Shown: piece after piece, positions 1-42,043 of the stretch
How positions within the stretch are numbered: position 1 is the stretch's first letter
Layout of the letters: each line of letters begins with the position of its first letter
Assembly: GCA_947628885.1 (NCBI GenBank)
Contig: CANRBO010000001.1
Location: forward strand, 1 to 42,043
Length of the DNA stretch: 42,043 nt
Direction of reading: 5' to 3'
From: an uncultured Clostridia bacterium
GTDB taxonomy: Bacteria; Bacillota; Clostridia; TANB77; CAG-508
Translations under genes and position numbers: made by a program
The notes under the pieces: generated by a model
Database searches by the model: none
What the model was told of the DNA's origin: nothing
What the model saw: only the letters and a program-made list of their open reading frames with translations

Positions 1-172
1 AGTCTTCTTCTGACTTCAATATTTTTCTTTCTATTTCTTCATCTAAAAGTTTCTTTTTATATTCTTCCATACTCATAACTACTACATTATTTTTACTATT
101 TTTACTTACTACAATGTCTCCATATTGATTCACTGCTATTTCTATTTCTTTTAAATTTGTTAATTGTTGCAT
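1..172 (-). CDS. Phd/YefM-family type II antitoxin, N-terminal part (gene runs off the left edge)
   Basis: The minus-strand frame from the ATG at 172 reads MQQLTNLKEIEIAVNQYGDIVVSKNSKNNVVVMSMEEYKKKLLDEEIERKILKSEED with no stop before position 1. The G..VV.S.N.K...VVMS.EEY pattern is the Phd/YefM core. GAGAGG lies 9 nt upstream. An in-frame ATG at 307 is an alternative start. The ORF is missing from the track because it is truncated by the window edge. Confidence 0.5.
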   Translation of the reverse strand, partial: MQQLTNLKEIEIAVNQYGDIVVSKNSKNNVVVMSMEEYKKKLLDEEIERKILKSEED

Positions 173-193
173 ATCAATACACCTCTCTTTTTC

Positions 194-234
194 TATACTA
201 TTTATAGTATAGCATAAATTTGAATATTTTTGAA
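194..234 (-). promoter_or_regulatory. Candidate promoter of the antitoxin gene, with a palindromic operator over the -10
   Basis: The minus strand reads TTCAAA-17 nt-TATACT (plus coordinates 229-234 and 206-211). The 18-nt palindrome TATACTAtttaTAGTATA (194-211) covers the -10, as is typical for autoregulated TA operators. Confidence 0.3.
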
Positions 235-367
235 TACTTTTTATTAATTTTATAAATCTATTATTTGTAAATAATTTCATTATATACCATTTCCTCAGCT
301 TTTTCATCTTTAATCTGCCAAAGTAACATGAAATTTAGTAACATTAATTACTGATCAGTTTTGCTAT

Positions 368-396
368 ATTATACTACCATTTTATGGCAGTGTCAA
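368..396 (-). promoter_or_regulatory. Perfect sigma-A consensus promoter (TTGACA-17-TATAAT) firing leftwards
   Basis: The reverse complement of 368-396 is TTGACActgccataaaatggtagTATAAT: both hexamers are exact and the spacer is 17 nt. Downstream are the in-frame ATG at 307 and the antitoxin ORF. Confidence 0.4.
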
Positions 397-587
397 TATC
401 TTTTTCCAAAAAATAACAAAAAATGCATAAATTTTTAATTTACACATTTTCTGCTACTTATAAATTCTTTTGACACATAACATTTCCCTATATCCAATTT
501 TCTTTGTTCTTAATTTTATGAGTTTATTAATAAGCTCTCTTTCTGTATACTCTAGCTAGACCTTCTCCGTGATTTACTCTATGATAA

Positions 588-619
588 CAAGTCTTATTGG
601 AAGCTCCCCATAAGACTTG
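588..619 (-). other. Stem-loop 25 nt downstream of pilin-like gene 1; the core is shared with the palindrome at 41663-41692
   Basis: caagtcttattgg-aagct-ccccataagacttg forms 10 bp, one mismatch, then 2 bp. No strong U-tract follows on the gene strand. Confidence 0.5.
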
Positions 620-644
620 ACAAGTTCAATTTATTTCATAAGCT

Positions 645-1865
645 CTATTTTACTATGTCATATACTATTTTTGTGTCATTTGATTTTTCCGTATTTTTTT
701 GTAATTTTACATCTTTTTCTAAGCATACCAAAGGACGTAAGCCCCAGCCTCCGTAATATTCCCAGCCACGTATGTGGCTGTTATAGTTCACGGCCATTAC
801 ATGGCTACTGTCATTAGCAGAAGGTGATGCCAACCAATAGCCAGAGCAGTTGCCCATCACTCCATTTGCAGTTACATTTGAAATAGTCGTGTGTGGAAAA
901 AATACTGGATAATCTTTGCCTAATTTTGTCAAATTAGCCAAAGGACTATCTAATGTTCCGTTCAGATAGACTCCATACCTATTCTTTGTCTCTTTTTCTA
1001 TTCCCCAATAATATCCACTTCCACTGGTACTTGCTCCATTTGCATATATCTTTTTTAGATTATTAATTGTATCTGTCTCATCTACCACTTGATTCCATGC
1101 TTTACACCACATCTCTAATGTTGGTCCTCCGATTGCCACTTCTCCATAATATACTTTATTTACAAATCCTGACCAATTATCTGTATTCAATAATGTTGAT
1201 GTAGCTGCTGAATTTGGGTTATCGCTTTTACTACTTAAGTCATATCCTTCATGCATAAACAATTTTATTGGATTAGGATTTAATTTGTCTAATGGTTGAT
1301 ATGCAGGTGCACTACTTCCCCAATATGCTGACAATGTTCCATATCCTTCACCTGTTGCACGTCTCAAACCTGTGTTACTTTCTCCTTCTTCTGTTTCTGC
1401 CACAACACCTTTTAATGCACTATGATTCATTGGAACATAGTCTGCTGCTATTAAGTAAATTCTACCTTTTACATCATCACTATCATTTGTATCTGAACCA
1501 CCTACATAAAATAGTTTCCAATCACTTGTTTCTGAGTTTCCGTCTAAATCTACTCCATAATTTACGTAACTTCCATAATATTTCTTTGGATTTTCGCTTA
1601 ATTCTTCTGCTGTTAGCTTATGCATTGATTCTCTTACATCTTCTATTGTATTTGTTACTGTATCTAAATAATACTCTTCATTGCTTTGTGCATTTTTGTA
1701 TTTGTCTGTTGCTTTTTTTGCCATACTTATTAATCCATTATCTCCTAAACTTAATCTTAAAGCAACTCCTGCTAAGATTAACATTATGACTATGGTAACT
1801 ACTAAAGCAACTAATGTTACACCATGCTCTTTCAATTCTTGATTTTTCATTTGTTTTAATTTCAT
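645..1865 (-). CDS. Pilin-like N-terminus plus lectin-like (DUF1566/C-type-lectin-fold-like) C-terminus surface protein, copy 1
   Basis: 406-aa ORF with a strong SD (GAGGAGG, 8-nt spacer). The N-terminus KEHG|VTLVALVVTIVIMLILAGVAL..LGDNGL resembles a prepilin cleavage/methylation helix but is non-canonical (Val at +1, Ala instead of Glu at +5). The C-terminus YWLASP...AVNYNSH...GLRPLVCL matches the YW.sS...G.RpV pattern of DUF1566-type lectin folds. It is a paralogue of 40386-41606. Confidence 0.8.
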   Translation of the reverse strand: MKLKQMKNQELKEHGVTLVALVVTIVIMLILAGVALRLSLGDNGLISMAKKATDKYKNAQSNEEYYLDTVTNTIEDVRESMHKLTAEELSENPKKYYGSYVNYGVDLDGNSETSDWKLFYVGGSDTNDSDDVKGRIYLIAADYVPMNHSALKGVVAETEEGESNTGLRRATGEGYGTLSAYWGSSAPAYQPLDKLNPNPIKLFMHEGYDLSSKSDNPNSAATSTLLNTDNWSGFVNKVYYGEVAIGGPTLEMWCKAWNQVVDETDTINNLKKIYANGASTSGSGYYWGIEKETKNRYGVYLNGTLDSPLANLTKLGKDYPVFFPHTTISNVTANGVMGNCSGYWLASPSANDSSHVMAVNYNSHIRGWEYYGGWGLRPLVCLEKDVKLQKNTEKSNDTKIVYDIVK

Positions 1866-1925
1866 TTTGGTTTCCTCCTCAATTTTTTTATTACTATTTA
1901 TTAATTAATGATTAATGTTTTATAT

Positions 1926-2000
1926 ATCTTAAAAATATTATATTTGACAGTGTCCGCACTAACTTTCAACAGAAGTGTTTGAAATAAATTTCATGCACAA
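1926..2000 (+). repeat. Degenerate left-half copy of the MITE-like element
   Basis: atcttaaaaatattatatttgacagtgtccgcact...aaatttcatgcacaa aligns with the left end of the 2735-2932 element (cttaaaaatattatagttaaagcgtccgcgc...aaatttcatacaag). Confidence 0.5.
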
Positions 2001-2026
2001 ATAAAAGCCACATATTTTAGTTCTCA

Positions 2027-2054
2027 CTAAAATACATAGCTTTGATTTCTATGT
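2027..2054 (-). terminator. Terminator-like hairpin between the leader ORF and pilin-like gene 1
   Basis: The minus strand reads acatag-aaatcaaag-ctatgt followed by atttt. The stem is 6 bp and AT-rich, so it is weak. Confidence 0.3.
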
Positions 2055-2075
2055 TTCCATTTATTTCTATTAATT

Positions 2076-2141
2076 TTAAACTATTTGTGTGTGTGTGTGT
2101 GTGTGTGTGTGTACTCTCGCAAGGCTTTCAAGCTTTTTCAT
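2076..2141 (-). CDS. Leader mini-ORF MKKLESLARV(HT)4QIV containing the (CA)n microsatellite
   Basis: The SD AAGGAGA lies 9 nt before the ATG at 2141. There are 21 codons and the stop is TAA at 2076-2078. The N-terminus is homologous to the mini-ORF at 40202-40261 (M.K[LI].ESL..V followed by a dinucleotide repeat). Confidence 0.35.
   Translation of the reverse strand: MKKLESLARVHTHTHTHTQIV
2086..2112. repeat. (TG/CA)13.5 dinucleotide microsatellite
   Basis: Read directly: 27 nt of uninterrupted tgtg...gt. Confidence 0.97.
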
Positions 2142-2191
2142 CTTTTGATTTCTCCTTCTTTAATTAAATTTTTCTTTTTATTACTACACTT

Positions 2192-2220
2192 ATACTATCA
2201 CATCATTTTTACTTTTTCAA
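2192..2220 (-). promoter_or_regulatory. Candidate extended -10 promoter for the leader/pilin-like cassette 1
   Basis: The minus strand reads TTGAAA-17 nt-(TGa)TAGTAT, about 35 nt upstream of the leader SD. Confidence 0.3.
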
Positions 2221-2326
2221 CTATTATTTTATTACATTTGCATTACATAATAACTATCAGCATAGCCAAAAATCAACAGAACAATCCCCAAATGCACAAA
2301 GTAATGAAATGGCATTATTCAAAAAA

Positions 2327-2695
2327 TTATTCATTAAAAGTAGCTACTACACTGGCAATTGCATACTCTTTAAGATGAGATATACTCACATCAATCTCTG
2401 CACATTTTATATCAATGTCAATAAAGTTAATGTATGGCCTACCACTGTCATCATTTAATATCTCCACATTTTTCCATGAAATAGAATATTTATCTTGCAG
2501 ATACTTTGATATTGCCTTAAAGCACGCTTCCTTTGCTGCAAATCTTGCAGCGTAATGCTGATACTTTGCACTTTTTTTACTTTCACAGTATGCAATTTCT
2601 TTATCAGTGAACACAGTGTGTGCAAATTTTGCATTTTCAAAAGCATCTTTTATTCTATTAACTTCAATTATATCTGTACCAATTGTAGTTTTCAT
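2327..2695 (-). CDS. acpS: Holo-[acyl-carrier-protein] synthase
   Basis: 122 aa. The N-terminal IGTDIIEVNRI (GxDxxE), the FT..E..YC segment and the RFAAKEA motif are typical of AcpS 4'-phosphopantetheinyl transferases. Confidence 0.9.
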   Translation of the reverse strand: MKTTIGTDIIEVNRIKDAFENAKFAHTVFTDKEIAYCESKKSAKYQHYAARFAAKEACFKAISKYLQDKYSISWKNVEILNDDSGRPYINFIDIDIKCAEIDVSISHLKEYAIASVVATFNE

Positions 2696-2734
2696 TTCAT
2701 TTTCCTATTTTTATATAATTAAATTTTAAATTAA

Positions 2735-2932
2735 TTAATCTTAAAAATATTATAGTTAAAGCGTCCGCGCAGCGCTCAACCGGAGCGTTAGCGTAGGGCG
2801 AATGAAGCAAATTTCATACAAGCGCCGAATGGCATTATGTAAGCTTTATGAAGTAAATTAACTGCAAAGCCATGAAGGCATTACGAAATTTGCGACAGCA
2901 AGGCGCATAAACTATAATATTTTTAAGATTAA
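2735..2932 (+). mobile_element. MITE-like, GC-rich intergenic element with 23-bp perfect terminal inverted repeats (full copy)
   Basis: ttaatcttaaaaatattatagtt (2735-2757) is the exact reverse complement of aactataatatttttaagattaa (2910-2932). The interior is GC-rich and internally self-complementary. There is no ORF. A near-identical inverted copy lies at 29421-29606. Confidence 0.6.
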
Positions 2933-2942
2933 GAATAATTAT

Positions 2943-3040
2943 AATTAATCTAAAATGTTATAGTTGCAGCGTCCGTGCTAGACTCCAACCAGAGCGTTAG
3001 CGTAGGGCGCTTGAAGCAAATTTCATACAAGCGCTTGAAG
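2943..3040 (+). repeat. Left-half copy of the MITE-like element, tandem to the full copy
   Basis: taattaatctaaaatgttatagttgcagcgtccgtgc...agcgttagcgtagggcgcttgaagcaaatttcatacaagcgc aligns with 2735-2830. It ends in a 7-bp stem, gcgcttg/caagcgc. Confidence 0.6.
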
Positions 3041-3053
3041 TAATTTTATATAT

Positions 3054-3836
3054 CTATATATCCAACCCATTAATTAAAATGATTATTCCAATTATTATAA
3101 ATACCACCAACAGAACTATTTCAAATCTTTTATATGTCATATTTTCATTTAGCTTATTATTTTTATATAGCAAATCAAATTGATTTTCTACTGTAACATA
3201 TACCTTATCTAATTTAAGCTTTTCCCTTAATGTGTCGCAGAATTTATCTTTATCTGTTTCTGTTACAGCATATACTTGTTGTGAGAATTCTACATAACTA
3301 TTTCTTGCTCTGTCGAACATATTTGGAAATTGTAATTCTTTATTTACCTTATTTAAATATATTAATTTATACAATTCTAATACTTGTGCATACAAATGCT
3401 CTTCTTTACTGTCTTTTAGCTCATACGCATCTTCTGATCTTAGATTAATTTCTTCCATTTCTTGTGTTTCTTCATATTTTGTTAATTTCTTTACAACTGC
3501 TACATTATCAGTAATTGCAAAGCATACACCTGTATTAAAGCATATTACTATATTTTTATCTTTTTCGAATACATTGCAATTATAAGTGCTACAAATTGCA
3601 GCTTTTAAGTCATTTCCTAAACTATTATATTCTGCTATTACTTCTTTTGCGTTCATATTAAATGACCAAAACAAATATTCTCTAATACTTGGCATAAAAT
3701 AATCATACACTGATTTATTCTTTTTCTTGTCAAATATTTTTAATTTGTACTTATCTTCTAACAAAAGCTCATAATATCCTGATATTCTTTTTTCATCAAT
3801 TAAATATGGATAAATCTTAATTTTCTTTTGTTCCAT
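3054..3836 (-). CDS. Hypothetical protein with a C-terminal transmembrane anchor
   Basis: 260-aa ORF in the same orientation as its neighbours. The last ~25 residues (FEIVLLVVFIIIGIIILINGL) are hydrophobic. I could not assign a family motif. Confidence 0.6.
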   Translation of the reverse strand: MEQKKIKIYPYLIDEKRISGYYELLLEDKYKLKIFDKKKNKSVYDYFMPSIREYLFWSFNMNAKEVIAEYNSLGNDLKAAICSTYNCNVFEKDKNIVICFNTGVCFAITDNVAVVKKLTKYEETQEMEEINLRSEDAYELKDSKEEHLYAQVLELYKLIYLNKVNKELQFPNMFDRARNSYVEFSQQVYAVTETDKDKFCDTLREKLKLDKVYVTVENQFDLLYKNNKLNENMTYKRFEIVLLVVFIIIGIIILINGLDI

Positions 3837-4025
3837 TTCACATTCTCCTTGTATAATTTTTTATAAATTTTTTAATACATATTTTATAAACACATTTTTT
3901 ATTTCATTTAGTTTTTTCAAGGATTTCATATAAATCATTACTTTTACATAATAAATTCCATTCCTTTCTCGCTTCGCTCGGAAGGCACACATAGGTATGA
4001 AAGATTGATTTTTTCAAACTAATCA

Positions 4026-5549
4026 CTATTCATTTACATCTGTGTAATAATTTGCGTTTAGGTCAGGTGCCAAATGCCATTTATTTATGAAACTTATTAC
4101 CGTGTTCTGACTAAAATTATATTTTGGTTCTACAATTACTTTTCCTGATGCATCAATTGCTCCCCATTTTCCGTCTTTCTTTACTGCTGAGAATCCATAA
4201 TCATTTTGTTCTGTTGCATCGTCATATATATAGTCAACTACTACTATTCCATTTTTGTCTACAAATCCGTATTTATTATTATTTTTTGATAGGAATAATG
4301 TATTACTTGATAGTACATCTTTTACATTTTTTTCCTCTAACTTGAAATTATAATACTTATATTCTCCGTTTTGTCTTACTTTAATATATCCGAGATTTGT
4401 ATTAATTTCTGATAATATGCCTGAACAATTTACAACAAATGATTCATCAAGTAAGTCTACTTCTCCGTTTTCTTTTTCCGCTTCTATAAATCCTTCTTCA
4501 CTAGAAAATGATATATTGTTATATATATAATCAACTTGAACTTTACCAGTTATATCGATTATTCCATATTTTCCGTCCTTTTTTGCGATATAATTTCCTT
4601 CAAATAGATATTTCAAATCTTGATATTCTTGTGGTATTACGCTTTCTCCTGATGAGGAAATAACACCATATTTATCATTAGATTTTACTATTATATTACT
4701 GTTGTCAATACTAACTGCTTCACTAAATCCATTTTTTAGCTTTATTAAACCATTTGAATCAACTAATTCAATATCATTTTCTTCTTTTACAATATACATT
4801 TCACTACCATAAATATGCATTATTTCTGTATATTTACAATCTAATATCTGCTTTCTATTATAATTTATTAATCCATATTTACCGCTTTCATTTTTTACAA
4901 TATAGCCGTCTTCATATTTATCTGTTAATGCTATTATATCAGCATATTCGTTTTCAATAATTACACTTCCACTATTGTCGACTAATCCTTTTTTTCCGTC
5001 TTTTTCTGTGACAAAACTTTTTGTTACATTTTTTAGAGGAGTTATTGAGCTATATTCAGGAGATAACAATTCTTTGCCATTAAAATTAATTAGACCATAC
5101 TTTCCGTCTCTTTCAACTTTTAATACGCTTGTGTCATAGAATACATTTCCATTGTTATCTATATTTTGCATGGCTTCAACGTTATCATATGATGTGAATA
5201 ATTTAGTTGAATTGGCATCTATGGCAAAAGACTGATATGTATTATTTTCTGTGTCTACATTTTCTTGACAGATAAATATTGCCTTAGTTGGGTCAGGTAT
5301 TACAATCATGTTATCATATTCTGCACTAACTATTATTTCGCCTTTTGAATTAATTACACCCCATTTATCATTTGTTGATACAACTAAATATGAATTTGCT
5401 ACATTTTTTGTTTCAACTTTACTTTTTAGATTTGGGAAATTAATCATTAGCACGATTATCATTACTATAACTGCTAAAACAAGTACAGTGGCAACAACTT
5501 TTTTCACATTAAGTTTTCTTTCACCGTCATATCTCTTTCCTCTTCCCAT
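4026..5549 (-). CDS. WG-repeat (KWG-type) protein with an N-terminal TM segment
   Basis: 507 aa. There are many repeats of the form D(K/G)(W/Y)G(V/L/I)I(N/D)..G..(I/V)..(P/E)Y. The N-terminal VVATVLVLAVIVMIIVLMI is hydrophobic. Confidence 0.85.
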   Translation of the reverse strand: MGRGKRYDGERKLNVKKVVATVLVLAVIVMIIVLMINFPNLKSKVETKNVANSYLVVSTNDKWGVINSKGEIIVSAEYDNMIVIPDPTKAIFICQENVDTENNTYQSFAIDANSTKLFTSYDNVEAMQNIDNNGNVFYDTSVLKVERDGKYGLINFNGKELLSPEYSSITPLKNVTKSFVTEKDGKKGLVDNSGSVIIENEYADIIALTDKYEDGYIVKNESGKYGLINYNRKQILDCKYTEIMHIYGSEMYIVKEENDIELVDSNGLIKLKNGFSEAVSIDNSNIIVKSNDKYGVISSSGESVIPQEYQDLKYLFEGNYIAKKDGKYGIIDITGKVQVDYIYNNISFSSEEGFIEAEKENGEVDLLDESFVVNCSGILSEINTNLGYIKVRQNGEYKYYNFKLEEKNVKDVLSSNTLFLSKNNNKYGFVDKNGIVVVDYIYDDATEQNDYGFSAVKKDGKWGAIDASGKVIVEPKYNFSQNTVISFINKWHLAPDLNANYYTDVNE

Positions 5550-5854
5550 ACTTCTCTTATAGCATATACATTAAACTTGATATACTATAATCTCCTTTCT
5601 TAACTTAGATTTTGCACTTTATATACACATTTTGTAAATATGTGAAATTACAAATCTAAGGAATAATTTTCGTCAATTATAATATATCAAGTTTTTACAT
5701 TTTTTTCAATAGAAAAATTGAAATTTCATAATATTAATTTTTGTTGCCAAATTATTACAATAGCCAACTTTCAGTATTTTTCTTTATTAAAGCCATTATC
5801 TGTAACATATTATTTTCAAAGAAATCCTCTTTAAAAATAATATCTAATAACATA

Positions 5855-8287
5855 CTATTTTTTTATGACTTTTACAACCATTACACTCATATCATCTTTT
5901 GGCTTGCCTACACAGTTGTCTATAGCTTCTTTTAAGATTATATTGGCAATCCTTTCAGGTACATCAGTTTGTATATCTTCTAGCAAATATTTTAACCACA
6001 AATCTCTGTTAGCATATTCAATACTTGAGTCTAATATTCCGTCACTGCACATTACTATAATGTCGCCATTTTCAAGGTCTTTATCATATATATCTACTTT
6101 TATATCGTTCATAATTCCGGTAGGAAGTGAATTTGATTTTATTAAACTTACATTTCTATTTTTCTTTATATAAGTAGGACATGCTGCGCTTTTTATTAGT
6201 TGTATATTTCCTGCATACAAGTCTAGTATACTTAAATCTAAAGTAGCATAGCTATCTTCTTTATTGGCTGTTAAAATGGCGGAATTGATGAGTCTTAAAG
6301 ATGTTTCTTTTTCAAATCCTGAACTTAGCAATCTTTCTAACATACTTATTGCTATTTTACTATTTTTTTCAGCATCCTTTCCTGTTCCCATACCGTCGCT
6401 TATTGCAAATAAATATTTTCCGTCTCCAAGTCTTACACTTGACATCATATCTCCTGATACAGTTTCTCCGTCTTTTTTTGCTTTTGCAATGCCGGTTTGT
6501 AGTAAAAAGTTATCATCTGAAATATATGTATATACGCAAGTATCTCTATTCAATCTAATTCCACATTTTTGGTCTTGTACTGTTAGTCTTTCTCCGAGTG
6601 CACTTGAGATTCCTTTAGATATTTGCTTAATTGGGCATAGCTTTCCTGCCATATCATCACATGCATCAGTATATGCGTTTATTATAAATCTTCCGGAATT
6701 TTCTCTTCTGATTTTTAAATCTTTTATCTCTATATTTTTGTCTTTTAGAGTTTTTATTATTTTTTCTTTTTGTAATTTGAATTCGTCGTTGTCTGTTTCT
6801 ATCATATCGTCTGTAATGTTTTCTATTGCGGTTTTAACCGTTTTTAATTGGTCAGACATATTCTTATTTGCTTCATCTAATTTTTTCTGCCATACAAGAT
6901 TTACTTTGCAAATTCTATATGCTGAGTTTATTGCTTTAAGCATCTCTCTAATTTCTTTTTCTTCTACTTCATTTGCCACCATGTCATCTGAGCTCATTAA
7001 ATAAGTATTATGCTTTGCAAATATACTAATAATCGCATTTTGAGTAAGAATACCATTTTCCATTAGATTATCGAATATATCTTTTAATATTTTTCCGTCA
7101 TCATTATAAATATCATCATATAAAAGGTTGTCTTCCATGCCTTCCAATGATTTCATCACTTCATCTTCAAAGGTTTCTTCATTTTTTTCATAAAGCTCGT
7201 CCTGCTTATAATTATTAGCAATATCTGAAATAGTTTTTGATATGCTATTAAGTTTTATCAATGCTTCATCATTACCTTCTAATACTCTTCCCGCTTCAGG
7301 CAAAAGCTTTGTTTGTGGGATTATTTTATCTATATTTATTTTTGTACTTTTTGGTACTGCTAGTAATCCAACTGATGCGATTAAAATTTCCTGAAACATA
7401 ATTATATCAGCTGCTCCACCATTTGCACTATATGCTATAAGTATATTTCCAAGTGCAAATCCTATTATTACTCCAATTTTTCCGAATCTATTTAATAATC
7501 CTGCCAACATACCTGATATTGCATACGTTGCTATTAAGGCCACATTTCCGTCTCCAATTATACCTAAAACGATTCCTACTGTAGTTCCACTAATTCCACC
7601 TACTAATATGCCATTTCTCCACCCTAAAACTAACACTATAAAAATACATATTATATTTCTTAGTGAAAATGAAAATAACTGCACATTACTTAGAGAAATC
7701 GTTGCAATAGCTATAAGTAAACTAGCTCCAATCACTTCTTCTATTGAAAAAACTTTTTTAATTCCATACTGCTCTATCACATCTAACGAATTTACAAATA
7801 TTTTGTAGAAAATATAACTTGCAACACTTGTCGTTACAGCCACTAGCAAATCGTAGAAGTAAAATCCCCTAAATATCATTGCAATAGCTTGTACTACAAA
7901 TATTGAAATAAAAAGATATCCTCCTAATCTGATTTTTTCATTTTCTTCTTCTCTTCTAGCAGGCTTTTTAACTAAAACCATAAATAACATCAAAATTGAA
8001 GAAAATACAAATAGAAGGGTATTACTACCACCGAATTTTATAGCTGTTCCCAAAAGACTTGCTAAATATACTACTGCAATTGGCACTCCATTACTTATAC
8101 TTGCGGCAACCATAGCTAGTCCAAATGGTGCAATTACAGTTTGATCAACTCCGAATCCAACCATTGATAACATTAAAGTTAATATGTATATAAAAATATT
8201 TTGAATACTAAAAATTTTTGAAAGTACTTCTTTTAAATTAATATTTTCCCTATTTTCTTCATAATCTCTTGAAATATTTTGTAACAT
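5855..8287 (-). CDS. spoIIE: Stage II sporulation protein E (PP2C phosphatase with a polytopic membrane domain)
   Basis: The N-terminal ~330 aa are multi-TM. The C-terminal PP2C motifs are GD..SS......GKYLFAISDGMGTG and MCSDG. The track ORF starts at a GTG at 8296. The ATG at 8287 has GAGGTGG 5 nt upstream and is preferred. Confidence 0.92.
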   Translation of the reverse strand: MLQNISRDYEENRENINLKEVLSKIFSIQNIFIYILTLMLSMVGFGVDQTVIAPFGLAMVAASISNGVPIAVVYLASLLGTAIKFGGSNTLLFVFSSILMLFMVLVKKPARREEENEKIRLGGYLFISIFVVQAIAMIFRGFYFYDLLVAVTTSVASYIFYKIFVNSLDVIEQYGIKKVFSIEEVIGASLLIAIATISLSNVQLFSFSLRNIICIFIVLVLGWRNGILVGGISGTTVGIVLGIIGDGNVALIATYAISGMLAGLLNRFGKIGVIIGFALGNILIAYSANGGAADIIMFQEILIASVGLLAVPKSTKINIDKIIPQTKLLPEAGRVLEGNDEALIKLNSISKTISDIANNYKQDELYEKNEETFEDEVMKSLEGMEDNLLYDDIYNDDGKILKDIFDNLMENGILTQNAIISIFAKHNTYLMSSDDMVANEVEEKEIREMLKAINSAYRICKVNLVWQKKLDEANKNMSDQLKTVKTAIENITDDMIETDNDEFKLQKEKIIKTLKDKNIEIKDLKIRRENSGRFIINAYTDACDDMAGKLCPIKQISKGISSALGERLTVQDQKCGIRLNRDTCVYTYISDDNFLLQTGIAKAKKDGETVSGDMMSSVRLGDGKYLFAISDGMGTGKDAEKNSKIAISMLERLLSSGFEKETSLRLINSAILTANKEDSYATLDLSILDLYAGNIQLIKSAACPTYIKKNRNVSLIKSNSLPTGIMNDIKVDIYDKDLENGDIIVMCSDGILDSSIEYANRDLWLKYLLEDIQTDVPERIANIILKEAIDNCVGKPKDDMSVMVVKVIKK

Positions 8288-8441
8288 CCTTACCACCTCT
8301 AACTTTCTTAGCTTAGATTGTAATACAAGCTTTTTAATTTTTTTGTCAAAATTACGTACCTATGCTAAAAAAGTCTACGACATTTTGTGATATATTTTTT
8401 TCTTATTTTATATTAATTTATTCAAAATTACAAGAGTTTCT

Positions 8442-8474
8442 AAAAAAACAGTGGACTATTTTGTAATCCACTGT
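8442..8474 (-). terminator. Rho-independent terminator after the adhesin operon
   Basis: The minus strand reads acagtgga-ttacaaaatag-tccactgt followed by TTTTTTT, 40 nt after the B2 stop. Confidence 0.75.
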
Positions 8475-8513
8475 TATTTTTAAACACTATATTGTTGTGT
8501 TATCTCAAGATAA

Positions 8514-11500
8514 TTATATTATCTTTTTGATAAACAATACTCCTGCGACTAAAATCATTATTGCTGCAGCTGCTAGCATAATTACCAATACATAATTTCT
8601 GTTTTCACCAGTTGGTGGTAATATTACTATCTTTTGACTGCTGTCTGCATCAATTTCTGAAGGTGTAACCAAATCAATTGTTGTATAAATTTCTTCACTT
8701 GCATCATCTCCTAATGACTGGTCTGACATTTCTTGGTTTCCTGATATTGAGTAAGCCATTTTTCTTCCTTGAGAGTTTGATGTAGCAACAATTTCTGCTA
8801 AGTTATTATATACAAAGTTTCCTTCGCCGGTATTTGATAATAATGCTGATATTACAAGCTTTGTAGATGATGTAGAATTATCTTCATCAAATAATGCTGG
8901 TAGTAATTCTGATGATAACTTATCTGTTGTTATCATTGTATTATATGTTGATGCTTGAGGTAGATATGCTCTATTTACTAAGTCGCTATCTAATTTTGAT
9001 TCGTCTACTAACAATTCTCCATTATCTTGTAATGTTGATGATTTGATTATGTCTTGTGCATTTGTAACTTTCCAGTTAGAATCTACATCTTGATAATTTT
9101 CATCAAATCTTGCCAAATTAGATACATAGTCTATAATTTCTTTTGCATTAGTTGTTGATACTTTGCCTGCGTCATTTGGATATAATGATTTTCCTGTATA
9201 GTAGAATTGTTTATCTAAGTAATCAACTTCTCCTACGTTTTGTACTGATATATCATAAGTAGCTTCTATTGTAGCTCCTGCAATTAATTCTTCATCCATA
9301 TATGCCTGTATTAACTCTGGTAGTTCTTTAGAATTTCTTGCTACTTCATATCCGTCTAATCTAAATCCATTATATTTTACACTATGTCCATTATGTTGTG
9401 CAAAGAATAAGTTGTTTACTGATTGTGTTGTGTCGAATAATGGTTGTCTATTAGCAAGTATTAATTTAAAGTTTGTAATTTCTTTATTTAGTTTTAATTG
9501 TGCTTTTGGTCTTTCTTGTAGTCCTAAATCAATATCTCCTATTGTGTAATCTATTTTATTATTGTTTCCTTGATTTTCAGTAGCACGTGTATTATATTCT
9601 ATTTCTGTATCTATAATACCAGTTTCAGCAACCATTGCTGTATTTTGTTTTAATTGATTTATCTTTTCTTCTTGTGCTTTTCTTTGTTCTTCTATAGAGC
9701 TATATTCATATGTTCCAAGGCTTTCAAATGAATCTAGGATTTCTGCTCTATTATTTAATAATGTTTTATCATTTGCTCCCATAGACCAATTATTTACTTT
9801 TTCTCTATAACTATATACGTCTTTTGCATCTGATGCACCTTGTACATTAGCACTTGCTCCTATGTCATAATAGTACATTGAAGATTTATTTGACCAATTA
9901 TTCTCGTTTTGAGATTCGTAATCTTTATATCCTCTTATTCCATTATAACTTGTGTCTTGATTTATTTCTGTTTGATATGTTGTTGATTTATAATCTTGAC
10001 CATTATAAGATTTTGCATTTAGACCTTTTTTGCCTATTAGTGTATTTACACTATTTTCATTATTTAGTAATACTGTGTCTTCGTGGTCTCCATAAGTAAA
10101 TCTAATGTAGAAATCTCCTGCTGGTACAGATTTAAATGCATATGTTCCATTATTTCCTATATTGTCTGATGATACATGGAATATTCCCGGTCCTGTAAGA
10201 ATTACTTTTGATGAACCTATACCACTAAAGTATCTGTCATTATTTTCACTAACTTTTACTAACTGTCCGTTTCCGTCATAATCAAATGTTGTGGTTCCCC
10301 AAACTTTTTCTCCAATATAATTTCCTAAGAATATACCGTTGTTATCAACATTTTGTACAAGTTCAACTAATTCGACTTTAACACCATTTATTAATGTTTC
10401 TCCGTCTTCATGTTTACCATTTCCAACTACAGCCTTATCGTTTGTAACATTTCTTTCATCTTCATAAACATATCCTGATAATATCCTAGAGTCATTTTCT
10501 GTATTCTTTATTATTACCTTGATATTTGGTGCCTTATCTGTATCTGTTTCAAGTCTGTTTTCTACTTGGCTGGTTGTTGATGATCTTAAGTCTCCCTCGT
10601 TTGTTAAATCAACTGCTTGTAAACTTCCTGCTTTAGATTGTGTAGCTATAATTCCTGCTGTTTTTCCTGATACTGAAGCATCTACTCTTCCATTATTTTG
10701 TTGTAAATAATTTGGAATACTTGCATTTGGTCCATAATATGTAGAATATCCATTGATTTCTGCTATATTACGTTTTCCAACTGTTACTGTTCCTGCATTT
10801 AAGTCTTGGTCTAATTTAACTTTTCCTGTTGCTGGGTCATTATTTACCTTAAATGTTAGATACATTGTTACAGTTTCTCCTGGAGTCAATCTATCACTTC
10901 CTGATGCTGACTTAATTCCAGTAATATATAATGAACTGTAATTGTAGTTTCCATTTGAAAGAGTTTTGTTTGCTTCTCTATCTGCGAAACTTGTCTTATT
11001 GCTTACAACTAAATTACTATTTGGTAATTTGTTTCCTTTCTTGTCTCCTATAAATGAATTTACATATGTTTCTGTAACATTTCCATTTTCATCATATCTA
11101 TTATATGTGTTTAATGTATATGTTCCATTTGCATTTAATGTTCCGTCAAATGTATATTGATCTGCATCGTAGTAATCAACAATCTCATTAATTGATGCAT
11201 CTAATGTTGGAGAAGCATTTAATACTATAATTCTGTATGTTACATACACTTGAATATTTTTAGCTGGAGTACTTTCATCATTATATAGATATTCTGAAGG
11301 ACGTACCTCTCTAGAATATGCATATGCACCATTGTATAATTCATCTGCTGCTCTAACTTCTATATTCCATGTTCCGTCGTTATTTGCATCCTTTTTAGCA
11401 TACTTGTATTCTTGTGATTTTCCGTTTACAATAACAGTTGCTTTATAAACGTCTTTTTCTAATTTTACTTCTTCATTTTCTCTTTCTGTTATTCCGAAAT

Positions 11501-13649
11501 CTACATATCTACTTTGATCTGATTTTTTAGTATATAAATATGAATATACTTCGCCTTGACCAAATGTTACTGTTTCAACATTATCAGGTGGGTTATTTAA
11601 ATCTTCTAGTACAAATCTATCATATACTGGATATTGTACTAGAGATGTACCACTTGTTAATGGATCATCTACATGGGTTGTTGCCTCTATCATACAATCT
11701 TTGATAAATGTTACAACACCTGCACAGTCAACACTTCCAACTCCCTTAGATTGTAACCATTTTGTAAGTTCTGTATAAGCTTTATCATAAGAACCTTGAG
11801 ATACAACATATTTTAAGAATTGGTTCCATGCATCACCATATGTTAATGCTATTATTTTTCCTTCATTATCTTTTCCATTTTCAATGTACTCGCCATTATC
11901 TCGTGCAAGTTTTGTTTGTAATCCATAAGATTTATGCCATTGACCATTTATCTTATAGTTCTTTGGAGTTGAATCTATTTTTCCAAATCTACTATTAAAT
12001 GAGTCTCTTGAAATATCTTGTCCGTTTGAATATCCACCTGTCAAATTATTCTTATAATATGTAGTTTGATATAATTGTCCATTATATACAAATTTTACAT
12101 AATATTTTATTAATGGATTTAAGTTAGAGAAATGATATTTACCATTAGCATCTGTTATAGTTGTTGCAACTAAATTGTTATTTTCATCATATAATCTAAC
12201 TTCCATGCCGGCAAATGGAGTATCATTAGCTGATCTTACACCTGAAATGATTAGAGTTTTTACTTCTCCTAAGTCTTGCCATACATTTCCACCTAATTCC
12301 ATTAAGAAGCTTTTTGCTCCCATTAGAGGTGAACCATAATCTTCTTTTGCTACTACTGCTACTTTAACTTCGCCTTCATCTTTCCACTCAGCTCTTATAC
12401 CAGCATCTGCTGAAGCTTCAATTCCTATTTTTATAAGCTCTTGTAACCTAGTTGGTATTTCTATTTCTGCTTTGTATTTGAAAGATTTTACATAGTAATA
12501 ATGATGTTGATATCCTGTAATACGTCCGTTTGAATCATATATTGGATCTTCCCATGAATCGGTTCCGTCTGTTACTTCACAATTAATTATTTTTAAATCC
12601 ATGCTAGCGAACTCATTTCCTTTATCAGTTAGAGTTCCTGTTAAAGCCATACCAAATTGTTCATCAAATATATTTCCTGGAATATTTGCAGGATCGAAGT
12701 TATCTGATACTTCTAGTCTTAAATTAACATCATTTATATATCCTTCTACTGTTCCCTTTGAACCTATATAAACTGAACCTGTTCCGTCTACTTCTTTAAT
12801 ATATTTTATTCCTATTCCTGGATTTATTTTTGTAACACCTTGATTAGGTTTAAATCTGATGTAGAATTCTTTTCCAAACCCAGGGAATTGAATCTCCTTA
12901 CCATTTTTGTCAAGTATTTTGATACTAGTTCCGTCTATTCCTGTTATTTCAAATGATGCAAAAGGTACTATGTCAGAATATTCATTAATTCTAGCTAATT
13001 CATTATAAAATATAGTTTTAGCTTCTGGTGTAGAATCTAATCCAGTTGTTTTTACATCTAACTTGTAAGGTCCAACTGTGTAATAATCATTTACTGAATC
13101 TACTAGAACTCTGCATTTATCTGAAGTACTAGAAAATTCTATTTTTCCGTCCTTATTAAGAATTCCATAATAGAATTGTGCATATTGCTCTGCTCTAGCT
13201 TGTAACTTTGACTTCAATGTGTTGTTTGAATCTTTAACAGCATAGTCTAAAAGCATACCTTGAAATTTCTCTGAATCTTTGTATTGATCTGATGCCCAAA
13301 TTATCTGCTGTATTGCTTCTTCATCCCAATTGTTAGTCTGAATAGCTGTATAAATGGCAAATGCAACACTTTGTTCTAATTTGATGTCTTTATTATAGCT
13401 ATAGTCAATTTCCCTTGAAGATGCATCCATACCACTTACATTTTCAATCCAGTATGATCTAAGGTGATCAATACAGAATAAATATGCATCATTTAGATAA
13501 GCTTCTGCTTCCGGAGATTTAATTGATAAATTCTTATTATCCGAGCTATAAACTGTAGTTGAGCCATATACAGATTTACCTATCAGCCATACAATTGCAG
13601 TAACGATTATCATTAGTAAAATTTTAGATTTTTTACTACTTAATCTCAT
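8514..13649 (-). CDS. B2: giant LPxTG-anchored surface protein with a thioester-domain-like N-terminus and SdrD-B/CnaB-like modules
   Basis: 1711 aa with an N-terminal signal/TM segment. It carries YLFCIDH ... AIQQIIWA (Cys/Gln thioester-type motifs). SdrD-B-like modules include GMEVRLYDENNNLVATTITDANGKYHFSNL and GVKVELVELV...GTYAFKSVPAGDFYIRF. The C-terminus is LPPTG (8607-8621), then a hydrophobic stretch, then KKII. Confidence 0.85.
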   Translation of the reverse strand: MRLSSKKSKILLMIIVTAIVWLIGKSVYGSTTVYSSDNKNLSIKSPEAEAYLNDAYLFCIDHLRSYWIENVSGMDASSREIDYSYNKDIKLEQSVAFAIYTAIQTNNWDEEAIQQIIWASDQYKDSEKFQGMLLDYAVKDSNNTLKSKLQARAEQYAQFYYGILNKDGKIEFSSTSDKCRVLVDSVNDYYTVGPYKLDVKTTGLDSTPEAKTIFYNELARINEYSDIVPFASFEITGIDGTSIKILDKNGKEIQFPGFGKEFYIRFKPNQGVTKINPGIGIKYIKEVDGTGSVYIGSKGTVEGYINDVNLRLEVSDNFDPANIPGNIFDEQFGMALTGTLTDKGNEFASMDLKIINCEVTDGTDSWEDPIYDSNGRITGYQHHYYYVKSFKYKAEIEIPTRLQELIKIGIEASADAGIRAEWKDEGEVKVAVVAKEDYGSPLMGAKSFLMELGGNVWQDLGEVKTLIISGVRSANDTPFAGMEVRLYDENNNLVATTITDANGKYHFSNLNPLIKYYVKFVYNGQLYQTTYYKNNLTGGYSNGQDISRDSFNSRFGKIDSTPKNYKINGQWHKSYGLQTKLARDNGEYIENGKDNEGKIIALTYGDAWNQFLKYVVSQGSYDKAYTELTKWLQSKGVGSVDCAGVVTFIKDCMIEATTHVDDPLTSGTSLVQYPVYDRFVLEDLNNPPDNVETVTFGQGEVYSYLYTKKSDQSRYVDFGITERENEEVKLEKDVYKATVIVNGKSQEYKYAKKDANNDGTWNIEVRAADELYNGAYAYSREVRPSEYLYNDESTPAKNIQVYVTYRIIVLNASPTLDASINEIVDYYDADQYTFDGTLNANGTYTLNTYNRYDENGNVTETYVNSFIGDKKGNKLPNSNLVVSNKTSFADREANKTLSNGNYNYSSLYITGIKSASGSDRLTPGETVTMYLTFKVNNDPATGKVKLDQDLNAGTVTVGKRNIAEINGYSTYYGPNASIPNYLQQNNGRVDASVSGKTAGIIATQSKAGSLQAVDLTNEGDLRSSTTSQVENRLETDTDKAPNIKVIIKNTENDSRILSGYVYEDERNVTNDKAVVGNGKHEDGETLINGVKVELVELVQNVDNNGIFLGNYIGEKVWGTTTFDYDGNGQLVKVSENNDRYFSGIGSSKVILTGPGIFHVSSDNIGNNGTYAFKSVPAGDFYIRFTYGDHEDTVLLNNENSVNTLIGKKGLNAKSYNGQDYKSTTYQTEINQDTSYNGIRGYKDYESQNENNWSNKSSMYYYDIGASANVQGASDAKDVYSYREKVNNWSMGANDKTLLNNRAEILDSFESLGTYEYSSIEEQRKAQEEKINQLKQNTAMVAETGIIDTEIEYNTRATENQGNNNKIDYTIGDIDLGLQERPKAQLKLNKEITNFKLILANRQPLFDTTQSVNNLFFAQHNGHSVKYNGFRLDGYEVARNSKELPELIQAYMDEELIAGATIEATYDISVQNVGEVDYLDKQFYYTGKSLYPNDAGKVSTTNAKEIIDYVSNLARFDENYQDVDSNWKVTNAQDIIKSSTLQDNGELLVDESKLDSDLVNRAYLPQASTYNTMITTDKLSSELLPALFDEDNSTSSTKLVISALLSNTGEGNFVYNNLAEIVATSNSQGRKMAYSISGNQEMSDQSLGDDASEEIYTTIDLVTPSEIDADSSQKIVILPPTGENRNYVLVIMLAAAAIMILVAGVLFIKKII

Positions 13650-13651
13650 TG

Positions 13652-16600
13652 CTATCTCCTTTCTATATAATTATACATTTTGTTTATAATATGTTTTTTG
13701 ACTTCATATATTGCTATACCTAATATTGCTAATATTCCTATAGTAATTCCTGTAAATGATGCTATTTCTTTACCTGTTGCCATACCTATTACAACATCTG
13801 CTGATGATTTGTCATCTACTGCATCTTGGGTATTTCCAGCATTTGCATCAATATCTTCTAGTCCATATTCATTATAATACATTGCTATTTCTGCAGTGTT
13901 TCTAACTGTACCTGTATTTTCTCCTGACATCTTTCTGCTTAATACTAATGTTAATACTGCAGTTTCTCCTGGATTAATTAATGTATTTGCTAAGCTTGTA
14001 TTATAAGCATTTCCGTCTTGTCCTAGATACCATGAACTGTTTAGTTCTGAGTTAAATGTCATACCTTCAGGAACATAATCAATAACTGATTTAGCATATC
14101 CTGATACTTGACCTTTGTTCTCAACACTAATCTTATATTCGATTAATACTGTTGCGAACTCTACATTAGCAGTTGCTAATTCAACTTTAGCTACTGATAA
14201 ATCATTTTGATCATAAACTTTTGTCTCTGCCTTAGTATTTGTTACAGTTATTCTTGATATTGTTTTACTAATATCTAAATCAAATATTCTGTTTCTAACT
14301 AATCCTAAGTCTATATTATAGATATTTGCATTATCTATTTTTATTTCATCAGTTATAGCAACTTCTTTTTCATCCATTTTAGCTGTTACAAAATCTGAAT
14401 TCTCTGATTCTGATATATCAGCTACTTTATATGGTGCTACCCCATAATTTAATCCGTCTATTTCAACAACAACTATATAACTTCCTGGATTTACATTTAC
14501 AAAAATGTATACTCCTGATTGATTTGTTGTTGTTACTAATTCTTTACCGTCAACATCTTTTGCTATTTTTCCGGTTTGTTTGTCATATAATCTAACAGTT
14601 AAACCTGATACTTTTTCTTCTGCCTGTTCTTTTCTACCATTTGTATTTGCATCTAACCATGCTGTTCCACTAACTTTATAAGTTCCTTCTTTAGTTACAA
14701 CATCATCTAAGTCTTCGTTACCTGTTCCTGGTGTTCCACTTGGTTCTGTACTTGGACCAACCGAACTATCTGATGTTCCAACAATTTTATGTGTTAGTGT
14801 ATTAGTATTTATAGATTTTTCTCCATATTTTATAGTTGCAGTGTTTTGTATGTCTTCTACTCTACCTTTTTGTAACATATATGGTAATGCTCTAATTGTT
14901 AATCTTGCTGTTTGTGATGCTTCTATATCTAATGATACTAATATGTCTGCTGAACCTGCATCTTGTTGTTTTGTTCCATTTGCATCTTGTATTTCATAAC
15001 CTAATACACCTAATGCTGATGCAATAGTATCTTTTACAGTAACTGTAACCTTTTCACTTCCATTATTTTTTACATCAATATAATATTCCATATCATCATT
15101 GTCGCTCATATTTCCTTCAGGAATATTGCTTGATAATGATGCTGTTATAGTCTCTTTAATTACTTTGTATGAGATTGTATTAACTTTTGATTCTCCTTGC
15201 ATACCTTCGCAAGTTACACTACTTGTTATATTTATTTGTTCTTCATTTCCAATATTATCTGCCTCAAGCTTAATTGTCAAACCGTCTGTTGCTCCTGGTT
15301 TTATAGTATCTCTCTTGTATGTTAGTGTATGGCTTGATTCATCATAATTGTACTCTGTATTCTCATTATTTAAAACTGCTACTATTTTTAATTGTCTAGG
15401 TATAACAATTTTAGCCACTACATTATTTTTTGCTTCATAGTTAGCATTTCTAATATCTAGGCAATAATTGATTTCATCACCTTTGCTAACTGATTTGTTA
15501 GCTTTATCTGATGTTGCTAATGTTTCAATATCACCTTTTACAACATTTACTGTTATTTGTGCTGTAACATTTCCGTCTAATTTTTCTGCACTAACTGCTG
15601 ACATGATTTTTTGTTCTGTTACTTCATTTTCAACTCCAGTAATTGTTTGAACTACTGCTAAAATATATTCTACTGTTTTTGTTTCACCTATATTAAGTGT
15701 TTCTATTGTAGAGCTTAATGTTTTAGTATTGTAGTCATAAGTATATTTTGGAATATCTGTAATTCCATAAGTTTCATTTATTAGAGCAATTCCAGCTGGT
15801 AAATTAATATCAACTTTTACATTATCTGCAACGTCTTTTCCGTCGTTTCTAATATTTAGTCTGTATTTAATTAATTTACCTTCTTTAACTTGACCGCCAT
15901 TTTGTATTTGACTGCCTGTTGTAAATTCAGTAACTATTGGTTCTAACTTAATGTCAGGTATTTCTCCTGTAGTCAAACCAACTGCTTTAGCTAAGACAAC
16001 ATCTTTAGATTGTCCTTGCTCTGCGTTATTATTATAATATACTGCATATGTAGATTTAGCTGTATTTCCATATTGTAGGTTTTCAGGAACTTTTACACTG
16101 TAATCAAAAGTCATTGATGATATTTGTTCTACAGGTCCATTTGCAACTATTTTATATGCTTTTGAATTTTCACTATATGTATTTGTCCATGAACTTCCTT
16201 CAACTGTTTCGTTTGCATTTTCACTATATAATACATTTGCATCTAATCCATTTACATTTACTGTACTTGCTAATTTTGTATCAAAGTTTGAACCCAAATC
16301 GTTCTCATTTGCATCTTTGTTTCCGCTAGTTGGTAATGTTCCTAAAATAGTAACTCCTGTTGCCTCATGACCTAGGTTATTCACAATTGTTCCACTTATT
16401 GTTACATTTTTTTCTGTATCATTTGCTTGGATTTTAGAAATCTTTTCTTCTCCTTCTTGTGCTGTTACTTTCTCTCCATTTACTTCTAATGAGTTAGTTG
16501 TAACAAATCCAGTAGGAGCAACTATTCCTATATTTTCTTGTACTTGATTATTTTCTCCAGTTTCTCCATTTGCATAATCTAGTGTAATAATGCCTTCAGT

Positions 16601-18433
16601 TGTTGGTGCTAAATTGTCTAATATTATGTCTGCAACTATTCTTACTACTGTTCCATTAGATGTTGATTGTGAACTATATTTTGTTTGTGTTCCACTTAAA
16701 TCCAATGAAATTACATTTCCATTTACATTTAGATTATTTAGTACTAATTCGTCTTCATATATAAGGTTAGCTTCTTTTACATTTACCTCTTTTACTTCTT
16801 TAGGTAATGTAATATTTAATTTTGCATTTGAATATAATGCATTTGTTATATCATTTGTTTCTAATGTTGCTGTTATAATAACATCTTCATTTTTAACAAC
16901 TGTTGATAAATTATCTGCATTTATATTTAATTGTGCTGTTGATTTAGGTTCTATTAATTTAGTTGTTTTTGAAATTGTTTTAGAGCAATTTGCATTTTGC
17001 TCTTTATATCCTTCTGCTACTACATTAGTTGTTAATTCTGTAAAACTTGCTATTTGTTCTTTAGAAAAGTTCCTATTTGAATTTATTACCTTTGAAATAA
17101 CTAATTCTAGGTCTCCTTCCTTTTCTACTTTGCTTGTTTCCATTGTAATCTTTGCATTATTTACTTCTAATTCAAGATTATCTTTTGATAAAGTTCCTAA
17201 TTCTGTTCCGTCTTCTGCTAAGATTTTTATAGTTCCGTTTTCTCCAAGAATTTCAACTAGGTTATCTCTATCAACTTTTACTTTTCTATCTGTTATAGAA
17301 TTATTTGCAACACTGCTATTAAACGTTGAATCATTTTCATGTATTTTTATTGCATCTAATACATCTTTAAATCCAACATTAGCTTTTAATCTTACTTCAA
17401 ATGCTGTCTCATAATTATTTTGTTCATTTTTAAGATTTGTGTACATATAACCTTTGTTTATCTCATCTGTTCCAAAGGCTTCTATCTCAACATATTCTCC
17501 AACTTTTTCTGTTAATTCAAAAGTATTTGTTATATTAGCTTCAATAGTATTATTTTTAACATTAGCCTTTGCTGATATCTTTGATTCTATTGTGGCTTTT
17601 TCAACTTGTGTATCATAAATATATGTAACCATATATTCATCTTGAGAATCCCATTTTATCTTTCCTTCTGAATCAGGTGTGTTTTCCTTATTAATTGTAA
17701 CTTTATTATCTTCATAAGAATATGTAATTTCTTTTCCTGTTACAATTACGTTAGTTGGCTCTGTTCCTTCTAATGTTGGGGCATTTAAAACAATTTCTTT
17801 GCTTTTTACAGGCATTTTATTTTCTTCAATACCTTCTTTTACTTTAAAGCTTATCATTGTTTTATTTTCGCCGAACTTAATATATCTAACCAAACTTTGT
17901 TCAGCTAGTTCTTTTAACTCTGATGTCCACTCTACATGCTCTGTCAATGATTTGTTTATCTTTTTCTCTTTACCATTTTGATTTACATATACTGCATTTA
18001 GAGTAATAGTGCTATCTTTGCCTAAAATATCTTCTGATACTCTGCTTTCCTTTTTTAGTCTTATTGGTAATGATACATTTAAAACTTTTCCAGTATTTAC
18101 TTCATCTAATCCAATAACATTTCCATTTATGGATTTTACATTTAGATTATCACTTTCGATAATCTCATAGTTATTGTTTTCTAAAGTAACTGTTGAATTT
18201 TTTAAATATCCTGTTCCTGAAACTTTTAGACTTAATAGTAAATTTCCCTCTTCGTTTACATCTAATGACGCACTATAATCATTATTAATAGTTGCATTAA
18301 ATTCAACATTTTCTTCTGAAGTTTTAGCATCTTGCTGTATAGTTGTAGCATAAGAAACTACTGGCATGAAATTAACACTTGCTAGCATTGCTACAATTAT
18401 TACTGCAATTAATTTGTTTAAAAGCTTTTGCAT
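13652..18433 (-). CDS. A2: giant surface repeat protein (DUF11-type repeats, one SdrD-B-like module, C-terminal TM anchor, no LPxTG)
   Basis: 1593 aa with SD AAAGGAGG. The signal peptide ends ...VSYA. DUF11-like modules include GKLIKYRLNIRNDGKDVADNVKVDINLP and GDEINYCLDIRN. The SdrD-B-like module is GTAWLDANTNGRKEQAEEKVSGLTVRLYD...GVYIFVNVNPGSYIV. The C-terminus is GITIGILAILGIAIYEVKKH. Confidence 0.85.
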   Translation of the reverse strand: MQKLLNKLIAVIIVAMLASVNFMPVVSYATTIQQDAKTSEENVEFNATINNDYSASLDVNEEGNLLLSLKVSGTGYLKNSTVTLENNNYEIIESDNLNVKSINGNVIGLDEVNTGKVLNVSLPIRLKKESRVSEDILGKDSTITLNAVYVNQNGKEKKINKSLTEHVEWTSELKELAEQSLVRYIKFGENKTMISFKVKEGIEENKMPVKSKEIVLNAPTLEGTEPTNVIVTGKEITYSYEDNKVTINKENTPDSEGKIKWDSQDEYMVTYIYDTQVEKATIESKISAKANVKNNTIEANITNTFELTEKVGEYVEIEAFGTDEINKGYMYTNLKNEQNNYETAFEVRLKANVGFKDVLDAIKIHENDSTFNSSVANNSITDRKVKVDRDNLVEILGENGTIKILAEDGTELGTLSKDNLELEVNNAKITMETSKVEKEGDLELVISKVINSNRNFSKEQIASFTELTTNVVAEGYKEQNANCSKTISKTTKLIEPKSTAQLNINADNLSTVVKNEDVIITATLETNDITNALYSNAKLNITLPKEVKEVNVKEANLIYEDELVLNNLNVNGNVISLDLSGTQTKYSSQSTSNGTVVRIVADIILDNLAPTTEGIITLDYANGETGENNQVQENIGIVAPTGFVTTNSLEVNGEKVTAQEGEEKISKIQANDTEKNVTISGTIVNNLGHEATGVTILGTLPTSGNKDANENDLGSNFDTKLASTVNVNGLDANVLYSENANETVEGSSWTNTYSENSKAYKIVANGPVEQISSMTFDYSVKVPENLQYGNTAKSTYAVYYNNNAEQGQSKDVVLAKAVGLTTGEIPDIKLEPIVTEFTTGSQIQNGGQVKEGKLIKYRLNIRNDGKDVADNVKVDINLPAGIALINETYGITDIPKYTYDYNTKTLSSTIETLNIGETKTVEYILAVVQTITGVENEVTEQKIMSAVSAEKLDGNVTAQITVNVVKGDIETLATSDKANKSVSKGDEINYCLDIRNANYEAKNNVVAKIVIPRQLKIVAVLNNENTEYNYDESSHTLTYKRDTIKPGATDGLTIKLEADNIGNEEQINITSSVTCEGMQGESKVNTISYKVIKETITASLSSNIPEGNMSDNDDMEYYIDVKNNGSEKVTVTVKDTIASALGVLGYEIQDANGTKQQDAGSADILVSLDIEASQTARLTIRALPYMLQKGRVEDIQNTATIKYGEKSINTNTLTHKIVGTSDSSVGPSTEPSGTPGTGNEDLDDVVTKEGTYKVSGTAWLDANTNGRKEQAEEKVSGLTVRLYDKQTGKIAKDVDGKELVTTTNQSGVYIFVNVNPGSYIVVVEIDGLNYGVAPYKVADISESENSDFVTAKMDEKEVAITDEIKIDNANIYNIDLGLVRNRIFDLDISKTISRITVTNTKAETKVYDQNDLSVAKVELATANVEFATVLIEYKISVENKGQVSGYAKSVIDYVPEGMTFNSELNSSWYLGQDGNAYNTSLANTLINPGETAVLTLVLSRKMSGENTGTVRNTAEIAMYYNEYGLEDIDANAGNTQDAVDDKSSADVVIGMATGKEIASFTGITIGILAILGIAIYEVKKHIINKMYNYIERR

Positions 18434-18498
18434 TGCAATCCTCCTTTAATATTTACATAATAATATACTATATATTATACAACGTTTTTCATTTATTT

Positions 18499-29420: not shown

Positions 29421-29606
29421 ATAAAAATATAATAGTTTTTGCACCTTGTTGTCGCAAATTTCATTATGCCTTCATGGCTTTGCAATTAATTTACTTCATA
29501 AGGATTACATAATGCCATTCGGCGCTTGTATGTAATTTGCTTCATTCGCCCTTCGCTTGCGCTCCGGTTGGTCGCTACGCGGTGCTATCAACTATTATAT
29601 TTTTAT
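29421..29606 (-). mobile_element. MITE-like element, full copy, inverted relative to 2735-2932
   Basis: The reverse complement aligns along the whole length of the 2735-2932 element, with scattered substitutions. The TIR-like ends are aaaaatataatagtt / aactattatattttt. Confidence 0.6.
29429..29457 (-). promoter_or_regulatory. Outward-facing promoter-like site inside the MITE end, pointing at the A1-B1-A2-B2 operon
   Basis: The minus strand reads TTGCGA-17 nt-TATTAT. The equivalent end of the other copy reads TTGCGA-17-TATAAT (2890-2918, plus strand). Confidence 0.3.
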
Positions 29607-29676
29607 ATTTTTATTTTTAGTAACTTTTTTTAATTTGATTCATATAATATTATAGTTACATTTTTAGGAGGTAGGC

Positions 29677-30321
29677 ATGAACGATAATGATATAAATGAA
29701 ATGTTTAAAAAAGCTCAATCTATGATACAAAACAATCAGATTCCTGAAGACATCCAAAAACTAATTAGTACTTATGCTAATAACAACAACAATAACAGTA
29801 ACAATTATACTAATAGCAACAATAGTAATAATAACAATTATAATAATAGTAACAATAGCAACAACAGTAATAATAACAATAACTACAACAACAATAATAA
29901 CCATAATAGTAACAATAGCAATAACAACAATTATAATAATAGCATAAATAACAGTAATAATAATATAAATAATAATCGTAATATAAGCCACAGTAATTAT
30001 AATAATAAAAGTAATTACAACAATACTAACCTAAATAATAGTAACTTGAACAATAATAACTTAAATAATCATTCTAATACCAATTCAAATAATAATAACT
30101 CAAACAATAACCTTGGCATAGACATGGAAACATTAATGAAAATCCAAAACATCATGTCTAAAATGAAAAATAGCGAAAATGATGATATGAGTAAATTACT
30201 CTTATCTTTAAAGCCTTACCTTAGAGACGGTCGAAAAAATAAAGTTGATGAATACATACAATTAATTAAAATGGGCAAAATGACTGAACTTTTTAATTCT
30301 TTTGGTGGTGATAAACATTGA
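29677..30321 (+). CDS. Asn-rich low-complexity protein with conserved-looking N- and C-terminal segments
   Basis: 214 aa with SD AGGAGG. Residues ~35-145 are almost entirely N/S/Y. The C-terminus MSKLLLSLKPYLRDGRKNKVDEYIQLIKMGKM looks like an ordinary folded segment. Confidence 0.75.
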   Translation: MNDNDINEMFKKAQSMIQNNQIPEDIQKLISTYANNNNNNSNNYTNSNNSNNNNYNNSNNSNNSNNNNNYNNNNNHNSNNSNNNNYNNSINNSNNNINNNRNISHSNYNNKSNYNNTNLNNSNLNNNNLNNHSNTNSNNNNSNNNLGIDMETLMKIQNIMSKMKNSENDDMSKLLLSLKPYLRDGRKNKVDEYIQLIKMGKMTELFNSFGGDKH

Positions 30322-30491
30322 ATATAAATAATTTTATACCAATAATTCATGATGAACAAATTGAATTATTTGGTTTTACTTTTTATATAGATGATTTATT
30401 AATTTTAACAATAATATATTTTTTATACAAGCAAGAAGTTACTGATAAGTTTTTATATATTGCTCTTTTTTTGCTATTAATTAATAAGTAA
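30318..30491 (+). CDS. Possible small membrane protein (57 aa), TTG start overlapping the upstream stop (TTGA)
   Basis: It reads MNINNFIPIIHDEQIELFGFTFYIDDLLILTIIYFLYKQEVTDKFLYIALFLLLINK, with two hydrophobic stretches. A hairpin terminator follows. It is absent from the ORF track (below the 60-aa cutoff). Confidence 0.35.
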   Translation: MNINNFIPIIHDEQIELFGFTFYIDDLLILTIIYFLYKQEVTDKFLYIALFLLLINK

Positions 30492-30496
30492 ATGAT

Positions 30497-30531
30497 ATAA
30501 AAAAGATAGACTGCTACTAACAATCTATCTT
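30497..30531 (-). terminator. Hairpin terminator directly after minC (bidirectional position between convergent genes)
   Basis: aagataga-13 nt-tctatctt. On the minus strand the stem is followed by a T-run. Confidence 0.55.
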
Positions 30532-30540
30532 AATTATTAA

Positions 30541-31113
30541 TTACTCCATTACTATTTCACTTTCATTATTTATGTATGCTATTGAAAATGCCTGTACTTC
30601 TACATCTTCTCTGCTTCGTTCTTTTATCTTGCTTGCTATTCTTATTTGAAGTGAGTCTATGATATGTGCGGCAATTATAGCATTTTCATTTCCTTTTGCT
30701 CCTGCGTGTGCCATGCCTCTTAGGTTTCCGAGTACAACAATATTGTCTTCTGCTATAACCTCTGCTCCACTATTTACATCTCCTAGGATTACTACACTTC
30801 CTTCAAATTCTATTTTTTGTCCTGAGCGCAGCGATCCATTGTAAAACTTCGTTTCTGAGCTTGCAATTTCTTTTTTAAAATCTTTTTTTATAGCATGTAA
30901 ACCTATTCCACTAGGGCTTTCAAATTCAACCTTGACTTTTATATTTTTTTCTATGAGGCTTTTTATTTCATCAATTTCTTTTATTTTCAACATTTTACCT
31001 GTTACTAGAATTGGTGTTTTTTCTTCCTTATAAAATTTTTTCAATTCCGGAAGCTTTTCATTGAGTTCTTTTATAATATTTGACATTTTTGCTCCCTCTT
31101 TAATCCTTATCAT
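30541..31113 (-). CDS. minC: Septum site-determining protein MinC
   Basis: The C-terminal beta-helix motif is LRSGQKIEFEGSVVILGDVNSGAEVIAEDNIVVLGNLRGMAHAGAKGNENAIIAA. The start is uncertain. The ATG at 31113 (MIRIKEG..) fits the MinC N-terminus. The ATG at 31086 has the best SD (AGAGGGAG). The track ORF starts at 31155. Confidence 0.85.
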   Translation of the reverse strand: MIRIKEGAKMSNIIKELNEKLPELKKFYKEEKTPILVTGKMLKIKEIDEIKSLIEKNIKVKVEFESPSGIGLHAIKKDFKKEIASSETKFYNGSLRSGQKIEFEGSVVILGDVNSGAEVIAEDNIVVLGNLRGMAHAGAKGNENAIIAAHIIDSLQIRIASKIKERSREDVEVQAFSIAYINNESEIVME

Positions 31114-31294
31114 TATATAACTAGATTTTAAAAAAATACTAATACAACCTATCATTTTTTACATCCTTTTTTTACTAATATAATTAATTTTATATTTTAA
31201 TTTATATCCTTGATTTTATATTTTCAATTTTTTACTTTTGATTTTCGTATTTTTAATTTTATATTTAGGTCGCTGTTTTAAACTTGATAATTAT

Positions 31295-33352
31295 TTATCT
31301 TATAGTTTGCATATATGACCAAATTGATGTGTCTTCAGTAATTTGTGACGCGTTCATACCAAGATATTGGGCAAAAATTGCTCTTGCTACTGGAGCTGTA
31401 TATCCTCCATGTGCACCGTCTTTTACATATACTGCAACTGCTATCTCCGGATCATCAAATGGTGCAAATCCTATAAACCATGCATTAGTTCCTGTATTTG
31501 TAGATGCTGAACCTGTTTTTCCTCCTACTTCTATATTAAAATCTCTAAAGTATGAATATGCAGTTCCTGCATCATCACTTGTAACGCCTTTCATACCTTG
31601 CCTAATCGCAGCTAAAATATCTGCACTTAGATCTAAATCGCTTCCACTATTACTATCCTTTTCTAGCAAACTTGTTACATAAGAATCTATCTCATTTCTT
31701 GATACTTGCGTTCCGTCCGGATTATTTATCGATTTTATAACGGTTACATCTATATTCTTTCCTCCATTAGCAAGCATTGCAGTATATTTAGCCATTTGTA
31801 GAGGAGTAAAATCATTATATAATTGTCCTATTGCTGATTGGATTGTTTTTCCACCCGTCCACTCACTATCAACTTTTGGTCCTGATAACGTTCCTGTGAT
31901 TTCATCAGGAAGTTCTATTCCTGTTTTTTGTCCTAAGCCAAATGCTTCCGCTACTTCTGTTAATTTGTCAATTCCTGCTCTTCTTCCGGTTTCATAAAAG
32001 AAGTAGTTACATGAGTGTTCTATGGCTTGTACAACATTTTGCCAGCCATGTCCTCCAATTCTCCAACATGTTGGTTGATAATCATTATAAAATGTATATC
32101 TATAAGTGTCATTTATTTTTGTGTTTAGATCAATTGCTCCACTTTCTAACCCTGCTATTGCAGTAACTAGTTTAAATGTAGAGCCCGGAGCTGATTTATC
32201 TGAAATTGCCTTATTGACCAATGGATGTCTAGTGTCATTTCTATAAATGTCCCAATTTGCTTGACTTATACCGTCTGTAAAAAGCGACGGATTATAATTT
32301 GGATAACTTGCCATTGCAAGAATATCCCCAGTTTTGACATTTACCACAACAGCCGAGCCCTCATTGGCATTTGCTACTTCTCCTAATGCTCCTCTTCTCA
32401 TGTCTTCCATATTTTTCGCCAAAGCTTCCTCAGTTGCCCTTTGCAAGTCTGCATCTATTGTTAAAATAACATCACTTCCAGTTACAGCTTCTTGTGAAAT
32501 GTATTCATCTGTTACTACACCTTCAACTGACATATCGATTTGTCTAATTCCGTCTTTGCCTTTTAAATATTTTTCAAAAACTTTTTCAATTCCCGTTTTT
32601 CCAATAATATCAGTTTGCTTATATTCAGGATTTGCTTTTAACTCATCAGATGAAATTGGTCCAACATAGCCTAAAATGTGTGATGCCATTTCTCCAAATG
32701 GATACGATACGGTTGGCTCTATGTATGTACTTATTCCTGAGAATTTTGAAGCCATTTCGTTAAATTTTGCATAGCTTGCATTACTAATATTACCAGCTAT
32801 TTTTACTGATTTAGTATTACTATATCCGTCTTTTTCAATTAAATATCTTAGTGTAATTATTTTTCTAGCATCTTGTACATTGTCTGTATTTACCTTATAT
32901 TTTTCTTTATAATAGTTAAATGCTGTTTCTGCATCATAAGTAGCATCTACATTATTGTTCTTTTTCCATGCATCAACATCTATTTCCTTAAATGCGTATG
33001 GTTCAACTGTGATTGGGAAATTATCTAAATAACTATCTCCATTTTCTTCAAGAGTTTTTGCAACAAGTAATAATGTATTATTTAATGTCTCATTATCGAT
33101 TTTTGTTTTATAGATTTCCACATTATATAACATACTTGTGGATACTAATTTGTTTCCAGTAGAATCTAATACGTTTCCACGTGCTGCTGTTATCGTCTTT
33201 TCTCTAGTAAGCCTTGTATTAGATGTTTCTCTATATTCTTCTCCATGAACAATTTGCAAATTAAATAAAGTAACTAATAGTATAATACCAACTATATATA
33301 CTATTGCTATTAAAATATTAAATCTTATTTTTGTGCCATTTTTTTCCTTCAT
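31295..33352 (-). CDS. mrdA: Penicillin-binding protein 2 (elongation transpeptidase)
   Basis: 685 aa with an N-terminal TM. It carries the SxxK (STFK), SxN (SCN) and KTG (KTGSA) motifs. SD is GGAGG. It sits after mreBCD. Confidence 0.9.
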   Translation of the reverse strand: MKEKNGTKIRFNILIAIVYIVGIILLVTLFNLQIVHGEEYRETSNTRLTREKTITAARGNVLDSTGNKLVSTSMLYNVEIYKTKIDNETLNNTLLLVAKTLEENGDSYLDNFPITVEPYAFKEIDVDAWKKNNNVDATYDAETAFNYYKEKYKVNTDNVQDARKIITLRYLIEKDGYSNTKSVKIAGNISNASYAKFNEMASKFSGISTYIEPTVSYPFGEMASHILGYVGPISSDELKANPEYKQTDIIGKTGIEKVFEKYLKGKDGIRQIDMSVEGVVTDEYISQEAVTGSDVILTIDADLQRATEEALAKNMEDMRRGALGEVANANEGSAVVVNVKTGDILAMASYPNYNPSLFTDGISQANWDIYRNDTRHPLVNKAISDKSAPGSTFKLVTAIAGLESGAIDLNTKINDTYRYTFYNDYQPTCWRIGGHGWQNVVQAIEHSCNYFFYETGRRAGIDKLTEVAEAFGLGQKTGIELPDEITGTLSGPKVDSEWTGGKTIQSAIGQLYNDFTPLQMAKYTAMLANGGKNIDVTVIKSINNPDGTQVSRNEIDSYVTSLLEKDSNSGSDLDLSADILAAIRQGMKGVTSDDAGTAYSYFRDFNIEVGGKTGSASTNTGTNAWFIGFAPFDDPEIAVAVYVKDGAHGGYTAPVARAIFAQYLGMNASQITEDTSIWSYMQTIR

Positions 33353-33381
33353 TTTTCCTCCAACATTAGAAAAATAAATCT

Positions 33382-33915
33382 TTAAAAATACCTTGTTAAT
33401 AATTTCTTGTGTTTAAATAGATTTTCAATATAATATCCTAATTTTTTTATCCCTGGATAAAAAATTATAACAATGAAAATATTATAAATTACTTCAATTA
33501 GTAACATAATAATAAATGGTAAAATTTCAACTTGTGTATGAAATTTTAATACTTTGACGATATACATACAAATTTCAAAAGCTACTGTTGCTCCTACTGT
33601 CATTAAAATTATAGTAAATCGGCTATCTTTAGAAAAATTTTTGTCAAAATATTCTCCGAGTAGTCCTATCATTGCTAAAAAAATCCCTGTAAATCCAATG
33701 CTTTCGCTTAATAATATATCTAATATAATCCCAAATATCAGTCCACAAATCCCACCTATTTTCTTTCCTGCAAACAAACCTAAAAATAATGCTAGTATTA
33801 CAAATATATTTGGCATTATTCCTCTAATCGTAAACCATGAGAAAAAATTTATTTGTAAAAAATATATAATTAAAAATAATAGTATTATTATAAGTACACC
33901 TTTAAACTTTTTCAA
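33382..33915 (-). CDS. mreD: Rod shape-determining protein MreD
   Basis: 177-aa polytopic membrane protein directly downstream of mreC. It has a TTG start with GAAGGTG upstream. Confidence 0.8.
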   Translation of the reverse strand: MKKFKGVLIIILLFLIIYFLQINFFSWFTIRGIMPNIFVILALFLGLFAGKKIGGICGLIFGIILDILLSESIGFTGIFLAMIGLLGEYFDKNFSKDSRFTIILMTVGATVAFEICMYIVKVLKFHTQVEILPFIIMLLIEVIYNIFIVIIFYPGIKKLGYYIENLFKHKKLLTRYF

Positions 33916-33976
33916 ATTTTCACCTTCTATTTGGTTATTATTTACAGTAATATGTAAATAGTAACTTCTGTTAATT

Positions 33977-34801
33977 TTATTGTTGAGTAATTACTAGTAC
34001 AGTTGATAGTTTAGAAAAATCAGTTGCTGGATTTACATTTGCATATCTATCTAATTCATTTTTTGTATTGACTACCTCTGATATTGTTCCTATTAATATT
34101 CCCTTTGGAAAAATTCCTCCAAATCCTGAGCAAACGACTTCATCTCCTTGTAAAACACTTGTCTCTACCGGAATAGACGTTGCTCTTAGATTTTTTGTAT
34201 CAGACAAAGTGCCTTTTAATAATATACATTGTTCTGAAGTTGAAATTGTGGCACTAACTGTACTTGCTGTATCTATTATAGTTTGCACCTTTGCAGTAGT
34301 ATCTGTTACAGATATGATTCTTCCAACTAAGCCTGATTCTGATATTACAGGCATATCCTCCTTAATACCGTCTTTTTCACCAACATTGATTATGATTATT
34401 TTATCATAATTACTATAACTTCTTTCTATTACATTAGCTGGAACTGTATTATAATCTGCATATTTATTTTTCAAATTGACATATTCTTTTAAAGTGTTGT
34501 TTTCTGATTTTAAAATTTCCAACTCTCGTACTTGTTCTTTTAATTTCGAATTTTCTTCTCTTAAATTTGAATTTTCATTTTTTAACATGCTTATATCACT
34601 AATTTGTTGTTCATTTCCGGTTATCTTATTTTTTATATAAACAAATCCATTTTGGAACGGCATAAAAAACTTACTAACAATTGTTTGAAATGATTGCATT
34701 TGCGTTGTTCCTAAATTTGAAACTATTACAATTATAATTAAAATAATTACTGTTATAGTTATTCCAATTACACTCGTTTTGTTTTTCATTATCAAGCCCA
34801 A
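33977..34801 (-). CDS. mreC: Rod shape-determining protein MreC
   Basis: It has an N-terminal TM, a coiled-coil (ENSNLREENSKLKEQVRELEILKSEN), and a beta-rich C-terminus with GLVGRI and G..P.G..IG. An alternative ATG start is at 34789. Confidence 0.88.
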   Translation of the reverse strand: MGLIMKNKTSVIGITITVIILIIIVIVSNLGTTQMQSFQTIVSKFFMPFQNGFVYIKNKITGNEQQISDISMLKNENSNLREENSKLKEQVRELEILKSENNTLKEYVNLKNKYADYNTVPANVIERSYSNYDKIIIINVGEKDGIKEDMPVISESGLVGRIISVTDTTAKVQTIIDTASTVSATISTSEQCILLKGTLSDTKNLRATSIPVETSVLQGDEVVCSGFGGIFPKGILIGTISEVVNTKNELDRYANVNPATDFSKLSTVLVITQQ

Positions 34802-34853
34802 ATCCTTTCCTTTTATGGTTTTCTTGCTTTATTATGTTTCTGTGAATATAAAT

Positions 34854-35885
34854 TTAATGATTATATTTTCTATTTAATAATATTTTCTTTAATTTTTCAA
34901 AATTTTCTAATGTCTTTCCTGTTCCAATTGTAACACACTCAAGAGGAGAATCTGCTACAAATGCTTTTACTCCAGTTTTTAATGTAACTAAAGTGTCTAA
35001 ATTTCTTATTAAAGCTCCTCCTCCTGATAAATATATTCCGTTCTGCAAAATGTCTGCTGATAATTCCGGAGGAGTATTTGCTAAAGTATTTATAATTGCT
35101 TCGATTATTTCTCCAATTGGTTTTTCCATGGCTTCTTGAATTTGCTTAGAATATATTTCAATGTTTTTAGGTAAACCTGTGTCTATATCTCTCCCTCTAA
35201 TTTCCTTCACAACTTCTGATACTAAAGGCATTGCACAACCTAGTTCAATTTTCAAATTTTCTGCTGCTGCTTGTCCTATTACTATATTCTGCTTTCTTTT
35301 TAAATAAGCGATAATAGCTTCATCTATTGCATCTCCTGCTACTTTAATTGATGTTGAAGTGACAATTCCTCCTAATGAAATTACTGCAACTTCAGTTGTT
35401 CCGCCACCGATATCTACAATCATTTTTCCATTTGGCTCTAATACATTAAGGCCTGCTCCAATAGCAGATGCCATTGGCTCATCTATTAAATACACTTCTT
35501 TGGCTCCTGCTTGTAAAAAAGCCTCTTGTACTGCTCTTTCTTCAACTTCAGATATCCCTGACGGTACTCCTACTACAACTCTAGGTTTTCCTGCATTATA
35601 TTTCCTACAAACTTTTCTAAGCATGTTTTTTAACATAAGGCCAGTGGCTGTAAAATCAGCAATAACTCCTTCTCTCATAGGTCTGACAGCTCGAATGCTT
35701 TCAGGAGTTCTGCCAAGCATTTCCTTTGCTTCACTTCCTGTTGACACTATATCAGACGTAGCTTGGTCAATTGCAACGACTGCTGGTTCTCTTAAAACTA
35801 TTCCTTTTCCTCTTAAAGTAATCAAAATATTAGCAGTTCCTAAATCTATACCAATATCTTTTGAACTAAAGTCTAACAATCTCAT
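34854..35885 (-). CDS. mreB: Rod shape-determining protein MreB (actin-like ATPase)
   Basis: It carries the DLGTAN, DIGGGTTE and LSGGGA motifs. 343 aa. Confidence 0.95.
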   Translation of the reverse strand: MRLLDFSSKDIGIDLGTANILITLRGKGIVLREPAVVAIDQATSDIVSTGSEAKEMLGRTPESIRAVRPMREGVIADFTATGLMLKNMLRKVCRKYNAGKPRVVVGVPSGISEVEERAVQEAFLQAGAKEVYLIDEPMASAIGAGLNVLEPNGKMIVDIGGGTTEVAVISLGGIVTSTSIKVAGDAIDEAIIAYLKRKQNIVIGQAAAENLKIELGCAMPLVSEVVKEIRGRDIDTGLPKNIEIYSKQIQEAMEKPIGEIIEAIINTLANTPPELSADILQNGIYLSGGGALIRNLDTLVTLKTGVKAFVADSPLECVTIGTGKTLENFEKLKKILLNRKYNH

Positions 35886-36565
35886 TTTGAAAAATCCCTT
35901 CTTGTAAATATACTTTCATATTTGTTGTATCCAACTACTATATGATCTAATAACTTTATTTCAAGCATGTTAGCAGCTTTAAATAATTTCTCAGTAAATT
36001 CTATATCTTGTTTGCTTGGAGTTGGATCTCCACTTGGATGATTATGGACAACTATCATTCTATTTGCCTGCAATCTAATTACTTCTATTAAAATTTGCTT
36101 TATTCCTACTAGTATGTAATCAGCTTCTCCGTTTGCAATGTCGATTACTTTTAAAATATTATTTTTACTGTTTAATATTACTAATTTTAAAACCTCATGT
36201 TTTTCAAATTTGAACTCATCAATAAAAATATTTGCAACGTCTTTCGGATATTTTACCTGTATTCCCACACTATTTTCTTGATTCATCCTTTTTGCTAGTT
36301 CACATATTGCTTTTAATTGTATGGCTTTTACTTTTCCAATTCCTTTAATATTTTTTAACTCTGCAAGTGATAATGTTTGCAGACCTTTTAGCGAATCAGA
36401 CATCAAAAGAATTCTATTTGCAATATCAATAGAATTTTCTTCCTTTGTTCCATTTTTTATGATTATTGCCAAAAGTTCAGCGTCCGATAACATTTTTTCT
36501 CCATATTTTTCAAGTTTTTCATACGGTCTTTCCTGAATTGGTAATTCTTTCATTTTAAGTGGCAT
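35882..36565 (-). CDS. radC: RadC-family JAB/MPN domain protein
   Basis: It has HhH-like LAELKNIKGIGKVKA and the JAMM motif HNHPSGDPTPSKQD. There is a 4-nt overlap with mreB. Confidence 0.9.
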   Translation of the reverse strand: MPLKMKELPIQERPYEKLEKYGEKMLSDAELLAIIIKNGTKEENSIDIANRILLMSDSLKGLQTLSLAELKNIKGIGKVKAIQLKAICELAKRMNQENSVGIQVKYPKDVANIFIDEFKFEKHEVLKLVILNSKNNILKVIDIANGEADYILVGIKQILIEVIRLQANRMIVVHNHPSGDPTPSKQDIEFTEKLFKAANMLEIKLLDHIVVGYNKYESIFTRRDFSK

Positions 36566-36594
36566 AAAATTCCTTTCTGCCCCAAATCAATTAT

Positions 36595-36852
36595 TTAAAA
36601 TTTCCTGTATAGAAATATTGCTATTGCTATTCCTATAATACTTGATACATTAATTGTAAATAATAATCCAAACGATATTTGTACTACTCCTAGGTCTAAT
36701 GTTATTGGGTCATGGATTCCGAATTGCTTTCCATATCCAAGCCAGCTAAGCCAAGATACACCAGCAGTTAGCTCACCTATCAAACCTCCTATTACTAAAC
36801 CACATAATACAAATATTATTAAAACTAATGTTCCTTTTTCTCTTGTAAACAT
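36595..36852 (-). CDS. DUF4321-family small membrane protein
   Basis: It reads MFTREKGTLVLIIF..GGLIGE...LSWLGYG..FG...P..LDL.V....FG...INV.SIIGI..AIFLYRKF. GGAGG lies 5 nt before the ATG at 36852; the track ORF starts 12 nt earlier. Confidence 0.7.
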   Translation of the reverse strand: MFTREKGTLVLIIFVLCGLVIGGLIGELTAGVSWLSWLGYGKQFGIHDPITLDLGVVQISFGLLFTINVSSIIGIAIAIFLYRKF

Positions 36853-37011
36853 TTTTACCTCCATTAAAACATTTTAACCTTCTTACGGAAACGTGCATCT
36901 TTTTATATTATGTATTATATATGTAATTGGATTTTTTTTCAAGATATTTTAGCAAAAAGTCTTTCTTTTTTATTATATTTATGTTATATTGTATATTACA
37001 AGGAGGAATTA

Positions 37012-37617
37012 ATGAAATTTCAAAAGCTTAATGAGAACAAATTGAAGATTTTTTTAAAAAACGACGAGCTACCAAATAGCGGTAATTTTGACGATTTTAT
37101 TTCTAATTCAGGTGAAGCTAAAAATACTTTTTTAGCAATTTTAGATAAGGCATACGATGAAGTAGGTTTTAATGTGGCAGATTACAAAATCAAAATAGAT
37201 GCAGTAGCTCTTAGAAATGGTGATTTTGTATTTACTGTAACTAAATTAATTAAAGTTAGAGGCAGAAAAAAAACTGTTAAACCAGTAAAAGTTTCTAAAG
37301 TAGATAATTCAAATTCTATAATATATAAATTTGAATCTTTTGATGACTTTTATAATTTTTGTGCCTATATAAAAAGGATTAAGTTAGCTAATATACGCTT
37401 ACTTAGTCCTATGGTTGAGCTTTATTTATATAATGATAATTATTATTTATCACTTTCTAGTATAAATCAAAACTATAAAGAAATTGGCAAATTTTATAGC
37501 ACTATTACAGAGTTTTGCAAATATTTTTCTAGCAAAAACCTTTTTGCTTCTGTTTTAAAAGAAAAAGGTAAACTTTTTATAAAAAATAATGCTATTGTAA
37601 ATTGCCAAAATCTTTAA
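37012..37617 (+). CDS. mecA: Adaptor protein MecA-like
   Basis: The start at MKFQKLNENKLKIFL has SD AAGGAGG 6 nt upstream. The N-terminal pattern (MK.eK.nenk.k..L) and FL.IL.KA.DEVGF are MecA-like. The track ORF start at 36910 has no SD. Confidence 0.65.
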   Translation: MKFQKLNENKLKIFLKNDELPNSGNFDDFISNSGEAKNTFLAILDKAYDEVGFNVADYKIKIDAVALRNGDFVFTVTKLIKVRGRKKTVKPVKVSKVDNSNSIIYKFESFDDFYNFCAYIKRIKLANIRLLSPMVELYLYNDNYYLSLSSINQNYKEIGKFYSTITEFCKYFSSKNLFASVLKEKGKLFIKNNAIVNCQNL

Positions 37618-37621
37618 TTTT

Positions 37622-42043: not shown

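Follow-up and report, generated by a model that had tools for sequence, protein, structure and literature searches.

The closest described systems are the pil1 and pil3 sortase pilus operons of Streptococcus gallolyticus, whose design has been proven with ATG, 3-STOP and terminator-deletion mutants (Danne 2014, PLoS Pathog 10:e1003860, PMC3894217). Stop codons lying 28-39 nt or more upstream of the hairpin gave low expression, and stop codons inside or past it gave high expression (PMC3894217). The loci analysed here resemble pil1/pil3 in having a promoter, a short leader ORF with a simple sequence repeat (SSR), a terminator-like stem-loop and a pilus or surface-protein gene, and their host is likewise a gut-living Firmicute. 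In both systems low expression goes with a leader stop some 30-40 nt ahead of the hairpin, and high expression with out-of-frame repeat changes that move the stop into or past it, the expression states here being predicted ones. The original prediction knew of no description of this combination; pil1/pil3 is one (PMC3894217). In the searchable literature no demonstration of repeat-driven leader-peptide attenuation was found outside S. gallolyticus.

Other SSR switches are placed differently. In Haemophilus influenzae hif the repeat forms the promoter spacer, separating the -35 hexamer from the -10 hexamer, and in Neisseria opa a CTCTT repeat acts by frameshift. Frameshift switches in 5' coding sequence also include the CT repeats of Helicobacter pylori oipA (PMC10564699) and the AG repeats of Mycoplasma mycoides MmyCI (PMC3498834). 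In these a dinucleotide or other short repeat follows closely on the start codon, within the signal or leader segment of a surface protein, and frame decides between ON and OFF; some sister cassettes described below are arranged in this way. In the window (the whole 42,043-nt stretch of DNA analysed), in contrast, all three leader frames stop before the gene, which has its own Shine-Dalgarno (SD) sequence and ATG beyond the terminator-like hairpin.

In the trp and his leaders of enterobacteria and in bmrB-bmrCD of Bacillus, transcription is attenuated by ribosomes. Bacillus vmlR is described as a further case of ribosome-mediated transcription attenuation (PMC9226507). In all of these, and putatively here, ribosome position on a leader ORF decides whether a terminator folds, and a possible competing pair (ACATAG/CTATGT) is present in the window. 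However, ribosome position would here be set by heritable, reversible repeat mutation instead of by amino-acid supply or antibiotic-induced stalling. Within Clostridia, Clostridioides difficile cwpV is reportedly switched by site-specific DNA inversion by a recombinase, one state forming an intrinsic terminator. It shares a phase-variable leader with a terminator state upstream of a surface-protein gene, but works by inversion, without a repeat or leader peptide.

Two repeat-bearing leaders and their pilin-like genes

Leader 1 and the gene that it is predicted to regulate comprise the following features (n is the number of repeat units).

2220-2192, minus strand: promoter-like site of leader 1; -35 TTGAAA at 2220-2215, 17-nt spacer, TG-extended -10 TAGTAT at 2197-2192
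2157-2152, minus strand: SD AAGGAG, 10 nt 5' of the leader ATG
2141-2076, minus strand: leader mini-ORF 1 in its n = 13 phase, 21 codons, MKKLESLARV(HT)4Q IV, stop TAA at 2078-2076
2112-2129, minus strand: conserved cassette motif GAAAGCCTTGCGAGAGTA (codons E-S-L-A-R-V), adjoining the repeat on its 5' side
2086-2111, minus strand: (CA)13 SSR (Tandem Repeats Finder, 100% matches)
2049-2054, minus strand: ACATAG, conserved in the leader family; can pair with CTATGT at 2039-2034 in the 5' arm of the terminator-like hairpin
2043-2004, minus strand: intrinsic-terminator-like hairpin of 18 bp; 5' arm 2043-2026, loop GAGA 2025-2022, 3' arm 2021-2004
2019-2017, minus strand: TAA of the long leader 1 frame (n mod 3 = 0, for example 12), nt 3-5 of the 3' arm, offset 66 past the repeat
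1996-2003, minus strand: U-rich tail TATTTGTG, 3' of the 18-bp hairpin
1900-1997: spacer between the terminator-like hairpin and gene 1, containing a partial MITE-like repeat copy (families D2, D3, D5, D6, I3)
645-1865, minus strand: putatively regulated gene 1, a 406-aa pilin-like surface protein; N-terminus KEHG/VTLVALVVTIVIMLILAG, C-terminal DUF6273, own SD GAGGAGG

Tandem Repeats Finder confirmed the perfect 27-nt CA repeat of the original prediction as an alternating run at 2086-2112 (13.5 copies, 100% perfect), which counts the A of GTA; on the minus strand GTA is followed by (CA)13 at 2111-2086. The predicted mini-ORF with its SD was also found, encoding MKKLESLARVHTHTHTHTQIV, as was the promoter-like site at 2192-2220 (9 of 12 matches, extended TG present). 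The only other dinucleotide repeats in the 42-kb window are (TA)8.5 at 40233-40249, which sits in the second cassette, and two five-unit TA/AT runs.

Recomputation of the frames gave the stops predicted earlier for n = 13, at 32 nt upstream of the hairpin base, and for n + 1 (14 units), where AAA TAG is again an early stop. With n - 1 (12 units) the frame opens for 22 more codons and ends at 2017, as had been proposed; it does not pass the whole hairpin, since its TAA lies within the 3' arm. The repeat unit of both window leaders ((CA)13; (TA)7-8) is 2 nt and not a multiple of three. The CA repeat is outside the reading frame of gene 1, all three leader frames ending within 22 codons, and it is not between -35 and -10, the promoter-like site being 80 nt upstream and the 26-nt tract lying within the ORF.

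An intrinsic terminator is predicted between the leader ORF and gene 1. The 18-bp hairpin has a folding energy of -22.4 kcal/mol (z = -4.1 against shuffles), and across 31 window-1-family leaders 96% of its stem cells were paired, with compensatory changes at six pairs (0 of 500 shuffles as high). The sequence that follows, UAUUUGUG, is an imperfect U-tail and was counted against the switch reading. The hairpin first proposed, at 2027-2054, exists, but it is the 5' half of the 18-bp hairpin and not the terminator. Its ACATAG columns are invariant or near-invariant in the family, and ACATAG/CTATGT is 94.6% paired, with no covariation. This 6-bp pairing was rejected as a terminator because CTATGT and the T-run belong to the 5' arm of the far stronger hairpin and covariation is absent; it may at most be an alternative (antiterminator) pairing. 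A four-segment trp-like attenuator (TTATGT/ACATAG/CTATGT/GCATAG) was rejected because the window family does not conserve its first segment, and a small hairpin in the conserved motif (AGCC-UUGA-GGCU), considered as a pause signal, because by eye it is not conserved across motif variants. Rfam 15 gave no match at gathering score in the whole window, and only chance-level matches at E <= 10 in 1800-2400.

Gene 1 starts 220 nt downstream, past the terminator-like hairpin, and the long leader frame ends about 150 nt before its SD. The degenerate MITE half noted earlier in this interval was confirmed as the partial MITE-like copy at 1900-1997, a repeat present twice at 2718-3047. The minus strand had no listed sigma-70-like site from 2003 to 1866.

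Cassette 2, near the other end of the window, has a similar layout.

40137-40165, plus strand: promoter-like site of leader 2, TTGCAC-17-TATACT
40202-40261, plus strand: leader mini-ORF 2 in its present phase, MSKIAESLDTVYIYIYRGL, stop TAA at 40259-40261
40217-40234, plus strand: cassette motif GAAAGCCTTGATACTGTA
40233-40249, plus strand: (TA)8.5 repeat; GTA, then (TA)7 and T
40287-40346, plus strand: terminator-like hairpin 2, about 25 bp; 5' arm 40287-40313, loop 40314-40319, 3' arm 40320-40346
40347-40365, plus strand: U-rich tail of hairpin 2
40356-40358, plus strand: TAA of the long leader 2 frame (n + 1), 10 nt past hairpin 2
40422-41606, plus strand: putatively regulated gene 2, a pilin-like paralogue 25% identical to gene 1; N-terminus NG/ITLIALVVTIIILLILAG

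The present frame of leader 2 stops four codons on and does not read through hairpin 2, which lies within a fold of -30.2 kcal/mol (z = -4.0). The original prediction had assigned the same switch logic to a cassette at 40137-40312; the logic stands, and the extent of the hairpin had been mis-set (now 40287-40346). As leader 2 has the same logic with a different repeat unit, an effect of reading frame is favoured over sequence-specific or promoter-spacing effects.

Type IV pilins with a class III signal peptide have a short basic leader, Gly at -1, a hydrophobic N-terminal helix and Glu at +5. The two window proteins have G/VTLVALVV and G/ITLIALVV segments plus the helix, with Ala and not Glu at +5. 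Pfam N_methyl matched at E 0.005, below its cut-off, and neither NCBIfam nor PHROGs gave the downstream proteins a named match. Judged from their sequences, they are 'pilin-like' at most.

A recurrent cassette in gut Clostridia

A search of GTDB genome contigs with the pattern GAAAGCNTTGN5GTA(NA)6 found more than 118 stretches, nearly all from uncultured gut Clostridia. In total the motif scan yielded 134 cassettes; they come from uncultured gut Clostridia (about 69 MAGs at species level) and from some viral contigs. The cassette plan is SD-ATG, about ten codons ending A-E-S-L-x-A-V, then (CA/TA/GA)n. Of 127 cassettes analysed, 125 had sufficient upstream sequence; 123 of these have an in-frame ATG and 119 an SD. 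Across cassettes the best upstream promoter scored 9.4 compared with 8.3 in shuffles. CA tracts of sister cassettes range from 4 to 36 units. Tandem arrays occur (L016, L053), and the genes that follow encode type IV pilin-like, membrane-anchored and other proteins. The cassette family appears to be new.

The majority form is that of an upstream ORF (about 92 of 115 analysable cassettes), and 79 of these 92 have a strong hairpin (RNAfold-based search; -15 kcal/mol or stronger). Strong hairpins begin a median of 38 nt past the repeat, with a U-tract in 63 of 79; most family hairpins are long and begin with an A-tract, then a U-tract, like intrinsic terminators. At least one frame reaches the hairpin in all 79, compared with 55 expected by shuffling, a pattern seen in 24 of 26 sequence clusters. 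The long frame stops within the hairpin in 58 cassettes, 1-12 nt before it in 7 and no more than 15 nt after it in 8 (73 of 79 together), and the remaining frames stop a median of 28 nt upstream. Closure of both short frames right after the repeat was modestly above chance (82 of 115; 57.8 expected). The long frame is the current one in 22 of 79 cassettes, which is about random and so uninformative.

Two further arrangements were found. In 16 sister cassettes (including L006, L025, L034, L064, L074, L084 and L086) the repeat is inside the gene, in frame in eight of them; L006 is the closest paralogue (72% identical). Viral-contig cassettes and L037 are without a hairpin, and their long frame ends at a TAATG overlapping the next start (translational coupling). 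Conservation is much higher in the leader than in the protein: the L004 leader is near-identical to that of the window, with a pilin just 56% identical. No cassette was found upstream of the closest pilin homologues (P0005, P0007), nor at the P0054 locus. A metagenome scan with a gene-1-specific motif gave two matches only, both from other species.

Cassettes of this family differ from pil1/pil3 in several respects. Their unit is a dinucleotide (CA, TA or GA) and not the pentanucleotide GCAGA, and one of three phases is long, whereas in S. gallolyticus both +1 and -1 changes lengthen the leader. Unlike pil1/pil3, they have a conserved N-terminal leader module (A-E-S-L-x-A-V, TGAAAGCCTTG) and are multi-copy, with at least nine in one MAG and two in the window. 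Sortase pilus operons are replaced by the pilin-like, membrane-anchored and other genes, and the module also occurs inside coding sequences and in the translational-coupling form.

Repeat length differs between related loci. Two near-identical viral contigs carry (CA)16 and (CA)14 (L132 and L134), the P0030 locus has 12, 13 or 15 TA units across metagenomes with 100% identical flanks, the P0044 locus has 10 or 13 units, and the window has 13 units compared with 16 in the L004 orthologue. The variation expected between strains was therefore seen at related loci with identical flanks, while no second sample of the window species spans the repeat: exact-protein look-up of AcpS returned a single contig of 670 nt, whose end is 21 nt short of the leader ATG, and look-ups of genes 1 and 2 returned no record. 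Contigs frequently end at a cassette, and its presence explains why these genomes, assembled from short reads, are broken there. At P0030 and P0044 the cassette has decayed: the leader ORF is broken and a large hairpin is absent. Not every cassette copy need be functional.

Proposed switch and rival explanations

Both window leaders probably belong to phase-variation (contingency) switches that combine a repeat in a leader peptide with a terminator. The core of the original prediction, that a slippage-prone repeat in the leader sets ribosome access to a terminator, is supported by the recurrence of the cassette, its frames, stem covariation and repeat polymorphism. Transcription would start at 2220-2192; ribosomes recruited by the SD would translate the leader ORF across (CA)n, where frequent slipped-strand mispairing would add or remove one or a few units. 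If n mod 3 is 1 (as for the present 13) or 2, the stop would fall 2-9 nt past the repeat and more than 30 nt before the hairpin, which could then fold behind RNA polymerase, and most transcripts would not extend into the pilin-like gene (low/OFF). If n mod 3 is 0, the leader would gain 22 codons, and the ribosome would cross the 5' arm and loop and halt on the 3' arm (TAA 2019-2017), blocking the hairpin and allowing transcription into gene 1 (ON). The cassette at 40137-40365 would act alike on gene 2 via (TA)n. Both are now in the short-frame state, and both switches are predicted to be low/OFF. By analogy, we infer that transcription terminates at the hairpin, that ribosomes relieve this termination and that the long frame is ON. 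RNA polymerase can reportedly outrun ribosomes in Bacillus subtilis; if this also holds here, ribosome-mediated antitermination would be inefficient, although the streptococcal precedent indicates that it can still work in the phylum.

The hairpin could instead be simply the terminator of the upstream acpS gene (2695-2327), unrelated to mini-ORF and repeat: acpS is co-directional with leader 1 and no other terminator was found between them. Comparative data disfavour such a coincidence, which is very improbable, as a hairpin accompanies the cassette whatever is upstream, including in the tandem arrays and at cassette 2, whose neighbouring helicase gene (37622-39937) is not co-directional with it. 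Mini-ORF and repeat might also be a relic, the former 5' end of a phase-variable pilin gene with which they were once in frame, cut off by insertion of a terminator, a MITE fragment and a new SD-ATG and now without a control role. Such an origin is in keeping with the sister cassettes that hold the repeat inside the gene, the MITE-like fragment in the spacer and the broken leader ORFs of P0030 and P0044. It is nevertheless unlikely, given that the upstream-ORF layout is the majority form, kept across about 69 species-level genomes and 26 sequence clusters, that SD, ATG and open frame are intact with one frame always reaching the hairpin, and that the leader is conserved far beyond the protein.

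Two further explanations retain a role for the repeat and differ in what it acts on. Repeat length might alter promoter geometry or the structure of leader RNA or DNA independently of translation, with a TTGNNN -35-like element and the repeat as spacer or -10, or through Z-DNA or H-DNA. In its favour, TTG is present in every copy of the motif, (TA)n is similar to a -10, GAAAGC is preceded by T in 117 of 127 cassettes irrespective of the codon, and P0030 and P0044 retain CCTTGCGAGAG(TA)n despite the broken ORF. However, CA, TA and GA units are interchangeable and have no common promoter or DNA-structure property, tracts of 8-36 units are far longer than a promoter spacer, and SD and ATG are kept in 119 of 125 cassettes, with the identical module found in frame inside genes; we regard a translation-independent effect as decidedly improbable. 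Alternatively the hairpin may act after transcription, as an mRNA stabiliser, an RNase processing site or a mask of downstream signals, ribosome passage altering decay or translation. Consistent with this, 16 of the 79 strong hairpins are without a clear U-tract, the viral-contig and L037 cassettes do without a hairpin through TAATG coupling, and an RNase III-dependent SSR switch is reported in H. influenzae (PMC12721329). Against it, the distance from the long-frame stop to the SD of gene 1 makes direct coupling impossible in the window, most hairpins are terminator-like from A-tract to U-tract, and the proven precedent works on transcription; a post-transcriptional role therefore seems doubtful.

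Wider reading of the cassette

A broader and more tentative reading of the proposed switch is that the cassette is a portable phase-variation module (promoter, SD, A-E-S-L-x-A-V leader, dinucleotide repeat and optional terminator) that a whole clade of small-genome gut Clostridia and its phages would insert upstream of or within unrelated surface-protein genes, wired in three ways (in-frame, attenuator and translational coupling). The invariant leader would then have a function of its own and not reflect mere descent. One possibility is an element, in the nascent peptide or the RNA, that keeps ribosome and polymerase in step; others are a slippage-promoting site or one recognised by a dedicated factor.

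The logic proven in S. gallolyticus would here be a standard genetic part, with many copies per genome in dozens of uncultured gut Clostridia species. The cassette predicts stochastically switched gut surface proteins of pilin-like, membrane-anchored and phage-encoded kinds, and the three wiring modes offer a natural series for testing ribosome-position control of termination in Firmicutes. The 18-nt signature should allow the 'phasome' of abundant uncultured commensals to be mapped.

The hosts of the cassette-bearing species are humans, rabbits, sheep and chickens.

Leader cassettes of the two pilin-like genes

The window is an entire 42-kb contig (29% G+C) from a spore-forming Firmicute; its recognisable genes include those for SpoIIE, MreB, a UvrD/PcrA-type helicase, MecA, RadC and AcpS. 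Gene 1 (645-1865, minus strand) encodes a product of 406 aa (N-terminus ...KEHG/VTLVALVVTIVIMLILAG) that can be classed by sequence as pilin-like, scoring under the Pfam cut-off for N_methyl and just at that for DUF6273. From 2220 to 1866 on the minus strand the order is sigma-70-like site, Shine-Dalgarno sequence (SD), leader ORF, hairpin, 138-nt spacer, strong SD and gene 1.

2220-2192, minus strand: sigma-70-like site, TTGAAA-17-TAGTAT, extended TG
2157-2152, minus strand: SD, AAGGAG
2141-2076, minus strand: leader 1 ORF, 21 codons, holding GTA then (CA)13
2043-2026 (5' arm), loop GAGA, 2021-2004 (3' arm), minus strand: hairpin 1, 18-bp stem, from folding

No sigma-70-like site is listed from hairpin 1 to gene 1. 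Part of a MITE-like repeated element is found in the spacer (1900-1997); the element itself, at 2718-3047 between acpS and the next gene, has 46-nt inverted arms and two direct copies of 49 nt that are 94% identical.

The perfect repeat noticed upstream of gene 1 was recovered by Tandem Repeats Finder as a 13.5-copy array at 2086-2112. The only other dinucleotide repeat in the 42 kb is at 40233-40249, besides two five-unit TA/AT runs. The frame arithmetic of the original prediction is correct: with n = 13 repeat units the leader ends at TAA 2078-2076, n+1 gives an immediate stop (AAA TAG), and n-1 adds 22 codons up to TAA 2019-2017.

The proposal that this leader acts as an attenuator is supported in silico, but the putative terminator had been delimited wrongly. 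The 6-bp pair ACATAG/CTATGT to which it was assigned is present, but a stronger stem, that of the 18-bp hairpin 1, uses the same CTATGT strand. Hairpin 1 (-22.4 kcal/mol, z = -4.1) is followed by UAUUUGUG. The stop of the short frame is reached 32 nt before the stem, and that of the long frame, the phase whose translation reaches the hairpin, coincides with nt 3-5 of the 3' arm. When 31 window-1 family leaders were aligned, 96% of stem cells were paired and compensatory changes appeared at six stem pairs (such as G-C in 13 and A-U in 13), a covariation equalled in 0 of 500 shuffles. The ACATAG/CTATGT pairing is compatible with the same alignment but invariant.

Gene 2 (40422-41606, plus strand), which encodes a pilin-like paralogue 25% identical to gene 1, is preceded by a second cassette.

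40137-40365, plus strand: second cassette
40287-40346, plus strand: hairpin 2, approximately 25 bp, U-rich tail

The order of leader 1 is repeated here: promoter-like TTGCAC-17-TATACT, SD, leader ORF and hairpin, with a fold containing hairpin 2 at -30.2 kcal/mol (z = -4.0). Leader 2 starts ATG AGC AAA ATT GCT GAA AGC CTT GAT ACT GTA, then (TA)7 T. The present phase ends after four codons and n-1 after six, while n+1 runs for 36 codons to a TAA lying 10 nt past the hairpin. The two leaders have TGAAAGCCTTG in common and differ in repeat unit (CA versus TA), a difference suggesting that reading frame is what counts. For both switches in the window, the low state is predicted.

A cassette family with three wirings

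A scan of GTDB genomes with the pattern GAAAGCNTTGN5GTA(NA)6 gave at least 118 stretches, nearly all from uncultured gut Clostridia of humans, rabbits, sheep and chickens; about seven of the matches listed were chance matches without a repeat. Viral and metagenome matches bring the total to at least 134 cassettes in approximately 69 assemblies, and 127 of the 134 were analysed in detail. Among the matches listed, one MAG carries up to nine cassettes, and as many as three stand in tandem inside 8 kb.

Repeat tracts and leader features of the cassette family
CA repeat: 4-36 units (81 cassettes)
TA repeat: 5-17 units (48 cassettes)
GA repeat: 8-12 units (5 cassettes)
In-frame ATG: 123/125 cassettes with enough upstream sequence
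SD ahead of in-frame ATG: 119/125 cassettes with enough upstream sequence
Leader peptide ahead of repeat: M-x-K-x-A-E-S-L-[EAG]-A-V, 10-13 residues

The 18-nt leader motif is very strongly conserved. In the 880 kb of sequence analysed, 123 of the 131 dinucleotide repeats of at least six units lie inside a canonical cassette, and four or five of the other eight are variants of it.

Wiring 1, in-frame (16 cassettes), has one frame that enters the gene for at least 100 codons, often with K-G-ITLVALVV right behind the repeat; eight are presently in frame and eight out. Wiring 2, an upstream ORF plus hairpin, accounts for approximately 92 cassettes, including both in the window, ahead of genes for pilin-like, N-terminally membrane-anchored, secreted and other proteins. 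In wiring 3, found in viral contigs and the sister locus L037, the upstream ORF abuts the next gene and the long frame ends at a TAATG overlapping the next start, which suggests phase variation by translational coupling there. This wiring, without a terminator, occurs in predicted phage contigs (L132, approximately 4540-4630, and L134, approximately 780-870, both from IMG/VR; also L133 and L141) and L037. The downstream gene in L132 is small, and its 128-aa product had no match in PHROG.

Two sister loci come from one rabbit-gut MAG. In L004, the orthologous locus, the leader is almost identical and contains (CA)16, the hairpin shows compensatory changes and the pilin is only 56% identical. 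A gene with a weak match to bAvd, a diversity-generating retroelement accessory protein, lies approximately 700 nt downstream of this pilin-like orthologue (L004 2347-2697). L006 (2334-2500), a closer paralogue of gene 1 (72% identical), reads ATG AAA AAG CCT GAA AGC GTT GAA ACT GTA (GA)9 and leads out of frame directly into ...KEDGVTLVALVV; here the 'mini-ORF' forms the 5' end of the pilin coding region. A second 1-nt frameshift occurs near pilin codon 35, so the gene is either a pseudogene or the product of an assembly error.

Reading frames and repeat length

A hairpin of at least -15 kcal/mol in strength and 17-36 bp is present in 79 of the 92 wiring-2 cassettes, beginning a median of 38 nt downstream of the repeat and carrying a U-tract in 63. 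In all 79, the hairpin is reached by one frame or more, against 55 expected with shuffled spacers, and by a second frame in only seven. The long-frame stop lies inside the hairpin in 58 cassettes, 1-12 nt before it in seven, no more than 15 nt after it in eight and further downstream in six, and the later of the short-frame stops falls upstream by a median of 28 nt. This frame pattern was seen in 24 of 26 sequence clusters. Closure of two frames right behind the repeat is only modestly enriched (82 of 115, 57.8 expected).

Exact-protein look-ups found no second sample of the window species spanning the repeat; at homologous sites, repeat-length differences were seen. The viral contigs L132 and L134 carry (CA)16 and (CA)14 with one to two base differences in 240 nt of flank. 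At the related locus P0030, different metagenomes have 12, 13, 12, 12, 15, 15 and 12 TA units between flanks that are 100% identical (60 nt upstream, 267 nt downstream), and at P0044, another related locus, 10 and 13 units stand between identical flanks. The repeat is the only site polymorphic between samples at these two loci (L154-L163). Differences within a locus often amount to three units: 12/15 (P0030), 10/13 (P0044) and 13/16 (window versus L004). P0030 and P0044 retain CCTTGCGAGAG(TA)n, but their leader ORF is broken (ATG AAA AAG TAA...) and the repeat is followed by a hairpin of just 6 bp, not by a large one; thus, decayed copies of the cassette exist. Contigs from short-read assemblies often start or end at or inside a cassette (L001 end, L004 start, L048, L104, L105, L118, L158-L160), which fits a multi-copy, length-heterogeneous sequence breaking assemblies.

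Precedent and neighbouring genes

In pil1 and pil3 of S. gallolyticus, GCAGA repeats lie in a leader peptide gene ahead of a terminator (Danne et al. 2014, PMC3894217). Piliation is low when the leader is short, with its stop 39 bp or at least 28 nt upstream, and high once an out-of-frame change has carried the stop into the hairpin or beyond it, a mechanism proved by ATG, 3-STOP and terminator-deletion mutants (PMC3894217). In its sequence anatomy (leader ORF, repeat, hairpin and stop positions), the window cassette fits this mechanism at every point, and the suggestion that the combination had not been described is therefore wrong. The Clostridia family differs in its dinucleotide repeat, its conserved leader, its multiple copies spread over a clade and its three wirings. 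The mechanism itself belongs to a known type, and the family is apparently a new form of it; the literature search found no paper on this cassette family.

Elsewhere in the window, three consecutive ORFs at 18499-24425 (minus strand; 591, 142 and 1211 aa) jointly resemble the single 1711-aa surface protein of 8514-13649, as if frameshifts or stops had broken up a paralogue of it; further paralogues are the proteins of 13652-18433 (1593 aa) and 24449-29077 (1542 aa). A 214-aa ORF at 29677-30321 (plus strand) consists mostly of Asn-rich low-complexity repeats (NNSNN...), corresponding to an imperfect tandem repeat cluster at 29779-30069.
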